Sequence record: NC_041878.1
Reading direction: 5' to 3' (one strand)
Length of the DNA: 64,000 nt
Shown: piece after piece, positions 1 through 64,000 of the stretch
How the letters are laid out: each line of letters starts with the position of its first letter
Position numbering within the stretch: position 1 is the first letter of the stretch
Notes under the pieces: generated by a model
What the model was told of the DNA's origin: nothing
Databases searched by the model: none
The model's input: the letters and a program-made list of their open reading frames with translations, nothing else
Position numbers and translations under genes: made by a program

Positions 1-267
1 GCAAGTTTAGTTGATGGAAGGAATGAAGCTCCACAAAGACTAATACAAGCTAGTTTAGGTATGTACAAGTATGATTATTTGTCATGTCCTGAACCATATG
101 TTAATTTCTGGAAAGAACGTGCAATGCAAGCTCTACAAAAAGCGGTTGCAATTCTCCAGAAAACATATATACTTAAATTCAGAAACGCGACAATGTATGA
201 CTTATCTCCAGTGCCGGAGAGATTCACGCCAATAAACGCTTTTCATTGGAATATAAAAAGGACGTAA
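1..267 (+). CDS. hypothetical protein (5' partial)
   Basis: Frame open from base 1; followed by terminator. Confidence 0.6.
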   Translation, partial: ASLVDGRNEAPQRLIQASLGMYKYDYLSCPEPYVNFWKERAMQALQKAVAILQKTYILKFRNATMYDLSPVPERFTPINAFHWNIKRT

Positions 268-282
268 TTTTCGTCCTTTTTT
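256..282 (+). terminator. intrinsic terminator
   Basis: AAAAAGGACG-taattt-CGTCCTTTTTT hairpin + U tract. Confidence 0.75.
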
Positions 283-293
283 CATTTTAGCCC

Positions 294-325
294 TTGACAG
301 GGCATGAAAAATGCAGTACTATAAT
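294..325 (+). promoter_or_regulatory. sigma70-type promoter
   Basis: TTGACA-17-TACTAT. Confidence 0.85.
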
Positions 326-403
326 CACATGAAAACAACGGCTCTAGCCGTGAACTTCTATGGGTTAAAAAATAAACTTTCTATATCTTAAAAAGGAACC
401 AGA

Positions 404-943
404 ATGAAAACTGTAACTTTCGTATACACCGACAACGTAACCTACAAAGCCGCCAACGTAATTTCTATTGACAATCACGGCGATACTATTGAGTACGTTC
501 AGGACAGCACCAACACTGATGGCTCTATTGTCGGTCTGAACATGCGTTCTGTTGACACCTACGATCTTCTGTACGCAGTAGTTAAAGATGTTGACACCAA
601 AGAAGTGACTATCATTCCTGGTCTGTTTGACAGCTTTGATGTTGTTCCTAAAGGTGTAGCAGTTCAACGTCAGGCAAACATCGATGCAGAAGCGGCTCGC
701 GTAGCAGCAGATCGTGCAGCGAAAGCACCAGCACGTGAAGCAAAAGAAAAAGCAAAATACGAAGCTCGTCGTGCGGCTCGTAAAGCAGAATGGGTTGGCA
801 ACGAAGGTGATGTTGCGGTGGCCGACACCACTGAAGCGGCTCCAGTAGCAGCAGAAACCGAAGATAACAGCGTGTTCGGTCAACTGGCAGCAGCAGGTAT
901 CTCTGCTCGTGATCTGGCTGTTCTGCGTGAAGTTCTAAAGTAA
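404..943 (+). CDS. hypothetical protein, Ala-rich helical C-half
   Basis: SD AAGGA, high-expression codon bias. Confidence 0.85.
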   Translation: MKTVTFVYTDNVTYKAANVISIDNHGDTIEYVQDSTNTDGSIVGLNMRSVDTYDLLYAVVKDVDTKEVTIIPGLFDSFDVVPKGVAVQRQANIDAEAARVAADRAAKAPAREAKEKAKYEARRAARKAEWVGNEGDVAVADTTEAAPVAAETEDNSVFGQLAAAGISARDLAVLREVLK

Positions 944-976
944 TAAAATTTGACTTTCAAATAAGGAAAAGGTAAT

Positions 977-1177
977 ATGAAATCTGGTAATTACATTATT
1001 GCAGGTACTGATAAGGCAACTGGTCGTAGCTCAATTTCGGCAAAACCAAAAGAGCATGTAAGCGAAGCATCAGCGAAAGCTGAAGCAGCACGTCTTGCTC
1101 AGGACAACGACGAAAAAGATTTTACTGTACTACGTGTTGTCGCTACTGCTTCAGTAGCTAAAGTATCCTGGCGTTAA
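977..1177 (+). CDS. hypothetical protein
   Basis: SD AAGG, co-oriented ORF. Confidence 0.8.
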   Translation: MKSGNYIIAGTDKATGRSSISAKPKEHVSEASAKAEAARLAQDNDEKDFTVLRVVATASVAKVSWR

Positions 1178-1187
1178 GGTTTGTTTT

Positions 1188-1212
1188 GGGGAATGAAAGT
1201 TCCCCGCTTTTT
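1188..1212 (+). terminator. intrinsic terminator
   Basis: GGGGAA-tgaaag-TTCCCC then T tract. Confidence 0.7.
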
Positions 1213-1235
1213 AATTTAACTGCGAGAATTATAAG

Positions 1236-2432
1236 ATGAAAGGCAAATATTTTTTCAACGATGGTCGTCAGAACATTGAAATTCAAGAGTTCGATTACGA
1301 CTATGTTCGTAACTCATTGTTAAAAGTATTTGATAAGAACGTTGCTAAGAAATATATCTTCAACGTTATTGTCAGCCGTACCTATGATGGTAACGGTATG
1401 CCGATCTTTGATGTTCGTCCGTTGAATCTGAACGACATTTTCTATGATAGTACTCGGCTCCGTGTACTGGAAATGATGTTAGATGACATTTATTTCGGAC
1501 GGATCTCAATCAAAGAACTTCCGGTTCCTCGCTTACAGCAGGAATATCAGGAGTATCTTGAAGGTCGTGCAAAACCAGTAGTACAAAATACTACACCTGA
1601 CGTTCCTGCACCAATCGTGTTCGAACGTGTAGAACTGAACGAAAACGATTCACGTCTTCCTGCTATCATTGAAATGCAGAAAGATCAAGAAAACTTTCAT
1701 CCAATGAAAGTACTCGACTGGATTGAAAACTTCGAAGTGTGTAGCCAGGAAATCACGGTTAGCATTCAGAAGTCATCCGAAGAACAGATTCGTTTAGTAC
1801 AGGTCTTGAAAACTAACAGTGAATACATCCACGGTGTTTTCAACAATCTGACCTCTGTACTGGAAAGTTTGTTCCCACTGAAGCCAAGCTTTACACAACG
1901 TCTGTTCGGTTATAAGAAAGATGTTGAAGTGAAGCAGGAAGACTTAGGTACTATTCTAAGTACTCTGCGTAATGCGGTTGCTATTGACCCTAATCGCTTT
2001 AGTGGTATCTCTGAAGTCTTTAAAGGAATTCAGAGCAATTTCTCTGACATTAAAGATACTGTAGAACACGGTATCAAAGGTTGTGAGTATGTAATCACTA
2101 CAGAAGAAGATGCGTATGAGTTCGAACTTCGTCGGGAACGTCTGATGAAGATTCGTGCAACCACGGATATTTCTGAAATGTCATTAACTACGATCAACAA
2201 AAAATTCCTTTCTGACTTGAATAAGTTGAAAGAAGTACAGGAAGTGGTTGTACCACTGCTGATTGTTAAACTTCAGAATCAGGTTTCTAAGAAAGTTGAT
2301 GACGAAACAGTTAACATCATCCGTAATCTTGCGTATCGTCAAGAAGCTCCGATCCAATCGGACTCTACCGAAGCAAGTAATGATGACAGTACTGAGCAAG
2401 GCACTGGAACGTTTAGTACGGGTCCGAAATAA
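1236..2432 (+). CDS. hypothetical coiled-coil protein upstream of TelA
   Basis: 398 aa ORF, helical C-half. Confidence 0.8.
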   Translation: MKGKYFFNDGRQNIEIQEFDYDYVRNSLLKVFDKNVAKKYIFNVIVSRTYDGNGMPIFDVRPLNLNDIFYDSTRLRVLEMMLDDIYFGRISIKELPVPRLQQEYQEYLEGRAKPVVQNTTPDVPAPIVFERVELNENDSRLPAIIEMQKDQENFHPMKVLDWIENFEVCSQEITVSIQKSSEEQIRLVQVLKTNSEYIHGVFNNLTSVLESLFPLKPSFTQRLFGYKKDVEVKQEDLGTILSTLRNAVAIDPNRFSGISEVFKGIQSNFSDIKDTVEHGIKGCEYVITTEEDAYEFELRRERLMKIRATTDISEMSLTTINKKFLSDLNKLKEVQEVVVPLLIVKLQNQVSKKVDDETVNIIRNLAYRQEAPIQSDSTEASNDDSTEQGTGTFSTGPK

Positions 2433-2444
2433 TCGAAAAAACCC

Positions 2445-2473
2445 TTGACAAATCATGTGGGTGCTGTTAGAAT
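2445..2473 (+). promoter_or_regulatory. sigma70-type promoter
   Basis: TTGACA-17-TAGAAT. Confidence 0.85.
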
Positions 2474-2524
2474 GTTTACATCAAGACGGCACTCCTAATT
2501 AACTTAGAATGAAGGATTTAAAAG

Positions 2525-3667
2525 ATGGCAATTGACGACGTTAACAATGGTTTCGAAGAAGTTAAGCCACAGCGTAAAACTGGAACTCGTAAGCGTAAAC
2601 CTGCGGCAACTAAAGCAGAACCAGTAACTATCGAACAAGAAGAATTCGCACAGAGCGAAAAACAGTTACCATCTCTGCGTGATGCAAAAGGTACTTCAAT
2701 GGAACTGACTGTAGCGAATATCCATACTTTGGGTTCCGATGCTGGTCAGAACATTGGTAAACTTTCTGAAGAAATTCTTTCTAAAGTTAAAGTTGCTGAT
2801 ACTGGTGAACTCGGTGATGGTATTTCTAATATTCTGACTTTGACTCGTAAAGTCGATATTACCCGCCTGGGTGAACAACGTAATGGTCTGCTTTCTCGTG
2901 TTTGGAATATCTTTGGTGATACCAAACAGAAAGTACTGGATCAGTTCGAAACCAGTAAAGACCAAATCGAAAAGATCACTGGCACTCTCAGTACTGGTAT
3001 TGATCGTATGCGTGGTGAAGCAGTATGGCTTGAAAATGCATATGATGCGAACATTGAATATCTGCATGAACTGGAAGATATTCTGGTAAACGTTGATGAA
3101 GTTAAAATCATTGAAGATCAGAAGTTGGCTAAACTCATGGCTGATCCTGAAACTCCAATGAACGTACTGGATGACCAGCGTATGCTTACCGATGCACTGG
3201 ATAAGCAAGCCGACAAACTTCGCCGTCTGGTACAACTGGCAAAACTGACCGCACCGCAGATTGCGTCAATGCGTAAAGTTAACATGAACACCGTTGAGAA
3301 GTTTGAATCTCTCAACACCGTTGTTATCCCAGCGTGGAAAAACAACATGAGTCTTTCTCTGATTAGTTTGCAGCAGAAGAAAGATAACGAATTGTCGAAC
3401 ATGATCGACAATGAAACAAACCGTCTGTTGAAAGACAACGCGAAAACTGTTGCACAGAACATGAAAGACGCAGCAGCGGCGAACCAACGTGGGGTAGTGG
3501 ATTTGAGTACTCTTCAGTCTATCCAGAACGATATGTTGAATGGTATCAAAGAAACCATTCGCATTGAAGAAGCTGGACGCCAAGAGCGTAAACAAGCTGC
3601 AATCGAAATGCAGAAAATGGATCAAAATCTGAAAATCGCACTTCGCGATATTGCTCAGAAAAAATAA
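2525..3667 (+). CDS. telA: toxic anion (tellurite) resistance protein TelA family
   Basis: 380 aa; LLSRVWNIFG...LDQFET and SLNTVVIPAWKNNM segments typical of TelA. Confidence 0.85.
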   Translation: MAIDDVNNGFEEVKPQRKTGTRKRKPAATKAEPVTIEQEEFAQSEKQLPSLRDAKGTSMELTVANIHTLGSDAGQNIGKLSEEILSKVKVADTGELGDGISNILTLTRKVDITRLGEQRNGLLSRVWNIFGDTKQKVLDQFETSKDQIEKITGTLSTGIDRMRGEAVWLENAYDANIEYLHELEDILVNVDEVKIIEDQKLAKLMADPETPMNVLDDQRMLTDALDKQADKLRRLVQLAKLTAPQIASMRKVNMNTVEKFESLNTVVIPAWKNNMSLSLISLQQKKDNELSNMIDNETNRLLKDNAKTVAQNMKDAAAANQRGVVDLSTLQSIQNDMLNGIKETIRIEEAGRQERKQAAIEMQKMDQNLKIALRDIAQKK

Positions 3668-3687
3668 TCCAAAAAGCAGTACTACAA

Positions 3688-3714
3688 AAGCTCCCAACAC
3701 TTGGGGGCTTTTTT
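3688..3714 (+). terminator. intrinsic terminator
   Basis: AGCTCCCAA-cac-TTGGGGGCT TTTTT. Confidence 0.8.
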
Positions 3715-3733
3715 CATATGGAGAAATAAAAAT

Positions 3734-4066
3734 ATGGATAACCTATACACTCAAGAACTACTAACTAAGCTATCAGAAATCATTTCAGAAAATGATATGG
3801 ATGATGATAAAGAAGGTAAGTACAATGATGAAGGTATCAAGTACATCACAGTTGTAGAAGGTGATTGGACAGACGAAGGTAAGTACTCTTTCTGTGACTG
3901 GACTTTCTTCTTCCCTGAACTAAATGTATATGTCTATTGCTCACAATCTCGTAGTGGTTCTTACTATAGCGATTACTACTATGACGACCCTGATTTTAGC
4001 TTTGTAGAACCATACACCGAAACGGTTGTAGTTACAAATTACCGTACTGTTAAGGTGACTGCATAA
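3734..4066 (+). CDS. hypothetical protein
   Basis: SD GGAG; start moved to MDNLY. Confidence 0.8.
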   Translation: MDNLYTQELLTKLSEIISENDMDDDKEGKYNDEGIKYITVVEGDWTDEGKYSFCDWTFFFPELNVYVYCSQSRSGSYYSDYYYDDPDFSFVEPYTETVVVTNYRTVKVTA

Positions 4067-4740
4067 TGAATCTTTTTTCTTTAGACATTGAAACACTTGG
4101 TACTCCAGAGAACTCAGGTTATGGAATCGTAATTCCGAACTATGCTATTGTTAAAATCCCTGAAGTACTAACACATGAATTAGAATGGATTTATGTTCAA
4201 CTACCAATTCAAGATCAGATTGATGTAGGTCTTAAAATGGATGCAAGTACTATGAACTTCTGGTTCGATACTTGTGCACAGGAATTCCCTCTAGCATTGT
4301 GTGAAATGCAGCAATCATTTAAACTTAAAGCACCAACGGTTCTACACTCAGATGGTGATACTCATGAATCCACCAATATTCCACTAGTCGTTAAGAATTT
4401 CTTACATGGACAGGAAGAACCAAAGTTCAATACTAAAGTCTTTGGAAATGGTTGTAACTTTGATTGTAGTATTCTACAAGAGAACCATCGAGTAATGTTC
4501 GGTGACGGTAATTTGTGGCAATATGCTGCACCAAACAATGTTCGTTCACTAAGACTTCTTCTTTCTAAAGAAGATGAAGAATTAATGAAAGATACGATTG
4601 ATCCATATCTTAGCCGGTTCTGTGATTCTATTGATGAAGTGGGTTGGATGTTTGATCTTTGTTTACATAATCCTCTGTTCGATGCGGCTAAAGAAGCGTT
4701 GTTCGTAACTTATATTATGAACTTAAAAAAATCAGCTTGA
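4066..4740 (+). CDS. DEDDh 3'-5' exo(ribo)nuclease
   Basis: SLDIETLG, GNGCNFD and HNPLFDA motifs. Confidence 0.75.
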   Translation: MNLFSLDIETLGTPENSGYGIVIPNYAIVKIPEVLTHELEWIYVQLPIQDQIDVGLKMDASTMNFWFDTCAQEFPLALCEMQQSFKLKAPTVLHSDGDTHESTNIPLVVKNFLHGQEEPKFNTKVFGNGCNFDCSILQENHRVMFGDGNLWQYAAPNNVRSLRLLLSKEDEELMKDTIDPYLSRFCDSIDEVGWMFDLCLHNPLFDAAKEALFVTYIMNLKKSA

Positions 4741-4766
4741 CAAACAGCCCCTTAACGTTGTACAAT
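4737..4766 (+). promoter_or_regulatory. sigma70-type promoter
   Basis: TTGACA-18-TACAAT. Confidence 0.7.
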
Positions 4767-4796
4767 AGCCCTGTTAACCACTAATAGGGCTAGATC

Positions 4797-5894
4797 ATGA
4801 ATTTCCTCATTATTGCTGCACCAGCGTTATTGATCATGATCATCATGAAATATAAGTACTCACATCAAATAACAACTAAGGAATTAGGTTTTCATTTCTT
4901 AGCAGTGTGCGTAAGTATTGGTATCATGATGGGAATCACTTACACAAGTTTATACGTATCAATGGCTGATACTGAAATTTTAAATGGTAAAGTACTTTCT
5001 AAATCTCGTGATGTTGAATGGTGTACTTCACAAAGTTCTTCATGTAAACATTACACATGGCATGAACGTTGTTCGTACTACACAGATAGTAAAGGTAAAC
5101 GCCAGAAGTCGTGTGAATCATATAAAGTTTTTGATTATCCATACGAAGTAGATTGGACAGTACGGACTTCAGTTGATTCACATACTATTGAACGTGTAAA
5201 CCGTCAGGGAACTAAAGTACCGCCACGTTGGGCACAAATTAATATTGGTGATCCAGCAAGTACTGAACACCGTTATATCAATTACCTTTTAGGTAATAAA
5301 GATTCTTTATTCTACGAGAATGAATACGAAAAAGAATTCACCGAAGAATACAAGAAAGAGTTACCAAATTACCCACAAGTTTATGATTATTATCGTGTAA
5401 ACCACGTAATAAATTTGACAAAGGCTGATGCCACAGGGTATAATGATTACATCAACATGGCACTGCGGGAAATGGGAGCGAGTAAACAAGTTAACATTGT
5501 ACTGATTATGTATCCTGCTACTAATGTTGATTTGGTAAAAGCAACCACAGCAAAATGGCGTGGCGGTAAAAAGAACGATGTAATTATGTTCGCTGGCTTG
5601 GATGAAGATGGTACTGTAACTAAGTTTAGTAGTACTTCATTCGGCAAGGGAATGAAAAATGAATACTTACATAGTACTTTACGAATGACTGCACTAACTG
5701 AGAAAATGTCTCTGAACTTAGTACAGTTACTTGTAAAAGACGTAAATGATAATTTCAATCGTCTTCCTAATAAGGAATTCGAATACTTGAAATATAAATT
5801 AGAACCTAGCCTTTGGGTAGTTATTTTATGCTCAATCTTAGCTGCGGTATCTTCAATCTTAGTTGGTAATTACATGAGGAAAGTTGATTTATGA
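4797..5894 (+). CDS. membrane protein (2 N-terminal + 1 C-terminal TM), TPM-like C domain
   Basis: Hydrophobic termini; WRGGKKNDVIMF segment. Confidence 0.7.
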   Translation: MNFLIIAAPALLIMIIMKYKYSHQITTKELGFHFLAVCVSIGIMMGITYTSLYVSMADTEILNGKVLSKSRDVEWCTSQSSSCKHYTWHERCSYYTDSKGKRQKSCESYKVFDYPYEVDWTVRTSVDSHTIERVNRQGTKVPPRWAQINIGDPASTEHRYINYLLGNKDSLFYENEYEKEFTEEYKKELPNYPQVYDYYRVNHVINLTKADATGYNDYINMALREMGASKQVNIVLIMYPATNVDLVKATTAKWRGGKKNDVIMFAGLDEDGTVTKFSSTSFGKGMKNEYLHSTLRMTALTEKMSLNLVQLLVKDVNDNFNRLPNKEFEYLKYKLEPSLWVVILCSILAAVSSILVGNYMRKVDL

Positions 5895-6445
5895 AAGCAG
5901 GAACAGCAGTACTTCTGTCATTCGTTGCAGTGATCGCGGTGGGTGCTTTGGGTTTTGCGGGTATGTATAAGAGTTCTTACGATACTGCAAATAATTACGA
6001 AGCAAATATCAATCGTCTGAACAAAGCAAGTGAATCGCAGCTTAGTACTTATACTTTGAAAGTACAAGAACAAGCACAAATTCCTGCTATGTATTCTGAA
6101 GATCTTCAGAAAACTATTAAGGCGTACTTCGAAGGTCGTGGTAAACAAGATGAAACATTCATCCGTTCCTTCGTAACACAGAACGTACCTAATCTGTCAC
6201 CTAAGATGTATGAAAATCTGATGGTAACAATTGATGCTGGTCGTGATGCGTTTAACAACGTACAGAAACAGAAGATCGATACCTGTTCTGACTATGATGA
6301 ATTCCGTGGTAAATTCTGGAGTAGCTTTACTCTGCCAGGGAAGTTCCCAAGCAAGAATATCGAAAAGCTCTGCCAGGTAGTTTCTGATGCACGTACTCAG
6401 AAAGCATTCGAAACTGGTGTTCAGGAAACTATTAAATTCCGCTAA
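5891..6445 (+). CDS. membrane-anchored LemA-like protein
   Basis: N-terminal TM + helical domain, coupled to preceding membrane gene; family call is inference. Confidence 0.55.
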   Translation: MKAGTAVLLSFVAVIAVGALGFAGMYKSSYDTANNYEANINRLNKASESQLSTYTLKVQEQAQIPAMYSEDLQKTIKAYFEGRGKQDETFIRSFVTQNVPNLSPKMYENLMVTIDAGRDAFNNVQKQKIDTCSDYDEFRGKFWSSFTLPGKFPSKNIEKLCQVVSDARTQKAFETGVQETIKFR

Positions 6446-6453
6446 TAGTTTAT

Positions 6454-6481
6454 AAGCTGGCCTTAGTTGGTCAGCTTTTTT
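6454..6481 (+). terminator. intrinsic terminator
   Basis: AAGCTGGCC-ttagtt-GGTCAGCTTTTTT. Confidence 0.8.
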
Positions 6482-6494
6482 AAGTAAGAAGTGC

Positions 6495-6523
6495 TTGACA
6501 AATTGAATATAAAATGTTATAGT
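6495..6523 (+). promoter_or_regulatory. sigma70-type promoter
   Basis: TTGACA-17-TATAGT. Confidence 0.8.
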
Positions 6524-6557
6524 ACTAGCAAGATATGAAATTAAGTGAGGGTTCACT

Positions 6558-6737
6558 ATGTCGTACTTAATATTAGTTCTCGCAATGAAAGCAGGTAACT
6601 TAGCTCCTACGTCTGTAACAATGAAACTTGATGTAGATGTTGATAACTGTGAACAGGTCTTTATTCCTGAAGCAAAGAAACAGTATGCGAGTACGCCTCT
6701 TACAGTAATTTCAGCAAAATGTTTTCCGACTAAGTGA
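6558..6737 (+). CDS. small hypothetical protein (59 aa, below ORF-track cutoff)
   Basis: SD GAGG, MSYLILVLAM...CFPTK*. Confidence 0.65.
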   Translation: MSYLILVLAMKAGNLAPTSVTMKLDVDVDNCEQVFIPEAKKQYASTPLTVISAKCFPTK

Positions 6738-6748
6738 GGGTTTAACAA

Positions 6749-7096
6749 ATGTGGGCGTTTCTATCGATCATGCTTCTTTGCATGGTAATAAACTTTGGAA
6801 TTTGGTACGCAGTTTCGCGTTGGTATCTTAAAGACGACTTTGTTATCATCATTGGTGATAACATGAAACGCTTCATGAAAACAATGCTAATTGCAATTGT
6901 AATTTCAATTCTGTTGTGTTCTGTTAAACTTTATAAAATGGCTTCATGTCAAACTAAAGGTTGGATTACGAATGCCAGTACTCAATACTCATGGGTAATG
7001 GATCAATGCCAGGCAAAAAATAGTACTGGAGTATACGTAGATATTGAACGTACTCGTGGTACACCTGGTGAAGAAAATCACGACACAGCACAATAA
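6749..7096 (+). CDS. membrane protein
   Basis: Two hydrophobic segments. Confidence 0.75.
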   Translation: MWAFLSIMLLCMVINFGIWYAVSRWYLKDDFVIIIGDNMKRFMKTMLIAIVISILLCSVKLYKMASCQTKGWITNASTQYSWVMDQCQAKNSTGVYVDIERTRGTPGEENHDTAQ

Positions 7097-7101
7097 TAAA
7101 T

Positions 7102-7126
7102 AAAACCCTCCTAGTGAGGGTTTTTT
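7102..7126 (+). terminator. intrinsic terminator
   Basis: AAAACCCTC-ctagt-GAGGGTTTTTT. Confidence 0.8.
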
Positions 7127-7144
7127 ATATTTTAGGAGATTTGA

Positions 7145-7777
7145 ATGCCAAAAAAATTAGTTTATGAACATGGAATTAATGATTCAGACGAACCTATATG
7201 TAAACAAGAAAAAATTAATGGTAAATGGAAGGTTATTTGGAGATGCCCAATATATACTATGTGGAGAAATATACTAGAACGATGCTATTCGCAAAAACTT
7301 AAAGATAAATTTCCAACGTATAAAGATTGTACAATTCACGAAGAATGGTTGTATTTTTCAAATTTTAAGTCATGGGTTTTAACACAACCATATCAAAACC
7401 GAGATATTGATAAAGATTTATTATATAAAAATAATAAACACTATTCCCCACATACTTGCATTTTCGTTCCTCATGAAATCAATACATTTATTTTGCAATC
7501 TTCTACCATTCGCGGAGATTATGCATTAGGTGTATCTTATAATGCTTGTAGAAAAGCAAAACCTTTTTATTCTTATATTAGCGTTGAGAATAAAAAACTT
7601 CATCTTGGCGTTTTTGATAATGAATATGAAGCACATTTAGCATGGCAGCACAAAAAAATTTATTTTTGTAACCAATACATTGAGAAATACACCGATGATA
7701 AAAATATTATTTTAGTGTTAGAAAAATATAGAGATTCGATACAAAAAGATATTGACGAAAATAGGTTTACTATATAA
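7145..7777 (+). CDS. HNH-type homing endonuclease with AP2-like DNA-binding domain
   Basis: YTMWRNILERCY, EEWLYFSNF, DIDKDLL, YSPHTCIFVP motifs; lower GC than flanks. Confidence 0.75.
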   Translation: MPKKLVYEHGINDSDEPICKQEKINGKWKVIWRCPIYTMWRNILERCYSQKLKDKFPTYKDCTIHEEWLYFSNFKSWVLTQPYQNRDIDKDLLYKNNKHYSPHTCIFVPHEINTFILQSSTIRGDYALGVSYNACRKAKPFYSYISVENKKLHLGVFDNEYEAHLAWQHKKIYFCNQYIEKYTDDKNIILVLEKYRDSIQKDIDENRFTI

Positions 7778-8262
7778 TGTTTGAATTTGATGAAAATCCG
7801 ATATACAATCCTGAAGAAGATGGCATCACTCATATCAACATATATAGTCAAGCGAAAACTGAATTAGGAAGAATGCTCTCCAATTTTTATTACTCACCTT
7901 TCACATTTGAACCTTATGGGGAGTTTGCATCAGGGGAATCGTTCTGGTACTGGTATTTAACTGGTCAACAACACAATTCACTAAAAACCTTGCATGGTTT
8001 TGAAGCCAAAAAAGAAGGACGTAAATATCGTAATGACAGATTGGATGTACTTGGTCTAACTAATGAAGATTTAGAAGTTATGGAACAGATGTTAGTACAC
8101 AAGATTGCATACAATCCCAATATTGCGAAATTACTAAAAGAAAGTACTTTGCCGTTTGTTCACTATTATTCTTATCATGGTAGAGTAATAGTGCCAGATG
8201 GGGTAGACTGGTTATCCACCAGCTACGAGGATATCAGAACAGTCCTTAAAGAAACGAACTGA
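7777..8262 (+). CDS. NADAR/YbiA-like protein
   Basis: THINIYS...LGRMLSNFYYSPF...SGESFWY. Confidence 0.5.
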   Translation: MFEFDENPIYNPEEDGITHINIYSQAKTELGRMLSNFYYSPFTFEPYGEFASGESFWYWYLTGQQHNSLKTLHGFEAKKEGRKYRNDRLDVLGLTNEDLEVMEQMLVHKIAYNPNIAKLLKESTLPFVHYYSYHGRVIVPDGVDWLSTSYEDIRTVLKETN

Positions 8263-8321
8263 CCAAAGAATGGTCAATTTTATAAATAGTTCTACATTTT
8301 TTATACAACATGGAGTGTTAT

Positions 8322-10046
8322 ATGAATAAAACCAAAAATGTTCTACAAGTGGTTGTCAATTTTGAAACTGCTGAATCAGTACAAGAGCTTAAAAATCTAA
8401 TCCAATCTAAAGTTGGTGATGTTGATATTGTTCGTTACTCAGTTAATCCAACCAACGTAGTTCTTTATGTTCTTGCTGAACCGTCAGCCAATCTACATAC
8501 TATTCAGGTAGAAGATACAGGTAAAACTTACAGTACTATCAATGTAGTCGAATCTATTGTAGAAGACGGTACTAAAGAATATACAGGTACTGTTCAAGAG
8601 GCATTTGCTGAAGTTCAAACTTCTGAACCAAAACCTGCCAACGTTATCATCTTTGAACACGATCCTAAGCTCGTTGCATTACTTAATAAAGAATATAAAC
8701 TATCAAACGTTAGTGTTTATGATGGTTTGGTTTCTATCAGTACTGAAGATGAGATTGTGCTAATTGAACCACAAGTTAATGTGACTATTGATTATAGTAC
8801 TTATAATGAGAGTACTGGTACAGTCAAACTTGTTCAAACCAAAGATGAAGAATCTTCTATAATTGAAGCTTTTAACAATCGTGTTGCAGAAATTCAAGAA
8901 GAAGAATTGTCTAGTCGTGATTTTTCTGAATTAGTAAGTGCAATTGACAATATTGATAATGACCGATTATCATTAACCGAACAGTTTAAGGATAGTATTT
9001 TTGGTCCAGGTATTGCTAAAGCAGAAGACTATGCACGTATGAGTACCGAACGCAATACTATTAATCTAATGTCTGACATTATGAATACGTTTAATGCTAT
9101 TGAAAACGATTTACCTTACAAACTACCAGTTGAAGCACTTGCTAAGATGGATGAACATGAACGCAACGTGCATGAAATGAAAAACATTCTTCTAAATGTA
9201 CAAGGTTTAGGTGAAGAAATTTCTATGGCAGCAGCATTGAAAGAAGACGTGTCTCATACAACAGTAAAAGAAGTAGCTGGTGCGTCACAATCTGGATTTG
9301 TTGATGAAGATGATGATGATATAGAATCTCTATCAGCTTATAGTATTGGTGATACCGTAGTTGAAACAGTAACTCTAAAAGTTGCACTAATTAGCTTTAA
9401 TGCTTTTGATGAGTATGCTGCAAATCACAATATTGTTGGTTGGGATCTATTCACACCAACTACACTACTAATCAAGTACATGGAAGAAGGTGTAACTTCT
9501 GAAGAAAAAATTAAGAAATTTCATGAGATGATGGATAGTCTTGATACTGGTTGGGTACAGAAAGTTTCAGATGAAACTAAATTCTTATCAGAATTCAAGC
9601 AAGTACTAGACCGTGATGTAACACAAGAGTTCTTAGCTCGTGTTAAGAAACACAATGTCTTTGTTCGTGAAAATCTAGCGAAAATTCGTTCTGCACTTCT
9701 AGATATGGAAAAAGACTACGAAGAACTAAAAGATGAAGTCAATCTAACCATCGATTGGGAAAATCTAACCGCATTTGCATCCAAAAAGGAACGTATTGAG
9801 CATCGTGTAAGAGGTGTTCAAATGGTGTTCTCTGGCTCTAATCGTCCAGATGCAAACGTTGTAAGAGTTGATTCTGAATATGAAGGGAAAGATTTTTACA
9901 TTCCATTTAGTTTGATTACTGATGAAATTCGTGAAAAATATGTACTAGATAACGAACTTCTATACATTGAAAATGTTCCAGACTTCGCATTCTATGAAGT
10001 ACCTGTAAATGGTCATGTCATGATTATTGAAAAAACTGACCTATAA
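8322..10046 (+). CDS. large acidic hypothetical protein
   Basis: ~574 aa ORF. Confidence 0.8.
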   Translation: MNKTKNVLQVVVNFETAESVQELKNLIQSKVGDVDIVRYSVNPTNVVLYVLAEPSANLHTIQVEDTGKTYSTINVVESIVEDGTKEYTGTVQEAFAEVQTSEPKPANVIIFEHDPKLVALLNKEYKLSNVSVYDGLVSISTEDEIVLIEPQVNVTIDYSTYNESTGTVKLVQTKDEESSIIEAFNNRVAEIQEEELSSRDFSELVSAIDNIDNDRLSLTEQFKDSIFGPGIAKAEDYARMSTERNTINLMSDIMNTFNAIENDLPYKLPVEALAKMDEHERNVHEMKNILLNVQGLGEEISMAAALKEDVSHTTVKEVAGASQSGFVDEDDDDIESLSAYSIGDTVVETVTLKVALISFNAFDEYAANHNIVGWDLFTPTTLLIKYMEEGVTSEEKIKKFHEMMDSLDTGWVQKVSDETKFLSEFKQVLDRDVTQEFLARVKKHNVFVRENLAKIRSALLDMEKDYEELKDEVNLTIDWENLTAFASKKERIEHRVRGVQMVFSGSNRPDANVVRVDSEYEGKDFYIPFSLITDEIREKYVLDNELLYIENVPDFAFYEVPVNGHVMIIEKTDL

Positions 10047-10057
10047 TGTCTCCATAT

Positions 10058-10082
10058 ACCAGCCTAGTGCTGGTATTTTTTT
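10058..10082 (+). terminator. intrinsic terminator
   Basis: TACCAGC-ctagt-GCTGGTA TTTTTT. Confidence 0.8.
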
Positions 10083-10094
10083 AAGTAAGATTTA

Positions 10095-10123
10095 TGAAAC
10101 GTACTGAAAAAACATGGTATAAT
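10095..10123 (+). promoter_or_regulatory. class-B promoter (TGAAAC-17-TATAAT)
   Basis: TGAAAC gtactgaaaaaacatgg TATAAT. Confidence 0.75.
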
Positions 10124-10129
10124 GTCAGT

Positions 10130-10622
10130 ACAAGAATTATTAGATACAACTCTGATTGACAAGGATAGTCCTTGATGAGTAAAGAACCTGAACCTATCGA
10201 AAACGTAGATGGCAGATGAGTAGTTCAATCAGTACGATGTGCAAAAGAAACCCGTTAGAGTACTAGCAATCATACAAACGCGATGTAAGTCTACGAATCA
10301 CGGCAATGCGGCACAATAAAGGAATACACTAAGCATATCAAGTATTCCCTAGATAGACATATAAGGTCACTTACCAATACGCTAAGGGAGCCAGAAATGG
10401 CACAGTACTAATTTGGTCGAATAGATCAGTACTGAGTGTGGGAATGTTTAAATCCACGACCGTTGCATATGACTGTGATAGAGAGATTACCGAGCAACCC
10501 GCTTTCGCTCTCAGAAATTGTACAATGAAGTTGTATCTAAAATTCAGAGAAATTCACAATTCGACAGATTCCGACGACTATCATCGTCAGAAAAAATTCG
10601 TACACACTTGTGTACTTTTTTT
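10130..10622 (+). ncRNA. large structured RNA, ROOL-like
   Basis: Own promoter and terminator; no credible ORF; 12-bp helix 10140-10151/10529-10540; short motifs resembling ROOL as recalled. Confidence 0.55.
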
Positions 10623-10784
10623 ATGTCTTTATTCCCCTGCGGGGGGATGAAAATGTCCTCAACAAATCTCGTCAGTATAAATTGTGTTAAACATATAAAA
10701 TGTGAATTGAGTTAAGTACGAACAACGTGAGTACTAACGAAAATTCTTTGACATTCGAAGAATGGCAAATGAAAAGGAATAGAA

Positions 10785-11024
10785 ATGATCACTGCAATAT
10801 GTGAAATGTCAGATCAGGCTTGTGGTATTGAAGCAGTACGGATTATTGAAAATACACCTGAATCCATTGCGAGTTTTGAAGAAGAAATGGATGAAATGAT
10901 GTGTATGTTTGGTTATCAATTGTATTTCTATAATTCGATAATACCAGATACCAATAGTAATGAATCCATTGTTTATCAGTGGATGCGAGATAATGAACAA
11001 TATGAAATTGATGTGGATGTGTAA
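10785..11024 (+). CDS. hypothetical protein
   Basis: Co-oriented ORF with SD. Confidence 0.75.
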   Translation: MITAICEMSDQACGIEAVRIIENTPESIASFEEEMDEMMCMFGYQLYFYNSIIPDTNSNESIVYQWMRDNEQYEIDVDV

Positions 11025-11026
11025 TT

Positions 11027-11467
11027 ATGCCTAATATGAGTTACTGCATGTTTGAGAATACCTCAAAAGATATGCAAGATATTATTGATAAAATGTACGA
11101 AGATGATTTTGATCCTGATGAACTTTCTCGTTATGAACGTAGATACTACGATCAGTTATGGGATCAATGCGAAACTATGCTTCAGAGACTTGAAGAACTT
11201 CAAGAAATGATGGATGAACGAGAAGAAGCAGAGCAACGCCGTTTAGAAGATGAAGAACTTAGACGTGAAGAATATGACATGCATCGTGCAATTGTTGGTA
11301 CTCAACGAGCAGATGAAGATTTTGGTCATACCTTCACTCGTCATGATGATAGTAGTACTGACAATCATTCAACACATACTTTCAGTCGTGCTGATGACTG
11401 TTCTAGTTCAAGCTATGATTCTGGTAGTAGCAGTAGTGATTCAGGAAGTTCTTGTTCAGGAGATTAA
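11027..11467 (+). CDS. hypothetical protein with Ser/Asp/Gly-rich tail
   Basis: SSSSYDSGSSSSDSGSSCSGD C-terminus. Confidence 0.75.
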   Translation: MPNMSYCMFENTSKDMQDIIDKMYEDDFDPDELSRYERRYYDQLWDQCETMLQRLEELQEMMDEREEAEQRRLEDEELRREEYDMHRAIVGTQRADEDFGHTFTRHDDSSTDNHSTHTFSRADDCSSSSYDSGSSSSDSGSSCSGD

Positions 11468-11468
11468 T

Positions 11469-11672
11469 ATGTTTAACGAAGATGCAGTAAATGCTTTTTA
11501 TGCTGGTAAAGAAGATGGTTATGAGGAAAAACAGTACTCTAATCCTCACGCAGAAATGGTAGACTTTCTTGCTAAAAATGGTGTAACCGTATCAGTATCT
11601 AACAAACTACATGAACAGTACAAACGTGGTTATGAATGGGGTAAAGCTCAGAAAGATGAGGAAAAATCCTAA
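11469..11672 (+). CDS. hypothetical protein
   Basis: Start moved to MFNED; coupled to neighbours. Confidence 0.7.
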   Translation: MFNEDAVNAFYAGKEDGYEEKQYSNPHAEMVDFLAKNGVTVSVSNKLHEQYKRGYEWGKAQKDEEKS

Positions 11673-12019
11673 TGAAGCAAGAACCTTATATCATTCGTGA
11701 AGTAACACATATTATCCGTGAATATAATCCAGAATATGGTGATGACCGTATCTGTGAATGTGGTCATTCATATGATCGTCATTTTGATTCATATGAAGAT
11801 ATGGAAGCAGTAGGTTGTAAGTACTGTGATTGTTTTGAATTCATCGAAGTCTTACCTGGTCAAAAAACTGGTAAAGATGCAGAAGATGATGGTTATGACG
11901 ATGGTGTTTCGGGTTTGCCAATGCGTACCGAATATGAAAATACCAAATGGAAAGAAGTTTATGAACGTTGGTATGAATATGGAAACAACAAAAGATCTGC
12001 ACAGGACTACAAATTTTAA
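11672..12019 (+). CDS. hypothetical protein, Cys/His metal-binding motif
   Basis: CECGH..H...CKYCDC. Confidence 0.75.
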   Translation: MKQEPYIIREVTHIIREYNPEYGDDRICECGHSYDRHFDSYEDMEAVGCKYCDCFEFIEVLPGQKTGKDAEDDGYDDGVSGLPMRTEYENTKWKEVYERWYEYGNNKRSAQDYKF

Positions 12020-12020
12020 T

Positions 12021-12335
12021 ATGACTGATAATGAAGCACTAAAACTAGCAGTGAAAATGCATGATGAATTTAATGCATTAAGTACTCAATTTGATTTAGA
12101 ATTTGAACTACATAAACATATGTGGTTTAAATCTGGTTCTGATATTTGCGAAAACCGAGATAATAATAAAGAAGACCTCTTTGAAGGTGATGGTAATACT
12201 TATGGTTGGGAAGTTCGTTATATTCGTTATGAAGATGATGATTTCCTTCTCGCAAAAGTTGATAATGGTTGTGGTGACCAGTACTTTGCATTATTTTTAA
12301 AAGAGTTTGAGGTTAGTGAGTATGAAGACTGCTGA
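12021..12335 (+). CDS. hypothetical protein
   Basis: Start moved to MTDNE. Confidence 0.75.
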   Translation: MTDNEALKLAVKMHDEFNALSTQFDLEFELHKHMWFKSGSDICENRDNNKEDLFEGDGNTYGWEVRYIRYEDDDFLLAKVDNGCGDQYFALFLKEFEVSEYEDC

Positions 12336-12672
12336 TGAAGTACTTCACGAATTAAATTCAATCGTAGATGGATGGTCTTTATCATTTGACACTACTGAAT
12401 ACGCAATTCAATTAGGTGATTCATCTGGAGCAGCTTATGTCTTTTTTAATCAGACCCTATTGATTGAAATGACATATTGGACACACTCAAAAACTTATTC
12501 TGCATTACACCGCAAAGTTGTATTTGGTGATCGCCAAAATGCAGAAAGTGGCGAACGTGAATCTGCATTCGATGCTTATATTGGCTTGCAATGGATAATT
12601 AGAATGAAAGCCAAAGAATTATTAAACATTATTAATGAAATGAACAAGGATAGAAAGAATGGCAACTCGTAG
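12322..12672 (+). CDS. hypothetical protein
   Basis: Co-oriented ORF. Confidence 0.7.
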   Translation: MKTADEVLHELNSIVDGWSLSFDTTEYAIQLGDSSGAAYVFFNQTLLIEMTYWTHSKTYSALHRKVVFGDRQNAESGERESAFDAYIGLQWIIRMKAKELLNIINEMNKDRKNGNS

Positions 12673-13378
12673 TAATATTAACGTTAAAGTTGGTGATGTA
12701 TATCATACTATCTACTGTCACTTTGACGGTTATCCAGAAGGTGTAGGTAAAACTCTAGTACTAAATTATAATTCACAGGAACTGGCAGAAAAACTAGTTT
12801 CCTTTGGTGATATGTCATCTATTGATGATTCATGTGATGCACCAGCAGGTCATAGTTATGATAAACCAGTAAAAGGTCATTGTGTATATTATGGTCGTGA
12901 CCGTGGAGAAACTGGTACAGATATGAAAGTATCTGATAAACCACGTTACGAAGAAGAATACTGTTATGTATGGGAAGGTAATGGTTGGTACGTATCTGGT
13001 TATGATCTTGATCACAAGTTAGTATTAGATGTATTGGATATTGAAGTAATGACTGATGAAGTAGGTGATGAAGACGAAGAACCTATTTCCGATGGTGATA
13101 AAGTATTCAAGTACTTTGGTTGTTCAATTGAAGAAGTAATTGCAATTAACAATGAATGGGCTGTTACTTTCAATACACCAGATGAACGCATGACTGATGC
13201 ATATAACGAACGTATTCGTTGGATGGTTCGCCATCGTGAAGCACCGTATCAGGGTCTTGATGAAGATGGTATTTGGCATCACTCTTTCTTTGGTCGTACT
13301 TTGTACGAAGCAGTAAAACGTGGCGAAGAATATCTAAAACGTGGAAAAGATTGGGAAGCGGAACAGCATGGCAATTGA
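12659..13378 (+). CDS. conserved phage hypothetical protein
   Basis: MATRS...IYCHFDGYPEGVG N-terminus. Confidence 0.8.
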   Translation: MATRSNINVKVGDVYHTIYCHFDGYPEGVGKTLVLNYNSQELAEKLVSFGDMSSIDDSCDAPAGHSYDKPVKGHCVYYGRDRGETGTDMKVSDKPRYEEEYCYVWEGNGWYVSGYDLDHKLVLDVLDIEVMTDEVGDEDEEPISDGDKVFKYFGCSIEEVIAINNEWAVTFNTPDERMTDAYNERIRWMVRHREAPYQGLDEDGIWHHSFFGRTLYEAVKRGEEYLKRGKDWEAEQHGN

Positions 13379-13616
13379 TGAGAAATTGTTTGATACATTT
13401 CCCATTGATGAGCTAAAAGTTCCACAAGATAACCATAAAGTTTATATGAAACGGTACTGGATTGTATACGAAGGTTCAGTACTTCGTTTCAAGAAAACTA
13501 AAGCTTGGCAGTGTAATGGATTCAAACAGATAGTAGAACAGGTTATTGAAACCAATCCTATCTATGAAGGTTGTGAAATACAGTATTTCGAGTACTTATA
13601 CGTACCAGAGGGTTAA
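13368..13616 (+). CDS. hypothetical protein
   Basis: Co-oriented ORF. Confidence 0.7.
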   Translation: MAIDEKLFDTFPIDELKVPQDNHKVYMKRYWIVYEGSVLRFKKTKAWQCNGFKQIVEQVIETNPIYEGCEIQYFEYLYVPEG

Positions 13617-13620
13617 TACG

Positions 13621-13815
13621 ATGGATGAGCAATATATCTTTGATGAACCAAATGAATGCATTCAACGTGCTATTCGTGGTTTAGAACGTGCTGGTTTTAA
13701 CGGTACTGAGAAAGAAGCACTTGATTACTTGCAAGGGAAATTCACCAGTTACAGCAGGGATGAATTGCAACAAATTTATCGTCAGTACGGCGAAGTTGAA
13801 GATTTTGAAATTTAA
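13621..13815 (+). CDS. hypothetical protein
   Basis: Start moved to MDEQY. Confidence 0.7.
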   Translation: MDEQYIFDEPNECIQRAIRGLERAGFNGTEKEALDYLQGKFTSYSRDELQQIYRQYGEVEDFEI

Positions 13816-13831
13816 TATAAGGTAAAGAACA

Positions 13832-14851
13832 ATGTCACATTTTACAGTACTAGTACATCTGACTGAAGAAGAAGTTAAGAATAACATCCAAGAATGTGCA
13901 GCAATCAAACTGCAACCATATCATGAATTTGAATGTACTGGAGTCAAAGATCAGTACGTGGTAAAAGTTGATGAAACTGATGAAAAGTTGTATGATTACA
14001 ACACTGAAACAGTTGAAGCTGTTTATGATGAAGATGGAGCACTTCTTGGTTCTAAGTATTCTGAAGCATGTAAACGTTTCTGGCAACGTGCTGGTTATGG
14101 ATATTCTTCTGAAGATAAATTTGAACTTCCAGAAGGTTATACACTACGTAAAACTCCATTAAACGAAATTTATACCTTTGAAGGTTTCCTTCGTGATTGG
14201 CACGGTTATAGTTTAGATGGAGAGTATTCATCTTTAGAAGATGGTAAGTTTTATCGTTTTACAAACCCAAATGCTAAGTGGGATTGGTGGACTGTAGGCG
14301 GTCGTTGGTCTGGTATGTTCCTTGATACTAATGGTCAGAAGCAAGACATTATTCAGAAAAAAGATTGGGATCTTGCTGGTGAAGCTACAAAAGCAATTAC
14401 AGACTTTGCACCGTTCTTTGACCGCTTTGAAGAACACGCTGATAAATTCGACGGAGTGGTATTCATGTCATGGGATGAATGCTGTGATAAGTTTAAAACT
14501 CCAGATGGTAAAACTGATTATAATTCTGCTCGTGAATTTTATCATAACCAAGAGTACAAGAATATTTTAAAAACCGTGTTCAGTTCTGTCGGTGATGGCG
14601 AGCATGAATGGCTACTACATGACCCTAATAACTTCTATAACGTATCACGTGAAGACTTCATGAAAGCTCGTATCTTCAATCGCATAGGCACGTTCGCTGT
14701 ACTGGATGACGCTGGGTGGCACGAGAAAGGCTCTATGGGCTGGTTCGCGTGTGTGAGCGATGAAAAGGCAGATTGGAACCAAATTTACCTTGACAAAATC
14801 AACTCCATCCCTGATAATGATTACCTAGTTCTTGTGGATTGCCACATTTAA
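13832..14851 (+). CDS. conserved phage hypothetical protein
   Basis: NPNAKWDWWTVGGRWSG and LVLVDCHI motifs. Confidence 0.85.
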   Translation: MSHFTVLVHLTEEEVKNNIQECAAIKLQPYHEFECTGVKDQYVVKVDETDEKLYDYNTETVEAVYDEDGALLGSKYSEACKRFWQRAGYGYSSEDKFELPEGYTLRKTPLNEIYTFEGFLRDWHGYSLDGEYSSLEDGKFYRFTNPNAKWDWWTVGGRWSGMFLDTNGQKQDIIQKKDWDLAGEATKAITDFAPFFDRFEEHADKFDGVVFMSWDECCDKFKTPDGKTDYNSAREFYHNQEYKNILKTVFSSVGDGEHEWLLHDPNNFYNVSREDFMKARIFNRIGTFAVLDDAGWHEKGSMGWFACVSDEKADWNQIYLDKINSIPDNDYLVLVDCHI

Positions 14852-14860
14852 GGATAAATT

Positions 14861-15232
14861 ATGAATACGTTTGAAATTTGTCGTGGAATCCGCAGGGTTA
14901 TACTTAATAGTACTGCTGAAGTAATGAACTATCCTTCTTGGGGTTCTGAATTTGCATATAAACAAATTACCCAGCTTGCAGAAAGAATTAAAGATAATAG
15001 TACATTTAAATTTATTGACCCATCCGATTTAACTTTATCTGAAATGCAAGAATTAGGATTTGGGAAATGGGAAGAAGGATCAAAGTTGATGCTTATTCCG
15101 CTATGGCTAATGCAGTTTATTGATCCTGAACTTGAAGTAACTTGTATTTCTGGTGAAGTGTACAAATTTAAAGATGCTGACAATGATAATCGTTATGGTT
15201 GTCTTGCTTATGGCATTTTTCCCAAAGAATAA
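14861..15232 (+). CDS. hypothetical protein
   Basis: SD AAGGA. Confidence 0.75.
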   Translation: MNTFEICRGIRRVILNSTAEVMNYPSWGSEFAYKQITQLAERIKDNSTFKFIDPSDLTLSEMQELGFGKWEEGSKLMLIPLWLMQFIDPELEVTCISGEVYKFKDADNDNRYGCLAYGIFPKE

Positions 15233-15249
15233 AAATTGAGAATTTAAAA

Positions 15250-16299
15250 ATGAAAGAATCAGGTTTGTTTTTTGGTAAATTCGCCCCGTTACATACGGGG
15301 CATATTTCTGCAATTTTAAATGCAGCAACACAAGTAGAAGAACTTTATGTTGTACTGTGTTGGGATGAAAAGTTTCAAAGTACTTTAACCCCTGAATTGC
15401 AGAAGGTAATGACTTTACGTAATCGTCTTATGTGGTTGAAAGATACCTTCAAGCATATGAAAAAGATTAAAATTACATATGTGAATGAAACACCAATTCC
15501 TGCTTATCCGGTAGGTTGTGATGATTTCACAAAGCTGGTTCGTAATAAACTTATTACCGAATTCCACCAGCCTTATGTAGATATGGTATTCAGTTCTGAA
15601 ACTGATTATAACGATTACTTTAGTCAGTACTGGCCTGATTCTGAACATGTACTAATTGACCCACCACGTGAATTCGTGAACATTAGTGCTACTCGTATTC
15701 GCAACAATCCATATCAACATTGGGATCTGTTAGCTCCAGCTTCACATAAACATTTTGTGAAGAAAGTTTGTATTATCGGAGTTGAAAGCACTGGTAAAAG
15801 TACTTTAACTATAAATCTGGCAAACCACTTCAGTACTCAGTACGTTGAAGAAGTTGGGCGTACTATTTGCGAAAATGAATACCATTGGTCTGAAGCAATG
15901 ATGAACATTGAAGATTATGTTTACGTTGCGATGGAACATAAAGTAAAAGAACACAAAATGGCTGCTACAGCTAATAAAGTACTTTTTAGTGATACAAATA
16001 ACTTGATCACTTTATTCAGTGCTGAATGTAGCGGTCATACAAGTAGTCCTCTCCTAAGTCAAATGGCGTTCGCAGAGGATTATGACCTTGTAATAATGCT
16101 TGACATTGATGTACCGTGGGTGTATGATCCACTCAGGTTGAACAACACCGCTGAACTGCGGGAAAAAACGTTCAATCATTTAAAGTTTCTTTGTAAAGCA
16201 CACGGCGTTGAATATACCACAGTAAGTGGTGACTTTAATACCCGTTTTAAAACGGCGGTTGAACTCGTACAAAATCTATTACAAGGTAATAACAAATGA
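15250..16299 (+). CDS. nadR: NadR-like NMN adenylyltransferase / nicotinamide riboside kinase
   Basis: FGKFAPLHTGH (HxGH), NISATRIR, Walker A GVESTGKST. Confidence 0.9.
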   Translation: MKESGLFFGKFAPLHTGHISAILNAATQVEELYVVLCWDEKFQSTLTPELQKVMTLRNRLMWLKDTFKHMKKIKITYVNETPIPAYPVGCDDFTKLVRNKLITEFHQPYVDMVFSSETDYNDYFSQYWPDSEHVLIDPPREFVNISATRIRNNPYQHWDLLAPASHKHFVKKVCIIGVESTGKSTLTINLANHFSTQYVEEVGRTICENEYHWSEAMMNIEDYVYVAMEHKVKEHKMAATANKVLFSDTNNLITLFSAECSGHTSSPLLSQMAFAEDYDLVIMLDIDVPWVYDPLRLNNTAELREKTFNHLKFLCKAHGVEYTTVSGDFNTRFKTAVELVQNLLQGNNK

Positions 16300-17099
16300 A
16301 CGCACTCGTCACAAGTTTAAATTTGTCACCAACATTACTGTTGGGATACATTCTGTTTTTAACTACGGTTTGTGGAATTTACATTTACCGTATTGCTGGA
16401 ACTGATTTGAAACTTTCCCAAGTATTCAGTACTTGTGTAACAGACTTCAAAGGTTGGACAGTTAAAGAATATCTTTGGCTGTTTACTGCACCAGCAATCA
16501 TTTGTGCCGTATCACTTATTATGGGTGGCGGTTGGGTAGAATTCGTCTGCTCAGTTACAAGTATTATCGGTGCTATTCTTGTAGCTAAGGGTAAAATCAG
16601 TTCTTATGTTTGGGGATTTGTCGGTACTGCTTTGTATCTGTACATTTCTTACAAATATAAATTATACGGTGAAACGATCACATACGCATTGCTTTTCTTA
16701 CCGATGCAAGTATCAGGTTACTATTACTGGATTGTAAACAGTAAAGAAAAAGATACTGACGTAATTAAGAAAGTGATGACAACTAAACAACGTATCTGGT
16801 TGTTTGCCGGTACTGGTATTGCAATCGCTGCATATGCTGCATTCCTTCGTTATCTGGAAGGTGCAACGCCAGGTTTAGATTCAGCAACATCTATTCTGAG
16901 TATTGTAGCAACAACTCTGATGGTAAAACGTTATGCTGAACAATGGTTGATCTGGATTCTGGTTAACACCGTTGCAATCGTAATGTGGGTACTGGCAGTA
17001 CTTCATCATCAAGATCAAGGTTTCGCAGTACTGACTATGTGGATCACCTTCTGGTTGAACTCCGTATACGGTTGGTATCAATGGCGTAAAGGTAATTAA
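16296..17099 (+). CDS. pnuC: nicotinamide riboside transporter PnuC
   Basis: Multi-TM; LDSATSILSIVATTLMVKRYAEQWLIW; coupled to nadR. Confidence 0.9.
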   Translation: MNALVTSLNLSPTLLLGYILFLTTVCGIYIYRIAGTDLKLSQVFSTCVTDFKGWTVKEYLWLFTAPAIICAVSLIMGGGWVEFVCSVTSIIGAILVAKGKISSYVWGFVGTALYLYISYKYKLYGETITYALLFLPMQVSGYYYWIVNSKEKDTDVIKKVMTTKQRIWLFAGTGIAIAAYAAFLRYLEGATPGLDSATSILSIVATTLMVKRYAEQWLIWILVNTVAIVMWVLAVLHHQDQGFAVLTMWITFWLNSVYGWYQWRKGN

Positions 17100-17100
17100 T

Positions 17101-17412
17101 ATGTATGCACTCTATAATACTAAAAATAAACAATTTGCATGTTTAGGGTATATTCATACTGATGTTAGTGAGATTGAAGATACCTGTGTTTCAGTACTTT
17201 CATATGTACAAACAGATTGTGTATTCATACGCAATGATAAGAAAGAATTAGAGCGTATTATTTGTGAAAAAGATTGCAGTGATGATTCTTATGATGATGA
17301 ACTTGGTTATTTGGGAGATCTCAAAGGATCTCCATTAAATCCAATAATTATGTTTGAGTCGAACGATTATGATGAAACAATCATCATTGAAGTACAACCC
17401 AAATTGTCTTAA
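17101..17412 (+). CDS. hypothetical protein
   Basis: Co-oriented ORF. Confidence 0.7.
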   Translation: MYALYNTKNKQFACLGYIHTDVSEIEDTCVSVLSYVQTDCVFIRNDKKELERIICEKDCSDDSYDDELGYLGDLKGSPLNPIIMFESNDYDETIIIEVQPKLS

Positions 17413-17431
17413 TATATGTGACGAGGATAAT

Positions 17432-17674
17432 ATGAAATTCACTGAGTTTGTAAAATTTAAAGCAGTACAATTCCACGGTACAGAAGTACATGTACCTGAA
17501 CATATCAAGTACATCGCTGCTGATAAATCAGGTAAAGTAATTGGCTTTGAAAAAGAACCTGTACCTGATGCAGAATTTGAATGGTGGGATAATCCGACCG
17601 CAGATGATATGTACGATGTTGGTACTGTTGATCTGGAAGGAATGAACTGGACTGAAACTCTGGTCATTCTGTAA
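17432..17674 (+). CDS. hypothetical protein (related to 41202-41468)
   Basis: SD GAGG; V.FHGTEVHVP..IKYIAAD..G. Confidence 0.75.
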   Translation: MKFTEFVKFKAVQFHGTEVHVPEHIKYIAADKSGKVIGFEKEPVPDAEFEWWDNPTADDMYDVGTVDLEGMNWTETLVIL

Positions 17675-17681
17675 GAAGTAT

Positions 17682-17705
17682 CCCTGTACTAAGTACAGGG
17701 TTTTT
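17682..17705 (+). terminator. intrinsic terminator
   Basis: CCCTGTAC-taa-GTACAGGG TTTTT. Confidence 0.75.
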
Positions 17706-17720
17706 AATTGAGAGAACTAT

Positions 17721-17924
17721 ATGAAATATGAAGATTATCGTGACTTGCGTGATTGGTTTAATTTTGCACCTCGTAAGTTGAAGACCAACGTTAAATGGTT
17801 TATACTTGAACTTGGCTATGATAATAGTTCAGAATTGTGGAGTCACATTCTTGAGTGTTATCATATCCGCACCAATCGTGCAGTACTGAAACAATTAATT
17901 GACCATTACAAGGATTTAAAATGA
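17721..17924 (+). CDS. hypothetical protein
   Basis: Co-oriented ORF. Confidence 0.7.
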   Translation: MKYEDYRDLRDWFNFAPRKLKTNVKWFILELGYDNSSELWSHILECYHIRTNRAVLKQLIDHYKDLK

Positions 17925-18358
17925 AATACTTTCGTGTAAATTGCGGGGATGCTTCCGGTATGTCAGAATTTTGGGAATACTTTGCATTAAAGGAATACTC
18001 AATGTCTGATGAAGATTTGATGGATGAAGCCATTTCTCTTTTCACTGAAAATAATCATTGGGTTTATTCTCTGGATTGTGACCGCCGCCGTGCAGAAGAA
18101 TTGACTGAAGAACAGTACAAAACAGGTTTGCTGTTCAATAAGATGTACCAATATCAGCATGAACTGAATGCGTTTCGTCGTGAGCACAATATCTATCCTA
18201 CTATGGATATGGCAGTACTGTTCGCAAAGCGTGATCATAAATCTGGTTATGTTCGTGTTGGTCATCCTAACATTCATAATGTTTATAAAGTGAATGCTGA
18301 TGGTAATTTCATTTTTGTATATCATCACTGGTCTGACCGTGTTGGAGTACTGAAATGA
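17921..18358 (+). CDS. hypothetical protein
   Basis: ATGA overlap coupling. Confidence 0.75.
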   Translation: MKYFRVNCGDASGMSEFWEYFALKEYSMSDEDLMDEAISLFTENNHWVYSLDCDRRRAEELTEEQYKTGLLFNKMYQYQHELNAFRREHNIYPTMDMAVLFAKRDHKSGYVRVGHPNIHNVYKVNADGNFIFVYHHWSDRVGVLK

Positions 18359-18660
18359 TCCATATCATTTATGACATGAATGACGGCGTTTCTGTGCCAG
18401 ATAACAAGGTTAAAAACTTTGCAGCAGACATGGTATGGGATCTCGGTACTATCGATGAAGTTATTGAAGTACGAGTAGGTCAACTGAATATTATTCGTTC
18501 TGTTGCTTATGCAATGAAACACCGTAATATCCCGCATACTAATCTAACTATTAGTTATGCTCATAGTGATTCTAAAATCTGGTTAAATGCAGATTATCAT
18601 TTAGACGGTGTTTTTGATTTTTGTAATCACGATATTGAAGTACTAATGGACATGCTATGA
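18355..18660 (+). CDS. hypothetical protein, tandem paralog 1 (MIHIIYD family)
   Basis: Similar to next two ORFs. Confidence 0.75.
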   Translation: MIHIIYDMNDGVSVPDNKVKNFAADMVWDLGTIDEVIEVRVGQLNIIRSVAYAMKHRNIPHTNLTISYAHSDSKIWLNADYHLDGVFDFCNHDIEVLMDML

Positions 18661-18968
18661 TTCATATTATATACGACAAAAATTCTCCAGTTGCTTTCAA
18701 TGATGCTGCAATTATGAAAATTGCAGACAAAATTGTTAAAGAACATGGCAGTACTGAAGAAATTCATGAATGTACGGTAGGACAAGAATTGTTCTTGTCT
18801 GCTATTCGCTCTGCAATGTGTGTACAAGGCGTATCACATGAAAACCTTGTTGTATTTGCTGTTGATGATGAGAAAATACATCGAATTACTATTAATGACT
18901 GTTATAGTTTCGAAACATACGTTCATTTTCCTAATATAGTTTGTGAAATTTTAATGCCTTTATTTTAA
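18657..18968 (+). CDS. hypothetical protein, tandem paralog 2
   Basis: MIHIIYD start; GQ..I.SA.R pattern. Confidence 0.75.
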   Translation: MIHIIYDKNSPVAFNDAAIMKIADKIVKEHGSTEEIHECTVGQELFLSAIRSAMCVQGVSHENLVVFAVDDEKIHRITINDCYSFETYVHFPNIVCEILMPLF

Positions 18969-18976
18969 GGAACTGT

Positions 18977-19321
18977 ATGCTAATTGTTCAGTACAAGCCA
19001 AACGATTCTTCTGTAGCAATTGCTGATGGAAAAATAAAAGAAGTAGCCGAAGAATGGGTGCGTGATATTACGTTTCATGAACGTAAGGTTGTTTCCATCA
19101 GTCAATTACTTATGATTGATGGTATTCGTGCCGCATTGGTGGATCTGTATGTTGATCCATCATTGGTTGTAATTGAGGTTTATAACGCAGATGATGAACT
19201 TATGGAATCTGTAAGCATCACTGATCGTTATTGCTTGACTTCTTGGAATTCATTTCCACAAGTCCAAGTCGATTGTTTAAGAACTACAATTAAGAGTAGA
19301 AAATATGGACAAAACAACTAA
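18977..19321 (+). CDS. hypothetical protein, tandem paralog 3
   Basis: VAIADGKIKE..SQLLMIDGIR pattern. Confidence 0.7.
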   Translation: MLIVQYKPNDSSVAIADGKIKEVAEEWVRDITFHERKVVSISQLLMIDGIRAALVDLYVDPSLVVIEVYNADDELMESVSITDRYCLTSWNSFPQVQVDCLRTTIKSRKYGQNN

Positions 19322-19658
19322 TACAAGTAAAAGTTTTATTATTCGTTGTCATTGCTCTGATGCACGTGAACATGCTATTCATATTTGTCAGTACAATACT
19401 GGTGATGATACTGATGATTCAGAAATCGGTCTTTGTACTATCAATCTTAGTATGGAAATTCGTAATCCGTGGTATAAGCGTGTATGGATAGGTCTGAAAT
19501 ATATGTTCGGATATACTGACCATATGCATTACATGGATACAATGGTAGATGTTGATGTTTTGAAAGAAGTAGTTTCTAAACTAGACGATAACCGTACTGA
19601 AGAACAGAAAGCCGCTGCTAAAGAGCAACGTGAATGGAATAAATTTGAAGTATTGTAA
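19305..19658 (+). CDS. hypothetical protein
   Basis: Co-oriented ORF. Confidence 0.75.
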   Translation: MDKTTNTSKSFIIRCHCSDAREHAIHICQYNTGDDTDDSEIGLCTINLSMEIRNPWYKRVWIGLKYMFGYTDHMHYMDTMVDVDVLKEVVSKLDDNRTEEQKAAAKEQREWNKFEVL

Positions 19659-20017
19659 TGGAAAATATATTTGAGGGTCTAGAGTACGTTAAAAAATACG
19701 TACTCTTTGAAGATACAAAAAGTGTGTACTGGTATGATATTATTACTAATACATCAAATAACGTTGTAGTTATAAGTAATAAAAACTTCGATCCATATGT
19801 AACGTTAATTGCTGATGGCTACACACTCAAATATGATGGAACTGAATTGAAATTGACCTGTCTTATCGCAGGAAAATCATTTGATGACATTTGTGACCCA
19901 AATATTACCGAAGAATGGTTTTTCCAGTTGAGTACTATTAAAGACTTTGGTGCGTTGGAGTACATTGAAATTGAATTTGTAAAAGAAGTTTATAAAAGAT
20001 GTTTTAATACTAATTAG
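19658..20017 (+). CDS. hypothetical protein, EExxFQxxT family
   Basis: TEEWFFQLSTIKD. Confidence 0.7.
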   Translation: MENIFEGLEYVKKYVLFEDTKSVYWYDIITNTSNNVVVISNKNFDPYVTLIADGYTLKYDGTELKLTCLIAGKSFDDICDPNITEEWFFQLSTIKDFGALEYIEIEFVKEVYKRCFNTN

Positions 20018-20027
20018 GGGATTTAAT

Positions 20028-20333
20028 ATGCTTAATCCAATTTTTGAATCTATACTCAATGACGAGCGTTATGAAAGATATGACGGAATCAATGAAGTTC
20101 TGATTTTAAGTACAGTTGATTACGAAGTGAAAGTAACCAAAGAATACATGAAATTGGATAAAGTGCAATATAATATGAATTTGGTTAATCCACATCATGG
20201 AATCCCTTTACACCGCGAGACTGTTGCGGTAATCTACTATGAAACATTCCTTGCGTCAGACGACGAGGAAACATTTGGCATCACGAAAGACGATGTGAAC
20301 GCCGTTTTAAGCTATTATCGGAGTTTAGGATGA
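20028..20333 (+). CDS. hypothetical protein
   Basis: Co-oriented ORF. Confidence 0.7.
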   Translation: MLNPIFESILNDERYERYDGINEVLILSTVDYEVKVTKEYMKLDKVQYNMNLVNPHHGIPLHRETVAVIYYETFLASDDEETFGITKDDVNAVLSYYRSLG

Positions 20334-20779
20334 ATCAATTTGCAAGCGTAGTTGACCTGAAAGCAGACGAGTTGGAGTTTAAATTTAGTGAGTTCTACCA
20401 GCCCTGGAACAGTGTTAAACTAAATTACGATACCGTTGTGTTCACGGAAAAATTTAATATCAACATCAATATCTCTGAACGCAGCAGTTCTGTACATTTT
20501 ATGGATAACTTTGTCGATGATGGCAATAGTAAGCGTACTGTACATGTAGATTTCCGTACTGATGAAGACGAAGGTTACACTGTATCATTATTCAAAATGA
20601 ACCTTTCTGGTGATGAAAATGACTTCATTGAAGATTATGATGGCATTGATTATATTCCAGAGGTAGATCTCCGTCGCTGCTCGTTGGATGTAGAGACTTT
20701 ACGGGCTATGGCAAAACTTGCTGTTGAGATTGTAGAAAATCTCAAGAAAAATGAAACGATTATAAATTCTGTGCTATAA
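20330..20779 (+). CDS. hypothetical protein
   Basis: Co-oriented ORF. Confidence 0.7.
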   Translation: MNQFASVVDLKADELEFKFSEFYQPWNSVKLNYDTVVFTEKFNININISERSSSVHFMDNFVDDGNSKRTVHVDFRTDEDEGYTVSLFKMNLSGDENDFIEDYDGIDYIPEVDLRRCSLDVETLRAMAKLAVEIVENLKKNETIINSVL

Positions 20780-20780
20780 T
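20752..20780 (+). promoter_or_regulatory. class-B promoter
   Basis: TGAAAC-17-TATAAT before tRNA-Ser. Confidence 0.75.
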
Positions 20781-20790
20781 ATAAGTACTT

Positions 20791-20880
20791 GGTGAGTTGG
20801 GGGAGTGGTTTAACCCAGCACCCTGCTAAGGTGTCGGCCTCGCAAGAGGCCCGTGGGTTCAAATCCCACACTCACCGCCA
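20791..20880 (+). tRNA. tRNA-Ser(GCT)
   Basis: Cloverleaf, loop CTGCTAA, long variable arm, GTTCAAATC, CCA. Confidence 0.95.
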
Positions 20881-20894
20881 ATAAGAGAATAATA

Positions 20895-21311
20895 ATGATA
20901 ATTTTAAAAGAGAATTTTAAGCTTCGCGAAAATGAAGAAAAAGAAGTAACGTACACAAAGACTACAAGTGATGAAGGTAAAGAAACACATCATTATTCGT
21001 ATTTTGCTTGTACCTGTAGCGACGAAGATGAGAAGTACTGGAAAGATAAATTGAACGATGAGTTCAAAGATTATGATCCAGAAATTCATGCTGATTTCAC
21101 AAGCCAGTTAGCGATGGAAATAGCCCATACATTTGATGGTGGTATTAGTATTAATGCTGATATGTGGTTCGGAATCAGTACTTCCTGTAATATATGGAAT
21201 GGTGAAACTTCAGAATCTGTACATGTTTATATGTATTGTGATGAAATTGCAATTGGTCTTCTCGCTATAGTTGAAATACTTCGTAAGGTCACTGATAATG
21301 CCACAGATTAA
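20895..21311 (+). CDS. hypothetical protein
   Basis: Start moved past tRNA to MIILK. Confidence 0.7.
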   Translation: MIILKENFKLRENEEKEVTYTKTTSDEGKETHHYSYFACTCSDEDEKYWKDKLNDEFKDYDPEIHADFTSQLAMEIAHTFDGGISINADMWFGISTSCNIWNGETSESVHVYMYCDEIAIGLLAIVEILRKVTDNATD

Positions 21312-22125
21312 ATGGCTTGTGCAGGACACATCACGTATGTATTCTGCGATTGAGAATGAATTCACACCATTGGTTAGTTTAGGATATGAGGTAATACCGT
21401 TCGGTGTTATTCCCTTCACTAATACAATAACTGGAATTGATGATTTGAATCCTGACGATTTTTATATTATTCGTTCAGGTACAAAGATTGTACAATTACT
21501 TGAAAGTGGTGAACCTGATAATCTTTCTCCAGAATTAACTGCAAAGTTACGATTGGGTATTTCGTACAATCATCGTAACTTTGACCAAGCGTATTATTCA
21601 CAGTTAAACTTACCGCTACTGAATAGTACTCCAGAGATTTTAAATCTAAGTGATGAAAAAGATTTGTTTGCATCATTTAGCGTACCAAAGTTTGTAAAAC
21701 CAAGTTCAGACCTGAAAGCATTTACTGCGGGTATTCTTGAACCTGGTGAAGTACTGAAGTATTTCATTGAAAGTCATTACTACCGTTCTGGCTATCAGGA
21801 AGAAACTGCTTTAGTCCATGATGTAGTAGATATTATTGCTGAACATCGTTTCATTTGTCTTAATGGTGAAGTTATTACTGGTTCACAATATCGCCGTAAT
21901 AACAGTACTGTTTATGATGCTAATATTCCACAAGATGTACTTCGTGCCGCAGATGAATATGCAAAATTGTATGAACCTGCTGAAATTTACACGATGGATT
22001 TGGCTGAAACACCGTCCGGTATCAAGATAGTAGAATATAACTGCTGGAATGGTTCAGGCTTGTATCATATGGATACTAAAAAGCTTTTCAGTACAATTCA
22101 TGAATATTACAAAGGTAAACTTTAA
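21298..22125 (+). CDS. ATP-grasp domain protein
   Basis: KFVKPSSDLKAF, EHRFICLNGEV, MDLAETPSGIKIVEYN. Confidence 0.8.
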   Translation: MPQIKWLVQDTSRMYSAIENEFTPLVSLGYEVIPFGVIPFTNTITGIDDLNPDDFYIIRSGTKIVQLLESGEPDNLSPELTAKLRLGISYNHRNFDQAYYSQLNLPLLNSTPEILNLSDEKDLFASFSVPKFVKPSSDLKAFTAGILEPGEVLKYFIESHYYRSGYQEETALVHDVVDIIAEHRFICLNGEVITGSQYRRNNSTVYDANIPQDVLRAADEYAKLYEPAEIYTMDLAETPSGIKIVEYNCWNGSGLYHMDTKKLFSTIHEYYKGKL

Positions 22126-23390
22126 TGGGTTCTTTTAACACAACTTGTGCAGTAAGTCATTCACCCATTCGTGAAGGTGATAAAGTACGTTTATTCTTTT
22201 TAGTATCACAGCCACACTGGTATAAATTTGATCCACTTCGTCATTCATTGAATCAAGGGTGTCAATGTTATGCATGGGATGATTTTAATGTAATTGGCGG
22301 CATTTCACTTGAAGCTAAGTATAGTGATTACAATACTTATGAATTCGATGAAGATAGCATTTATGCACGTTACATTCGCTGGCTTATTCGTTCTAATTAC
22401 GTTATGAACGTTCCAGAAGAAGGTAAAGAATATAACGAATTCCACGATCACATGAATGTTCCTGTGGAAGATTTAACTTGGGAAAAGATTTTCGACATGC
22501 AACATAGCGGTCGTTTATTTTTACGAGGTTATGGTTCTGGTCCGCTTCCGTTCGTTGGTATTATGGCAATTCATGAATCTGTATATCAGATTATGTTGAA
22601 TGAACCATTCGAGGTTTATGTTGGTCGTGAAGACGGCAATGATTATCCTTATAAAATGGTAAGTTTTGAATCAGCACTTGCTAAAAAGCTTGCGGTTAGT
22701 GATCAACAAGAACTTGAAAAATTAGTACAAGAATTTAAAGAGTACTGTAAAGACCAAGATTGGTCTGAAGAAAAGCAGAATGAATGTGCATTACGAATGG
22801 CACAACACAAAATTGATAGTCGTTCTGAACGGCATCAATTGAATTTTGCATACACGAACGGGGTAACACCATACGCACAAATTCGTGATCTTTTAGCCTT
22901 TAATAATGAAAAAGATGACTCGGATGAAACTAAAATTGATTTTGGTGGTGTAACACTAGATGACATTAAAGCCAAAACCTTTGAAGGTGAATTCTTCAAT
23001 CAGCGTTTTGATGAACGTAACTTTATGTATCGTCCTATCATGACTTCTGGACAAGAACATGATTTAGTACGTGATGGTATTTTCTGGTCTAAAGTCAGTG
23101 CTGCAATTGGTTCTATCGGTTCTGAATGGGAAGAAGAAGAACATGTGGTAACACGTAAGTACTCTAGATCTTGGCAGGAAGTTACTATTGCTGAGATTAT
23201 GGAACGATTAACTGATTGGTACGAATCCGATGATGAAGAATTTATTGAACAGAAAAATCTTTTCGATGAACTTCTAAAAGATAAAGATGTAGTTGTTATT
23301 TCAGCAGAAGATTTTGATAAACCAGAATATTCAGCAATTCGTTCCTTAATTTGGAACAAAAGTTTAGACCTGCATATTTTTGCAAAGTAA
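22125..23390 (+). CDS. conserved phage hypothetical protein
   Basis: MGSFNTTCAVS start; 421 aa. Confidence 0.85.
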   Translation: MGSFNTTCAVSHSPIREGDKVRLFFLVSQPHWYKFDPLRHSLNQGCQCYAWDDFNVIGGISLEAKYSDYNTYEFDEDSIYARYIRWLIRSNYVMNVPEEGKEYNEFHDHMNVPVEDLTWEKIFDMQHSGRLFLRGYGSGPLPFVGIMAIHESVYQIMLNEPFEVYVGREDGNDYPYKMVSFESALAKKLAVSDQQELEKLVQEFKEYCKDQDWSEEKQNECALRMAQHKIDSRSERHQLNFAYTNGVTPYAQIRDLLAFNNEKDDSDETKIDFGGVTLDDIKAKTFEGEFFNQRFDERNFMYRPIMTSGQEHDLVRDGIFWSKVSAAIGSIGSEWEEEEHVVTRKYSRSWQEVTIAEIMERLTDWYESDDEEFIEQKNLFDELLKDKDVVVISAEDFDKPEYSAIRSLIWNKSLDLHIFAK

Positions 23391-23429
23391 CAAAGAAACA
23401 AATTTCTATAAACAAACAAAAGGTACAAG

Positions 23430-24620
23430 ATGTATAATCAAAGCGGTGACGTAATCACGATTGCTCGTGAATTTGGTAATAAAATTGAGAAGATTCCAGC
23501 AGGTACTTATACTGTTGAACAGAATCCTCAAACGGGGCAGTACTATCTTCTATCTTCAGCACCTTTCACACGTCCAGAGAAAGTGTACGGTGAAATGGCT
23601 TCACGTAACGAGAAAGTAATTAATACTTATCTAAAACGTGAAGGTAAAAACACTGGCGTACTACTAAGTGGTACTAAAGGTGCTGGTAAAACTCAACTAG
23701 CAAAAGATGTAAGTATTGCTCTTGCTGGTATGGGTATTCCAACCATCATTATTCAGAACTGCTACACTGATGGTGGATTTATTAACTTCATCAAAGATAT
23801 TAAAGACAAAGCTCTTATTCTTTTTGATGAGTTCGAAAAGGTTTATTCTGAGCGTGAGCATCAGGAAGCAATTCTAACGCTACTGGATGGTACTGGTTCG
23901 TACAATAAATTGTACATTCTAACCTCTAACAACCGTAACGTTTCTGAATTCCTACGTAACCGTCCTAGCCGTATCTTCTACCATTTCGAGTACAAGAAAC
24001 TTGCTAAACAAGTTATGTTTGATCTTCTGAACGACAAACTAGTGAACAAGTCGTTCATCCCACAGTTTGATACACTATGGGAAGTTGCGGAAACTATCAG
24101 TTTCGATATGATTCAGTGTCTAATCGAAGAACTGAACCGTTACCCAACTCAGACTTTCACTGAAACATTCCGTGAATTGAATGTTGAAGTTGAAACTCGT
24201 GAAGGTAACTCTTTCGCACTAACTGAGTTCACTATCGATGGTCAAGAGATCAAGTTCGATGCGAAGTACACCAACCGCTTCACTGCGTTCTCATTCATGT
24301 CTAAGTACGATTGTCTACGTGCGTATATCTACGCAGACGAAGGTACTCGTGAGAAAGAACTTCTAGCAATCGGTGCACGTGTATACGACATGGATTGGGA
24401 AGATGATGAAGTCGCCGCAGAAAGTGACTCTGAATCTGAAGAAGCAGTAGCACTTCGCGAGATTCAGTACTTCTTGAACCTAGAGTTCGACAAGGCTGAT
24501 ACTGTTGTTAACAGTACTAGCATCACCATTAATCGTGCATTCGGTGAACATCGGGTTCATGCGAAATTCTCGAAAGTGGATGCTCCAGACGTGATCGAAA
24601 CCATGTTCGATGGTAAATAA
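23430..24620 (+). CDS. AAA+ ATPase
   Basis: Walker A GTKGAGKT, Walker B ILFDEFEK, NRPSRI arginine finger. Confidence 0.9.
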   Translation: MYNQSGDVITIAREFGNKIEKIPAGTYTVEQNPQTGQYYLLSSAPFTRPEKVYGEMASRNEKVINTYLKREGKNTGVLLSGTKGAGKTQLAKDVSIALAGMGIPTIIIQNCYTDGGFINFIKDIKDKALILFDEFEKVYSEREHQEAILTLLDGTGSYNKLYILTSNNRNVSEFLRNRPSRIFYHFEYKKLAKQVMFDLLNDKLVNKSFIPQFDTLWEVAETISFDMIQCLIEELNRYPTQTFTETFRELNVEVETREGNSFALTEFTIDGQEIKFDAKYTNRFTAFSFMSKYDCLRAYIYADEGTREKELLAIGARVYDMDWEDDEVAAESDSESEEAVALREIQYFLNLEFDKADTVVNSTSITINRAFGEHRVHAKFSKVDAPDVIETMFDGK

Positions 24621-24674
24621 ATAAGAACAGAGAGAGGACTTTGTTAGTACTTGTACTTCCCCCTCTCTCGATTT

Positions 24675-24749
24675 GGGAGTATCGTATATCGGCTATTATG
24701 TTCGGTTCCAACCCGAAAGAGCAGGGTTCAACTCCTTGTGCTCCCGCCA
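24675..24749 (+). tRNA. tRNA-Trp(CCA)
   Basis: TTCGG-TTCCAAC-CCGAA arm, GGTTCAACTCC, CCA. Confidence 0.9.
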
Positions 24750-24756
24750 AATAAAT

Positions 24757-24785
24757 TTGACTTCCCATGACAGTGCGTGTAGAAT
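24757..24785 (+). promoter_or_regulatory. sigma70-type promoter
   Basis: TTGACT-17-TAGAAT. Confidence 0.75.
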
Positions 24786-24816
24786 AGCCCTATCTTAAAA
24801 GTTAGGGTTTTATTCT

Positions 24817-25290
24817 ATGAAATTGCTCACGAAGGACGGACATAAAGTTTACTACAGCCAGTACCATCTGAAAGTACACGCAGATGTTATTGAGTACTTA
24901 GAAGAAGCTATGAGCAAAATTGACAGTAAAGATGAATCATTCATTAAAGTAGCTGTTGATTTCAATAAAACCATCGGTCATAGTACTTGTGTTAAAGTAC
25001 AAGACGGTGATAAATTCCGTTATGCTAAACGTTTAGGTAGGAAATATCCAACACGCTTCGTAATGAATCGTGAACCTGAACCGTGTAGTACTGTAACTGT
25101 TATTATGAAACGTACACCTAATAGTGATAAGTATGGATACTCTTTACTTACTGCTTATATCGGTGGATTAGCAACTAAAGAAGTACACGATCCTAAATTA
25201 GAATATGAAGAAGCTCATGAAGCAAATGAGTTCTGGAGTAAACATGCTTTAATTTGGGATGAAACGATATTAGAAAAAGAAGACGCTTAG
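24817..25290 (+). CDS. hypothetical protein
   Basis: ORF ending in TAG. Confidence 0.8.
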   Translation: MKLLTKDGHKVYYSQYHLKVHADVIEYLEEAMSKIDSKDESFIKVAVDFNKTIGHSTCVKVQDGDKFRYAKRLGRKYPTRFVMNREPEPCSTVTVIMKRTPNSDKYGYSLLTAYIGGLATKEVHDPKLEYEEAHEANEFWSKHALIWDETILEKEDA

Positions 25291-25313
25291 AGCGTCTTTT
25301 TTATTGGGATAGT

Positions 25314-25646
25314 ATGACAGTACAAGAATTAATTGAAGAACTTCTAAGATACAATTTAGAAGACGAAGTTGTAATTGGTGCGAGTTATACCTTTATTACA
25401 GCAGGCCAAAGACCAAGTACTAATGTTATAGGTACACAGAAAGGGTTTGATTGGGATAGAGGAAAAATATTCATCAGAACTGAGCCGCATTTAGTACAAC
25501 TAAATAACTACCAATATGGTGAGTTCTGTAAAGAAATTAGAGAACATGACTGGATTAGAAGTGATATACATCGTGGTATAAAACCTCGTGGTGTAATTCC
25601 TCCAATGTTTAATCCTACAGCACCAGAAAATAAAACTGAGGAATAA
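25314..25646 (+). CDS. hypothetical protein
   Basis: MTVQELIEEL start. Confidence 0.7.
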   Translation: MTVQELIEELLRYNLEDEVVIGASYTFITAGQRPSTNVIGTQKGFDWDRGKIFIRTEPHLVQLNNYQYGEFCKEIREHDWIRSDIHRGIKPRGVIPPMFNPTAPENKTEE

Positions 25647-25649
25647 CCT

Positions 25650-26237
25650 ATGCCATATGGCTATTGCCCTTATTGTGGTGGTGAAGGTGTTACTGCTGCC
25701 CGTAATCCAGTTGGTCCAACCTATTGCGAAAACGGTCATGAATATCCGCATATGATGCGACAACCTACACCTAATCCATTACCAGTACTAGCAGGTACTA
25801 AACGCTCTCTCCGTATCTATGTTGATATGGATGGTGTGATTGCAGACTTTGAAAAGAATCTTAATGGTCGTAATCCTAAAGCTGTAAAATTGATGCCTGG
25901 TACATATATTCGTTTAGACCCAATTCCTGGGGCTATTGAAGCGGTACGTAAACTTATTGCAATGGGTCATGATGTTTGGATTGCTACAAAAACTCCAACA
26001 CATAACTTACTTGCGGATTCGGAAAAGAAACACTGGATTAGTGAACATATTCCAGAGTTACTTCCGAAAACCATCATTACTCCAGACAAAGGTTGTTTGC
26101 GTGGTGATGTACTAATTGATGATCGCAAGCATAAAGCAAATTGCGAATCATTTGAAGGACACTTTATTCATTATGGAACAGAAGAATTTCCATCATGGGA
26201 TGAAGTACTAAAATATATTGAGGAAATAGAATGTTAA
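25650..26237 (+). CDS. 5'(3')-deoxyribonucleotidase (HAD) with N-terminal Zn ribbon
   Basis: IYVDMDGVIADF; KKHWISEH; GDVLIDDR; CPYC...CENGH. Confidence 0.85.
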   Translation: MPYGYCPYCGGEGVTAARNPVGPTYCENGHEYPHMMRQPTPNPLPVLAGTKRSLRIYVDMDGVIADFEKNLNGRNPKAVKLMPGTYIRLDPIPGAIEAVRKLIAMGHDVWIATKTPTHNLLADSEKKHWISEHIPELLPKTIITPDKGCLRGDVLIDDRKHKANCESFEGHFIHYGTEEFPSWDEVLKYIEEIEC

Positions 26238-26785
26238 AAGAAGTACAGGACGTAATTAAACGCATTGAAGCATTTTTAGCTGAAAAAGAAAATTTCGAAA
26301 CCGTTGTTGAACAAGATGGTCTAGCAATTCGGGTATTTCCTCGTGATGCTGAACCTTCAGTTTATCATGGTTATGAACTATTCCTAATGGAAAAAGTAGT
26401 ACAGAAACTTGGTCATACTCTGGACTTTAAACTATCTAAAGATGATGAAGGTATTGAACGCTTTATCGTAACAACTGAAGCTAACTTTAATCTAATGTCT
26501 TATATTCGCAGTACTAACGAATCACTTGCGGCTGCTTGTGCACAAAGCGATGAACTAAGTACTATTTTCCTATGTGAAAAACTAACTGAAGATTCACGTG
26601 GTGAATTTACTATTCTAACTGGTTATTCTAACGGTACTTGGACACGTTGCGACATTACTAAAGCTGAACTGCTTTATGCTGCAACTCATGACCTTGCTAT
26701 TACACAGAACGAAAATGGTATCTTCTGGTACGAAGACCTAATCACTATGAATAACTCTCTTTTTGATGAAATCGAAGCAGAGTAA
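26231..26785 (+). CDS. hypothetical protein
   Basis: High-expression codon bias. Confidence 0.8.
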   Translation: MLKEVQDVIKRIEAFLAEKENFETVVEQDGLAIRVFPRDAEPSVYHGYELFLMEKVVQKLGHTLDFKLSKDDEGIERFIVTTEANFNLMSYIRSTNESLAAACAQSDELSTIFLCEKLTEDSRGEFTILTGYSNGTWTRCDITKAELLYAATHDLAITQNENGIFWYEDLITMNNSLFDEIEAE

Positions 26786-26837
26786 TTCAATACAATATGA
26801 GTGGTTCAAAAAATCACTCATTTTTAAGTAAGAAAAA

Positions 26838-26866
26838 TGAAACGACAAAATTTTTTGTGATATAAT
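26838..26866 (+). promoter_or_regulatory. class-B promoter
   Basis: TGAAAC-17-TATAAT. Confidence 0.75.
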
Positions 26867-26907
26867 ATACACATGAACAGAATGAGACAGATTGGAGAAT
26901 CAGCAGA

Positions 26908-27486
26908 ATGAAATTAACACTACGTAAAGCACATCGTTTAGTAAAAGAATTACAACAAAAAGCAGCAGTACGTTTCGCTGCAAAAGCAATTCATCATTCT
27001 GCAACGGATGAAGAAGTACTAGAAACTATCGCAGCAGTGAACAGCGAAAGTTTCAAAGCTGTTGAAACAGCACTTGCTGTACAAGATGCAATTTACGAAA
27101 TTCGTAAAGCTCTACAGGAAGCAAATTCCAAAGAAGTTGATGGTAACTCCATTGATTCTCTACTGAATCAGAAGGTTCTGGTAGAAGCTCGTATGAAAGT
27201 ACTTGCTGTCTTCCGTGAGAAGTCTAAATCCACCGATGAAGAAACGCAAAACCGCATTCTTCGTGAAGTGCAAGACAATCATACCAGTACTTCTGAGTAC
27301 CGTAACACTTACACACAAGTAAGTGGGCTATCAGCAGTAATGCATGATAATCTGAACAGTCTGTACATTCAGATGAAACAAGAACAAGAAAGTGTAAGCG
27401 ATAAACTTGCTTACATCAACAACAAACTTGAAATCGAAATTGATGACAAGTTCGCAGAATTGTTTAAAGAACTTCAGGTTCTTTAA
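26908..27486 (+). CDS. coiled-coil hypothetical protein (MKLTLRKA family)
   Basis: 192 aa helical ORF after its own promoter. Confidence 0.8.
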   Translation: MKLTLRKAHRLVKELQQKAAVRFAAKAIHHSATDEEVLETIAAVNSESFKAVETALAVQDAIYEIRKALQEANSKEVDGNSIDSLLNQKVLVEARMKVLAVFREKSKSTDEETQNRILREVQDNHTSTSEYRNTYTQVSGLSAVMHDNLNSLYIQMKQEQESVSDKLAYINNKLEIEIDDKFAELFKELQVL

Positions 27487-27489
27487 TAA

Positions 27490-27780
27490 CTGAACACTGC
27501 TCCTTGAAGTGTGTTTACAATGGAGATAGGTGAGTAATTTAGATTAACTCACTCCCTAACTCCCCTTGCTAAAGAAGCACATCGCCTACAAAGCGATGCT
27601 CTTATCTTCGTATGAAGAATGGTCAATTACAATTTATGTAATCTACTATTGAAAGAGTTTGCTCCATTTATACTGAACAGATATTATATCTTGCTTGGTT
27701 GTGGAAATGGCTTAACTCGATTGTGTGGTTGCTTGTTTGTATGGTTGCCTGGTTGCTTCGCTTCTTTAGCACAATCTTTT
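27490..27780 (+). ncRNA. candidate structured RNA downstream of coiled-coil ORF
   Basis: 12-bp helix 27567-27578/27760-27771, internal hairpins, GGTTGY repeats. Confidence 0.45.
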
Positions 27781-27818
27781 TACTATGTTTTTATATTGTT
27801 AAATAAAAATGTAGTACT

Positions 27819-27891
27819 GCTTCTATCGTATAATGGCTTATTACTTTGGCTTTGTAACCCAAAAATCTGCGTTCGATTCGCAGTGGAAGCA
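27819..27891 (+). tRNA. tRNA-Thr(TGT), C31-C39 mismatch, no encoded CCA
   Basis: Acceptor GCTTCTA/TGGAAGC, loop TTTGTAA, CTGCG-TTCGATT-CGCAG. Confidence 0.8.
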
Positions 27892-27901
27892 CAAAAATAA
27901 T

Positions 27902-28042
27902 CATATTATAAGGATGTAATAAGATGGTGATGCAGAAAATAATTCCCCATCTAATCTAAAAATACTTTGCCCGAATTGTCATTCAATGACACCGACATTT
28001 AGGGCAAGAAATAAAAACTCTAAAAGAAAAAGATAATGACTG
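27902..28042 (+). pseudogene. HNH endonuclease remnant
   Basis: HI-[IRM**]-DGDAENNSPSNLKILCPNCHSMTPTF; N-terminus missing, two in-frame stops. Confidence 0.7.
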
Positions 28043-28362
28043 AAGAACAAATTAAAGAAATATCAGAATTAATTCCAACCGTTTATCATGAACTGTTTTC
28101 CAGTAAAGAAGATATTGCTAATCGGTTTGAAATCCCATTGAGTGATATTGAAGATTTAGAAATTCTTTATGCATTTTATGAGTATGAAGATTATTCCGGT
28201 TCTGCAACTGTATTCTATTATGATCCTAAAGACAATACTTACTATGAAGTTCGTGGTGGTCATTGTTCTTGTTACGGTCTAGAAGGTCAGTGGGACCCAG
28301 AAGAAATTGGTTATTTCAGTACTTTTATTGAATACGTACAGCGTGTAAATTACAAGTACTAA
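28036..28362 (+). CDS. conserved phage hypothetical protein
   Basis: YEDYSGSA...EVRGGHCSCYGLEGQW. Confidence 0.8.
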   Translation: MTEEQIKEISELIPTVYHELFSSKEDIANRFEIPLSDIEDLEILYAFYEYEDYSGSATVFYYDPKDNTYYEVRGGHCSCYGLEGQWDPEEIGYFSTFIEYVQRVNYKY

Positions 28363-28455
28363 AGAATTCCCTGTAGGTTAGGGTATGCTGCAATAGGTTT
28401 TCTGTTGCGGATTAGACAAGTCATCATTTCTGACTATAACTGAAATTTTTTAAAA

Positions 28456-28521
28456 CGTCATACACAGCACAAGCTGTATCGAAGAAATTCTGAGGCCAGT
28501 CAGCCAAGAAACAGAATGACA
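28456..28521 (+). ncRNA. ACAGCA-helix family RNA, variant closing helix
   Basis: GTCAT-ACACAGCA...AGA-ATGAC. Confidence 0.4.
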
Positions 28522-28547
28522 TAAGAAAAGTACTTCGGTGCTTTTAT

Positions 28548-28671
28548 CGGGAATTGGTGTAATGGCAGCACAACGTTATAACATAGATTCTTGTATATAG
28601 GAATTTCACAGCAACCAATACAATTGCATAGGGAGCCGTGAGATGAGGTTCGATTCCTTGATTCCCGACTA
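28548..28671 (+). ncRNA. tRNA-Pro-like (AGG loop) with 50-nt ACAGCAA insert in anticodon stem
   Basis: Acceptor CGGGAAT/ATTCCCG-A, D arm, T arm GGTTCGATTCC; insert 28576-28625. Confidence 0.6.
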
Positions 28672-28679
28672 ATTAACTA

Positions 28680-28702
28680 AACCAGCTTTATGCTGGTTTT
28701 TT
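28680..28702 (+). terminator. intrinsic terminator
   Basis: AAACCAGC-tttat-GCTGGTTTTTT. Confidence 0.75.
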
Positions 28703-28720
28703 CATTTCTGAGGTCATACC

Positions 28721-28870
28721 ATGAAGATATTAAAAGTACACAAAAGTATCGGATATTCAATTTTGCCGTTTAAGCAGAATCCTACTTATGGTCGTTGCTC
28801 CACTTGCGGAAGATATGATAATGATGGTGGTCCATTATGTGGTAATGTATTTTGCCCAGGAGGGAACTGA
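28721..28870 (+). CDS. small Cys-rich hypothetical protein (49 aa)
   Basis: SD GAGG; CSTC...CGNVFC. Confidence 0.55.
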   Translation: MKILKVHKSIGYSILPFKQNPTYGRCSTCGRYDNDGGPLCGNVFCPGGN

Positions 28871-29124
28871 TGAATCCTAATGATTTAAACAATTCTGAAA
28901 ATTTTACATGGTGTTATACTTGGTCAGACCTTCGTGAGAATTATGATAAAGTAAAACTAGTTAATCCAGAATTCATTGAACTGTATGGATTTGCTATTCC
29001 AGATGATGTGAAAGTTGGTGATGTTTTTGCAGTCACAGAACTTACTGAAGATGGTGGAACTCGTGTTGACCGTGGATTTGTTATTCCACGTCAATATCTT
29101 GATTACTTTGAGGCTAATTGCTGA
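28870..29124 (+). CDS. hypothetical protein
   Basis: Start moved to MNPND. Confidence 0.7.
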   Translation: MNPNDLNNSENFTWCYTWSDLRENYDKVKLVNPEFIELYGFAIPDDVKVGDVFAVTELTEDGGTRVDRGFVIPRQYLDYFEANC

Positions 29125-29915
29125 TGCACTTTTTGATAATGGATAAGTACTTTAACGAAGATGGATTTCGTATCATGAAAGAATACATGGTACAGAATAA
29201 TATTCCTCATACTTCAGTTAAGCCTGTGCCATTTATTAACATATTCGTACCAGAAGACGTTAATGATTATTCTGATTCTACATATGAAAAGTACTTCGAC
29301 AAAAGCATTCCTACTATGTCATTTGGTAGTTATGCATTAGCTCATCAGCTAATTGAAGCCGGTTATACACCTGGTGGATATATTAATGATAATCATAATA
29401 TTGAAATACAGATGCGTGAATGGGGTTCTGAGAATTTCTTAAATGGTAATTGTATCTTCACTACTATGGGTGAAATTGAGAATCCTGGTTGGGATAATAT
29501 TTTCATTCGCCCTGTACATGATACTAAAGTTATGGTTGCTCGTGTAATGGAACAACGTAATTTTAATGCTGAAGTTGATGCATTCTTTTCATTCTACGGT
29601 GATCCAGAATTTGAAGTACTATTAGCAGAAGCACAAGAAATACTGGCAGAATATCGGTTATTCATTGTTAACGGTAAAGTTGTATCACATTCTTTATATA
29701 AAGTTCGTGGAACATTTTGTATCAATCCTGAAGTGCCAAAAGAAATTATTGATATTGCAGAAGAACTCTGTACTAAATGGGTTCCAGCCGATGCATTTGT
29801 TATGGATTTTGCGGAAACAGATAACGGCTTTAAAGTACTGGAAGTTAATAACATAAATTGTGCTGGATTTTATGCAGCCAACATACCAGCAATAGTTGAG
29901 GCATTCCGTGCGTAA
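29124..29915 (+). CDS. ATP-grasp domain protein (paralog of 21298-22125)
   Basis: IFIRPVHDTK, EYRLFIVNGKV, MDFAETDNGFKVLEVNNINCAGFY. Confidence 0.8.
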   Translation: MHFLIMDKYFNEDGFRIMKEYMVQNNIPHTSVKPVPFINIFVPEDVNDYSDSTYEKYFDKSIPTMSFGSYALAHQLIEAGYTPGGYINDNHNIEIQMREWGSENFLNGNCIFTTMGEIENPGWDNIFIRPVHDTKVMVARVMEQRNFNAEVDAFFSFYGDPEFEVLLAEAQEILAEYRLFIVNGKVVSHSLYKVRGTFCINPEVPKEIIDIAEELCTKWVPADAFVMDFAETDNGFKVLEVNNINCAGFYAANIPAIVEAFRA

Positions 29916-30285
29916 TCATCTTAAAGAATTTCTTGAAAAACATAATACAGTTGCGTATGAATTACAAACTGATGTTAGAAAAAGTATTGAAGATTTAGAG
30001 TTCGTTTATATAAAACTTACGTGTGTATATAATGATTATATGACTCTGCACTATTATACAGATAGTGATAATTTACAAATATGGGATGAGATTGATAAAT
30101 CGGTATACATATATAATGACTTTTCAAAGTTATCTGATGAAGCATACCATTTCCAACAAATGACAGTACTAGACCATATCGGATTTGAACATGATGAAGT
30201 GCAGCCGATGATGGATATTATAAACCGGATTAAAAGAAAACATGAAACCAAATCTACCAAAAGAACCAGATCCAAGACTAATTGA
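29908..30285 (+). CDS. hypothetical protein, EExxFQxxT family
   Basis: DEAYHFQQMTVLD. Confidence 0.65.
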   Translation: MRNHLKEFLEKHNTVAYELQTDVRKSIEDLEFVYIKLTCVYNDYMTLHYYTDSDNLQIWDEIDKSVYIYNDFSKLSDEAYHFQQMTVLDHIGFEHDEVQPMMDIINRIKRKHETKSTKRTRSKTN

Positions 30286-30703
30286 AAGTATGTGTCTACG
30301 TTATGACCATTCTCATGCTATGCGTGTACCACGCTTTAAGAATGGGTCATTTGAAATTGAAACAGAAGAAGAATTTGAACGCCGTAGAGATGCAAATCGT
30401 CGTGTAATGCGTCAATTGTATGAAGAAGTATCCGGTAACGGTTTCTATCAATATCCAAATCCAAAGGACAAAATGAATAAATCTATTTGCTTAACTCTAC
30501 CTGAAGGTGATCAGTCCGACCTTGAAATTGCAGTTTCTCGTTTTATTGAAAGCCTTAATATTGGTTCTGAAGAACCGTGGGGTGAATGCTATGTACTGCA
30601 AGGTAATATCTTACATGGTGTTCAATGGTCATTAACTGAAGATGGTGATTGTGAAATTGGGTGCTCATGGCACGAAAATGATAATTACTCTGGAGAAGCA
30701 TGA
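30242..30703 (+). CDS. hypothetical protein
   Basis: Co-oriented ORF. Confidence 0.7.
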   Translation: MKPNLPKEPDPRLIESMCLRYDHSHAMRVPRFKNGSFEIETEEEFERRRDANRRVMRQLYEEVSGNGFYQYPNPKDKMNKSICLTLPEGDQSDLEIAVSRFIESLNIGSEEPWGECYVLQGNILHGVQWSLTEDGDCEIGCSWHENDNYSGEA

Positions 30704-30972
30704 TGAGTACTAAAGTAACATTTAAAGTCACTGATGAAGATATGGAATATGCACGTTCTATTTGGGATAGTGCTGATTATGTACTTTCTGAAGTGAACCG
30801 TATATTAGCTGAACGTGGTATTGATATTAAATTTGATGTTGATAACTGCCATGATGATGAATATCTTGAAGAGTACTGGAATGAAGAACATCCAGATTAT
30901 AATCGGGGTATTGTCATTGTAGAAACACCTAACGATGATGAATGCGACTTCATGGACAAATTGATTAAATGA
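30700..30972 (+). CDS. hypothetical protein
   Basis: Co-oriented ORF. Confidence 0.7.
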   Translation: MMSTKVTFKVTDEDMEYARSIWDSADYVLSEVNRILAERGIDIKFDVDNCHDDEYLEEYWNEEHPDYNRGIVIVETPNDDECDFMDKLIK

Positions 30973-31484
30973 CAAAAACTGATCCAAATCTAAATGATGA
31001 TTTTATCGATTACTTAGCAGATGTATATCCAGATGCAGCCTGGAGTATTACATACATTCACTGGCATGAAAGTGTTGGTGAATACTGCGTGTATATCGAT
31101 GACAAATGGCGTGATTATGTTCCAGAAGAATATATCTTCAAAGCAGGGTTCGAACATTATACACGGTGGGTGAACTATTGGAACAAATATCGTGAACAAG
31201 AACTTGAAATGTATCTGGTAGGAAAACATGTTAGAACGCTTATCAAATTTTGTACGGAAAAAGGTACTGTATCATCTGATTATTTGGGCTATGTACAGTA
31301 CTTTATTGATACTATACGGAGTCGGGCGATTACTTCAGAAATGCAGGATTTTGCCTTAACACGAGCTAAAGAGTGGTTAGAACAAAATGGATACACGGCT
31401 GGTGCAGGACTTGTGGTTTCGGAAATTGGAAATAAAAGTGAGCAACATTCTAGGATTCAAAGAACTTCTCGACAAGTTCTTTAA
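30969..31484 (+). CDS. hypothetical protein
   Basis: Co-oriented ORF. Confidence 0.7.
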   Translation: MTKTDPNLNDDFIDYLADVYPDAAWSITYIHWHESVGEYCVYIDDKWRDYVPEEYIFKAGFEHYTRWVNYWNKYREQELEMYLVGKHVRTLIKFCTEKGTVSSDYLGYVQYFIDTIRSRAITSEMQDFALTRAKEWLEQNGYTAGAGLVVSEIGNKSEQHSRIQRTSRQVL

Positions 31485-31893
31485 ACATGATGCAGTACTT
31501 CGAAAAACAGTGAATCGTTCAACTGCTTGTTATTTCAAATTCGGAGTACAGGAACATTTGGAAGTAAAAATTACTGAACATGGGCTTGTTGAATTTAAAT
31601 ATAAGCCTAATGTGTATGATCACTATCATCTGAATTATGATATTAAAAATGATTCACTAATTCGATATAAAACATCTGTATCATATGCGGGTCAAAATCA
31701 TAATCGTGCTGCCCCGCAAAATGAGTTAGTACTAAGAAACTTAAAACGTCTTTGTACTGAAGAAGGATTTTTTCAAGAAATGACACGTCAGGACTTGACA
31801 AATCTAGAAGAAGCTGATATTATACGTTTCTTAGATTTGGTAGATAAGATTATAAAAATCAGGAACGAAGCAAATGACAAAGCCAGTACTTGA
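31387..31893 (+). CDS. hypothetical protein, EExxFQxxT family
   Basis: TEEGFFQEMTRQD. Confidence 0.65.
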   Translation: MDTRLVQDLWFRKLEIKVSNILGFKELLDKFFKHDAVLRKTVNRSTACYFKFGVQEHLEVKITEHGLVEFKYKPNVYDHYHLNYDIKNDSLIRYKTSVSYAGQNHNRAAPQNELVLRNLKRLCTEEGFFQEMTRQDLTNLEEADIIRFLDLVDKIIKIRNEANDKAST

Positions 31894-32302
31894 ATATAAG
31901 TGTTATGTACTTCTACGTGAAGACCTTGAGATGCCTATTGGGAAATTCTCTGCACAGGTTGGTCATGGTTTAGACCAAGTTTGGGGTCAGTACAATACGT
32001 ACAAAGAACGTAGCCGTAAAGAAGATAATGAAGACCTAATTATGCCTGTCGCTAACTTTGAAGGTTGGCATAAAGAAGGTCGTCGTAAGATTATTCTTCG
32101 TATCAAAGATGAAGATCAAATGAATAAGGTGAAAGCCAAAATTCAGGAACAGATCGACGGTGAACAGTACCATCCTGGTTATTTTGTTCATGACATTTTT
32201 GATTACGGTTTCAACTTCTTCAACGGTCTAACACAAACTGGTTTGATTATCTATCCGAACAAAGAAGAAATCAAAGCAGTAAAAAGGTTGCGTTGTTGGT
32301 AA
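31874..32302 (+). CDS. peptidyl-tRNA hydrolase, Pth2 type
   Basis: YVLLREDLEMPIGKFSAQVGHG, RKIILR, DYG...T. Confidence 0.8.
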   Translation: MTKPVLEYKCYVLLREDLEMPIGKFSAQVGHGLDQVWGQYNTYKERSRKEDNEDLIMPVANFEGWHKEGRRKIILRIKDEDQMNKVKAKIQEQIDGEQYHPGYFVHDIFDYGFNFFNGLTQTGLIIYPNKEEIKAVKRLRCW

Positions 32303-32308
32303 AATAAA

Positions 32309-32337
32309 TGAAACGGAACTAAAAATTGTGGTATAAT
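32309..32337 (+). promoter_or_regulatory. class-B promoter
   Basis: TGAAAC-17-TATAAT (TGTGG extended -10) before tRNA-Leu. Confidence 0.8.
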
Positions 32338-32356
32338 ATAGATAAATAAGACAAAC

Positions 32357-32442
32357 GGGGATGTGGCGAAATTGGTAGCACGCATGAGTTTTAGGTACTC
32401 ACGCCTTCGGGCGTGTCGGTTCGAGTCCGACCATCCCCACCA
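32357..32442 (+). tRNA. tRNA-Leu(TAG)
   Basis: TGAGT-TTTAGGT-ACTCA, long variable arm, CCA. Confidence 0.95.
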
Positions 32443-32488
32443 ATTAAAGTTTTTATTTTGGAGTCTTATAACACGTCTTAAATCTTTT

Positions 32489-32517
32489 TTGACACTAAAC
32501 GCTATAAATGTTATAGT
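32489..32517 (+). promoter_or_regulatory. sigma70-type promoter
   Basis: TTGACA-17-TATAGT. Confidence 0.75.
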
Positions 32518-32574
32518 ATGAGTGTTAAGCTTTCAAGCTGCTTAATGCAGCTTTTTTTATTTCTGGAGAATAAG

Positions 32575-32934
32575 ATGAATAATACAAACGTTGGTTGGTT
32601 TATCTTCTTTTGGATTGCATTCACTGTTGTTAACATCAAGATTAGTATGTTGGATGTTCGTGAAGAAGTAGTACAGCAATATACTAAGAAAGAAACTGAA
32701 GCCAAACGTCAAGACGAACCGATGTATATTGCAGTACTTAATAAAATCAAAGATGAATCCTGTAAAGGAACAACTGATAAAGAGAACAACACTTTCTATG
32801 TTTGTGCTGATGGTTCCAAAGTTAGCATGATACATTGGACTCGCGGCACTGATCGCAAAGGTGTTGTTACTCGTGAGTATGATCCAAATGGTAAATTAAT
32901 TCTAATCTACGGACACCCTGACGATGTTTACTAA
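32575..32934 (+). CDS. membrane-anchored hypothetical protein
   Basis: SD GGAG; N-terminal TM. Confidence 0.7.
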   Translation: MNNTNVGWFIFFWIAFTVVNIKISMLDVREEVVQQYTKKETEAKRQDEPMYIAVLNKIKDESCKGTTDKENNTFYVCADGSKVSMIHWTRGTDRKGVVTREYDPNGKLILIYGHPDDVY

Positions 32935-33157
32935 AATTGAAAACGCTGAAGTACTAATTAAAACCGCTGGTGGTTATAAAGTACTTCCTGTGTACTTCCG
33001 AAACAGCAATGAATATTTGTATGCAAAAAATGGTCAAATGTTCATCGCCCTCCTTAATAGCTCTGTAACGAGTAATGCAAAAATGACTTGGCAGGAGATT
33101 AATATTCCTGTACAATACGAAAAAGGTAATATGGTGCAATGCAACACTACATCCTAA
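32924..33157 (+). CDS. hypothetical protein
   Basis: Co-oriented ORF. Confidence 0.7.
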   Translation: MFTKIENAEVLIKTAGGYKVLPVYFRNSNEYLYAKNGQMFIALLNSSVTSNAKMTWQEINIPVQYEKGNMVQCNTTS

Positions 33158-33241
33158 CGAGTACACAAGGTAATCGTACTTTTATGATGACAAGTCACGA
33201 TTTGCACTCTTTCATTGTGTTTGACAATCCAAAAAGTGAAG

Positions 33242-33271
33242 TTGACAAACACGGAAACACACTGGTATACT
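33242..33271 (+). promoter_or_regulatory. sigma70-type promoter
   Basis: TTGACA-18-TATACT. Confidence 0.65.
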
Positions 33272-33302
33272 TCAGTACTATTCACATTCGCAGGATATAA
33301 TT

Positions 33303-33557
33303 ATGACTAAGGTAGTTCGTAAACGTCGCGTATTAGATAATGATGAGTTTAAAACTTTAGATATTCATCGCAACTTATGGCGTAGGCTTTGTGCTGGCGA
33401 ACCGCAGTTAGTAGTTACTGAAACTTACGAAGAACCTGAAAAACTGTTTGGACAGTACTTTGCTGTATTCAACCATTTTATGAATAAAGGTCTACTCAGG
33501 GTAATTACCATTGATGAGTTAGATCCATCAGAACACGAATTTACTGTAATTAAATGA
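33303..33557 (+). CDS. hypothetical protein
   Basis: SD AGGA. Confidence 0.75.
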   Translation: MTKVVRKRRVLDNDEFKTLDIHRNLWRRLCAGEPQLVVTETYEEPEKLFGQYFAVFNHFMNKGLLRVITIDELDPSEHEFTVIK

Positions 33558-33563
33558 GGATTT

Positions 33564-33926
33564 ATGTGGAATAACCGAATAATGATCGAATCATATACTT
33601 TTGAAGATGGTGAAGTTGAACTAACTGCAACTGTTCATGAAGTATATTATATGAAAGAAGGTGTTGGATATACTAGTCCTATCTCACCTGCTGGTACTGG
33701 AGAAACTGAACTTGCCGCATTAGAAGAACTGAAGTTAGAACTTCAATTAATGCTTGAGGCAGTTGATTATGCGATACAGAATAAAACTTCTGTTTTCGAT
33801 TATGATAATCCTGAAACTCATAATCCTGGTGCACCTTCTTTAATCATGCGTGAACATAAAGCAAAAAATTCAGTACTGGACAAAGATGATGCCTACATGG
33901 ATGAAAAATATGGCGAAGAAGATTGA
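33564..33926 (+). CDS. hypothetical protein
   Basis: SD GAGG. Confidence 0.75.
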   Translation: MWNNRIMIESYTFEDGEVELTATVHEVYYMKEGVGYTSPISPAGTGETELAALEELKLELQLMLEAVDYAIQNKTSVFDYDNPETHNPGAPSLIMREHKAKNSVLDKDDAYMDEKYGEED

Positions 33927-34374
33927 ACTACTTAGTTTTAGAAATATTATTGATAAAGCAAACGAATTAATTGATTCCAATCCCATTCTTCATCAAGAAA
34001 GAGATGATGAATGTAAAATAACAGTTCCTAATCCAACTAATATTGGATATGATGAATTGTGGGAAATATGGGGATATGAACGATTCGTGAGAATTAAGTT
34101 CAGAGATCCAGACCAATTAATTGAATATCAAATCGATCTTCTTCCCTGGAACATGTCAGTAAATTATAATATCTGGAATGATAATAAGAATTCCCCTTCA
34201 TCGATGGTAAGAAAAATACATATTAAATTTACCGACACAGAAGAAGAATACTTTCAACGAATGACTCAACAGGATAATTCATTCTTCACGATGGAAGAAT
34301 TGCGTGATGCAAAACTTCTAATGAAAAGAGTTTACGAGTACTTCAATATCACTCCAGTACCACAAGAACAATAA
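33910..34374 (+). CDS. hypothetical protein, EExxFQxxT family
   Basis: TEEEYFQRMTQQD; start uncertain. Confidence 0.65.
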   Translation: MAKKIELLSFRNIIDKANELIDSNPILHQERDDECKITVPNPTNIGYDELWEIWGYERFVRIKFRDPDQLIEYQIDLLPWNMSVNYNIWNDNKNSPSSMVRKIHIKFTDTEEEYFQRMTQQDNSFFTMEELRDAKLLMKRVYEYFNITPVPQEQ

Positions 34375-34395
34375 TTAAAATAGAAAAGGATTTCT

Positions 34396-35256
34396 ATGAA
34401 ACCAATAACAGTACTATCGTTATTCAACGGTATGTCCTGCGGGTATATGGCATTACAAAATGCTGGTATTCCTATTGACAAGTACTACTCATCTGAAATC
34501 GACAAGTACGCAATTGCGGAAAGTCAAGAAAACTTTCCTGATATAATCCAACTTGGTGATGTTACTAAGTGGGAAGAATGGGATATAGACTGGAGTAGTA
34601 TTGATCTTCTTATGGGTGGATTCCCATGTCAAGCTTGGTCAGTCGCAGGTAAACAAGGTGGAACTAACGATCCACGTGGTATGTTGTTCCATACAATGAT
34701 TGATATTTTCAATCATATAAAAAGTGTAAATCCAGATGTGAATTATCTTTTCGAAAACGTCAAGATGAAGAAGGATTTTGAAGAGTACTGTTCTGGTATT
34801 ATTGGCAGAACTCCGCACTTAATTAATTCAGAAAACTACACAGCACATTACAGGCAACGTTATTATTGGATTAGTACTGATAACTTTATTATTCCTCCAC
34901 CAAAAAGCATTGCACCTGAACTTTATCAAATACTTGAATCAGGATTTGTTGATAGAACTAAATCTTATTGTTTAGATGCAAATTATTTCAAAGGTGGAGA
35001 TGCTAACCAGTACTTTAATAAATCCAGGCGTCAGCTAGTATTTTTTAATTATCCTATTGACAAGCAGTATCTTGTTGAAAACGGTAAAAATGGGGTTGAC
35101 TATCGTAAGCTAAGTGTGGTAGAATGTTGTCGTCTTCAGGGTGTTCCTGATGATTTTTTTAAAGTTTCTTCAAATACACAAGCGTACAAAATGCTTGGGA
35201 ATGGCTGGACAGTTCCAGTTATTGAACATCTTTTAAGAGAAATATTTAATGGATAA
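34396..35256 (+). CDS. DNA (cytosine-5) methyltransferase
   Basis: LSLFNG motif I, GGFPCQ motif IV, FENV motif VI, RQRYYW motif VIII, KMLGNG motif X. Confidence 0.92.
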   Translation: MKPITVLSLFNGMSCGYMALQNAGIPIDKYYSSEIDKYAIAESQENFPDIIQLGDVTKWEEWDIDWSSIDLLMGGFPCQAWSVAGKQGGTNDPRGMLFHTMIDIFNHIKSVNPDVNYLFENVKMKKDFEEYCSGIIGRTPHLINSENYTAHYRQRYYWISTDNFIIPPPKSIAPELYQILESGFVDRTKSYCLDANYFKGGDANQYFNKSRRQLVFFNYPIDKQYLVENGKNGVDYRKLSVVECCRLQGVPDDFFKVSSNTQAYKMLGNGWTVPVIEHLLREIFNG

Positions 35257-35560
35257 GATCGAATTTTTAAAACAAGCCGAAGCAGACTTATGGGAACAGG
35301 TTCAGAATCTACGCAACCGTAGTAATGAATCACTTGAAAGTGATGCTCAGTACTGTTTTGTTTTGTGCAATGCGAAGATTAACTTTATTAATTCAATTTT
35401 GAACTCAGTTCGCTTCGCAATGTCTGGACATGCACCTGAAGAAGTGGTAGAATCTACCATAGAAGCAGTGAAGCACGTAGAAGAAAACTTTAAAGTATTC
35501 TTGGGTACTCCATGCGAAACTTCAGTTTGTAAACGTACTGAAAATGAACTTGGTATCTAA
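35249..35560 (+). CDS. hypothetical protein
   Basis: Co-oriented ORF. Confidence 0.7.
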   Translation: MDKIEFLKQAEADLWEQVQNLRNRSNESLESDAQYCFVLCNAKINFINSILNSVRFAMSGHAPEEVVESTIEAVKHVEENFKVFLGTPCETSVCKRTENELGI

Positions 35561-35562
35561 CC

Positions 35563-35904
35563 ATGAAAAAAGCCAAAGTGAAATTTCTTATTGATGCATA
35601 TGGTGTTATCGATGGTATTAATGATGGTACTATCTATGCACGAATTTATGATATTAATACCTATGAATATATCGACGATATAACATTAAGTATTGATGAA
35701 TTTTGTACTGAACATCAAGAACTGTTGCATCCAACTGTTATATTCACTTGGCGGTTAGGGTACATTGGTAAGAAGGCATTTTCTAACTTTAGAGTTAAAA
35801 TGCGGGAATATCCACGTTTACCAAAAATGACTTACGAGGAAATATGTGAACTTTCTCGTAGGGTACGAAATAACGATTCAATCGACTTTGGTGAAGCAGA
35901 ATGA
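35563..35904 (+). CDS. hypothetical protein
   Basis: Co-oriented ORF. Confidence 0.7.
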   Translation: MKKAKVKFLIDAYGVIDGINDGTIYARIYDINTYEYIDDITLSIDEFCTEHQELLHPTVIFTWRLGYIGKKAFSNFRVKMREYPRLPKMTYEEICELSRRVRNNDSIDFGEAE

Positions 35905-36605
35905 ATGAAAAACTGAAAAAAGCATTAGAAGCTGCTGCGGAAGATATTCGCAATATGCCACGTGATGAATTCTTTAAATCACTATTTGGGTATACTCCAG
36001 AAGAAGAAAAAGCGTATACTCAAGAACAGTTTCTTGAAGAACTGACTTATCTTCGTACTTTTTTTGTAAACGGGCAGTATTCTTTTGAGCCGAAATATAA
36101 TGGTGAACCAGAAGCAACTGTAAGTAAGTTATTCTGGAATTACATCAATAAAAATGCACGTTCTAACTATCAAGATAGTACTGAAACGTTCCCAACGTAC
36201 TATATCGAATTACCACAATATGGCATTCGTGTAACGCAAATTTACGGCCAGGGTACACTTACCATTGTCGAAGATTTTGATTACAGTGATGTGAAGTACA
36301 TCATTAGTAATGCTACACGTCTGAAGCGTGAAGCAGTTTGGCGTGAACAAGAACGTATCAAAGAAATGCTTCGTGGTAAACCGAACCTTTATGATGAAGT
36401 ACGGTTCAGTACTGAAGTGAATGGTATCGGTATTGTAGACACTGGTGTAATCACTAAGGTTTACACGAAGAAAGGTGTTATTCGTTACATGATCGATTCT
36501 GTACACAACGGAACAGTACTGGTTTATTTTGAACAGGGTGACAAATATCCTATGGACATGGTTGAAGTAACCGTGTATCATCCTGACAACTACGATAATT
36601 ATTAA
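35901..36605 (+). CDS. hypothetical protein
   Basis: Co-oriented ORF. Confidence 0.8.
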   Translation: MNEKLKKALEAAAEDIRNMPRDEFFKSLFGYTPEEEKAYTQEQFLEELTYLRTFFVNGQYSFEPKYNGEPEATVSKLFWNYINKNARSNYQDSTETFPTYYIELPQYGIRVTQIYGQGTLTIVEDFDYSDVKYIISNATRLKREAVWREQERIKEMLRGKPNLYDEVRFSTEVNGIGIVDTGVITKVYTKKGVIRYMIDSVHNGTVLVYFEQGDKYPMDMVEVTVYHPDNYDNY

Positions 36606-36615
36606 GGTACATAAC

Positions 36616-36972
36616 ATGGAAATCGATTTCAAACTGGTACGTGAAATTACCCATGATCTGGAAATGAACGGTCGCCAGTACATTATTCGTTGTCGTAAAA
36701 TTGACGAAATGAAAAATGACGGTACATACGATGTTAAACATGGACAAGATTTACAGTACTTCCATATTGTAAGTTCTATGGGTAATGCAGTACTGGAAAA
36801 GATTTTCATGTACTTTGAACTTCGCCATCTTTCTGACGAGTTAGAAAAAGCATTTCGTGAGAATGTAGAAAAAGCATATGCTGAGTACAAAGAACGTTTG
36901 ACGCACTCAGGCTTTTTAACTGAAATGGATCGTAAGTACTGTTTGAATTTTTATAATAAAACTGCGGAATAA
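36616..36972 (+). CDS. hypothetical protein
   Basis: SD AAGG. Confidence 0.75.
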   Translation: MEIDFKLVREITHDLEMNGRQYIIRCRKIDEMKNDGTYDVKHGQDLQYFHIVSSMGNAVLEKIFMYFELRHLSDELEKAFRENVEKAYAEYKERLTHSGFLTEMDRKYCLNFYNKTAE

Positions 36973-36975
36973 TTT

Positions 36976-37500
36976 ATGGATTTGAAAAAACCAGAAATCA
37001 TTTCACGTTTGAATGCAATGGCTAATAAGTACCAACAAGTAGTAAAAGATTCATTTCGTTTGTTTAATTACGATTTTGAAATCAGTTGGACAGGACATTT
37101 CATTGACCGTTTCATTCAGCGTTACCCGACTTATGAAGTAGCTCAAGGTATTGTTGAACCAATGCTGGATTTGTTCTTTGAAAACAAAAACGAACTGATC
37201 TTTAGTGGTGTTGATGGTTTCAAAGAGTACAAACTTGTAAACATTCGTCATTCGAACTTACAACGTCAAAATGTAATTGTTATGACAGTTGAACGTATCG
37301 ACAATGTTTTTAAAATCACGTTTGTAACGGTGTATCGTAAAACAACATCGTACATTAACAACAATCCAACTGAGTATGTACAGCTTCATAAGAAACCACG
37401 CTTTTTTGTTCCAGGTGTAGTTGGTAAACGTTTAAAGAAGTTTGCTGAAAATAATGAAGTGCCTGAAGAACTGAAATGCATTAGCAAACTTTGGAATTAA
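36976..37500 (+). CDS. hypothetical protein (HFIDRF motif)
   Basis: Co-oriented ORF. Confidence 0.75.
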   Translation: MDLKKPEIISRLNAMANKYQQVVKDSFRLFNYDFEISWTGHFIDRFIQRYPTYEVAQGIVEPMLDLFFENKNELIFSGVDGFKEYKLVNIRHSNLQRQNVIVMTVERIDNVFKITFVTVYRKTTSYINNNPTEYVQLHKKPRFFVPGVVGKRLKKFAENNEVPEELKCISKLWN

Positions 37501-37501
37501 T

Positions 37502-37699
37502 ATGCAAAAAGAACCACGTTTGACGCCTAAATATTGGGCTGCACATGATTCACGTACTGATGATCTACTAATCAGTACTATGTTTAAACACCGTCAAGAT
37601 ACCTATGATCAACTGGTATCAATGTTCGGGGAAAATTGGGAAGAAACACATCCTCATTTTCAAATAGATTTGGTTGAACTCAAACTAGTTCAGCAATAA
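37502..37699 (+). CDS. hypothetical protein
   Basis: Co-oriented ORF. Confidence 0.7.
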   Translation: MQKEPRLTPKYWAAHDSRTDDLLISTMFKHRQDTYDQLVSMFGENWEETHPHFQIDLVELKLVQQ

Positions 37700-37708
37700 T
37701 GATCACTG

Positions 37709-37958
37709 ACCGTTGTTAGGATGTAGGCTTAGAAGCAGCCACATTTAAAGAGTGTCGAGGACGATCCGTAATTGGGAAACATATCACAAGTACCAAACGT
37801 ATAAGTTCAGGGGAAGAAAAGACCGGATACAGTTGTATTAATATGGTATACACGGGCGGCGTATACTTAATGACATGAATCGTAGGTGATATTACGTGAA
37901 GCGTTAGATGTTAATACAGACCCTTAGAGACTTTGGCGTAACAGCACACTATCAACGG
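37709..37958 (+). ncRNA. 23S rRNA GTPase-associated-centre (uL11-binding, H42-H44) mimic with ~181-nt insert
   Basis: AGGATGTAGGCTTAGAAGCAGCCACATTTAAAGAGTG...GCGTAACAGCACACT matches 23S nt ~1054-1105; closed by CCGTTG/CAACGG. Confidence 0.8.
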
Positions 37959-38002
37959 CTTTTTAATTGAGATTTTATTAACCATAGAAAGAGGAAATAA
38001 AA

Positions 38003-38341
38003 ATGGCACAATAGAATGAAAAAACTTGGATTTACGTATTTGTTCGCACGGATCTTCCGATTGAACAAATAGTAGTACAATCAAACCACGCAGCTTATGA
38101 AAGCGGCTTGGCCTTCGAAAATAACAGTACTGAGACTAGTTCTTTAATTGTTATTTCGTGTAAGAATAAACATAAGTTACAAAAAGCATATGATGAACTC
38201 AAAGATTCTGGTATTGACTTTGTTCAGTTCCATGAACCTGATTGGGATTATGGCTTCACCGCCTTTGCTAGTGCTCCTGTAACTGCTGAACAGCGTAGTA
38301 TCTTCCGTAAGTATCAATTATTCAAGGGAGGTGCTAAATGA
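38003..38341 (+). CDS. Pth2-like protein with in-frame TAG at codon 4
   Basis: SD GAGG, ATG GCA CAA TAG AAT...; IYVFVRTDLP..QIVVQSNHAA, FHEPD..YGFTA. Confidence 0.65.
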
Positions 38342-38904
38342 TTTATCCTAACACTTTCGAAGAATTACTACACGTAATGCAGAATACAGAACAAATGAAA
38401 GATCTTAGTGTACATGCACATGGTCTGATGGTTGTTGAGCAATATAAAGTACTAATTTCTGAATTAGACACTGGATAGGGCGATTCTGTACTACTTGAAG
38501 TATATGGTAAAATCAAAGATAAGATTCTACCAGATGAAATAGTACTACGATACCAGGAATATCATGATTGTGGTAAACCATTGTGTCGTGTAGTTGATGA
38601 AGATGGAAAAGTACATTTCCCTGATCACGCTAATATTAGTGCTGATACTTGGAAGCACTTATTCCCTGAAGAAACTGTCATTCAAGAGTTAATGCGAAAG
38701 GATATGACTTTTCACATGGCAAAATCGGAAGATTTTGAATCCATCTGGAATGATCCGTTAGCACCAACTTTATATTTGACAGCGTGGGCTGAAATACTCG
38801 CGAACTGCACAATGTTTGGTGGACAGGATAGTACATCTTTTAAAATCAAAAAGAAAAAACTAATCCAAGCGGGTAAAAAGTACTTAAACTCTTTGCCTAA
38901 ATAA
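38338..38904 (+). CDS. HD-domain protein with in-frame TAG (38476-38478)
   Basis: SD GGAGG, ATGA overlap; SVHAHG...TG*GD...YHDCGKP...HFPDHA. Confidence 0.7.
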
Positions 38905-38949
38905 AAATGTATTGGCACTCATCTGAGTGCCACTATTAAGGAAACTGTA

Positions 38950-39381
38950 ATGCAAGATCCTATTTTGAAGTTTCAGAAATATTGTTCACAAACTGATAAA
39001 CTTATTGATGTGTGTCAGATTCGTTTGCAGTACTTTACACCAGAAGCAATCACTGAACTATGGGATTATGAAGTAGACCATAAAGGTGATTGGAAACGTG
39101 CATTCAAATGTGGTGAAATAAATTCACGTGAACATACTACCAAAATATTGTTCGGTGTTAATGGATATGTTTACTCTTTTGCTAAGGTATTTGCTAAAAG
39201 TGGAAAACATCATCCACATGATCATTTGGTTGCATCATTTAGTGGATATGGTGATTGTACTGGCTCTACTATTATTATGGATCTTGCACAGTACTCTAAT
39301 GCAGCTTCCTCCGCATTGAAACCGATCATTGATGATTATGATCTGCTGATGCAAAAATATAATGAAATTAATGTAACATAA
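38950..39381 (+). CDS. hypothetical protein
   Basis: SD AAGGA. Confidence 0.75.
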   Translation: MQDPILKFQKYCSQTDKLIDVCQIRLQYFTPEAITELWDYEVDHKGDWKRAFKCGEINSREHTTKILFGVNGYVYSFAKVFAKSGKHHPHDHLVASFSGYGDCTGSTIIMDLAQYSNAASSALKPIIDDYDLLMQKYNEINVT

Positions 39382-39390
39382 GGAAATGTC

Positions 39391-39585
39391 ATGATTACAG
39401 AAAACGTGACAATCTATGATAACCTAAATGAAAGTTATGGTTCTCCATATGGTTTCAGTTATCATGGGTTTATCTTTGTCTTCGAAACTGCTGAAGAACG
39501 CGATGCGTGGATTCAGGATTGTACAGTAGAAGATTTAGAATACATCATCAATGAAAGTGAAGAAGAAATAAACGCCGAGGGCTAA
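39391..39585 (+). CDS. hypothetical protein
   Basis: SD AAGGA. Confidence 0.7.
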   Translation: MITENVTIYDNLNESYGSPYGFSYHGFIFVFETAEERDAWIQDCTVEDLEYIINESEEEINAEG

Positions 39586-39586
39586 A

Positions 39587-39937
39587 ATGGGTTCGAACGT
39601 AGAAGCAGAAGTTAAAGTTAAACTCCTTAAACAACCACGTGGTGTTAAAGGAGCAACAATTGATATGTCACAGTTACACAAAGATCTTGAAACAATTGTA
39701 ACTGATGAAAGTTTTTATATTCAACGAGATACTTTTGTTGCACAGCAAGAATGTCGCTGGTATTCGATTGAAGAAGATATGCGTAAACTTTCAGCGATGT
39801 ATCCAGGTGTACTATTCACTGTAAAATCAGATGTACCTGATTATGGTGAAGATCCAGTTGTTCAGTACTTCTACGAAGGTAAAACACATAAAGCAGTAAT
39901 CACATATTCGCCATTTGACGAATCATTGTTAAACTAA
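39587..39937 (+). CDS. hypothetical protein, tandem paralog A
   Basis: WYSIEEDMRKLSAMYPGVLFTV. Confidence 0.75.
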   Translation: MGSNVEAEVKVKLLKQPRGVKGATIDMSQLHKDLETIVTDESFYIQRDTFVAQQECRWYSIEEDMRKLSAMYPGVLFTVKSDVPDYGEDPVVQYFYEGKTHKAVITYSPFDESLLN

Positions 39938-39947
39938 TAGAGGAATA

Positions 39948-40283
39948 ATGGGATATTACACAAACTACGAAATTTCTATTGATAAACATAATTCTGAAAT
40001 AGATGTACATAGTTCCGATTTTGTTGAAATTGTAGTTAATCGTTTAAACGAACTTTCTGACTACGGATTCGATGAAGACCTATCTCAGTACGGTATTAAA
40101 TGGTACGATTGGGAAGAACATATGAGGCAACTTAGTTCTGAATTCCCTTCAGTACTGTTCACCGTTAATGGTGTTGGTGAAGAAGATGGTGATATTTGGC
40201 GAGCATACTTTACTAATGGTAAAAGCCAGATTGAACAAGCACGAGTTTCTTTTGCACCGTTCGACGAAACAAAATTGAAGTAA
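39948..40283 (+). CDS. hypothetical protein, tandem paralog B
   Basis: WYDWEEHMRQLSSEFPSVLFTV. Confidence 0.8.
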   Translation: MGYYTNYEISIDKHNSEIDVHSSDFVEIVVNRLNELSDYGFDEDLSQYGIKWYDWEEHMRQLSSEFPSVLFTVNGVGEEDGDIWRAYFTNGKSQIEQARVSFAPFDETKLK

Positions 40284-40303
40284 ATAATATGCCACAAAGT
40301 TTT

Positions 40304-40332
40304 TGAAACAATCAAAGATTTTGTGGTATAAT
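40304..40332 (+). promoter_or_regulatory. class-B promoter
   Basis: TGAAAC-17-TATAAT before tRNA-Arg. Confidence 0.8.
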
Positions 40333-40344
40333 AGTAATATCAAT

Positions 40345-40419
40345 GCTCCTATAGTTAAGTGGAAATAACAGGAACCTTCTAAGTTCTAGTCCCTGGTTCG
40401 ATTCCAGGTGGGAGTGCCA
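40345..40419 (+). tRNA. tRNA-Arg(TCT)
   Basis: GGAAC-CTTCTAA-GTTCT, T arm, CCA. Confidence 0.95.
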
Positions 40420-40425
40420 ATTTAA

Positions 40426-40450
40426 ACCCAAGCATAGTCTTGGGTTTTTT
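40426..40450 (+). terminator. intrinsic terminator
   Basis: AAACCCAAG-catagt-CTTGGGTTTTTT. Confidence 0.75.
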
Positions 40451-40467
40451 CTTTTGTGGAGCAATCT

Positions 40468-40572
40468 ATGAGTAATAAAGATAAAAAGCCATCGCCTATG
40501 GATCGAGTCAAAGACCTCCTTAAAACGCCTCCTATGCCCGTCAACAAGTACCCAAAGGATGGTAAGCAATGA
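40468..40572 (+). CDS. small hypothetical protein (34 aa)
   Basis: SD GGAG; overlaps next start. Confidence 0.45.
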   Translation: MSNKDKKPSPMDRVKDLLKTPPMPVNKYPKDGKQ

Positions 40573-40790
40573 GCCTCGATCTAGGCATGAGCTTCGGCAC
40601 GTTGACTCTGGAGGGCTGGTCAGCCCAGGGTTTCACCGAACTCTTTGAAAATGCTAAAAAAGTACTTGACACGATACCAGCAATTCGGGTACAATTTCAC
40701 TTCAACGGATACATGATCGTAGTGAACGATAACACTGCACAAAGTGCGTGGGAAAAGTATCTTAACAAAGAATTTGAAAAAATAGGTTGA
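40569..40790 (+). CDS. hypothetical protein
   Basis: Co-oriented ORF. Confidence 0.6.
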   Translation: MSLDLGMSFGTLTLEGWSAQGFTELFENAKKVLDTIPAIRVQFHFNGYMIVVNDNTAQSAWEKYLNKEFEKIG

Positions 40791-40815
40791 CTATGAATCC
40801 ACGACCGAATACAAT
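40787..40815 (+). promoter_or_regulatory. sigma70-type promoter
   Basis: TTGACT-17-TACAAT. Confidence 0.65.
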
Positions 40816-40911
40816 GGCTAAGCCGATGAGTGATGAGCAAAAACTTCGCTTACTGGAAATGATTAAACCCAATAGTAATGTAGTATTCGTTGACTTCAAA
40901 AGGAAGTAATT

Positions 40912-41205
40912 ATGGATACGTTATTAACTTTGATGTACTGGTACATTGGTTTAAGTTTTGCTGGTATGCTATATATTGCATTGTACTTCGCATATACAGA
41001 TTTGCGAGCATATTTCCATATTAATGGGCATAAACCAGACAATAAATTTGGGTATGCGTATGGTTCTGGAATTGTGTTAACAATTTTCTTTATCCTTGCT
41101 GCACTTCCATTTGTTAATATAGTGTCTGCTGGGGTAGTGATTTATCTTTCTATCTTTAATAAGAAGGAAAGAGCTAAACGTGAAGCACAAAAGGCGAACC
41201 AATGA
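40912..41205 (+). CDS. membrane protein
   Basis: Two hydrophobic segments. Confidence 0.75.
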   Translation: MDTLLTLMYWYIGLSFAGMLYIALYFAYTDLRAYFHINGHKPDNKFGYAYGSGIVLTIFFILAALPFVNIVSAGVVIYLSIFNKKERAKREAQKANQ

Positions 41206-41468
41206 AACTTACATCGTACACTGAACCAGTACTGGTAACTATTAACGGTACTGAAGTAAAAGTACCTAAAGGTATTTTGTTTTTAACTATTAACCAGTAC
41301 AATCATCTTCAGGGATGGATTACTCGTCCATCAATTGATGAAGGTTTTTGGTCATCTTCCACGCAACCTATTTCTTTAGGTTTTGTTGAACTTGAAGAAG
41401 ATGATAAACGTTGGGATATTTTTGATGTTAAACGCAACGACTGGTACGAGAGTTATTACTATGACTAA
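41202..41468 (+). CDS. hypothetical protein (related to 17432-17674)
   Basis: INGTEVKVP..ILFLTIN. Confidence 0.7.
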   Translation: MKLTSYTEPVLVTINGTEVKVPKGILFLTINQYNHLQGWITRPSIDEGFWSSSTQPISLGFVELEEDDKRWDIFDVKRNDWYESYYYD

Positions 41469-41715
41469 TAGTGAAGTTTACAATGCAGCTATGATCTATC
41501 GTGAACTTCGTGCTAAACGTGGTTGTAGTAAAGATAAAAAGTACTGGAATACTGAATTAAGAATTCGTGTTGCAGTAGTTAATCATGAGATAATCATGAA
41601 TCGTGGAAAGGCTGGAACAGATAAAGAACGTCCTGAACTTCAGGATGCATATGATTATCTGGCTGAAGGTTTAAAAGAAGCCATGACTTATGCTGTTCCA
41701 CTTAAATGTCAGTAA
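41461..41715 (+). CDS. hypothetical protein
   Basis: Start moved to MTNSE. Confidence 0.7.
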   Translation: MTNSEVYNAAMIYRELRAKRGCSKDKKYWNTELRIRVAVVNHEIIMNRGKAGTDKERPELQDAYDYLAEGLKEAMTYAVPLKCQ

Positions 41716-41730
41716 AATAAAGAAAAAACT

Positions 41731-41759
41731 TGAAACGGCGATAAAAACTGTGGTATAAT
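41731..41759 (+). promoter_or_regulatory. class-B promoter
   Basis: TGAAAC-17-TATAAT. Confidence 0.8.
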
Positions 41760-41785
41760 AAAGGCATCGGTAAGGAGATAAACAA

Positions 41786-41986
41786 ATGGCAAAGAATGGT
41801 CGTTTGGGTCGTTACACGGTGATTATTAATGGTGATTATGGTTATCTGAGTAAACATGTTAAAGCACATAGTTATTCTGAAGCTGAAGAAGTCGCCACGG
41901 AAGAATACAAAAACGAGAATCCTGAAGATAAAGATGTTGGCTGTGCTGGAATTATTCGCGGCTGGCATGTAGTTTGGGGTGCTTAA
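41786..41986 (+). CDS. hypothetical protein
   Basis: SD AAGGAG. Confidence 0.75.
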   Translation: MAKNGRLGRYTVIINGDYGYLSKHVKAHSYSEAEEVATEEYKNENPEDKDVGCAGIIRGWHVVWGA

Positions 41987-41994
41987 AGAATTAC

Positions 41995-42068
41995 GCCTTT
42001 GTAGCTCAGCGGTAGAGCGGGGATCTCTAAAATCCTTTGTCGTGGGTTCGAATCCCTCCATCGGCACA
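41995..42068 (+). tRNA. tRNA with CTA anticodon (amber suppressor candidate), Phe-like body
   Basis: GGGAT-CTCTAAA-ATCCT; canonical D arm; 2 acceptor and 1 T-stem mismatches. Confidence 0.7.
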
Positions 42069-42113
42069 AATTGAAAATATAAGTGAGCTTTAGTGGTTCA
42101 TTGGTAAAACAAT

Positions 42114-42203
42114 GCGGGTAGTAGTGTTATTGACCTAGCACGTATCGGTTTCCTTAACTTTAGCCGATAAAGATTGGGGGTTTGAATCCCTCTACCCGCC
42201 GCA
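42114..42203 (+). ncRNA. tRNA-like RNA with 13-nt anticodon loop
   Basis: Acceptor GCGGGTA/TACCCGC; TATCGGT-13nt-GCCGATA; GGGGG-TTTGAAT-CCCTC. Confidence 0.55.
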
Positions 42204-42282
42204 CTAAAGGTAGCGTACATAGTACGAGCAACTAACACGAGGCGTCGGATTCCACGCCTACACTTATATTAAACTGTACAAT

Positions 42283-42369
42283 GCGGGTGTGGCGGTATTG
42301 GTAGTACGCAAGGGATTTAAAATCCCTCAGACTTCGGTCTTGTGAGTTCGAATCTCATCACCCGTACCA
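42283..42369 (+). tRNA. tRNA-Leu(TAA)
   Basis: AGGGA-TTTAAAA-TCCCT, long variable arm, CCA. Confidence 0.95.
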
Positions 42370-42371
42370 AT

Positions 42372-42483
42372 GCATAAATGACGGAATTGGTAAACGTAGA
42401 GTCTGACAATAGCGAAAGCGACGATAGGACTTCGGGAGTAGCCGTGAGGTTCCCTTGTAGGTTCGAATCCTGCTTTATGCACC
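42372..42483 (+). ncRNA. class II tRNA-like RNA with anticodon loop replaced by ~22-nt insert
   Basis: GCATAAA/TTTATGC acceptor, D and T arms intact; GC-GAAA-GC in place of anticodon. Confidence 0.6.
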
Positions 42484-42506
42484 TTTTTAATTAAGCGGAG
42501 TTTATC

Positions 42507-42740
42507 ATGGATAAATGTACTGTTTGTAATGGTGATGGTTGGCATTATGGTGGTGATGGTACTATGTACGAATGTGAACCATGTAATAGTACTGGTGTAG
42601 TTCAAACAAATCGTCGTGTACTTTCTGAAGAATCTTTCAATCAAGTACAAGAAGCAATTAACAAACCAGCTAATCCATTTTTAATGCTGCGTAAACTTAT
42701 GCGTCGTAAAAGTACTAACAGTACTTATATCAAGAAATAA
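42507..42740 (+). CDS. hypothetical protein with CxxC-CxxC Zn ribbon
   Basis: CTVCNGDG...CEPCNSTG. Confidence 0.7.
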   Translation: MDKCTVCNGDGWHYGGDGTMYECEPCNSTGVVQTNRRVLSEESFNQVQEAINKPANPFLMLRKLMRRKSTNSTYIKK

Positions 42741-42747
42741 TTAATTC

Positions 42748-42824
42748 GGCCCTTTGTACTGTCGCGTGAAAGTACTCTGCTCATAACAGATGTAAGGTGG
42801 GTTAGACTCCCACAAGGGCCACCA
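42748..42824 (+). tRNA. tRNA(CAT), probably Ile2 (lysidine)
   Basis: GGCCCTT/AAGGGCC-ACCA with C4:G69, C5:G68 like E. coli ileX; loop CTCATAA; T loop TTAGACT. Confidence 0.8.
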
Positions 42825-42850
42825 ACTTTTTAAATGGATTTTGTGTTTTA

Positions 42851-43255
42851 ATGAAAATGGATTTAGAATATCCGTACAACCAAGATTGGCAACGCGGATA
42901 CCTTGTGGTTAATCCAGAAGGAAGAAAAACAGTTATATTGTTTAATTCGGATAATGATAGAAGCTCTACTGCATATGCACGATATTTACTAGCAGTAAAA
43001 GAGGGTAGATATTTAACTGAAAATGAACAAGCTGATCATATAGATGCGGATAAAACTAATGATAGTATTGATAATCTGCAAATATTAACAATAGAACAGC
43101 ATAAAGAAAAAAGTTTATTTGAATCTCCTGGTAAAACGTATGTTGAATTTATATGCCAATATTGTGGGGAATCATTTAAAAGAGAAATTCGCCAAATTAA
43201 ACCATACACTAAGTATTGTAGTAGAAGATGTGGATGGGATAGTTTAAAAAAATAA
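42851..43255 (+). CDS. HNH homing endonuclease
   Basis: ADHIDADKTNDSIDNLQILT..H; C-terminal CQYC...YCSRRC. Confidence 0.85.
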   Translation: MKMDLEYPYNQDWQRGYLVVNPEGRKTVILFNSDNDRSSTAYARYLLAVKEGRYLTENEQADHIDADKTNDSIDNLQILTIEQHKEKSLFESPGKTYVEFICQYCGESFKREIRQIKPYTKYCSRRCGWDSLKK

Positions 43256-43266
43256 CTAAGAATTAT

Positions 43267-43437
43267 GCCGTGTACAGGTTCGATTCCTGTTCATTCACTG
43301 AGAGAAAGTACTCGAAAGGTGCACACAGTACAGTACGAGTATCAATAATGGTATTGTGATAGGGTGACAAGAAGATATTCTTGAGTGGTTGGTACTACGT
43401 TCATCTGAAATGGGTTCGAACCCCATTTGCGGCTCCT
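43267..43437 (+). ncRNA. RNA with two T-arm modules
   Basis: ACAGG-TTCGATT-CCTGT and ATGGG-TTCGAAC-CCCAT; ends GCCGTG/TGCGGC pair. Confidence 0.5.
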
Positions 43438-43455
43438 ATTAATTGAGGATTGAAT

Positions 43456-43608
43456 ATGATGCAGTACTTAAAAGAAAACTTGTGTTTTATTTTGTTCGGT
43501 ATCTTATTCTTATGCGTCTGTGGCATTATTACTAATGCAATTATTGACGGTGTACAGCGTAACATCACTCAGAAAATGATTGATGACACATATCGTATTC
43601 ACAAGTGA
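43456..43608 (+). CDS. small membrane protein (50 aa)
   Basis: SD GAGG; hydrophobic N-half. Confidence 0.55.
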   Translation: MMQYLKENLCFILFGILFLCVCGIITNAIIDGVQRNITQKMIDDTYRIHK

Positions 43609-43614
43609 GATCAT

Positions 43615-43815
43615 ATGACAATCAAAGAAATCCAAAAAGTACTCAGTACTTCGTTTAAAAACGGGGTATACATTCGCCGTCCAAGTTTTAACAACATTGA
43701 ACTTTATATTAATAAAGATGGTAAAGTGTGGCAATGTGAAAAACTAACTGGTCACGTGTTCGAAACAGAACTCATGAAGCATGAATTTAATCATGATGAT
43801 TGGGAAGTTGTATAA
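43615..43815 (+). CDS. hypothetical protein
   Basis: Co-oriented ORF. Confidence 0.7.
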   Translation: MTIKEIQKVLSTSFKNGVYIRRPSFNNIELYINKDGKVWQCEKLTGHVFETELMKHEFNHDDWEVV

Positions 43816-44030
43816 TGAATACTATGTTTGTAATACAACTTATTATTTCAGCCATTCTCGGTGTAGCTTCAAGTATTTTGTATCCAGGTTTTAAATCCGG
43901 CTCATATAGCAGTATTTTTCTTGCTATAATCTTTATATCTATTTTCCTAATGGGTAAAGGTTTTGGTGAATTGTGTACTGCAATGAAACTTCGTGAAGAT
44001 AAACCAGAATCGGGGTTTAAAAAGAAATGA
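43815..44030 (+). CDS. membrane protein
   Basis: Two TM segments. Confidence 0.7.
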   Translation: MNTMFVIQLIISAILGVASSILYPGFKSGSYSSIFLAIIFISIFLMGKGFGELCTAMKLREDKPESGFKKK

Positions 44031-44224
44031 GTCCAGTACTAGCAATTATTTGTATTTGGGCGTTTATGTTTTCGATTTATTATATGAGTAAATCTATTAA
44101 AACTATAATCGCTGGTGAATTTCGTAAATTCGGGTCTGCTGTTGGTATGTTTGTACCATTTGCAATTGTTTGGATTGATGCGTTTCTTCGTATCTTTTCG
44201 GTTCAACACACAGGTTTGTGGTAA
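44027..44224 (+). CDS. membrane protein
   Basis: Two TM segments. Confidence 0.7.
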   Translation: MSPVLAIICIWAFMFSIYYMSKSIKTIIAGEFRKFGSAVGMFVPFAIVWIDAFLRIFSVQHTGLW

Positions 44225-44664
44225 TGGAAATTCTAACCCCTGATAATATGCCAGTTAAAGTACTGGCTGAAATGGCATTAAATGAAGGTTTATATCATTC
44301 ACCAGCATGGACAATGATTTCATGTTATCGTGATATTATTACTAATCCAGATGTTGAAGAAACTTCAGTCATGCTGGTACTGCGTGATGATGAACAGAAT
44401 TGCATTGGTGCTACATTCTTCAATGATGAATTCTGTGATTATTATTGGGGTACTAACATTCAGATGTTTGTTAAGCCTCAGTATCGCGGTCAGGGGTATG
44501 CAAAATTATTATTCACACAACTGAATAATTACTTGAAAAAATCTGGCTGGAATGGTACACTGTTTTGCGGTTACGGTGTTGAAGGTTCAGGTAATTTTTG
44601 GTATCAAATGAACAAATTACATTTGAATGAACCTGAACAGTACTGTCAAGTTTGTTTAAATTAA
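44224..44664 (+). CDS. GNAT-family acetyltransferase
   Basis: MFVKPQYRGQGYAKLL acetyl-CoA motif; NFWY. Confidence 0.8.
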   Translation: MEILTPDNMPVKVLAEMALNEGLYHSPAWTMISCYRDIITNPDVEETSVMLVLRDDEQNCIGATFFNDEFCDYYWGTNIQMFVKPQYRGQGYAKLLFTQLNNYLKKSGWNGTLFCGYGVEGSGNFWYQMNKLHLNEPEQYCQVCLN

Positions 44665-44671
44665 AAATTTA

Positions 44672-44756
44672 GCGTTTGTGGTGAAATTGGTAAACACAGG
44701 AGACTTAAAATCTCCCGCCTTTAGGTTTGTCGGTTCGAGTCCGACCAGACGCACCA
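44672..44756 (+). tRNA. tRNA-Leu(TAA), second copy
   Basis: GGAGA-CTTAAAA-TCTCC, CCA. Confidence 0.95.
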
Positions 44757-44770
44757 ATCATGAGGTTTAT

Positions 44771-44983
44771 ATGGATAAGTACGTAATCTCTTATGTTGAT
44801 AGTACTGGTAACACACATTATCTTATAAGTTCAGGTGCACAGACTTATACTGCCAATGTTGGCGAAGCTACAGAGTTCGATCATGAAACTGCAATTGCAT
44901 TGCAAAACTATATTACTCGTGTGAAGAAAACTGAAGCTCAAATGTCACGTGTTGAAAAAATCTATCATAAGGTTCAAAACTGA
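44771..44983 (+). CDS. hypothetical protein
   Basis: SD GAGG; start moved past tRNA. Confidence 0.7.
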   Translation: MDKYVISYVDSTGNTHYLISSGAQTYTANVGEATEFDHETAIALQNYITRVKKTEAQMSRVEKIYHKVQN

Positions 44984-45228
44984 TGAAGACTTTGAATAAA
45001 CTGATTTTGGGTGTAGCAATTGCTGCTGCCCTAGTTAGTACTGCAAACGCAGAAAGAATGCGACCCGCACGATATATTGCAGAGTGCTCCACTCCGAAAG
45101 GAGTTTATGAAGAAAAAGTGTATGATTACGACTACTATAATGGTAGTAGTATCAAAGTAACACCACTTCTCGGAAAGCAAATTTTATTTGTAAATGCTTT
45201 TTGTGTATTTTATCCATTGGAAAATTAA
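44983..45228 (+). CDS. exported hypothetical protein
   Basis: Signal-peptide-like N-terminus (AxA). Confidence 0.7.
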   Translation: MKTLNKLILGVAIAAALVSTANAERMRPARYIAECSTPKGVYEEKVYDYDYYNGSSIKVTPLLGKQILFVNAFCVFYPLEN

Positions 45229-45230
45229 TA

Positions 45231-45458
45231 ATGAAAATTATCGAAGATGCAGTACTGGCTAAAATGAATCTGCAACGTCTGAAAGCACATCGCACTTCAG
45301 TACTTGCACATATTAGTAAAAACTTTTATGAAAACGACGAAGATGATATTCGCCGTCCAGTAAATCACGATACTCAAGAATTTAAAGATGCTATTGAGTA
45401 TCGTAATAAAGTAAACAAATACTACGACTCTGCTCGTACCGCAATTAAGGTTAAGTAA
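45231..45458 (+). CDS. hypothetical protein
   Basis: Co-oriented ORF. Confidence 0.7.
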   Translation: MKIIEDAVLAKMNLQRLKAHRTSVLAHISKNFYENDEDDIRRPVNHDTQEFKDAIEYRNKVNKYYDSARTAIKVK

Positions 45459-45718
45459 TGTCTGATAAGTTTATTCTTGAAACACGCTTTTGTATGGTAA
45501 GCAGTGATGTTAATTCAGTAGGTAAGATGCTTGGCCTGGAATGGAACTATGTTTGTGGTTTAGTTTCTGAGGCAGGATTGTACGGCGAAGATGGTGCTGG
45601 TTATACTATCGTTGAACGTGATGAATATGAATTTGATTCAGAACTGGATCAAATCTTTGACAAAATTTTTGCAGACAATCCAGAATGTAATGTAATTTAT
45701 ATTTTAGACGACTGCTAA
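45458..45718 (+). CDS. hypothetical protein
   Basis: Co-oriented ORF. Confidence 0.7.
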   Translation: MSDKFILETRFCMVSSDVNSVGKMLGLEWNYVCGLVSEAGLYGEDGAGYTIVERDEYEFDSELDQIFDKIFADNPECNVIYILDDC

Positions 45719-45724
45719 AAACCC

Positions 45725-45753
45725 TTGACAGTACTGTAACTGTATGATATAGT
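45725..45753 (+). promoter_or_regulatory. sigma70-type promoter
   Basis: TTGACA-17-TATAGT. Confidence 0.8.
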
Positions 45754-45780
45754 ACTGTTTATTAAGTGAGAGAACAAATC

Positions 45781-45984
45781 ATGACTAAAGCAGAATTGAT
45801 TGAAGCATTGAAAGATTATCCAGATGATGCCTGTATTGAAATAGTACATGGTTCTGGTGGCAATCATTATGATATTGGTAAAGTAGTACATTATAATGAT
45901 TATGGTATTCAAATTGCAGAACTGGCTATTAGTGAACCTAAAACTGTGCCAGAATCTATTATTCGTGGTATTCGCGAGGCTTAA
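45781..45984 (+). CDS. hypothetical protein
   Basis: MTKAELIEAL start. Confidence 0.7.
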   Translation: MTKAELIEALKDYPDDACIEIVHGSGGNHYDIGKVVHYNDYGIQIAELAISEPKTVPESIIRGIREA

Positions 45985-46785
45985 ATGAACGAGTTCATCG
46001 AGAAGTTTATTACAGGTTATACTGGTTTGAGTTCTAAAACTCGTAACCATATTCGTTCTTTCAACCGCCGAATCAGTAATTACAAATTTGTAATGATTCA
46101 TCCAGTACTTATTAAAGATGATTATGAACTGATGGTGGGATTTGTTAATGACAACTCCAATATCTGGCCTTTGGGTGAAGAAGAACAGCGTAAAGCGTTT
46201 GAATTCATTGGTCATCGTGGTCATGAATTCCTGCGTACTGATGATAAGCTGGATACGGAAATGTTCAACCAAACGTTGTACATTGAAACTTCCCGTTTCT
46301 CTCCAATTGCTTTGGAAACCGGTTCTTGGGAGCAATTACTGAATGCTCCGAAAATCGAAGATGGTGACTTTGAACTTCTCAGTGAACCATTTAGTACTTT
46401 CTTTAATCTGGATGAACATTACAACAACGATTTTGACGTATGGGAATTCTTTCAAGAAAAGAATAAACCATCTGACGTAGAACTGCGTGTTGTCTGGAAA
46501 GATGTTGACAGTGACCATAAGTACGGGAACATTAACACACTAATTTTCTGGCAGGGTGAATTCATCGGATGGGTGAATAGTGGTTCTAAATGGTTGGCAA
46601 CACACGTGTATAATACTGTGAATGCTGAACGTTGGGCTGCATTCATGCAGTACTTGTATCAGTGTTCCGGTCAAACGCCAAATAATACATTACGTGGAAT
46701 TTACGTGGTTGACATGAATAGCGTTACTGACGTTGAGAGTGTTATCAGTATTCCTGGATTAACTGAACCAGATTACGGTGAATAA
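45985..46785 (+). CDS. hypothetical protein
   Basis: 266 aa ORF. Confidence 0.8.
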   Translation: MNEFIEKFITGYTGLSSKTRNHIRSFNRRISNYKFVMIHPVLIKDDYELMVGFVNDNSNIWPLGEEEQRKAFEFIGHRGHEFLRTDDKLDTEMFNQTLYIETSRFSPIALETGSWEQLLNAPKIEDGDFELLSEPFSTFFNLDEHYNNDFDVWEFFQEKNKPSDVELRVVWKDVDSDHKYGNINTLIFWQGEFIGWVNSGSKWLATHVYNTVNAERWAAFMQYLYQCSGQTPNNTLRGIYVVDMNSVTDVESVISIPGLTEPDYGE

Positions 46786-47089
46786 TATGACATTCATGCA
46801 TTTTGTTAACTTCGGAAAGAAAAAACCACAAAGTGATGAAAAAATTATTATTCATCTTGAACATTCTGTTTTTGAAAGTGGCATTACTGAAGAATTGGAA
46901 GGTATAATCGCAAAAGCATTAAAAGATGGTACATGGTCACGTACTACGCTTATACCACCATCACCAATAAGTATCAATATGAGTACTGGTGAAGGTACAC
47001 CATTGCCACTAGGTCAAATGTCAACGGATATTTTAATTGACATGTGTAATGAAATCCTTAAACGTTTGCAGGATGATACTGATGAATGA
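46778..47089 (+). CDS. hypothetical protein
   Basis: Co-oriented ORF. Confidence 0.65.
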   Translation: MNNMTFMHFVNFGKKKPQSDEKIIIHLEHSVFESGITEELEGIIAKALKDGTWSRTTLIPPSPISINMSTGEGTPLPLGQMSTDILIDMCNEILKRLQDDTDE

Positions 47090-47489
47090 ACTGATTGAAA
47101 CTTGGATGCACAATGTTAAAGTGTATCCACCTGCGGAAATCTTTTTTGAAAAGTACGGGAAAGAAGCAAAAGCTGAAGAACGTATTAAGCAACTTTGTGA
47201 AGATGTTTATCGTTTCTGCTTCCCTGAAGGTACTAAAAACCCGTTGGGTGATCTTGGTCAATCGTATCGTGAATTTGAAGTTGCATATCTTATGGGCTTC
47301 GACGGCATGAAACCAGAGTACATCACAAAAGTTAAAGATGCGTTCCTTGCTGATGTGAAGTACGCAATAACTGAACTGGAAAAAATGTTCAAAAAGGATC
47401 AAATCCTTCAGCAGTACTATGCACCGTGGAAAGTCAAATTCGCGGATATTAACTCAGCCGTTTATGATATGACTAAGGATTATGTATGA
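47082..47489 (+). CDS. hypothetical protein
   Basis: Start moved to MNELI. Confidence 0.7.
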   Translation: MNELIETWMHNVKVYPPAEIFFEKYGKEAKAEERIKQLCEDVYRFCFPEGTKNPLGDLGQSYREFEVAYLMGFDGMKPEYITKVKDAFLADVKYAITELEKMFKKDQILQQYYAPWKVKFADINSAVYDMTKDYV

Positions 47490-47713
47490 AAATCTTAGCC
47501 ATTGAACGTTATGGTGATTTTGATATGCCATATCTGGTATTATTCAAAGGTTCAGAAGAATCCCCTGAACCATCGGTAGTACTTGCTGAACTTGAAGCAA
47601 TCAATGAACCAACTTGGTTGGAACAAGAGAAACTTCATAATCAAATGGTTCGTATTTTGACTAGTCATGGCTATACAAAATTTGAACCACCAATGGTCAC
47701 TATTAGTGATTAA
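47486..47713 (+). CDS. hypothetical protein
   Basis: Co-oriented ORF. Confidence 0.7.
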   Translation: MKILAIERYGDFDMPYLVLFKGSEESPEPSVVLAELEAINEPTWLEQEKLHNQMVRILTSHGYTKFEPPMVTISD

Positions 47714-47722
47714 TATTTAAAA

Positions 47723-47836
47723 GCAGTGATCGTCTAGCGGCCCAGGACACGAAAAGCGATTCTTGATTAAGAATCTTACGGCATCTATAACTTTCATTTC
47801 ACGAACGTAACGTAGGTTCGAATCCTACTCACTGCT
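47723..47836 (+). tRNA. tRNA-Glu(TTC) with 41-nt insert between nt 28 and 29
   Basis: Glu-type D arm GTCTAGCGGCCCAGGAC; CG[insert 47752-47792]TTC-ATTTCAC-GAACG. Confidence 0.65.
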
Positions 47837-47859
47837 CAAATTATAAAAGGCTTTTTAAA

Positions 47860-48153
47860 ATGAAAAGTATTTTATTCTTTCAATATGCAGCAACTGGTGA
47901 AGGTTGGCGTACAGAAATCCGTTTCTGTAATCAGTCAAGACTCAGTGATGAACAAGCGATAGAACAGTTTAAGCAGAAACATCACGAGTACTTTCATTGT
48001 GGTATAGAAATGCATGACATTGATGAAGCGAAGGAAGACAAACGTTTTCTGCAACATTTGCAAGAACACGTACCTGCTTTACATCGTTATGTTGTGGGAA
48101 ATCGTGGTTGTTTAATTGATATTGACTACGTTCATTACGTGAATTTCTCATAA
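47860..48153 (+). CDS. hypothetical protein
   Basis: Co-oriented ORF. Confidence 0.7.
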   Translation: MKSILFFQYAATGEGWRTEIRFCNQSRLSDEQAIEQFKQKHHEYFHCGIEMHDIDEAKEDKRFLQHLQEHVPALHRYVVGNRGCLIDIDYVHYVNFS

Positions 48154-48159
48154 AAATCC

Positions 48160-48188
48160 TTGACTTGCGTCGGTTGACCTGATAGAAT
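48160..48188 (+). promoter_or_regulatory. sigma70-type promoter
   Basis: TTGACT-17-TAGAAT. Confidence 0.75.
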
Positions 48189-48228
48189 GTATTTACTGAT
48201 TTGAAATATAAAAGTTAACGAGGCTATC

Positions 48229-48510
48229 ATGAGCAACGGTACTGGTATTGCAATGCGTATTCAGATATTACCTAGTGGTCTTATCATCGGTCATGTGGTT
48301 CCTGAAGAACATCCGGCAAATGGTCATATTACAATGAAAACTGATCACGTATATGAGTTGCAGTTTGAACTTGCATACGGACGTGAACAATTGCGTGATA
48401 TTGGCGAAGCCGATGTGAAAATGTTTGATATTCAACCTGGTGGTTGTGGTCTGGATAAATTCATTGCTCTGGCTGGTGGTAAACATCTTACTGTGAAGAA
48501 CGGAAAGTAA
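48229..48510 (+). CDS. hypothetical protein
   Basis: SD GAGG. Confidence 0.75.
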   Translation: MSNGTGIAMRIQILPSGLIIGHVVPEEHPANGHITMKTDHVYELQFELAYGREQLRDIGEADVKMFDIQPGGCGLDKFIALAGGKHLTVKNGK

Positions 48511-48512
48511 CC

Positions 48513-48710
48513 ATGAAAGTACAATGGATCAAAATTAAAAATCCAGACGATATGCAATTCTTCGCTGGAAAGATTTATCCAAAAGATGATGCTGACTATC
48601 AGTACATCGAAGATGAATTTGGTACTCAGTACTCAGTAAGTCCTGATGGACTTAAAGAACTTCAGAATTTCGGATGGGAAATTGAGGTACAATATGAAAG
48701 TATACATTGA
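48513..48710 (+). CDS. hypothetical protein
   Basis: Co-oriented ORF. Confidence 0.7.
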   Translation: MKVQWIKIKNPDDMQFFAGKIYPKDDADYQYIEDEFGTQYSVSPDGLKELQNFGWEIEVQYESIH

Positions 48711-49059
48711 TGATATTCGTGATCCTCAAAAGTACTTGACTGCTGAACAAGCTGAAGGTATTGTATGGCTCAAAGAATGGTGGGAAGCAAAACGTTTTTT
48801 GATTGAACATTCTTCTGAAATTGAAGTAATTCATTTTGACCATTATATGGATGAACCAACTTTAACTGGTACTGATCTGTTTATGATGGTTGCGGGTGAT
48901 TGCATGTGGGGTGATAAAGAAAATTGGCCTAATGTGAAAACCATTTATCTTCATTCTTCGGATGAAGACAGTATTGAAGAATTGATGGAAAACTATGCAG
49001 AACCTATGCATAAGGCTGGTGTAGAAGTTATCAATAATAGTCAGAGGAATAATTACTGA
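48694..49059 (+). CDS. cyclic-phosphate-processing receiver domain protein
   Basis: KVYIDDIRDP...IHFDHYM...TGTD...IYLHSS. Confidence 0.7.
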   Translation: MKVYIDDIRDPQKYLTAEQAEGIVWLKEWWEAKRFLIEHSSEIEVIHFDHYMDEPTLTGTDLFMMVAGDCMWGDKENWPNVKTIYLHSSDEDSIEELMENYAEPMHKAGVEVINNSQRNNY

Positions 49060-49415
49060 TGAAAGTATATGTTGATGATATTCGTAATCCAGAAAACCAT
49101 CTCAGTGCTGAACAGGCAGAAGGAATCCACTGGAAAAAAGAATGGTGGGAAGCAAAGAACTTTATCTTCGATAACTGCGAAGAAATTGAAACTATCCATC
49201 TGGACAATTTCTTAGGTGATCGTACTCATACTGGTGCTGATATACTTCGTATGGTAACTCGTAGTTTAAAACGCGGTACGTTCCCTAAACTGAAACAAAT
49301 TTATCTTCACAGTTCTGACAAAGAAGTTGTGAATAACTTATATAACTCTCAGATTGAGTGTTGTAAAGAAGCAGGTGTTGAGTTAATTAAAAACTCACGT
49401 CCTAATCGTACTTAA
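49059..49415 (+). CDS. cyclic-phosphate-processing receiver domain protein (tandem paralog)
   Basis: KVYVDDIRNP...IHLDNFLG..TGAD...IYLHSS. Confidence 0.7.
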   Translation: MKVYVDDIRNPENHLSAEQAEGIHWKKEWWEAKNFIFDNCEEIETIHLDNFLGDRTHTGADILRMVTRSLKRGTFPKLKQIYLHSSDKEVVNNLYNSQIECCKEAGVELIKNSRPNRT

Positions 49416-49423
49416 TAAAATAT

Positions 49424-49548
49424 GGCGAGTTAGCTCAGTGGTAGAGCACGTATGAAACCCAGGATTCCTGTACTTGAATCCCGCAGCAACTATACTCTCA
49501 AGCCTTTTAAGCTCGTGGTCATTGGTTCGAATCCAATACTCGCCACCA
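49424..49548 (+). tRNA. tRNA-Lys(TTT) with 50-nt insert between nt 28 and 29
   Basis: Removing 49451-49500 leaves a 75-nt cloverleaf: CGAGC-CTTTTAA-GCTCG, ACCA. Confidence 0.75.
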
Positions 49549-49565
49549 AACATTGAGGAAAAGAT

Positions 49566-49799
49566 ATGTCTATCTTTGCTGAAATTAAACAAAGTTTTTT
49601 AGATGCAGTACGTACTGATGTGACTTTTGCTGATCCAGCAATTGCACGTGAGCAATCATCTAAGTCAGTAAACCCTACTACTTATGATCGCTATCAGAAG
49701 TATCATTTTGACGCTGGTGAAATGTCTAAACTGGACAAAGTACTTGGCAATTTTATTAACCCTGTAATCGATAATATTAAAAAGGTTATCATTAAATGA
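49566..49799 (+). CDS. hypothetical protein
   Basis: SD GAGG. Confidence 0.7.
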   Translation: MSIFAEIKQSFLDAVRTDVTFADPAIAREQSSKSVNPTTYDRYQKYHFDAGEMSKLDKVLGNFINPVIDNIKKVIIK

Positions 49800-50419
49800 C
49801 AATTAAACTGACTCCTGTTAGTACTAAAAATCCATTAAGTCTACTTCGTGTAAAGCTATCCTTTATGCATGGTGATGCAGACGCATACACTAGTGACAGT
49901 TTTGATGTTCGTCTTCCAAATGTGGAAAACAAAAATGAACTGATCGGTCGTATTCTTCGCGGAGTCAGTATTGGCTTAGATTTGATGGATGATGATAATT
50001 ATCCAGAATGTCCGTTTATGGTTGCTGATGGGGATTGGAATACATCTAATATGATTGATGGTATTCCGTTAATCGGTACTAAAGTTCAATTCGTATATGA
50101 AGTTAAGCATTCTGAATACTGGACTGAACGTTGTATTGATACTGGTACTGTAGTAGAAGCAAACGAAGACACAGTTACTGTTGAATTCGAAGGTTCTAAA
50201 TACGTAGTACCGAACGATGAAGATCATATTGCACCAGAAAGTTCAGTTGCCATTATTGTTGATGGTAATGAATGTACCTTTACGGTTGATGGTGCGAAAG
50301 TGTATTTTAACGGTCAGGGTGATTGTACTTGTGATGGTCAACGTTCAGCCCAGCCAAGTTTTGACGAAGTACTTTACTTTGACGAAAACGGCAACAAATT
50401 CACTGTTTCGGGATTCTAA
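49796..50419 (+). CDS. hypothetical protein
   Basis: 207 aa ORF. Confidence 0.8.
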   Translation: MTIKLTPVSTKNPLSLLRVKLSFMHGDADAYTSDSFDVRLPNVENKNELIGRILRGVSIGLDLMDDDNYPECPFMVADGDWNTSNMIDGIPLIGTKVQFVYEVKHSEYWTERCIDTGTVVEANEDTVTVEFEGSKYVVPNDEDHIAPESSVAIIVDGNECTFTVDGAKVYFNGQGDCTCDGQRSAQPSFDEVLYFDENGNKFTVSGF

Positions 50420-50443
50420 GTGTAAAAAAACCAGCGGGAACGC

Positions 50444-50472
50444 TTGACAACTGCCAAACACCCCGCTATAAT
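50444..50472 (+). promoter_or_regulatory. sigma70-type promoter
   Basis: TTGACA-17-TATAAT. Confidence 0.85.
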
Positions 50473-50485
50473 AGTGGGGTATCCT

Positions 50486-50641
50486 ATGAAGTACTTTTTT
50501 GAAGTTTTAATTTTAATTATCATAGTTATGGCGTTGTTGGCATTCGTCTTTAAAAGCCATGTAATAGCAATCACTGGCATTACCATATTTCTTTTGGGAT
50601 GCTTACTTGAATACATTCTTAACAGGAATTCAAAAACATGA
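50486..50641 (+). CDS. small membrane protein
   Basis: Two TM; start moved to MKYFF. Confidence 0.65.
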   Translation: MKYFFEVLILIIIVMALLAFVFKSHVIAITGITIFLLGCLLEYILNRNSKT

Positions 50642-51012
50642 AATATTTTAGTGAAGTACTTTTCCTCGCTCTGGCACTTATTCTGTTTGTATGTGGTCAA
50701 ACTGGCCTTGCAATATTCTCTGCAATGTTCTGTGTAATTGCATGGATGTGGCCGCATTATAAAGAACCAAAAACTGCTGAACAGTTGATGGCAGAAGCTG
50801 ATCCAGGTAATGCAGTACTGGTATTTGTTGAATATGAATTTAATTCTAACAAAGGTGAAACCTTCACTGCTGAATTGCATCATGACAGTACTATTCCTCT
50901 TACTGAAGAAGAAGTACTAACTGATCTGGCTGAACATGTAACTGAACACACTGGTATTCCGATTGATGCTTCACGCCTTCATGTACTGAAGTTCAATCAA
51001 ATTGCAGCGTAA
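50638..51012 (+). CDS. membrane protein
   Basis: N-terminal TM hairpin resembling previous ORF. Confidence 0.75.
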   Translation: MKYFSEVLFLALALILFVCGQTGLAIFSAMFCVIAWMWPHYKEPKTAEQLMAEADPGNAVLVFVEYEFNSNKGETFTAELHHDSTIPLTEEEVLTDLAEHVTEHTGIPIDASRLHVLKFNQIAA

Positions 51013-51061
51013 TTAAACGATCCTTTAATAAGTATTAGTTTAATAAAAATAAATTTTAATT

Positions 51062-51085
51062 AAGCCCTTATCATAGGGCTTTTTA
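51062..51085 (+). terminator. intrinsic terminator
   Basis: AAGCCCT-tatcat-AGGGCTTTTT. Confidence 0.75.
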
Positions 51086-51088
51086 TTT

Positions 51089-51174
51089 GGGAATATGGCG
51101 AAATTGGTAGTACGCACCACACTCAAAATGTGGCGAGGCAACTCGTGTCGGTTCGAGTCCGACTATTCCCACCA
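51089..51174 (+). tRNA. tRNA-Leu(CAA)
   Basis: CCACA-CTCAAAA-TGTGG, long variable arm, CCA. Confidence 0.95.
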
Positions 51175-51203
51175 ATTTTAATTGAGAAAGGTAGTTTATA
51201 TTC

Positions 51204-51788
51204 ATGCATACGTTTGATGTTTGTGAAACGGATTTAGAACTACTAGGTGAAGGTTCTTCGCGTAGAGTTTATGGTTTAGATCCAGAATGGGCTATTAAAA
51301 AGCCAATTAATTACGGCGGCATTTGGCAAAACAAAAATGAAATAAAAGTTTTTAAAAAGTACAAGAACAGTACTTTACCGTTGTGTCCAATTGATCTTGA
51401 ACGTTCAACATCGCAATCTATTATTATGCGTAGAGTGAAGCCATTAGATGATATGCAATTAAGCATGTTTGATGGTGCAGTAATGGATTATGTTGATGAA
51501 TGTCATATAAAATATATTAGTACTGAACAGAAGCGTAACTTCATAAAAGAAATGATTGAAAGCAACTATGATCCTAAAGTAGTTGAATTCGTAAAGAAAC
51601 TTGCACGTTTCAAAAGTGAAGATATTCATCATTTCTTTTATGATGTTTGCTCTTTTAATTGTGGTATGTTAAATGATCAAATTGTAATTATTGATTATGG
51701 TTATCCTGATGAAGATTACCATGATGATCATTTTTATACCAGTACTAAGGAATATGAAAGATATTTTGAATGTTCTTTGACAGCTTAA
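51204..51788 (+). CDS. minimal protein-kinase-like protein
   Basis: LGEGSSRRVY, AIKK, NKNE, IIMRRV, D...FNCG, VIIDYG. Confidence 0.7.
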   Translation: MHTFDVCETDLELLGEGSSRRVYGLDPEWAIKKPINYGGIWQNKNEIKVFKKYKNSTLPLCPIDLERSTSQSIIMRRVKPLDDMQLSMFDGAVMDYVDECHIKYISTEQKRNFIKEMIESNYDPKVVEFVKKLARFKSEDIHHFFYDVCSFNCGMLNDQIVIIDYGYPDEDYHDDHFYTSTKEYERYFECSLTA

Positions 51789-51806
51789 TTAAAAAAGAGT
51801 AATATT

Positions 51807-52313
51807 ATGTCTGATACAATGTTTCCTTATATTGGTAAAGGTTGTTCAAGGATGGTGTACGCGATTAATGATGATATAGTCATTAAGGTTGCACGATACT
51901 TAGATAGTTCATCTGGCACTACATTAGCCAAATGGGGCATAGATCAGTGTAAAACAGAATTAGATACGTACTTAAAGTACGGAGAAAAGATGCCATTCTG
52001 TAAAATTTACGTTGACATGTGCACAGATGAGCGTATAATAATGGAACGGGTCACACCACTGTCTGACCTTCCGAGTGAAATTACAGATTTTGATGAAGTG
52101 ACTGACTTGATTTCACGTTTAGAATTTGAACGTGAGAACGAGTCTGGATATTTAGAGTCGTTACATCCTGCGATGCAGCGGTTTGCTGAAAAAGTTTTAA
52201 AAAGTGGCTTGACACGTCAGGAAATACGAGATATACTCTCTGACGTTGAGTACAGTAATATGGGTATTAAAAACGGGGAACTTTATATTTTAGACTTTGG
52301 AATATACGGCTAA
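51807..52313 (+). CDS. minimal protein-kinase-like protein (tandem paralog)
   Basis: IGKGCSRMVY, VIKVA, CKTE, IIMERV, DVEYSNMG, ILDFG. Confidence 0.75.
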   Translation: MSDTMFPYIGKGCSRMVYAINDDIVIKVARYLDSSSGTTLAKWGIDQCKTELDTYLKYGEKMPFCKIYVDMCTDERIIMERVTPLSDLPSEITDFDEVTDLISRLEFERENESGYLESLHPAMQRFAEKVLKSGLTRQEIRDILSDVEYSNMGIKNGELYILDFGIYG

Positions 52314-52330
52314 AATATTTAAAAAAGTCC

Positions 52331-52359
52331 TTGACTCTGGTTTGAAAGTTTGATACTAT
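52331..52359 (+). promoter_or_regulatory. sigma70-type promoter
   Basis: TTGACT-17-TACTAT. Confidence 0.75.
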
Positions 52360-52461
52360 AATCACATCGACGGATGTAAAGCGTAAAAGTTGGTATATAA
52401 TTATAAAATAAAGATTATAATTAGTACTTTTTGTAAAAATAAAATATAAGGTTTATAAAGA

Positions 52462-52677
52462 ATGGCTAAGAATGTTATTACTGATATTGGCGAAGTTGAA
52501 CGTACTGTGAACTACATCCAGTTCCAGATCTCTCAGGCAGATGCAATGCTTGCTCCTTTCGCTAACAGCGATAAATCAAAGATCTGCTATGCACATCTTC
52601 TGGATTGGAAGAAGTCTTTGCAGAACGAACTGCATGAGATCCGTAAGGCTCAGCAGAAAGCACGTTACCACAAGTAA
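52462..52677 (+). CDS. hypothetical protein
   Basis: High-expression codon bias. Confidence 0.75.
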   Translation: MAKNVITDIGEVERTVNYIQFQISQADAMLAPFANSDKSKICYAHLLDWKKSLQNELHEIRKAQQKARYHK

Positions 52678-52740
52678 TGTGAAGCCATGCCGCCAACATT
52701 GTTGGCGGTACTTTTAAGTTAGAAACAAAGGAACTGCAAA

Positions 52741-52983
52741 ATGAAAAGTGCAACTGACCTTAAAAACTTGCATAAACGTATTCAACAGTTGAAAGGGCAG
52801 CAGAAGTTACTTAATGTAGAATATGCTGAACTGGATGCTAAAGAAAACAAAACCAAAGATGAAACGAAACATCTTGCGTCTATTCGCAATTTGCAGTGGT
52901 CTTTGATTTATCAAATTCGTGGGCTGGAATTAACGTTCAAAGAACTGAAAGACCAGGTTATTCAAGAAATTATTAACTCGTAA
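52741..52983 (+). CDS. coiled-coil hypothetical protein
   Basis: SD AAGGA. Confidence 0.7.
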   Translation: MKSATDLKNLHKRIQQLKGQQKLLNVEYAELDAKENKTKDETKHLASIRNLQWSLIYQIRGLELTFKELKDQVIQEIINS

Positions 52984-52995
52984 CTGGAGATTATA

Positions 52996-53466
52996 ATGGG
53001 TACAATTATACTGTACTGTGTTTTGGGAAGTCTAGGTTTATTCATTCTGTACATGTTGGTGATCACTTCATCTTTGGGTACTGAACGTTTTAAAGTACCG
53101 CAATTCTTAATGTCATCTTTGACGTACAGCGAAGAAGCAACAACTAAGTTGAATCTTCTGATTGATAAGTACGAAGCTGGTCTTCTGAACATTCGCCGTA
53201 CTGATAAAACATTAATTTTTACTGATGTTGAAACTGGTCAAAAAGCTGGTGAAATCTGGATTCAGAACAAGTACTATTCGTATGGTAATCTGCATCGTTA
53301 CGGTGCACAAGATGACAAACAATGGTCTTGTAATAAACCAAACATCAAAACGTTCAAGCGTATTATCAAACTTGAACAAACTCTAGAAAAAACTTCTCAA
53401 GAGCAATCTGCGGTTAGTACTCCTAAACCAGCAGCTAAAGCTGGTGAAGAAGTTGTTCTAGACTAA
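52996..53466 (+). CDS. membrane-anchored hypothetical protein
   Basis: SD GGAG; N-terminal TM. Confidence 0.75.
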   Translation: MGTIILYCVLGSLGLFILYMLVITSSLGTERFKVPQFLMSSLTYSEEATTKLNLLIDKYEAGLLNIRRTDKTLIFTDVETGQKAGEIWIQNKYYSYGNLHRYGAQDDKQWSCNKPNIKTFKRIIKLEQTLEKTSQEQSAVSTPKPAAKAGEEVVLD

Positions 53467-53484
53467 GGGCGAAAGCCCTTTTTT
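53466..53484 (+). terminator. intrinsic terminator
   Basis: AGGGC-gaaa-GCCCT TTTTT. Confidence 0.8.
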
Positions 53485-53520
53485 AATTGAGATGTTTTTC
53501 AGTACTTTATGAAAAATAAA

Positions 53521-53549
53521 TGAAACGATAGAAATTTTTGTGGTATAAT
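53521..53549 (+). promoter_or_regulatory. class-B promoter
   Basis: TGAAAC-17-TATAAT before permuted tRNA mimic. Confidence 0.8.
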
Positions 53550-53566
53550 ATAGTACATAAGGCAAC

Positions 53567-53687
53567 GGAATCTTACAGCAAAAATAATTAATTTTTGATG
53601 AAAACAAAACGATGGCGGTTCGAATCCCCACCCACGATTTTGCCTTATTTTAAGTGGGAGCATGGTGCTGGATAAACAAGAGATTCC
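53567..53687 (+). ncRNA. circularly permuted tRNA mimic (ACAGCAA family)
   Basis: GGAATC-TTACAGCAA, T arm, CCCAC/GTGGG closed acceptor, D-like hairpin, GATTCC. Confidence 0.7.
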
Positions 53688-53709
53688 AGATTTTAATTTA
53701 GAAAATTTT

Positions 53710-53738
53710 TGAAACGAATCAAAAATTTGTGGTATAAT
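53710..53738 (+). promoter_or_regulatory. class-B promoter
   Basis: TGAAAC-17-TATAAT. Confidence 0.8.
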
Positions 53739-53755
53739 AAACGTATTAGCAACAC

Positions 53756-53873
53756 GAAATCTTACAGCAAACAATATCTTATATTTTTTATGCGAAAAAA
53801 ACGATGTGGTTCGAATCCACAACAACCATGTTGCTATGTTGGTTGTGCATGGGGCTAGAAAACAAAAGATTTC
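53756..53873 (+). ncRNA. circularly permuted tRNA mimic (ACAGCAA family)
   Basis: GAAATCTT-ACAGCAA; TGTGG-TTCGAAT-CCACA; ACAACC/GGTTGT; AAGATTTC. Confidence 0.75.
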
Positions 53874-53907
53874 AGTTTTTTTAATTAAGACAAATAGGAC
53901 AACGGCA

Positions 53908-54054
53908 ATGACCGCAGAAGAAAATTTAGAAATCCTTCGTAAAATTCTTGACGGAATTCGTGATGGCGATTTGAATGAAGTAATGTCCGAAATAGGTTTT
54001 GAAGTATCCAAAAGTACAGATAAAAGTACTGAATGGATAAACAAAAACCAATAA
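53908..54054 (+). CDS. small hypothetical protein
   Basis: SD AGGA; MTAEENLEIL. Confidence 0.6.
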   Translation: MTAEENLEILRKILDGIRDGDLNEVMSEIGFEVSKSTDKSTEWINKNQ

Positions 54055-54060
54055 CAATCA

Positions 54061-54133
54061 GTTCCCATCGTCTAGTGGTAGGACTTTTGACTTTCTATCA
54101 AAAAACCTCGGTTCGAATCCGGGTGGGAACGCA
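54061..54133 (+). tRNA. tRNA-Glu(TTC)
   Basis: TTTGA-CTTTCTA-TCAAA, T arm. Confidence 0.9.
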
Positions 54134-54142
54134 AAGATATTT

Positions 54143-54231
54143 GGGGGAATAGTCCGTAGTTGGTAGCGGGGCAGACTGTAAATCTGCTACACGAAAGTGT
54201 TCGGGTGGTTCGACTCCATCTTCCCTCACCA
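54143..54231 (+). tRNA. tRNA-Tyr(GTA)
   Basis: GCAGA-CTGTAAA-TCTGC, long variable arm, CCA. Confidence 0.95.
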
Positions 54232-54232
54232 A

Positions 54233-54338
54233 AAGAATCGCACAGCAAACATCAATCTTATATATTTCATTTGGCGAAAACACCTTCGGTTCGATTCCGA
54301 TTTACCACTGGATGTGGGGATAGAAAAACACGATTCTT
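54233..54338 (+). ncRNA. ACAGCAA family RNA with T arm and short closed acceptor
   Basis: AAGAATCG-CACAGCAA...TCGG-TTCGATT-CCGA...CGATTCTT. Confidence 0.65.
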
Positions 54339-54376
54339 GTTTCTAATTTAGCGTGAGTTAACAGAATTTAGCACAC

Positions 54377-54533
54377 GGATTCAGACAGCAAACATAAAAT
54401 CTTAAAAATCATATCATATAACGAGATTGTCTACTCGGACGTAAAACTCCCTTCGTAGTCACTTGGCAACTAGGGATATATAAATTAGTTGTATCGAACA
54501 GTGCTAAGGTTTTTGTTCGATTACATTGAATCC
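54377..54533 (+). ncRNA. ACAGCAA family RNA with inverted closing helix
   Basis: GGATTCA-GACAGCAA...TGAATCC. Confidence 0.55.
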
Positions 54534-54563
54534 AGTAATCAAAGTACTTCATTGTACTTTTAT

Positions 54564-54654
54564 GGAAGATTGGCAGAGCGGTTTAATGCACATGTCTTGA
54601 AAACATGCGGGGGTTAATAGCCCTCCCTGGGTTCGAATCCCAGGTCTTCCACCA
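54564..54654 (+). tRNA. tRNA-Ser(TGA)
   Basis: CATGT-CTTGAAA-ACATG, long variable arm, CCA. Confidence 0.95.
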
Positions 54655-54660
54655 AATTTT

Positions 54661-54781
54661 GGGAAAGTAGCTCAGTTGGTAGAGCACGTATAGACGATTC
54701 TTGTAGTTGAATCTTACAGCAACCATACAATTGCATATATGAAAGCACGGTGTCATTGGTTCGAATCCAGTCTTTCCCACA
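54661..54781 (+). ncRNA. tRNA (Phe-like body) with 43-nt ACAGCAA insert and 10-nt loop
   Basis: GGGAAAG/CTTTCCC, canonical D and T arms; CG[54689-54731]TGC-ATATATGAAA-GCACG. Confidence 0.65.
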
Positions 54782-54845
54782 TAGAATCTAACAGCAAACC
54801 TTATTTTATCAAACCTAACCTTTGAAGCGAAAATAATAGATTCTA
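54782..54845 (+). ncRNA. minimal ACAGCAA family RNA
   Basis: TAGAATCTA-ACAGCAA...TAGATTCTA. Confidence 0.6.
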
Positions 54846-54870
54846 GTACTTTTAATTTGAGAAATACATA

Positions 54871-55272
54871 TTGGAAAATGATGAAATTGAAAATATGTTA
54901 GTTGACGCATTGCGAAAAATCGACACTTCATCATATGATTTTAAATCTTCCAAAGAGATTTCGAATTCAGAATTCGGTTCTGACGGCAAACGGCGATACT
55001 TGAAACTCTACTTTCAAAAAAGTTCAGGTGAAGGTATTATAGAATTCATTTATCATTCGATAAAAGATACGCTACGATTCAGAATTCAATATATTGATAA
55101 CTCTGATGAAGATGAAGATTTTGATGGAACTAGCATATCGTATAAGATACCAAGAACTGAGGAACAATATTTTCAGTACGATACAATTCAGGACAACATG
55201 TTTAGTTTAGAATTCTATATTTTACTAGAAAAAACAATGTCAGAATTGACACTACTATGGTATAGTAGATGA
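54871..55272 (+). CDS. hypothetical protein, EExxFQxxT family
   Basis: TEEQYFQYDTIQD. Confidence 0.7.
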   Translation: MENDEIENMLVDALRKIDTSSYDFKSSKEISNSEFGSDGKRRYLKLYFQKSSGEGIIEFIYHSIKDTLRFRIQYIDNSDEDEDFDGTSISYKIPRTEEQYFQYDTIQDNMFSLEFYILLEKTMSELTLLWYSR

Positions 55273-55295
55273 TTTAATCACCACAAGGAAATGAA

Positions 55296-55505
55296 ATGTT
55301 TTACGATTATTATTATAAAGTAGATGGTGCACTTCGTCGTCATACTTCTGCGGAAGAACTAAATGATGAACAAGTAAGCAACATCTTCGGTGCACAAAAA
55401 CGTGTAGTACTTCTTGAGCCAGTAGTGTTTGAACGCGAAGTTCAGGAAGATGAAAAAACTAAAACTGTTAAAGAACATGTAGGGTTTATCGGTTACGTAG
55501 AATAA
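55296..55505 (+). CDS. hypothetical protein
   Basis: SD AAGGA. Confidence 0.7.
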   Translation: MFYDYYYKVDGALRRHTSAEELNDEQVSNIFGAQKRVVLLEPVVFEREVQEDEKTKTVKEHVGFIGYVE

Positions 55506-55532
55506 TAAATGTAACGTACTGATAAATAAAAT

Positions 55533-55577
55533 AGAATCCATCCAGCATTGACCGGAAAATAATATATTGGATTCTTG
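55533..55577 (+). ncRNA. minimal ACAGCAA family variant
   Basis: AGAATCCA-TCCAGCA...TGGATTCT-TG. Confidence 0.45.
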
Positions 55578-55600
55578 TATTAATTGAGATGAGATATATT

Positions 55601-55825
55601 ATGGATAATCAACACAAACAAATTAAAGGATACCGAGATTTATCTCAGAAAGAGATTAATCAAATGAATGCATTAAAAGATATTGCTAATAAAGTTGGCG
55701 ATATTATTGAAGCACTACAAGATGACCCTGACGTTGATCAACGATGGCTTGCAATTGCGAAGACTGACCTTCAAAAAGGTTTCATGTCAGCAGTTCGAAG
55801 CGTTGCTAAACCGGACTCGTTTTAA
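55601..55825 (+). CDS. acb2: anti-CBASS cyclic-nucleotide sponge, Acb2 family
   Basis: MDNQHKQIKGYRDLSQKEI..MN...RWLAIAKTDLQKGFM...AKPDSF matches Acb2/Vs.4 as recalled. Confidence 0.85.
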   Translation: MDNQHKQIKGYRDLSQKEINQMNALKDIANKVGDIIEALQDDPDVDQRWLAIAKTDLQKGFMSAVRSVAKPDSF

Positions 55826-56223
55826 TGGACAAATATGATCGTTTAGATTCAATAGGTGAAGAACACCTGTTGAGCTTGATGAAAGTACAAAATCCAAGAA
55901 CAATGATAGGATTATCTGACCAGATAGTGTTTAATGAAAATGATTCATTCTCACTTATTACTGGAGAGGTAATCCTTTTTCATTTGGATGATGGTAGTAA
56001 CACATTTAGTGTAATGATACTACCAAACAATACATTCAAAGTACTGTACTATGTAACAGATGATGAAGATGATGGTAACTACATATTCACTTTCAACAAT
56101 GTTCCATATGATATTACTGAAGAATGGCATTTTCAAAAGAGTACACAAAAACGTTTACCATTCACTTATGAATTTCATGAGAAGATGAAAGAATTCGTTG
56201 AGTACTGTTTGAAGTTAATTTAA
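55825..56223 (+). CDS. hypothetical protein, EExxFQxxT family
   Basis: TEEWHFQKSTQK. Confidence 0.7.
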   Translation: MDKYDRLDSIGEEHLLSLMKVQNPRTMIGLSDQIVFNENDSFSLITGEVILFHLDDGSNTFSVMILPNNTFKVLYYVTDDEDDGNYIFTFNNVPYDITEEWHFQKSTQKRLPFTYEFHEKMKEFVEYCLKLI

Positions 56224-56226
56224 CCT

Positions 56227-56300
56227 AGCGGGTTAGTATAGAGGCATTACACTCGACTGATAATCGAGCGAAGGCGGATCGTTACCGCCACCCGCTACCA
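56227..56300 (+). tRNA. tRNA-Ile(GAT), atypical T loop
   Basis: CTCGA-CTGATAA-TCGAG; GGCGG-ATCGTTA-CCGCC; CCA. Confidence 0.9.
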
Positions 56301-56310
56301 ACGAATTTTC

Positions 56311-56448
56311 GGAATCTAACAGCAATTAAAAATGTTAACTAAAAAATAGCTGCCGCAAGGCTTGTAGGTTCAAGTCCTACAAATTATGTCTTCATGAATA
56401 ATGATGGTGAAAATGGTAAACACGGCTATTAACTAAACAATGGATTCC
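56311..56448 (+). ncRNA. circularly permuted class II (Leu-like) tRNA mimic, ACAGCAA family
   Basis: GGAATC-TAACAGCAA; ATAGC; CC-GCAA-GG variable arm; TGTAGG-TTCAAGT-CCTACA; D arm GGTGAAAATGGTAAACAC; GCTAT; GGATTCC. Confidence 0.8.
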
Positions 56449-56464
56449 TGTATTAATTAAACCA

Positions 56465-56560
56465 CAAGAGCATACGTACATTGATTCAATAATCTATAGG
56501 CTTTGTACGATGGGTGGCAGATGGATTATCATCTGAAGATAGTTACGCTGCGGCTATCAA
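56465..56560 (+). ncRNA. candidate three-hairpin RNA
   Basis: CGTACA/TGTACG, CAGATG/CATCTG, GATAG/CTATC hairpins in tandem. Confidence 0.3.
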
Positions 56561-56567
56561 CAAAATT

Positions 56568-56712
56568 TGGAATTTGCCAGCAATTAACTTATTCAACGCT
56601 GCGGGTCGCAGGTTCGAGTCCTGCCAGATATGAAATGATGCTTCGTAAGATAAATCAGATTAGTACTGTAGCTCAGTTGGGAGAGCAGCAGCCCACACAA
56701 AGATGAATTCCA
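56568..56712 (+). ncRNA. circularly permuted tRNA mimic, ACAGCAA family
   Basis: TGGAATT-TGCCAGCAA; GCTGC; GCAGG-TTCGAGT-CCTGC; CAG/CTG; TAGCTCAGTTGGGAGAGC; GCAGC; GAATTCCA. Confidence 0.85.
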
Positions 56713-56725
56713 GTATTAATTAAGT

Positions 56726-56902
56726 AGGGCGGTTGTAACCAGTACTAGAATAATACTTAGGAGAGTAGTGACTCAATAGTACTAGTAGCTTTTCAGAAAT
56801 GAGAGCTTTCACGAGGCCAGCACAGTTAAGATCACAACTTAATTGTACACGTAGAGTTGGCAAAAAACGGATAAGTAGTCATTCACTGGTTAGGGTGGCC
56901 TT
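56726..56902 (+). ncRNA. candidate nested multi-helix RNA
   Basis: TAACCAGT/ACTGGTTA, GTGACT/AGTCAT, GCCAGC/GTTGGC, ACAGTTAAG/CTTAATTGT. Confidence 0.5.
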
Positions 56903-56959
56903 ATAAACTATTAATTGAGACATAAATATTCCTATACGTTTTTTAGTAAGGATATAATT

Positions 56960-57559
56960 ATGGAAATGAAAAAACTAATGGAAGATATTTCTGCCATTAT
57001 GGAAGGACAATTACCTGACTATTACTATCATGGTAGTTCTTCACCAATCACAAATTTCAGTGATGAGTTTGTTGGTAGAGGTAATGATGAATACGGTCCT
57101 GGTATATATTTTAGCTCCGTTCCTAGTACTGCAATTGGTTATGCCAAAGATGGTGCAAATGGTGTAGTATATCAGTGTCAGATAACTTTAAGAAAAGTAC
57201 TCTCAAAGAAACAAAAAATCAATAAAGCAGTACTTTTAAAGTTAATGCAAGCAACACCAGATGATGAAGCATATACTAATTGGGATGAAAACCCCAATAG
57301 AGCATATCAAAATGCATTGAATTCATATATTGATGCAGAAACTAATATGTATGATGCTTTGATGGATGTATGGTACGATTGGTATCGTTATCATGGTACT
57401 GAATTTGTACGTAATCTTGTTAAATTAGGTTATGATGGTTATATCTACGAATTTCCAAATGGAGAAAGATTTGTAGTAGTATATAATCCAGCAAGTATTA
57501 AAGTTGTAAATAGTTATTCTCCAGAAGAAGCTCTACAAACACTAGTTAAATCTAAATAA
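56960..57559 (+). CDS. ADP-ribosyltransferase-fold protein (ART-PolyVal-like)
   Basis: YHGS....F...GPGIYFS....AIGYA...LGYDGYI...VVYNP..IK. Confidence 0.6.
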   Translation: MEMKKLMEDISAIMEGQLPDYYYHGSSSPITNFSDEFVGRGNDEYGPGIYFSSVPSTAIGYAKDGANGVVYQCQITLRKVLSKKQKINKAVLLKLMQATPDDEAYTNWDENPNRAYQNALNSYIDAETNMYDALMDVWYDWYRYHGTEFVRNLVKLGYDGYIYEFPNGERFVVVYNPASIKVVNSYSPEEALQTLVKSK

Positions 57560-57593
57560 TTATAGTACTAACTATATTAGAAGGATTTTTAAA

Positions 57594-57947
57594 GTGTTTA
57601 AGACTAGATTAAAAGTTGAATTAATCAACAACGAAGGAAAGAAGTGGAAACTTATTGAAGATTTAGTTTACGAAGATGAAATGCATGGAAGAATTACTGT
57701 TCCTGCTGGATTTGAAACTGACTTTGCAAGTGTACCTAGAATACCAGTTGTGTTTGAATTGGTAGGGGATCGTGGTCATGCAGCAGCAACACTTCACGAT
57801 TGGTTGTATCATAATGATAATCTATCACGTAAAGAAGTTGATAAGATTCTACTTCAGGCTTTAAGAGATACGAATGTGGGTAAAGTTCGTTCATATTTGA
57901 TGTACTTTGGTGTACGTGGATTTGGATGGTTATTCTACATGAAATAA
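57594..57947 (+). CDS. DUF1353 family protein
   Basis: ITVPAGFETDFASVPR...AATLHDWLY. Confidence 0.85.
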   Translation: MFKTRLKVELINNEGKKWKLIEDLVYEDEMHGRITVPAGFETDFASVPRIPVVFELVGDRGHAAATLHDWLYHNDNLSRKEVDKILLQALRDTNVGKVRSYLMYFGVRGFGWLFYMK

Positions 57948-57952
57948 GAATT

Positions 57953-58210
57953 TGGAATTTAACAGCACAAAACATTTTGTCGCAGGTTCGAATCCTGCCA
58001 GAAATATTTAATTTGTAGATTACTTTATTATCATTTTCTAGATATTGATAATATTGAACATGTAACACCGTGGAGGTAACAGCTTTAGCGGGTTGTGAGA
58101 TAAACGCAGGGGTTACAATATATGTTGCAACGACCGATATGGCTAATCATAACAAATTAACTTAGTTCTGTAGCTTAGCTGGTAGAGCAAATGATAACGA
58201 ATAAATTCCA
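57953..58210 (+). ncRNA. circularly permuted tRNA mimic with 162-nt acceptor-stem insert
   Basis: TGGAATTT-AACAGCA; CATTT; GCAGG-TTCGAAT-CCTGC; CAGAA..TTCTG; TAGCTTAGCTGGTAGAGC; AAATG; AAATTCCA. Confidence 0.8.
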
Positions 58211-58245
58211 GTATTAATTAAACTAAAAAAAAAAGGTGCAATACA

Positions 58246-58680
58246 GTGGAACACGCTTTTAAAATTAACATCGGAGATTATTCTGATGATGGTCATGGTA
58301 AAAACGAAGTTATTATTGTTAAAAGTACTAAATCAGTACAAGATGTACTTAATGCGTTCATCAGTGCTGGTACTAAATTGAATGTAGTTCAACATGGTAG
58401 ATTTGTAATTGCTGAAGAATATGAAGATTCAAAGCTAAGTAATGAACATGCTGACTTCCTTCGTAATGCAGGTATCGAATTCGAAGATCTAGTTTATAAC
58501 GATGGTGACGAAGAAGAACCTGAATACATGATTAACGGCACTAATGAAATCATCCATTTAGTAATGCGTATTGCACAAACAGAATTAGACTTCGATTATC
58601 AAATTGCGAATGATACAATTCCATCATTCAATGGTTTTAGTGGAGCGGGTCCACAAATCGGATACGGTCTATTCTGGTAA
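58246..58680 (+). CDS. conserved phage hypothetical protein
   Basis: IGDYSDDGHGK...IGYGLF. Confidence 0.8.
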   Translation: MEHAFKINIGDYSDDGHGKNEVIIVKSTKSVQDVLNAFISAGTKLNVVQHGRFVIAEEYEDSKLSNEHADFLRNAGIEFEDLVYNDGDEEEPEYMINGTNEIIHLVMRIAQTELDFDYQIANDTIPSFNGFSGAGPQIGYGLFW

Positions 58681-58687
58681 TAAAATT

Positions 58688-58753
58688 TGGAATCTAGCAG
58701 CAACCATAAAATGAAATCAACTGTTAATTGAAAACCTCAAAAAATGGATTCCA
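58688..58753 (+). ncRNA. minimal ACAGCAA family RNA carrying Asn-type anticodon hairpin
   Basis: TGGAATC-TAGCAGCAA...TCAA-CTGTTAA-TTGA...GGATTCCA. Confidence 0.65.
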
Positions 58754-58760
58754 GCCTTTT

Positions 58761-59072
58761 ATGAATATAAAAGAAATTGTAGAACAAATTGAAAGTACTA
58801 TGAAAACTTCAGGTGATAATTACATGAAGGAGTTAATACTAACAAATAGGAAGAAATTACGTAACACATTCTGTGATGAATGTAATTCTTACTCCGTGTT
58901 CATGATAGTACATGATGAATTATGGAACATCATAAGTGACGGTAACTTAGATATTTTCTTATGTCCTAAATGTATGGAAAATCGATTAGGTAGAAAAATA
59001 GAAATTGCTGATTTAAAAATTTGTAATGTAAATTACCCTTACTTTTTAGCATTACAAATGATTGAAAAATAA
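58761..59072 (+). CDS. hypothetical protein with CxxC motifs
   Basis: CDEC...LCPKCMENRLGR. Confidence 0.65.
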   Translation: MNIKEIVEQIESTMKTSGDNYMKELILTNRKKLRNTFCDECNSYSVFMIVHDELWNIISDGNLDIFLCPKCMENRLGRKIEIADLKICNVNYPYFLALQMIEK

Positions 59073-59073
59073 A

Positions 59074-59102
59074 TGAAACGCCACAAGAAATTGTGGTATA
59101 AT
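59074..59102 (+). promoter_or_regulatory. class-B promoter
   Basis: TGAAAC-17-TATAAT before tRNA-Asn. Confidence 0.8.
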
Positions 59103-59122
59103 ATAAGTAAGAAAAACAACTT

Positions 59123-59196
59123 GACTGTATAGCTCAGAGGCAGAGCGGCTCCCTGTTAAGGAGAAGGTCGGGATTTCGAAATTCCCTACGGTCGCA
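59123..59196 (+). tRNA. tRNA-Asn(GTT)
   Basis: CTCC-CTGTTAA-GGAG; acceptor GACTGTA/TACGGTC. Confidence 0.9.
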
Positions 59197-59320
59197 AAGA
59201 ATCAAATTCACCAGGCGTACTATGGTGCAATACGGATAGCATGTTATTCTATAAGATTGGAATAGAATACGTATTAGAACCTTGTAAAGTTCTTCTGTAA
59301 ACTCAATTTGATACCTTCTT

Positions 59321-59387
59321 TAGAATCTAACAGCAAACACATTTAAACATATATTTTTGGGATATAAAACGTTAAAAACGGATTCTA
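59321..59387 (+). ncRNA. minimal ACAGCAA family RNA
   Basis: TAGAATC-TAACAGCAA...TATAT-TTTTGGG-ATATA...GATTCTA. Confidence 0.6.
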
Positions 59388-59417
59388 GTCTTATTAAAAG
59401 CAATCGAGAATATTTAC

Positions 59418-59648
59418 ATGAAAACGATCAAAATGTATTTGCTACAACGTCCAGGCCGCGATGATGATTATATCTCAGTACTAGATGATAAAATCAACGT
59501 TCAGTCAAGTCTATTAAAACATATGTGGAATGACCCAAGTAAGATCAATTTCAAAATTCTGACATTCCCTTATACATTAGAAACCTATTATGGTGATTCT
59601 AATGTTCTGGAAGATGCAGTACTATTATGGGAACATAATATAGATTAA
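59418..59648 (+). CDS. hypothetical protein
   Basis: Co-oriented ORF. Confidence 0.65.
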   Translation: MKTIKMYLLQRPGRDDDYISVLDDKINVQSSLLKHMWNDPSKINFKILTFPYTLETYYGDSNVLEDAVLLWEHNID

Positions 59649-59653
59649 AAATT

Positions 59654-59709
59654 TAGAATCTAACAGCAATTAAAACTCATTTGGATAATATGAAAACCGA
59701 TAGATTCTA
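59654..59709 (+). ncRNA. minimal ACAGCAA family RNA (near-identical to 60718-60772)
   Basis: TAGAATCTAACAGCAATTAAAACTCATTTGGATAATATGAAAA...TAGATTCTA. Confidence 0.65.
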
Positions 59710-59715
59710 GTCTTT

Positions 59716-59790
59716 AGGCGTATAGTGTAATTGGTTAGCACACCAGGTTTTGATCCTGGTAATCGAGGTTCAAGTCCTTGTATGCCTGCA
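59716..59790 (+). tRNA. tRNA-Gln(TTG)
   Basis: CCAGG-TTTTGAT-CCTGG; CGAGG-TTCAAGT-CCTTG. Confidence 0.9.
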
Positions 59791-59809
59791 AAATAAAATA
59801 AGGCAAATT

Positions 59810-60058
59810 ATGTTCGAACAAGAATACAGCAATTCAACTCCAGTACAAGATATGCTTGCATATTTTGTAACCGGTACAGTACGAATTAGCGATTATATGG
59901 TTGAAGAACCAAGAAGATATAATAAGTCACACATTGTTTATGCTCTTGATGAAAATGACGCAGAACGTAAGTTCATAGAACATTATGAAAAGAAAACTTC
60001 AGAGTATGAACGTTACTACAGTGTAAGTAATGTAGAAGTTTCAGAAACCTTAATTTAA
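59810..60058 (+). CDS. hypothetical protein
   Basis: Start moved past tRNA to MFEQE. Confidence 0.7.
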   Translation: MFEQEYSNSTPVQDMLAYFVTGTVRISDYMVEEPRRYNKSHIVYALDENDAERKFIEHYEKKTSEYERYYSVSNVEVSETLI

Positions 60059-60194
60059 AAAATTTCATTTCCTTGTGAAACAAGCTCGCATGATTCCCCT
60101 AGCTTGTAAAATTGTATGATGGGAACCGCGTTGCACCTGTACAGGTCAGATTGTAAAGATCAAGTATGTACAGTACTGAGAGCGGCAGTACACT

Positions 60195-60269
60195 GCATCC
60201 ATCGTATATCGGCTATTATAATTGGCTTCCACCCAATAGAACGGAGTTCGACCCTCCGTGGATGCTCGA
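60195..60269 (+). tRNA. tRNA-Gly(TCC)
   Basis: ATTGG-CTTCCAC-CCAAT; U73. Confidence 0.9.
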
Positions 60270-60383
60270 AGATTAACAAACAATAAGGTAAATTATATGC
60301 TATAGAATCCTAGTACTGGTCCTCCTGATAAGTTTAATTCAGAACAAACTACTAAATTAAACAATATCAAAAAGGAACATATT

Positions 60384-60710
60384 ATGTTAAACAAAGAACA
60401 ATACATTACTGTAAAAGCAACCTGGAAAAAAGTAAAAGAGCACACTGTACACGAACACATTATCTATAATGTACTTCGGGGTAAAGAGGCTGATGAAGGG
60501 TTTGTAGCTTTAACTGATTGGGGTCGTTTGAATGCAAGTGATAACAATCCGTGGTTCAACTATGATAACGCAGTACGCGAAATTCACTATCAGTTGAATG
60601 CTAAACGTTATAACTATGAAGGTACAGTAAAACATTATTCCGATGTTTTCGGCATTGATTTAACACCTGAACTAATTGCAGAAGTACTACAAGCAATTAA
60701 GTTCAAGTAA
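60384..60710 (+). CDS. conserved phage hypothetical protein
   Basis: SD AAGGA; HIIYNVLRGK. Confidence 0.75.
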   Translation: MLNKEQYITVKATWKKVKEHTVHEHIIYNVLRGKEADEGFVALTDWGRLNASDNNPWFNYDNAVREIHYQLNAKRYNYEGTVKHYSDVFGIDLTPELIAEVLQAIKFK

Positions 60711-60717
60711 CAGAATT

Positions 60718-60772
60718 TAGAATCTAACAGCAATTAAACTCATTTGGATAATATGAAAAACAATAGATTCTA
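60718..60772 (+). ncRNA. minimal ACAGCAA family RNA
   Basis: Direct repeat of 59654-59709. Confidence 0.65.
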
Positions 60773-60797
60773 GTACTTTTTTAGCTAAGAGACAAAT

Positions 60798-61034
60798 ATG
60801 AAACGTGAATTCATGCATTTTATGCCTGAGCCAAAAGCGAAAGAACCAAAGAAAACAATGACTCCTGAAGCATTTGCTGATATGGTTGAAGAACAAATCA
60901 GAAAAATGTTGGAAGATGGTGAAGAATATGGTGAACTTCGAATTGATATTCCTGAGAATTTAACTCCAGAACAAGCTGCACAGTTTGTTGAAGAAATCAT
61001 CAAACGTTTCAATAGTGAGGAAGATGATGAGTAA
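60798..61034 (+). CDS. hypothetical acidic protein
   Basis: Co-oriented ORF. Confidence 0.7.
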   Translation: MKREFMHFMPEPKAKEPKKTMTPEAFADMVEEQIRKMLEDGEEYGELRIDIPENLTPEQAAQFVEEIIKRFNSEEDDE

Positions 61035-61512
61035 TACTACTGAAAGAACTTTACAGGTATTACGGATGTTCTTCAATAATAAAGAACAACTACAATCAAT
61101 GGTTGACAATGATACATTAAAATGTCATCCTTCTTTGAAGTTCTATGTTAAACATGTACTTGATGGTACTGTTGATAGTCTGGATATGCAACTATATTCA
61201 CGTGACATTAATGAGTATCACAAGATTTTCTTAGACTTAAAAGAAAAGAGTAAGCCAATTCACGGTAACTTCTACGATGACTTGCGTCAGCGTTACTTTG
61301 ATTTACTTAACTGTACACCAATTGAAAATCCCAATGAACCACTAAATGATACACATTTAGCATGGATGTTAACTAAACTCTCAGATGATACAATGTCTGA
61401 AACTAAAAAGCATCGTTGGTTGGGATACATTCAGGGTTGTATGGCGTACCGTGGATTTATTACAGTGAATGAGGAACGTGATAATACACGTGAAATATTC
61501 AAAGGAAAATAA
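61027..61512 (+). CDS. hypothetical protein
   Basis: C-terminal KKHRWLGYIQGCM motif. Confidence 0.75.
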   Translation: MSNTTERTLQVLRMFFNNKEQLQSMVDNDTLKCHPSLKFYVKHVLDGTVDSLDMQLYSRDINEYHKIFLDLKEKSKPIHGNFYDDLRQRYFDLLNCTPIENPNEPLNDTHLAWMLTKLSDDTMSETKKHRWLGYIQGCMAYRGFITVNEERDNTREIFKGK

Positions 61513-61513
61513 T

Positions 61514-61717
61514 ATGAAGTACTTTGTACGATACACATATAAAGCTGATTATAATAATGAAATTCATGATTATGATCGAATTGAAGAAAGTGATATTATT
61601 AGTACTGAAGAAGAATTTGATGATATTTACGATGTGAAAACAGTACTGAAAGGTATGTTCACATGGAAAAATCTTCAAGAAACAGATTTTGATATTATAG
61701 CTTTAACCAAGCTGTAA
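61514..61717 (+). CDS. hypothetical protein
   Basis: SD AAGGA. Confidence 0.7.
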   Translation: MKYFVRYTYKADYNNEIHDYDRIEESDIISTEEEFDDIYDVKTVLKGMFTWKNLQETDFDIIALTKL

Positions 61718-61724
61718 TATTTTT

Positions 61725-61798
61725 GGAGCCATCGTTCAACGGTTAGGATACGGCACTGTCACTGCTGAGATGGGGTTTCGATTACCCCTGGTTCCGCA
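61725..61798 (+). tRNA. tRNA-Asp(GTC)
   Basis: CGGCA-CTGTCAC-TGCTG; G73. Confidence 0.9.
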
Positions 61799-61818
61799 AA
61801 ATAAACAAAGAGACATAT

Positions 61819-62202
61819 ATGAGTATATCAGCATCCATAGATTTTAAAATAATACAAAAATCTGATTTTGATGGTATAAATTTAATCAGAGAAATACAAA
61901 CATTCATAGAACGTATTCAGCGATTGTCTTATTATACTGTTGAATTCGATAATGATTTAAATTATTTTTCAATTTTTTATGATAGATGGGATCATGTAAA
62001 TCATGACCATATTAAACAATCTATTTCAGGATTACATTCATTTGATTTAGAATACAAAGAACATGTTTACGATGGCAGTACTGAACCCTATACAATTAGA
62101 TTAGTAAAAGGTACTGGTGAATGTATCAATCAAATGATTAAATATTATCCGTGGCTTGAAATAGAAGATGAATCTGTACAGGTCGAAGATCTACATGAAT
62201 AA
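61819..62202 (+). CDS. hypothetical protein
   Basis: Co-oriented ORF. Confidence 0.65.
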   Translation: MSISASIDFKIIQKSDFDGINLIREIQTFIERIQRLSYYTVEFDNDLNYFSIFYDRWDHVNHDHIKQSISGLHSFDLEYKEHVYDGSTEPYTIRLVKGTGECINQMIKYYPWLEIEDESVQVEDLHE

Positions 62203-62458
62203 GAAAGCTAAGCAACGAATAATGAATAAATTAATCGAAGCTGAACCATCATTAAGTACTGACTATAAAAGACAGAATCGTTTTAAAAAGATTATTCTGA
62301 TGAGTAGTAGATGTACTGGTGACAAGATGAATGAAGAACGTATACTTAATATGTTGCTTCGTCATATTGAAAATGCAAAACAGTTTCATGCAGCAATAGC
62401 AAAAAGTGCAGTTCGTGAAGAACAATACTATGGTCTGTTGTGTGGTAAACCAAATTAG
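62195..62458 (+). CDS. hypothetical protein
   Basis: Start moved to MNKKA; ends in TAG. Confidence 0.65.
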   Translation: MNKKAKQRIMNKLIEAEPSLSTDYKRQNRFKKIILMSSRCTGDKMNEERILNMLLRHIENAKQFHAAIAKSAVREEQYYGLLCGKPN

Positions 62459-62641
62459 TAACAAAGAGTGTAAGGGTTAGTACTCAGTATCATATTCCCC
62501 CTCTGCCATCTTCCCCCATATGTTATGGGTTCTAGTCGCAGACACAGTTAGTACTTTGTTACTCGCGATTTTCCCGAAAGGGTGACGGTGTGAATAGTGC
62601 ACATCACTGCTGTACGTGACAGTACAGATTTTACAATAATT

Positions 62642-62719
62642 GTTTGTGTAGCTCAGTTGGAATTAGAGCATTTGTCTACGAAACAAAGGGTCGCAGGTTC
62701 GAGTCCTGCCATGAACACA
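62642..62719 (+). tRNA. tRNA-Arg(ACG)
   Basis: TTTGT-CTACGAA-ACAAA; GCAGG-TTCGAGT-CCTGC. Confidence 0.9.
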
Positions 62720-62739
62720 AAATCTAAAGGATTAATGAA

Positions 62740-62958
62740 ATGAGTAAATTACTAGACATGGTTAAAGACAAACACGTTAAGTTTAGCCATTATAAAGAAA
62801 ACGAGTTATGGTACAGTACTGAATGCGGCTTTATGTTTCCGGTTCCGGTATCTGATACAGGTAACGCAGAATTTAAAAATGAAGACAAAGCCACGTTCTT
62901 CATGCGTTGGATTCGTAAACATCTAGAAATGCTTACGAAAGAACAAGAAAATGCATGA
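62740..62958 (+). CDS. conserved phage hypothetical protein
   Basis: LWYSTECGFMFPVPVSDTGNAEF..EDKATFFMRWIRK. Confidence 0.8.
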   Translation: MSKLLDMVKDKHVKFSHYKENELWYSTECGFMFPVPVSDTGNAEFKNEDKATFFMRWIRKHLEMLTKEQENA

Positions 62959-63301
62959 TGAAACTTGGAAGGATTATCCCGATAAAAGGGATTTTCCATC
63001 CGAAGACCAATGGAAGAAGGTGCACTACGTACTCAATGTTTGCCAAACGGTAGGTGTTAAGTACTGTACATCGTACTTCACATATGAGTACTTTAGAAAG
63101 TACTGCTATGTACCGGATACGGGGTTTTGTTTTAACACACAATATGTGTATTTTGACGGAATTCCCCGATACATAGATAAAGTACATTCAGAAGAATCAT
63201 TCTTTCAGCAAAGTACTGTACATGATTATCATGATCTCACATTCGAAGAAATCATGATACTCAAAGAAATCTATGAATTTATAGTAGGGGATTTTCCGTA
63301 A
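62951..63301 (+). CDS. hypothetical protein, EExxFQxxT family
   Basis: SEESFFQQSTVHD. Confidence 0.7.
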   Translation: MHDETWKDYPDKRDFPSEDQWKKVHYVLNVCQTVGVKYCTSYFTYEYFRKYCYVPDTGFCFNTQYVYFDGIPRYIDKVHSEESFFQQSTVHDYHDLTFEEIMILKEIYEFIVGDFP

Positions 63302-63331
63302 GGGAAATCCCTTTTTTCGTTTAGGGATTAT

Positions 63332-63727
63332 ATGGCAAGCTTAGTACAAAAATTTAAAGCATTTACTGATATATCAAGTAATGACATTACAAGAATCTAT
63401 GATGCTCTTTACATACAAAAAATATTAGTTAAGTTTCATCCTAATTTCACATTGTATGCAGATAGAGAAGATATTCTAATACTAGATGTTCAGCAAAAAG
63501 AAGTACTAACATATATTGAATTCCATGAGAATCATATGCTTGTTAATGTATCACGAGATTTCACGGATGACGAAGTAAACAGTGCTGAAGAATTTATTTT
63601 GAAGTACGATGCAACATCAGAATGGTTGTTCCAATTAAGTACTATTCACGATTTAGGATTTATTGAGAATCGTTATATGAAGTACTTGAATAAGTTACGT
63701 GACCTTTATAGTACTGACTATGATTAA
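63332..63727 (+). CDS. hypothetical protein, EExxFQxxT family
   Basis: SEWLFQLSTIHDLG. Confidence 0.7.
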   Translation: MASLVQKFKAFTDISSNDITRIYDALYIQKILVKFHPNFTLYADREDILILDVQQKEVLTYIEFHENHMLVNVSRDFTDDEVNSAEEFILKYDATSEWLFQLSTIHDLGFIENRYMKYLNKLRDLYSTDYD

Positions 63728-63730
63728 AAA

Positions 63731-63759
63731 TGAAACGAAAAAATAAACTATGGTATAAT
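63731..63759 (+). promoter_or_regulatory. class-B promoter
   Basis: TGAAAC-17-TATAAT before tRNA-Pro pair. Confidence 0.8.
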
Positions 63760-63780
63760 GTAGTTAGAAAATAAAAAATT

Positions 63781-63854
63781 CTCCGGTTGGGTCAATGGTT
63801 GATCGCTTGTTTTGGGAACAAGAATATGGAAGTTCGATTCTTTCACTGGAGACA
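63781..63854 (+). tRNA. tRNA-Pro(TGG)
   Basis: CTTGT-TTTGGGA-ACAAG; C1:G72, A73. Confidence 0.85.
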
Positions 63855-63857
63855 AAA

Positions 63858-63933
63858 CGGGATGTAGCTCAGTTGATAGAGTGCGTCGTTTGGGGCGATG
63901 AAGCCGCTGGTTTGAGTCCAGCCATCCCGACCA
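63858..63933 (+). tRNA. tRNA-Pro(TGG), second copy
   Basis: CGTCG-TTTGGGG-CGATG; CCA. Confidence 0.9.
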
Positions 63934-63948
63934 ATTAAGGATAACATA

Positions 63949-64000
63949 ATGAAACGTAATAGACAAATGATATTGTCCAGTACTTCAGAAACCGATATTA
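63949..64000 (+). CDS. hypothetical protein (3' partial)
   Basis: SD AAGGA; runs off window. Confidence 0.5.
   Translation, partial: MKRNRQMILSSTSETDI

What the first reader, a model, noticed from the sequence alone, without database searches (positions are those of the whole stretch)
56311..56712. Back-to-back permuted tRNAs retaining class-specific parts (Leu-like variable arm; canonical D arm)
Seen: 56311 keeps a class II variable hairpin (CC-GCAA-GG) and a D arm nearly identical to that of the phage tRNA-Leu at 44672. 56568 keeps TAGCTCAGTTGGGAGAGC and GCAGG-TTCGAGT-CCTGC with the anticodon stem GCTGC/GCAGC split across the ends. Inference: the permuted RNAs arose repeatedly from different tRNA genes, implying a recurrent permutation route such as circularisation by an RNA ligase followed by reverse transcription or recombination.
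Basis: partly seen in the sequence, partly recalled or inferred. Interest (0 to 1): 0.72.

Follow-up and report, generated by a model that had tools for sequence, protein, structure and literature searches.

The report
Clamped, permuted tRNA-like phage RNAs
Two neighbouring stretches of a giant Pectobacterium phage genome encode tRNA bodies written in rearranged order and closed by a conserved helix, which look like stable tRNA mimics from an undescribed family of small phage RNAs rather than working tRNA genes.

Summary
The window is Pectobacterium phage CBB, a 378 kb Rak2-like jumbo phage. Both units, and a third at 57954-58221, carry a tRNA body in permuted order: anticodon-stem 3' strand, variable region, T arm, closed acceptor-like hairpin, D arm, anticodon-stem 5' strand.

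- **Origin.** U1 derives from a Leu(UAA)-like tRNA. U2 and U3 derive from a class I tRNA whose T arm matches the phage tRNA-Arg(ACG).
- **New finding: the clamp.** Each body sits inside a conserved clamp: helix rGAAUy/rAUUCy, a CAGCAA strand and an A-rich strand. This clamp occurs 13 times, all on the + strand, within 7.2 kb. Elsewhere it holds only a small hairpin, or closes as a hairpin inside four normal-order tRNA-like genes.
- **Selection.** Orthologues in six related phages keep every helix through compensatory changes.
- **Not decoders.** No anticodon loop is conserved, and the acceptor end is closed.
- **Closest known.** The topology is that of bacterial YrlA Y RNAs (Rfam hits of 31-45 bits, below the threshold of 69). 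The Ro-binding motif is absent, and no Ro60 gene was seen in the regions read.

Best reading: selected tRNA-mimic RNAs on a modular clamp scaffold whose partner is unknown. The proposed ligase plus reverse-transcriptase route has no support; recombination at clamp repeats is simpler. No expression data were found.

The parts
56311..56460 (+). U1: clamped, permuted Leu-like tRNA body (whole unit with its 3' tail)
   Evidence: R1 model 34.2 bits.
56311..56325 (+). U1 clamp 5' strand: GGAATC (56311-56316), TAA, CAGCAA (56320-56325)
   Evidence: The helix pairs with 56443-56448. Three of seven clamp pairs covary among orthologues.
56346..56350 (+). U1 anticodon-stem 3' strand ATAGC
   Evidence: Pairs with 56425-56429. 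The change UA to CG at one pair is compensated in 3 of 8 orthologues.
56352..56361 (+). U1 class II variable hairpin GCC-GCAA-GGC
   Evidence: GC changes to AU in 2 orthologues.
56364..56380 (+). U1 T arm
56381..56404 (+). U1 acceptor-like hairpin, closed by a loop (5 pairs here, 7-8 in orthologues)
56407..56423 (+). U1 D arm; with the two bases before it, 18 of 19 positions identical to tRNA-Leu(UAA) at 44672
56425..56448 (+). U1 anticodon-stem 5' strand GCTAT (56425-56429), A-rich linker, clamp 3' strand GATTCC (56443-56448)
56569..56723 (+). U2: clamped, permuted class I tRNA body. Clamp GGAATT 56569-56574 with AATTCC 56706-56711; CAGCAA 56578-56583; anticodon-stem strands 56598-56602 and 56688-56692; variable loop 56603-56607; T arm 56608-56624; acceptor-like region with a 38-nt insert 56625-56668; D arm 56671-56686.
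   Evidence: (YrlA 31.4 bits).
57954..58221 (+). U3: paralogue of U2 with about 170 nt inserted in the acceptor-like loop. T arm 57982-57998; D arm 58173-58188; stem CATTT 57973-57977 with AAATG 58189-58193.
   Evidence: R1 model 62.7 bits, E = 5e-13, and U3 was not in the training set. Orthologue of the compact GAP32 unit L002:2906-3024.
53567..53873 (+). Two clamp units (53567-53687, 53756-53873) holding a P2 hairpin, a T arm and an acceptor-like hairpin. Each follows a TGAAACG / TGGTATAAT promoter-like site. The 5' leader pairs with the acceptor-like loop.
54234..54533 (+). Clamp units 54234-54337 (T-arm type) and 54377-54533 (larger insert)
54783..54844 (+). Short clamp unit (small hairpin only)
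55533..55575 (+). Short clamp unit
58689..58752 (+). Short clamp unit
59322..59386 (+). Short clamp unit
59655..59708 (+). Short clamp unit, ending 7 nt before tRNA-Gln
60719..60771 (+). Short clamp unit
54661..54779 (+). Normal-order tRNA-like gene in which the clamp is closed as a hairpin in the anticodon region. Similar genes lie at 28548-28669, 47723-47836 and 49424-49545.
56227..56300 (+). tRNA-Ile(GAU), the conserved upstream neighbour of U1
56960..57559 (+). ADP-ribosyltransferase gene (ART-PolyVal family) lying between U2 and U3
   Evidence: E = 6e-13.

Best explanation
U1, U2 and U3 are genes for small structured RNAs of a phage-specific modular family.

Shown from the sequences:
- A conserved clamp closes each RNA. 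It is a 6-9 bp helix rGAAUy/rAUUCy. The 5' strand is followed by yAA-CAGCAA and a linker. The 3' strand is preceded by an A-rich linker.
- In these three units the clamp carries a complete tRNA core: anticodon stem, variable region, T arm, D arm, and the nucleotides of the elbow contacts.
- The clamp replaces the anticodon loop. The acceptor stem is closed into a hairpin.

Inferred:
- The units are transcribed on the + strand together with the surrounding tRNA and early genes.
- They fold into an L-shaped tRNA mimic held shut by the clamp.
- They act as stable non-decoding RNAs. The tRNA-like end would engage proteins that recognise tRNA shape, such as RNase P, modification enzymes or tRNA-directed defence or repair factors. 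The clamp would bind a factor that is still unknown.

This is the design of bacterial YrlA Y RNAs with a different closing module.

Inferred origin: capture of halves of the phage's own tRNA genes by duplication or recombination at the repeated clamp.
For: - Anatomy and folds.
- U1 orthologues (8 sequences): 91.4% of cells paired, 10 pairs with changes on both sides, slid controls 34-40%.
- U2 orthologues (8 sequences): 94% paired, 5 pairs with changes on both sides.
- U2 and U3 keep the anticodon stem with entirely different sequences, GCAGC/GCUGC against AAAUG/CAUUU.
- The order tRNA-Ile, U1, U2 is kept in Mimasvirus and Eneladusvirus phages.
- Rfam YrlA hits of 31-45 bits on the tRNA-like core in five phages.
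- 13 clamp units, all on the + strand, within 53567-60771. None in 83 kb of other CBB DNA. Shuffles give 0.66.
- 62 distinct units in Rak2-like contigs of IMG/VR.
- A model built on U2 orthologues finds U3, the U1 types and the short clamps, and every match in the window is on the + strand.
- Clamp and P2 helices covary among copies.
- The neighbourhood holds counter-defence genes: an Acb2/Tad1-like gene and an ADP-ribosyltransferase.
Against: - No expression or end-mapping data exist. Public runs held only contigs of relatives and unrelated tRNAs.
- The clamp's partner is unknown, and its motif matches nothing in Rfam.
- In CBB itself the acceptor-like stems of U2 and U3 are weakened by insertions (3-4 pairs), and the U2 fold is no better than shuffles (z = -0.3). 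The CBB copies may be less fit than their orthologues.
- Most sequence changes are shared by close relatives, so the number of independent compensatory events is small.
Confidence: 0.5

Rival explanations
1. Cis-acting punctuation. The clamp units, with or without a tRNA-like insert, are processing and stabilising elements of polycistronic tRNA and early transcripts. The closed structures insulate neighbouring genes. AU-rich flanks are cut by host RNases. tRNA-like inserts attract RNase P. The products have no function in trans.
For: - Units lie in nearly every spacer of a 7-kb stretch, directly after tRNA 3' ends and directly before tRNAs or ribosome-binding regions.
- They are strand-specific.
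- Orthologues have 7-8 bp acceptor-like stems stacked on a T arm, the main RNase P determinant.
- M. smegmatis YrlA, which has such a stem, is cut by RNase P RNA (PMC4201824).
- The acceptor-like loop tolerates inserts of 38 and about 170 nt.
Against: - A processing site does not need a full D arm, a variable hairpin and the elbow nucleotides, yet these are conserved across genera.
- Two units have their own promoter-like sites.
- The clamp helix sequence itself is conserved, which points to sequence-specific recognition.
Confidence: 0.2
2. Recombination debris. The units are chimeric pseudo-tRNAs, by-products of recombination among repeated clamp elements and tRNA genes, and have no function of their own.
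For: - Relatives differ by insertions and deletions whose ends lie at clamp motifs.
- The ADP-ribosyltransferase cassette is present or absent between units.
- CBB U2 and U3 carry insertions and weakened acceptor-like stems.
- GAP32 unit L002:1757-1858 has a truncated D arm.
Against: - Compensatory changes occur in every helix.
- Synteny is conserved across two genera.
- U3 still scores 62.7 bits despite its insert.
Confidence: 0.1
3. True permuted tRNA genes. The clamp is cut on both strands and the ends are joined by the phage Pnkp and Rnl1. This gives a circular intermediate with a closed anticodon loop. The circle is then opened at the acceptor by RNase P and 3' processing, as in the red alga Cyanidioschyzon merolae.
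For: - The phage encodes T4-type RNA ligase 1 and polynucleotide kinase-phosphatase.
- Re-permuted units are called intron-containing tRNAs by ARAGORN in 8 of 12 cases.
- The same clamp occurs closed inside normal-order tRNA-like genes.
- The acceptor-like loop tolerates long inserts.
Against: - No anticodon loop is conserved. The called anticodons differ among orthologues (aaa, taa, ata, aac).
- Acceptor-like loops of 2-4 nt leave no discriminator base or CCA.
- Most U2 orthologues keep a C-A mismatch in the anticodon stem.
- No splicing endonuclease is known in these phages or their hosts.
- CBB has ordinary Leu and Arg tRNAs.
Confidence: 0.07
4. The clamp is a new self-cleaving ribozyme, and the tRNA-like bodies occupy a variable stem.
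For: - Conserved unpaired nucleotides (CAGCAA, the A-rich strand) flank a conserved helix.
- There are many copies per genome, in spacers next to tRNAs. Hammerhead and HDV-like ribozymes occur in such places in other phages (my own knowledge).
Against: - No Rfam ribozyme family matches, even at E = 10.
- My attempt to fit an HDV-like double pseudoknot failed, because the second pairing is not conserved.
- No cleavage data exist.
Confidence: 0.05
5. Genuine YrlA Y RNAs that bind a Ro60/Rsr protein.
For: - Same domain order.
- Sub-threshold YrlA hits in five phages, one of them aligned end to end.
- Some jumbo phages encode TROVE proteins (PMC7824862).
Against: - Scores of 31-45 bits against a gathering score of 69.
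- The closing stem does not align, and the GNCGAAN0-1G motif is absent.
- No TROVE/Ro60 gene in the annotated regions I read or in the genome paper.
Confidence: 0.04

Closest known systems
YrlA bacterial Y RNAs (Rfam RF02553; Chen et al. 2014, PMC4201824)
   Same: - A closing stem made by the 5' and 3' ends.
- Inside it, a tRNA-like domain in the order variable region, T arm, closed acceptor-like stem-loop, D arm.
- The elbow nucleotides are kept.
- Found in phages as well as bacteria.
- The Rfam model hits the core at 31-45 bits.
   Different: - Below the gathering score.
- The closing module is a different, AU-rich clamp carrying CAGCAA, without the Ro-binding GNCGAAN0-1G motif.
- No Ro60 gene nearby.
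- The same clamp is also used without any tRNA part, 13 times in 7 kb.
Circularly permuted tRNA genes of Cyanidioschyzon merolae and some other algae
   Same: - The 3' half lies upstream of the 5' half.
- An intervening piece sits where the acceptor ends would be.
- A helix is formed by the transcript ends at the anticodon side.
   Different: - Those genes mature into ordinary decoding tRNAs through a bulge-helix-bulge motif, a splicing endonuclease and a ligase.
- Here there is no conserved anticodon loop, no bulge-helix-bulge motif, and no discriminator or CCA.
- The host is a bacterium.
Two-piece tmRNA from permuted ssrA genes
   Same: A permuted tRNA-like domain, with the T arm before the acceptor 5' strand, in bacteria.
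   Different: - No tag reading frame.
- No G-U identity pair in the acceptor stem.
- A full D arm is present.
- ARAGORN finds no tmRNA.
PeSL cassettes of T4-type phages (promoter-early stem-loops; Arbiol et al. 2010, from my own knowledge)
   Same: - Short repeated intergenic structured cassettes in the plastic, small-gene region of a T4-related genome.
- They coincide with insertion and deletion breakpoints between relatives.
   Different: - PeSLs are a promoter plus a terminator hairpin.
- The clamp has no consistent promoter and tolerates 100-250 nt inserts.
- Its helices covary like an RNA.

Membership tests
YrlA (Y RNA-like, RF02553) | Covariance-model score at or above Rfam's gathering score (69 bits) | tested here: not met
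   31.4 bits for CBB U2. 36.2-44.7 bits for orthologues.
YrlA (Y RNA-like, RF02553) | tRNA-like domain in the order V, T arm, acceptor-like stem-loop, D arm, inside a terminal stem | tested here: met
   Helices supported by covariation.
YrlA (Y RNA-like, RF02553) | Ro60-binding helix with the GNCGAAN0-1G motif (PMC4201824) | tested here: not met
   The terminal stem aligns with non-standard pairs, and the motif is absent. The clamp sequence is rGAAUy ... CAGCAA.
YrlA (Y RNA-like, RF02553) | Encoded next to a Ro60/Rsr (TROVE) gene | tested here: inconclusive
   None among the annotated genes of CBB 1-50000, 300500-309300 and 312000-345000, and none mentioned in the genome paper. About 60% of the genome annotation was not read. 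The host was not checked.
Permuted tRNA gene | 3' half upstream of 5' half, with complementary acceptor strands | tested here: met
   Acceptor-like stems have 7-8 bp in orthologues and 3-5 bp in CBB.
Permuted tRNA gene | After re-joining, a canonical 7-nt anticodon loop with a conserved anticodon | tested here: not met
   ARAGORN anticodon calls differ among orthologues, and the linkers are not conserved as a loop.
Permuted tRNA gene | Bulge-helix-bulge motif at the transcript ends, plus a splicing endonuclease | tested here: not met
   The clamp is a 6-9 bp helix with long asymmetric linkers, not 3-4-3. No endonuclease was identified. The enzyme side is not testable here.
Permuted tRNA gene | Circular RNA intermediate | not testable with these tools
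   No RNA reads of this phage are available.
tmRNA (including two-piece) | tRNA-Ala-like acceptor and a tag reading frame | tested here: not met
   ARAGORN reports no tmRNA. Only the T arm gives weak tmRNA hits of 6-10 bits. Reading frames after CAGCAA are not conserved (sequences).
Canonical tRNA (RF00005) | Contiguous cloverleaf scoring at least 29 bits | tested here: not met
   No tRNA hit on U1, U2 or U3 at the gathering or E-value thresholds.

The most novel reading that the evidence does not exclude
The clamp is the recognition element of a phage RNA cut-and-join system: an unidentified endonuclease working with the phage's Pnkp and Rnl1. Open-clamp (permuted) and closed-clamp (normal-order) genes would then mature into the same spliced or circular tRNA-like product. 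That would be protein-dependent tRNA-type splicing or circularisation in a bacterial virus, and it would explain why gene permutation is tolerated repeatedly.
Probability: 0.08. Interest if true: 0.9.

Novelty: new variant of a known kind. Interest (0 to 1): 0.62.

Why it matters
Jumbo phages carry large tRNA sets, and tRNAs are a main battleground between phages and bacterial defences.

- **A new class of phage tRNA mimics.** A conserved family of non-decoding, tRNA-shaped RNAs sits among counter-defence genes (an Acb2/Tad1-like sponge and an ADP-ribosyltransferase). It would give Y-RNA-like tRNA mimicry a second, independent instance with a different protein-binding end.
- **An unannotated RNA motif.** The clamp is repeated, strand-specific and modular. 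At least 62 distinct copies occur in Rak2-like phages, and neither Rfam nor the genome papers I read describe it. It can carry nothing, a T arm, or a whole tRNA body.
- **Natural permutations.** It offers a set of natural circular permutations of one RNA fold.
- **Annotation.** About 660 bp of CBB (window 56299-56959) has no annotated feature, and four normal-order tRNA-like genes have their anticodon region occupied by the clamp; the one whose annotation I read (54661-54779) is labelled tRNA-Ser(AGA).

Tried and rejected
- **Rfam.** I scanned at the gathering threshold and at E = 1-10. Apart from tRNA and sub-threshold YrlA, only low-scoring matches appeared, taken as chance. No ribozyme, riboswitch or tmRNA family explains the clamp.
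- **HDV-like double pseudoknot.** CAGCAAUUAA could pair with the UUAAUU tail, but this pairing is not conserved in other copies.
- **Bulge-helix-bulge reading.** The strand order of the bulges fits, but the helix length and the long A-rich linker do not.
- **tmRNA-like tag.** Reading frames starting at the GCA of CAGCAA are not conserved (sequences).
- **K-turn, loop E, CsrA (GGA loops) and Hfq (ARN repeats).** Each fits some copies but not all. None was tested.
- **Short units as promoters.** CTAACA-N17-GATAAT does occur. A promoter, however, would not tolerate 100-250 nt inserts or show helix covariation.
- **Intron models for the four long tRNA-like genes.** ARAGORN gives arbitrary, mutually inconsistent introns and anticodons.
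- **RNA evidence.** Two run searches and one read-laying gave only contigs of related phages and unrelated cellular tRNAs. Nothing bears on transcript ends or joints of this phage.
- **Bacterial genomes.** A scan with the clamp 5' pattern gave single matches at about the number I estimate from the pattern's degeneracy and the 596 Gb scanned, with no clamp-like unit.
- **Literature.** Searches found no description of these elements.

Full report
**Identity of the window.**
The window is 100% identical to Pectobacterium phage vB_PcaM_CBB (NC_041878; record position = window position + 248000). CBB is a 378 kb Rak2-like jumbo myovirus of the genus Mimasvirus. The window covers most of the phage's tRNA region. 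ARAGORN finds 21 tRNAs. Rfam finds these and four longer tRNA-like genes. In GenBank the stretch 56299-56959, which contains the finding, carries no annotation.

U1 (56311-56460) reads, in order:
- anticodon-stem 3' strand ATAGC;
- a class II variable hairpin GCC-GCAA-GGC;
- a T arm;
- a closed acceptor-like hairpin;
- a D arm;
- anticodon-stem 5' strand GCTAT.

The U1 D arm, taken with the two bases before it, matches the phage tRNA-Leu(UAA) at 44672 in 18 of 19 positions. In U2, the variable loop, T arm and next two bases (24 nt) are identical to the phage tRNA-Arg(ACG) at 62642. So the two bodies do come from different tRNA types.

Re-permuting twelve units from five phages in silico, ARAGORN calls eight of them tRNAs with an "intron" of 28-47 nt.

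Both units are closed by the same module. The 5' strand is rGAATy, then two to four bases, then CAGCAA and a linker. The 3' strand is an A-rich linker, then rATTCy, then usually (A/T)GTAyT and an AT-rich tail.

The helix covaries among copies: GGAATC/GATTCC, AGAATC/GATTCT, GGAATT/AATTCC, GAAATC/GATTTC, GGATTC/GAATCC.

A simple search finds 13 such units in the window. All are on the + strand, and all lie between 53567 and 60771. It finds none in 83 kb of other CBB DNA. Shuffled sequence gives 0.66.

The clamp holds different contents:
- a whole tRNA body in U1, U2 and a third unit, U3, at 57954-58221;
- a small hairpin plus a T arm and an acceptor-like hairpin at 53567, 53756 and 54234;
- only a small hairpin whose stem covaries (TCAT/ATGA, TTCT/AGAA, TTTTT/AAAAA) at 54783, 59655, 60719 and, in related phages, elsewhere.

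In four normal-order tRNA-like genes the same clamp is closed as a hairpin in the anticodon region: 28548-28669, 47723-47836, 49424-49545 and 54661-54779. The motif order there is 3' strand, loop, 5' strand, CAGCAA. The permuted units and these genes are therefore circular permutations of one another.

**Conservation.**
Related phages have U1 directly downstream of tRNA-Ile, and a U2-type unit further on: GAP32, Kaldavass, XbC2, fHe-Yen9-04 and Serratia BF, plus several 350-371 kb IMG/VR contigs.

The orthologues are more compact than the CBB copies. Their acceptor-like stems have 7-8 pairs closed by two to four bases. CBB U2 has a 38-nt insert at that point, and U3 about 170 nt.

On the eight U1 sequences:
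- 91.4% of cells pair;
- ten pairs change on both sides;
- slid controls pair at 34-40%.

On the eight U2 sequences:
- 94% of cells pair;
- five pairs change on both sides.

U2 and U3 keep the anticodon stem with unrelated sequences. A covariance model built on the U2 alignment behaves as follows:
- it finds U3, which was not used in training, at 62.7 bits;
- it finds the U1 types at 31-81 bits;
- it finds the short clamps at about 20-39 bits;
- every match in the window is on the + strand, and there is none in the other CBB DNA searched.

The structures are therefore under selection as RNA. The independent events are few, because several phages are close relatives.

**They are not decoding tRNAs.**
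- The clamp and its linkers occupy the place of the anticodon loop.
- The linkers are not conserved as a 7-nt loop.
- ARAGORN's anticodon calls differ among orthologues (aaa, taa, ata, aac).
- The acceptor end is closed, and its loop leaves no room for a discriminator base or CCA.
- Rfam's tRNA model does not hit the units.

**Comparison with known families.**
The closest known architecture is YrlA, the tRNA-mimicking Y RNA of bacteria and some phages. Rfam's YrlA model hits the core of CBB U2 at 31.4 bits. It hits the orthologues at 36-45 bits, one of them end to end. These scores are below the gathering score of 69.

Other defining features of YrlA are missing:
- The terminal stem aligns only through non-standard pairs.
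- The Ro-binding motif GNCGAAN0-1G (PMC4201824) is absent.
- No TROVE gene appears in the annotation I read or in the genome paper.

So the units work like a YrlA in design, but they are not members of that family.

Permuted tRNA genes of red algae share the gene order. They differ in requiring a bulge-helix-bulge motif and in producing a real tRNA.

Two-piece tmRNA is excluded.

**Mechanism and origin.**
The phage encodes T4-type RNA ligase 1 and polynucleotide kinase-phosphatase. A cut-and-join pathway is therefore enzymatically conceivable. Nothing in the sequences requires it, and no endonuclease or reverse transcriptase was seen.

A DNA-level origin is simpler. Tandem duplication of a closed-clamp gene, or recombination between clamp copies, yields the permuted form. 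Two observations fit this:
- Contigs of relatives in public runs break at clamp motifs.
- The gene pair between U2 and U3, an ART-PolyVal ADP-ribosyltransferase and a DUF1353 protein, is flanked by clamp RNAs in CBB and GAP32. In BF the first of the pair is flanked in the same way. The cassette is missing in Yen9-04, Kaldavass and XbC2.

Function is inferred only. The best reading is a stable tRNA-shaped RNA whose clamp binds an unknown partner. The neighbourhood also holds an Acb2/Tad1-like gene at 55601-55825. The main rival is that the units are cis-acting processing or stabilising punctuation in the polycistronic transcripts.

**Limits.**
- No transcript data exist for this phage in the runs that were reachable.
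- About 60% of the CBB annotation was not read.
- The clamp's partner and chemistry are unknown.
- The literature searches found no description of these elements. This does not prove that none exists.

Noticed in passing
window 1-64000 (whole window): The palindrome AGTACT occurs 207 times, against 17 expected from dinucleotide shuffles: about one per 310 bp, in genes and spacers alike. It also forms the acceptor-like stems of the U2 orthologues and often follows the clamp 3' strand. It is probably a DNA-level signal of unknown kind.
   Followed up: no
window 53554-53562 with 53640-53648; 53744-53751 with 53829-53836; L022:5196-5322: In the T-arm-type clamp units, the 5' leader just upstream of the clamp is complementary to the loop of the acceptor-like hairpin over 8-9 nt. 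The pairing sequences differ in three versions (CBB unit 1; CBB unit 2 and GAP32; Serratia BF). This looks like a conserved long-range pairing.
   Followed up: partly
window 49424-49545 and L022:895-1020: This long tRNA-like gene keeps a CUUUUAA loop, the anticodon loop of tRNA-Lys(UUU), on a short stem that changes compensatorily between CBB and BF. The clamp hairpin is inserted between the D arm and this arm. It may be a Lys tRNA with an extra arm or an unusual intron. CBB also has an ordinary tRNA-Lys(UUU) at record position 313823.
   Followed up: partly
window 55601-55825 and 56960-57559: The small ORF at 55601 matches the Acb2/Tad1 hairpin domain (anti-CBASS and anti-Thoeris sponges; E = 1e-19). 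The ORF at 56960 is an ART-PolyVal ADP-ribosyltransferase (E = 6e-13). Both are annotated as hypothetical in GenBank.
   Followed up: partly
window 43250-43450: Two orphan T-arm-like hairpins (43274 and 43410) lie about 120 nt apart, with no tRNA call and no clamp. The second is followed by the TATTAATTGAGGA tail seen after other RNA genes. This may be another unannotated structured RNA.
   Followed up: no
window 42372-42481: A 110-nt tRNA-like gene (Rfam tRNA, 37 bits) lies directly after tRNA-Leu(UAA). It has extra sequence in the anticodon and variable region but no clamp motif.
   Followed up: no
window 53520-53549, 53709-53738, 59073-59102: Three strong promoter-like sites share (A/T)TGAAA, an 18-nt spacer and TG-n-TATAAT. 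This is the divergent RpoD-like type (-35 element TGAAACG) described in the CBB paper. Two drive clamp units and one drives tRNA-Asn.
   Followed up: partly
window 56461-56567 and 56724-56959: The spacer between U1 and U2 and the 236 nt between U2 and the ADP-ribosyltransferase gene are unannotated. They hold no convincing ORF and remain unexplained. Contigs from public runs match 56713-57088 almost exactly.
   Followed up: no

What the first reader, a model, noticed from the sequence alone, without database searches (positions are those of the whole stretch)
57953..58210. Permuted tRNA whose closed acceptor stem carries a 162-nt cargo domain
Seen: after the T arm, CAGAA (57999-58003) pairs with TTCTG (58166-58170), followed by the D arm. 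The 162 nt between them include further hairpins (e.g. TGTAAC/GTTACA, GCG-CGC). Inference: the tRNA/module scaffold may display an effector RNA, as engineered tRNA scaffolds do.
Basis: partly seen in the sequence, partly recalled or inferred. Interest (0 to 1): 0.68.

Follow-up and report, generated by a model that had tools for sequence, protein, structure and literature searches.

The report
Phage tRNA mimic with 162-nt insert
This stretch of a giant Pectobacterium phage encodes a small RNA shaped like a tRNA written in rearranged order, of the bacterial "Y RNA-like" type. The 162 extra bases at its tip are a recent addition found only in this phage's closest relatives, not a conserved feature of the RNA family.

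Summary
At 57949-58222 (+) of phage vB_PcaM_CBB the order is: a conserved clamp (GGAATTT/AAATTCC plus AACAGCA), a T arm, an acceptor-like stem (CAGAA/TTCTG) and a D arm. A 162-nt segment lies between the two acceptor strands.

This order is the YrlA (Y RNA-like) architecture. Compact orthologs in about 12 related phages hit Rfam YrlA at 37-45 bits, below the curated cut-off of 69. They show strong covariation: 96% of cells paired, and 14 pairs with changes on both sides against 6 in shuffles. In all of them the acceptor-like hairpin is 7 bp with a 2-6 nt loop.

The 162-nt "cargo" exists only in CBB, in one ENA contig (L109) and in CBB-like phages in four sequencing runs. It matches nothing else. 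Its fold is only marginally better than shuffled sequence (z -1.7).

Within that sub-lineage it is kept. Its two arms (116 nt) are identical between CBB and L109, while the neighbouring gene differs at 5.6% of bases. A metatranscriptome contig joins it to the T arm at about 10 times the depth of the flanks.

No Ro60/TROVE gene was found in this phage clade.

My reading: a real tRNA-mimic RNA with a lineage-specific expansion of its apical loop. An effector role for the insert is unproven. The scan has already reported this module family on other windows and phages.

The parts
57949..57953 (+). Conserved AATTT leader that precedes the clamp in nearly all modules
   Evidence: Alignments. RNA-library contig record 12 starts about here.
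57954..57960 (+). Clamp (closing stem), 5' strand GGAATTT
   Evidence: Pairs with 58203-58209 (I3). The last two pairs co-vary across orthologs.
57961..57967 (+). Conserved unpaired motif AACAGCA (the 'handle')
   Evidence: C15-A19 (CAGCA) is invariant and the two A's before it nearly so in alignment A1. The motif recurs 11-13 times, on the + strand only, in the tRNA region.
57973..57977 (+). Anticodon-stem-like helix, first strand (CATTT). Pairs with 58189-58193 (AAATG).
   Evidence: Read from the sequence. All 5 pairs of the homologous helix change on both sides among orthologs (helix 2).
57978..57981 (+). Variable-loop-like TGTC. The final C could form the Levitt pair with G15 of the D loop (58178).
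   Evidence: GTC is invariant in A1. The Levitt pairing is inferred by analogy with tRNA and YrlA (PMC4201824).
57982..57998 (+). T arm: GCAGG TTCGAAT CCTGC
   Evidence: Helix 3 is 98% paired and two of its pairs change on both sides.
57999..58005 (+). Acceptor-like stem, 3'-type strand CAGAAAT
   Evidence: Pairs with 58164-58170 at 6 of 7 positions. The ortholog hairpin occurs as four different complementary sequences.
58004..58165 (+). The 162-nt lineage-specific insert ('cargo'). It replaces the 2-6 nt loop of the orthologs.
   Evidence: Alignments A1 and A3. Present only in CBB, L109 and runs X1, X2, X7 and X14. No match elsewhere.
58008..58022 (+). 5' arm of the extended helix: TTAATTTGT (9 bp with 58152-58160), then GATTA (5 bp with 58144-58148)
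   Evidence: I4. Invariant between CBB and L109.
58026..58053 (+). Hairpin H1 of the insert (8-bp stem, 12-nt loop)
   Evidence: (I2). The one change in L109 (58048 A to G) turns U-A into U-G.
58048..58093 (+). Variable centre of the insert. All 8 CBB/L109 differences within the insert fall here.
   Evidence: the 58050-58099 window is 86% identical, against 100% for the arms.
58061..58117 (+). Hairpin H2 (TGTAAC/GTTACA), predicted to enclose two small hairpins
   Evidence: I5; alifold. This is a predicted fold only.
58144..58160 (+). 3' arm of the extended helix (TAATC ... ACAAATTAA)
58164..58170 (+). Acceptor-like stem, 5'-type strand AGTTCTG
   Evidence: In L109, 58166 is T to A, which weakens the stem.
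58171..58188 (+). TA (U8/A9-like), then the D arm GCTT AGCTGGTA GAGC, with G18 and G19 present
   Evidence: The D stem and loop are invariant or nearly so in orthologs.
58189..58193 (+). Anticodon-stem-like helix, second strand AAATG
   Evidence: pairs with 57973-57977.
58203..58209 (+). Clamp, 3' strand AAATTCC
58210..58222 (+). Conserved trailer AGTATTAATTAAA
56564..56726 (+). Paralog 'B': the same architecture, with a 38-nt extended acceptor-like hairpin
   Evidence: R2 111 bits. Rfam YrlA 31 bits. Its loop is conserved in L090 and L109.
56306..56463 (+). Paralog 'A': the same clamp and T arm, with a variable-arm-like hairpin and a divergent D arm
   Evidence: R1 43 bits and R2 39.5 bits; sequence.

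Best explanation
The locus encodes a non-coding RNA of the YrlA (Y RNA-like) architecture. It has a tRNA 'top half' (T arm, acceptor-like hairpin, D arm, all elbow-forming nucleotides). Its ends are held not at the acceptor stem but at a conserved clamp: a 7-9 bp helix plus the unpaired motif AACAGCA, which takes the place of the anticodon arm. It is one of three such paralogs among about 13 clamp-bearing modules in the tRNA region of phage CBB.

In every ortholog outside the CBB sub-lineage the acceptor-like hairpin is 7 bp capped by 2-6 nt. In CBB and its nearest kin that cap has been replaced by 162 nt. The two ends of this segment prolong the hairpin as an irregular helix of about 21 bp, and its middle can form two or three small hairpins.

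The RNA most likely works as a stable tRNA look-alike. The elbow would engage tRNA-recognising factors, and the clamp would engage an unidentified partner. These phages have no Ro60 gene of their own. The 162 nt are an expansion segment at the tip that points away from both functional surfaces.

Shown: the architecture, its conservation and covariation, and the lineage restriction and within-lineage retention of the insert. Inferred: that the whole element is one RNA, its partners, and whether the insert does anything.
For: **Identity and context**
- The window is CBB 248001-312000.
- GAP32, BF, pEa12, Yen9-03/04, XbC2, Kaldavass, XaC1 and the Logan/ENA contigs L090, L091, L097, L100 and L110 carry the compact form at this position.

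**Fold and family**
- Rfam YrlA, full model: 44.7 bits, E 6e-9 in GAP32; 37.6-41.6 bits in L090, L110 and XaC1, plus a partial 40.3-bit match in BF.
- Structure on 11 compact orthologs: 96.1% of cells paired, 14 pairs with changes on both sides against 6.2 in shuffles (0 of 500 shuffles reach it), and 37-44% paired when the partner is slid.
- The acceptor-like hairpin occurs as four different complementary 7-mers.
- The T-AS-D order is the one described for YrlA (PMC4201824).
- Model R2, built without CBB sequences, finds paralog B at 111 bits and both halves of this locus. R1 finds 13 modules, all on the + strand, within about 25 kb.

**The insert**
- It is absent from L090, L097 and L110, the closest compact relatives (L110's DUF1353 protein differs by 2 residues and L090/L097 share the downstream gp522 gene). 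It is present in L109.
- CBB against L109: tRNA-like core 111/112 identical; insert 154/162 with both arms invariant; gp523 94.4%; gp524 72%; gp522 61%.
- Runs from four studies hold the insert. An RNA-library contig spans 57949-58130 at depth about 135-148, against 0-13 in the flanks.
Against: - Every Rfam YrlA score is below the curated cut-off of 69. This locus itself scores only 16 bits, over part of the model.
- No TROVE/Ro60 gene was found in CBB or in five relatives, so the defining partner of Y RNAs is missing from these phages.
- The YrlA motif GNCGAAN0-1G is not present in the clamp.
- CBB's copy looks eroded compared with the orthologs. It has a 12-nt shorter internal loop, an A/U-rich 5-bp anticodon-like helix that competes with a local hairpin in the MFE fold, a G-U pair in the D stem, and a mismatch in the acceptor stem that grows to two in L109.
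- The RNA evidence comes from assembled contigs of one metatranscriptome. Contigs cannot show ends or strand. Nothing was laid on 58155-58228.
- The MFE z-score of the whole element is only -1.38.
Confidence: 0.7

Rival explanations
1. One reading: the tRNA-like module is a scaffold, and the 162 nt are a functional effector domain (aptamer, antisense or protein-binding) displayed at the tip of the acceptor arm.
For: - The two arms of the insert (116 nt) are identical in CBB and L109, although the adjacent gene differs at 5.6% of sites. About 6.5 changes would be expected, Poisson P about 0.0015 (my own estimate).
- All four substitutions that fall in predicted stems keep the pair (U-A to U-G, C-G to U-G, G-U to G-C, U-G to C-G).
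- The ends of the insert form a 9+5 bp helix in register with the acceptor stem.
- An RNA-library contig joins the T arm to 125 nt of the insert at high depth.
- Paralog B also carries a 38-nt extended hairpin, conserved in three lineages.
Against: - The insert is absent from all 11 compact orthologs and from the closest relatives L090, L097 and L110.
- It has no Rfam hit and no homolog in any collection searched.
- Fold z-score is -1.74, and 10 of 200 shuffles fold as well.
- The phage genome holds no complementary stretch longer than 13 nt.
- Only two alleles were readable, with no compensatory double change, and the consensus fold was derived from those same two sequences.
- The invariant arms could equally reflect a recent recombination tract.
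Confidence: 0.2
2. The 162 nt are a spacer that is cut out. RNase P cleaves 5' of the acceptor 5'-type strand and 3' processing trims the trailer. This would give a two-piece, clamp-held tRNA mimic, as in permuted tmRNA genes and in M. smegmatis YrlA. Loop length would then be irrelevant.
For: - A 7-bp acceptor-like stem stacked on a T arm is the RNase P determinant. M. smegmatis YrlA, which has a 7-bp stem, is cleaved by RNase P and gains CCA (PMC4201824).
- Loop length is very free in CBB: 38 nt and 162 nt, against 2-6 nt elsewhere.
Against: - The RNA-library contig runs uninterrupted from the T arm through 125 nt of the insert.
- No CCA is encoded.
- The helix continues beyond the 7 bp, which disfavours RNase P.
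- The arms of the insert and the 38-nt loop of paralog B are conserved, which is unexpected for a discarded spacer.
Confidence: 0.08
3. A true circularly permuted tRNA gene (Cyanidioschyzon type). Its transcript would be circularised at the clamp and opened at the acceptor end to yield a decoding tRNA.
For: - The 3' half lies upstream of the 5' half, and leader and trailer pair with each other.
- The same clamp sequences, in reverse order, interrupt four long tRNA genes of this phage.
- The phage encodes two RNA ligases (PMC5259590).
Against: - No anticodon loop is conserved. The seven bases after the anticodon-like stem differ between orthologs and would give different anticodons.
- The clamp and its AACAGCA motif are themselves the most conserved part.
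- No CCA is encoded, and no bulge-helix-bulge motif or splicing endonuclease is known in these phages (not tested here).
- ARAGORN does not call it as a tRNA.
Confidence: 0.03
4. Not an RNA gene. Either decayed halves of two neighbouring tRNA genes, or a DNA-level repeat cassette (recombination or regulatory cassette, like the PeSL elements of T4-type phages) that happens to include tRNA fragments.
For: - The modules sit between almost every small gene in a mosaic, plastic region.
- Chen et al. warn that dimeric tRNAs can mimic YrlA.
- CBB's copy is somewhat eroded.
Against: - Compensatory changes occur in all helices except the invariant D stem.
- The other tRNA halves are not on either side.
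- The modules are strictly on the + strand.
- The tRNA-like core is 111/112 identical between phages whose flanking genes are 61-72% identical.
- Depth jumps sharply in an RNA library.
Confidence: 0.04

Closest known systems
YrlA (Y RNA-like A; Rfam RF02553), the tRNA-mimicking Y RNA of bacteria and some phages (Chen et al. 2014, PMC4201824)
   Same: - The same order: T arm, closed acceptor-like stem-loop, D arm.
- The RNA ends are closed by a separate lower helix.
- tRNA elbow nucleotides and a possible Levitt pair are present.
- Compact orthologs match the full Rfam model at E 1e-5 to 6e-9.
- Acceptor-stem length is known to vary in YrlA.
   Different: - Scores are below the curated cut-off.
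- No Ro60/TROVE gene was found in the phage or its relatives.
- The lower module carries AACAGCA next to a GGAATY helix instead of GNCGAAN0-1G.
- The elements occur in multiple copies scattered among tRNA genes.
- This copy has a 162-nt apical insert.
Circularly permuted tRNA genes of Cyanidioschyzon merolae and some other algae and archaea (own knowledge: Soma et al. 2007)
   Same: The gene order is 3' half, intervening sequence, 5' half. Leader and trailer pair with each other.
   Different: - Those genes give decoding tRNAs through a circular intermediate made by the splicing endonuclease at a bulge-helix-bulge motif.
- Here no anticodon loop is conserved, the paired ends are a conserved clamp, and no such enzyme is known in these phages.
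Two-piece (permuted) tmRNA genes (own knowledge)
   Same: T arm and 3' acceptor strand lie upstream of the 5' acceptor strand, with an intervening segment between them.
   Different: - No tag reading frame, no pseudoknots and no encoded CCA.
- ARAGORN finds no tmRNA.
- Rfam tmRNA matches only the T arm, at 7 bits.
Engineered tRNA scaffolds for RNA expression (own knowledge: Ponchon and Dardel 2007)
   Same: A tRNA body that carries a foreign RNA segment and could stabilise it.
   Different: The engineered cargo replaces the anticodon stem-loop and the acceptor end stays open. Here the insert sits in the closed acceptor tip, and the anticodon side is the clamp.
The clamp ('handle') module family already reported by this scan in CBB and other jumbo phages (s1-156121, s1-161108, s1-160423, s1-156475)
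   Same: The same clamp, the same region and the same T-AS-D design. This locus is a further copy.
   Different: It is the only copy with a three-digit insert in the acceptor-like hairpin. Paralog B has 38 nt.

Membership tests
YrlA / Y RNA-like (RF02553) | T arm, closed acceptor-like stem-loop and D arm, in that order, with the ends closed by a lower helix | tested here: met
   Sequence. Structure counts on orthologs. Description in PMC4201824.
YrlA / Y RNA-like (RF02553) | Score at or above Rfam's gathering threshold (69 bits) | tested here: not met
   This locus scores 16.3 bits over part of the model. Paralog B scores 31.4. Compact orthologs score 37.6-44.7.
YrlA / Y RNA-like (RF02553) | Encoded next to a Ro60 (Rsr, TROVE) gene | tested here: not met
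   PF05731 was found in none of CBB, GAP32, BF, Yen9-03, XbC2 and XaC1. In one unrelated phage that has TROVE, three such RNAs lie directly upstream of it. Whether the host has Rsr could not be tested.
YrlA / Y RNA-like (RF02553) | Ro60-binding motif GNCGAAN0-1G on the 5' strand of the lower module | tested here: not met
   The 5' strand reads GGAATTT-AACAGCA. The lower part aligns poorly to the Rfam model.
YrlA / Y RNA-like (RF02553) | tRNA tertiary-contact nucleotides (U8, A14, G15-C48, G18, G19, T-loop TTCRANY) | tested here: met
   Read from the sequence. These positions are invariant in A1 and A4. Formation of the contacts is inferred.
Permuted tRNA gene (functional tRNA via circular intermediate) | 3' half upstream of 5' half, with pairing leader and trailer | tested here: met
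Permuted tRNA gene (functional tRNA via circular intermediate) | A conserved anticodon stem-loop is restored after joining of the ends | tested here: not met
   The bases following the anticodon-like helix differ among orthologs and would give different anticodons. The clamp is what is conserved.
Permuted tRNA gene (functional tRNA via circular intermediate) | Circular RNA intermediate; aminoacylated product | not testable with these tools
   Needs RNA-seq with junction reads, or Northern blots. The run data here are contigs.
Two-piece tmRNA | Tag reading frame, pseudoknots and encoded CCA | tested here: not met
   ARAGORN finds no tmRNA. The Rfam tmRNA match is 7.3 bits, on the T arm only. 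No CCA follows 58005.
Jumbo-phage clamp ('handle') module family (this scan) | GGAATY/RATTCC-type helix with co-varying inner pairs, AACAGCA after the 5' strand, AGTATTAAT after the 3' strand, + strand, in the tRNA region | tested here: met

The most novel reading that the evidence does not exclude
A natural 'tRNA-scaffold' RNA. A phage Y-RNA-like tRNA mimic has acquired, in one sub-lineage, a 162-nt structured domain at the tip of its closed acceptor arm. The domain is expressed as part of the RNA and kept by selection. It has invariant helical arms and a fast-changing 46-nt centre (58048-58093) that could be a specificity-determining or target-binding part.
Probability: 0.2. Interest if true: 0.7.

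Novelty: new variant of a known kind. Interest (0 to 1): 0.45.

Why it matters
Y RNA-like tRNA mimics are known as partners of Ro60. Their occurrence in multiple copies in jumbo phages that have no Ro60 gene, with a different conserved clamp, points to an unidentified partner and to an unexplored phage use of tRNA look-alikes.

This copy shows that the closed acceptor tip tolerates, and within a lineage retains, a 162-nt addition. That is a ready-made natural experiment on which parts of the mimic matter. It also gives a handle for Northern blots and pull-downs: a unique sequence that distinguishes this RNA from its paralogs and from tRNAs.

If the insert proves functional, it would be a natural counterpart of engineered tRNA scaffolds.

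Tried and rejected
**Searches for relatives of the 162 nt: nothing beyond CBB itself**
- blastn against phages and plasmids.
- blastn-short against the phage's own genome: best other match 18 nt.
- Exact-word scans of IMG/VR, JGI metagenomes and GTDB genomes.

**Known families and signals: nothing**
- Rfam at E up to 10 over 57800-58400 gave only chance-level hits: porB 20 bits, RAGATH-35 17.5 bits.
- No sigma-70-like promoter on the + strand and no terminator inside the insert.
- The only + strand ORF in the insert (31 aa, GTG start, 58070-58165) has no ribosome-binding site. Rejected as a gene.

**Features judged to be chance or coincidence**
- The 21-nt, 76% complementarity between 58019-39 and 58186-206 (I1) is about what chance gives in this AT-rich stretch. 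That is my estimate.
- The TAACAGC inside the insert (58077-83) resembles the clamp motif, but it is changed in L109.

**Ro60 link (lead from earlier scan notes)**
- TROVE is absent from 6 of 6 genomes of this clade and from 3 of 4 other complete phage genomes with model hits.
- It is adjacent to the RNAs in the one genome that has it.
- This does not show that the GGAATY-AACAGCA clamp binds Ro60.

**Steps that could not be done or gave nothing useful**
- Host Rsr could not be checked. The genome-contig scan with the phage TROVE protein found only Clostridia.
- IMG/VR relatives of the DUF1353 gene (L010, L011) have a different gene order and no element after it.
- The supplementary tables of Chen et al. 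are not held.

Full report
**Where we are.** The window is Pectobacterium phage vB_PcaM_CBB (NC_041878), bases 248001-312000. CBB is a 378-kb Rak2-like jumbo phage. The finding lies in the 298-nt gap between gp523 (DUF1353, ends at 57947) and gp522 (starts at 58246). This is inside the tRNA-rich early region: 21 tRNAs by ARAGORN and 23 by Rfam.

Reading the sequence gives these parts.
- A T arm at 57982-57998 (GCAGG TTCGAAT CCTGC).
- CAGAA at 57999-58003, pairing with TTCTG at 58166-58170. As a 7-bp stem, 57999-58005 with 58164-58170, six of seven positions pair.
- TA, then a D arm at 58173-58188 (GCTT AGCTGGTA GAGC).
- Outside these, CATTT (57973-77) pairs with AAATG (58189-93). This is an anticodon-stem-like helix.
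- The very ends pair as TGGAATTTA/TAAATTCCA (57953-61 with 58202-10).
- The 162 nt between the acceptor strands begin and end with a 9-bp perfect inverted repeat in register with the acceptor stem (58008-16 with 58152-60), then 5 more pairs (58018-22 with 58144-48).

**What the element is.** The orthologous gap in GAP32 and Serratia phage BF holds the same element in a compact form. There the acceptor-like stem is a 7-bp hairpin closed by a tetraloop.
- The GAP32 copy matches the whole Rfam YrlA (Y RNA-like) model at 44.7 bits, E 6e-9.
- Copies in L090, L110 and XaC1 score 37.6-41.6 bits over the whole model, and BF scores 40.3 bits over part of it. All are below Rfam's cut-off of 69.
- YrlA was described by Chen et al. 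2014 with this order: T stem-loop, 'AS' stem-loop in the place of the acceptor stem, D stem-loop. It carries tRNA tertiary-contact nucleotides and its ends are closed by a Ro60-binding lower helix (PMC4201824).

**Covariation.** I collected 11 compact orthologs: GAP32, BF, Yen9-03, XbC2, Kaldavass, XaC1 and the Logan/ENA contigs L090, L091, L097, L100 and L110.
- On the five-helix structure, 96.1% of cells pair.
- 14 of 28 pairs change on both sides, against 6.2 in shuffles (0 of 500 shuffles reach it).
- Sliding the partner by 1-3 columns drops pairing to 25-44%.
- The acceptor-like hairpin exists as four different complementary 7-mers.
- U8, A14, G15, G18, G19, the T-loop and the C that could pair with G15 are invariant.
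- A model built from these orthologs alone finds CBB's paralog at 56564-56726 at 111 bits. It finds this locus as two halves (30.9 and 32.8 bits), split by the insert.

**The wider family.** The clamp is a GGAATY/RATTCC-type helix with co-varying inner pairs. AACAGCA follows the 5' strand and AGTATTAAT follows the 3' strand.
- It recurs about 13 times in CBB, always on the + strand, within about 25 kb of the tRNA region.
- Its loop holds either nothing much, or a T arm plus hairpin, or the full T-AS-D set. The full set occurs three times: 56306-56463, 56564-56726 and this locus.
- In reverse order, the two clamp halves sit inside the anticodon region of four unusually long tRNA genes.
- This scan has already described the family on other windows and other phages. 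My finding is one more copy, and I did not re-derive the family-level claims beyond the tests named here.

**Ro60.** Earlier notes link the module to Ro60-like genes. Using Pfam TROVE (PF05731), I found the following.
- No match in CBB, GAP32, BF, Yen9-03, XbC2 or XaC1.
- No match in three of four other complete phage genomes that hold matches to my model.
- In the one genome that has TROVE, a Clostridia-type phage, three T-AS-D RNAs lie directly upstream of the gene. This is the classical rsr-yrlA arrangement.
- The RNA type is therefore a Ro60 partner in some phages. In this clade the phage brings no Ro60, and the YrlA motif GNCGAAN0-1G is replaced by AACAGCA. The clamp's partner here is unknown. 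Whether the host has Rsr could not be tested.

**The 162-nt insert.**
- *Distribution.* All compact orthologs have a 2-6 nt loop. The insert occurs in CBB and in ENA contig L109. It also occurs in CBB-like phages in four runs from four studies. One of these is a 4.7-kb contig spanning the whole stretch with 43 differences. The closest compact relatives L090, L097 and L110 lack it (L110's DUF1353 protein differs by 2 residues and L090/L097 share the downstream gp522 gene). It is therefore a derived feature of one sub-lineage.
- *Origin.* Nothing similar was found in phages, plasmids, IMG/VR, JGI metagenomes, GTDB genomes or elsewhere in CBB. There is no Rfam hit, no credible ORF and no promoter or terminator.
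- *Fold.* MFE is -31.9 kcal/mol against -26.2 for shuffles, z -1.74, and 10 of 200 shuffles fold as well.
- *Conservation within the sub-lineage.* CBB and L109 are mosaic: gp524 is 72% identical and gp522 61%. The block gp523 plus element is 94-100% identical. Within it, gp523 is 94.4%, the tRNA-like core 111/112 and the insert 154/162.
- *Pattern of change.* All eight differences in the insert lie in 58048-58093. The arms (58004-47 and 58094-165, 116 nt) are invariant. At the rate seen in gp523 one would expect about 6.5 changes in the arms, so they look constrained. Alternatively they lie in a recent recombination tract.
- *Effect on pairing.* Four of the eight changes fall in stems of the two-sequence consensus fold and all keep the pair, each by a one-sided change. 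None is a double compensatory change, and the fold was derived from these same sequences. This is weak support only.
- *Acceptor stem.* A ninth difference (58166 T to A) weakens the acceptor stem in L109.
- *RNA evidence.* In a food-fermentation metatranscriptome, one 181-nt contig covers 57949-58130 at depth about 135 and a second allele covers 57881-58130 at depth 13. The flanking genes lie at 0-13. This suggests an abundant RNA that starts at the clamp and runs through the T arm into the insert. Contigs cannot prove ends, strand or level, and nothing was laid on 58155-58228.

**An erosion caveat.** Compared with the orthologs, CBB's copy has a 12-nt shorter lower internal loop, an A/U-rich anticodon-like helix, a G-U pair in the D stem and a mismatched acceptor stem. 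Paralog B also has an expanded hairpin (38 nt), which is almost invariant in CBB, L090 and L109 while its internal loops vary. Long acceptor-tip extensions can therefore be stably kept in this family.

**How it most likely works.**
- Shown: the fold class, its conservation, and the lineage restriction and local retention of the insert.
- Inferred: the RNA is a stable tRNA look-alike whose elbow engages tRNA-recognising factors. [quoted passage not shown] Its clamp binds an unidentified phage or host protein. The insert is an expansion segment at the tip, pointing away from both surfaces.
- Rivals: a functional displayed domain (0.2), an excised spacer giving a two-piece RNA (0.08), a real permuted tRNA gene (0.03), and a non-RNA repeat or decayed tRNA halves (0.04). 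Their tests are in the rival section.

**Verdict.** The 'permuted tRNA' is a YrlA-type tRNA mimic of a phage family already seen by this scan. The 'cargo' is a sub-lineage-specific insert, retained and probably transcribed, with no demonstrated effector role. I class it as a new variant of a known kind, of moderate interest.

Noticed in passing
window 28548-28669, 47723-47837, 49424-49548, 54661-54780: Four long tRNA genes (114-125 nt). In each, the two clamp halves sit in reverse order (GATTC-loop-GAATC, then ACAGCAA-like) inside the anticodon region. ARAGORN -i calls them intron tRNAs, with unreliable anticodons. Orthologs in XbC2 and Kaldavass are annotated tRNA-Lys(TTT), 122 nt.
   Followed up: partly
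window 42372-42483: Another long tRNA-like gene (112 nt; Rfam tRNA 37 bits). Its insert lacks the clamp motif.
   Followed up: no
window 54778-54859, 58684-58767, 59317-59401, 59650-59723, 60714-60786: 'Empty' clamp modules of about 70-85 nt between genes and directly before tRNA-Gln. They fall into two conserved loop classes, one with ...CTCATTTGGATAATATGAAAA... and one with ...AACCATAAAATGAAATCAACTGTTAATTGAAAA...
   Followed up: partly
window 53562-53888 and 54229-54340: Clamp modules that hold a T arm and a 7-bp hairpin but no canonical D arm. Some are preceded by TGnTATAAT-type promoters.
   Followed up: no
window 56564-56726: Paralog B carries a 38-nt extended acceptor-like hairpin. It is nearly invariant in CBB, L090 and L109, while the internal loops of the same RNA vary.
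   Followed up: partly
window 56915-57559 (gp524): Homologs of this hypothetical protein carry the Pfam ART-PolyVal (PF18760) ADP-ribosyltransferase domain in the collection's precomputed hits. It is only 72% identical between CBB and L109.
   Followed up: no
window 41995-42067: tRNA with anticodon CTA. ARAGORN labels it tRNA-Pyl. It is an amber-suppressor candidate.
   Followed up: no
window 57594-58606 against L109: Sharp mosaic boundaries. gp523 plus the RNA element are 94-100% identical between CBB and L109. The genes on either side are 72% and 61% identical, which suggests that the RNA travels with gp523 as a unit.
   Followed up: partly
Enterococcus phages (e.g. NC_048087 45116-45174); About 23 Enterococcus phages match the T arm-hairpin-D arm part of the GAP32 element at about 80% over 59 nt, in unannotated DNA. 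These may be further YrlA-type RNAs or adjacent tRNA halves.
   Followed up: no
L228 2571-3002 (-), IMG/VR contig 3300017917_002918: Three tandem T-AS-D RNAs lie directly upstream of a 551-aa TROVE (Ro60-like) gene in a 167-kb phage whose TROVE protein is closest to Clostridia. Only the middle one carries ACAGCAA.
   Followed up: partly
L120, L157, L184, L174, L188, L173, L154, L156: Full-length matches to the phage T-AS-D model (50-84 bits) in diverse large viral contigs. No TROVE gene was found in those records.
   Followed up: partly
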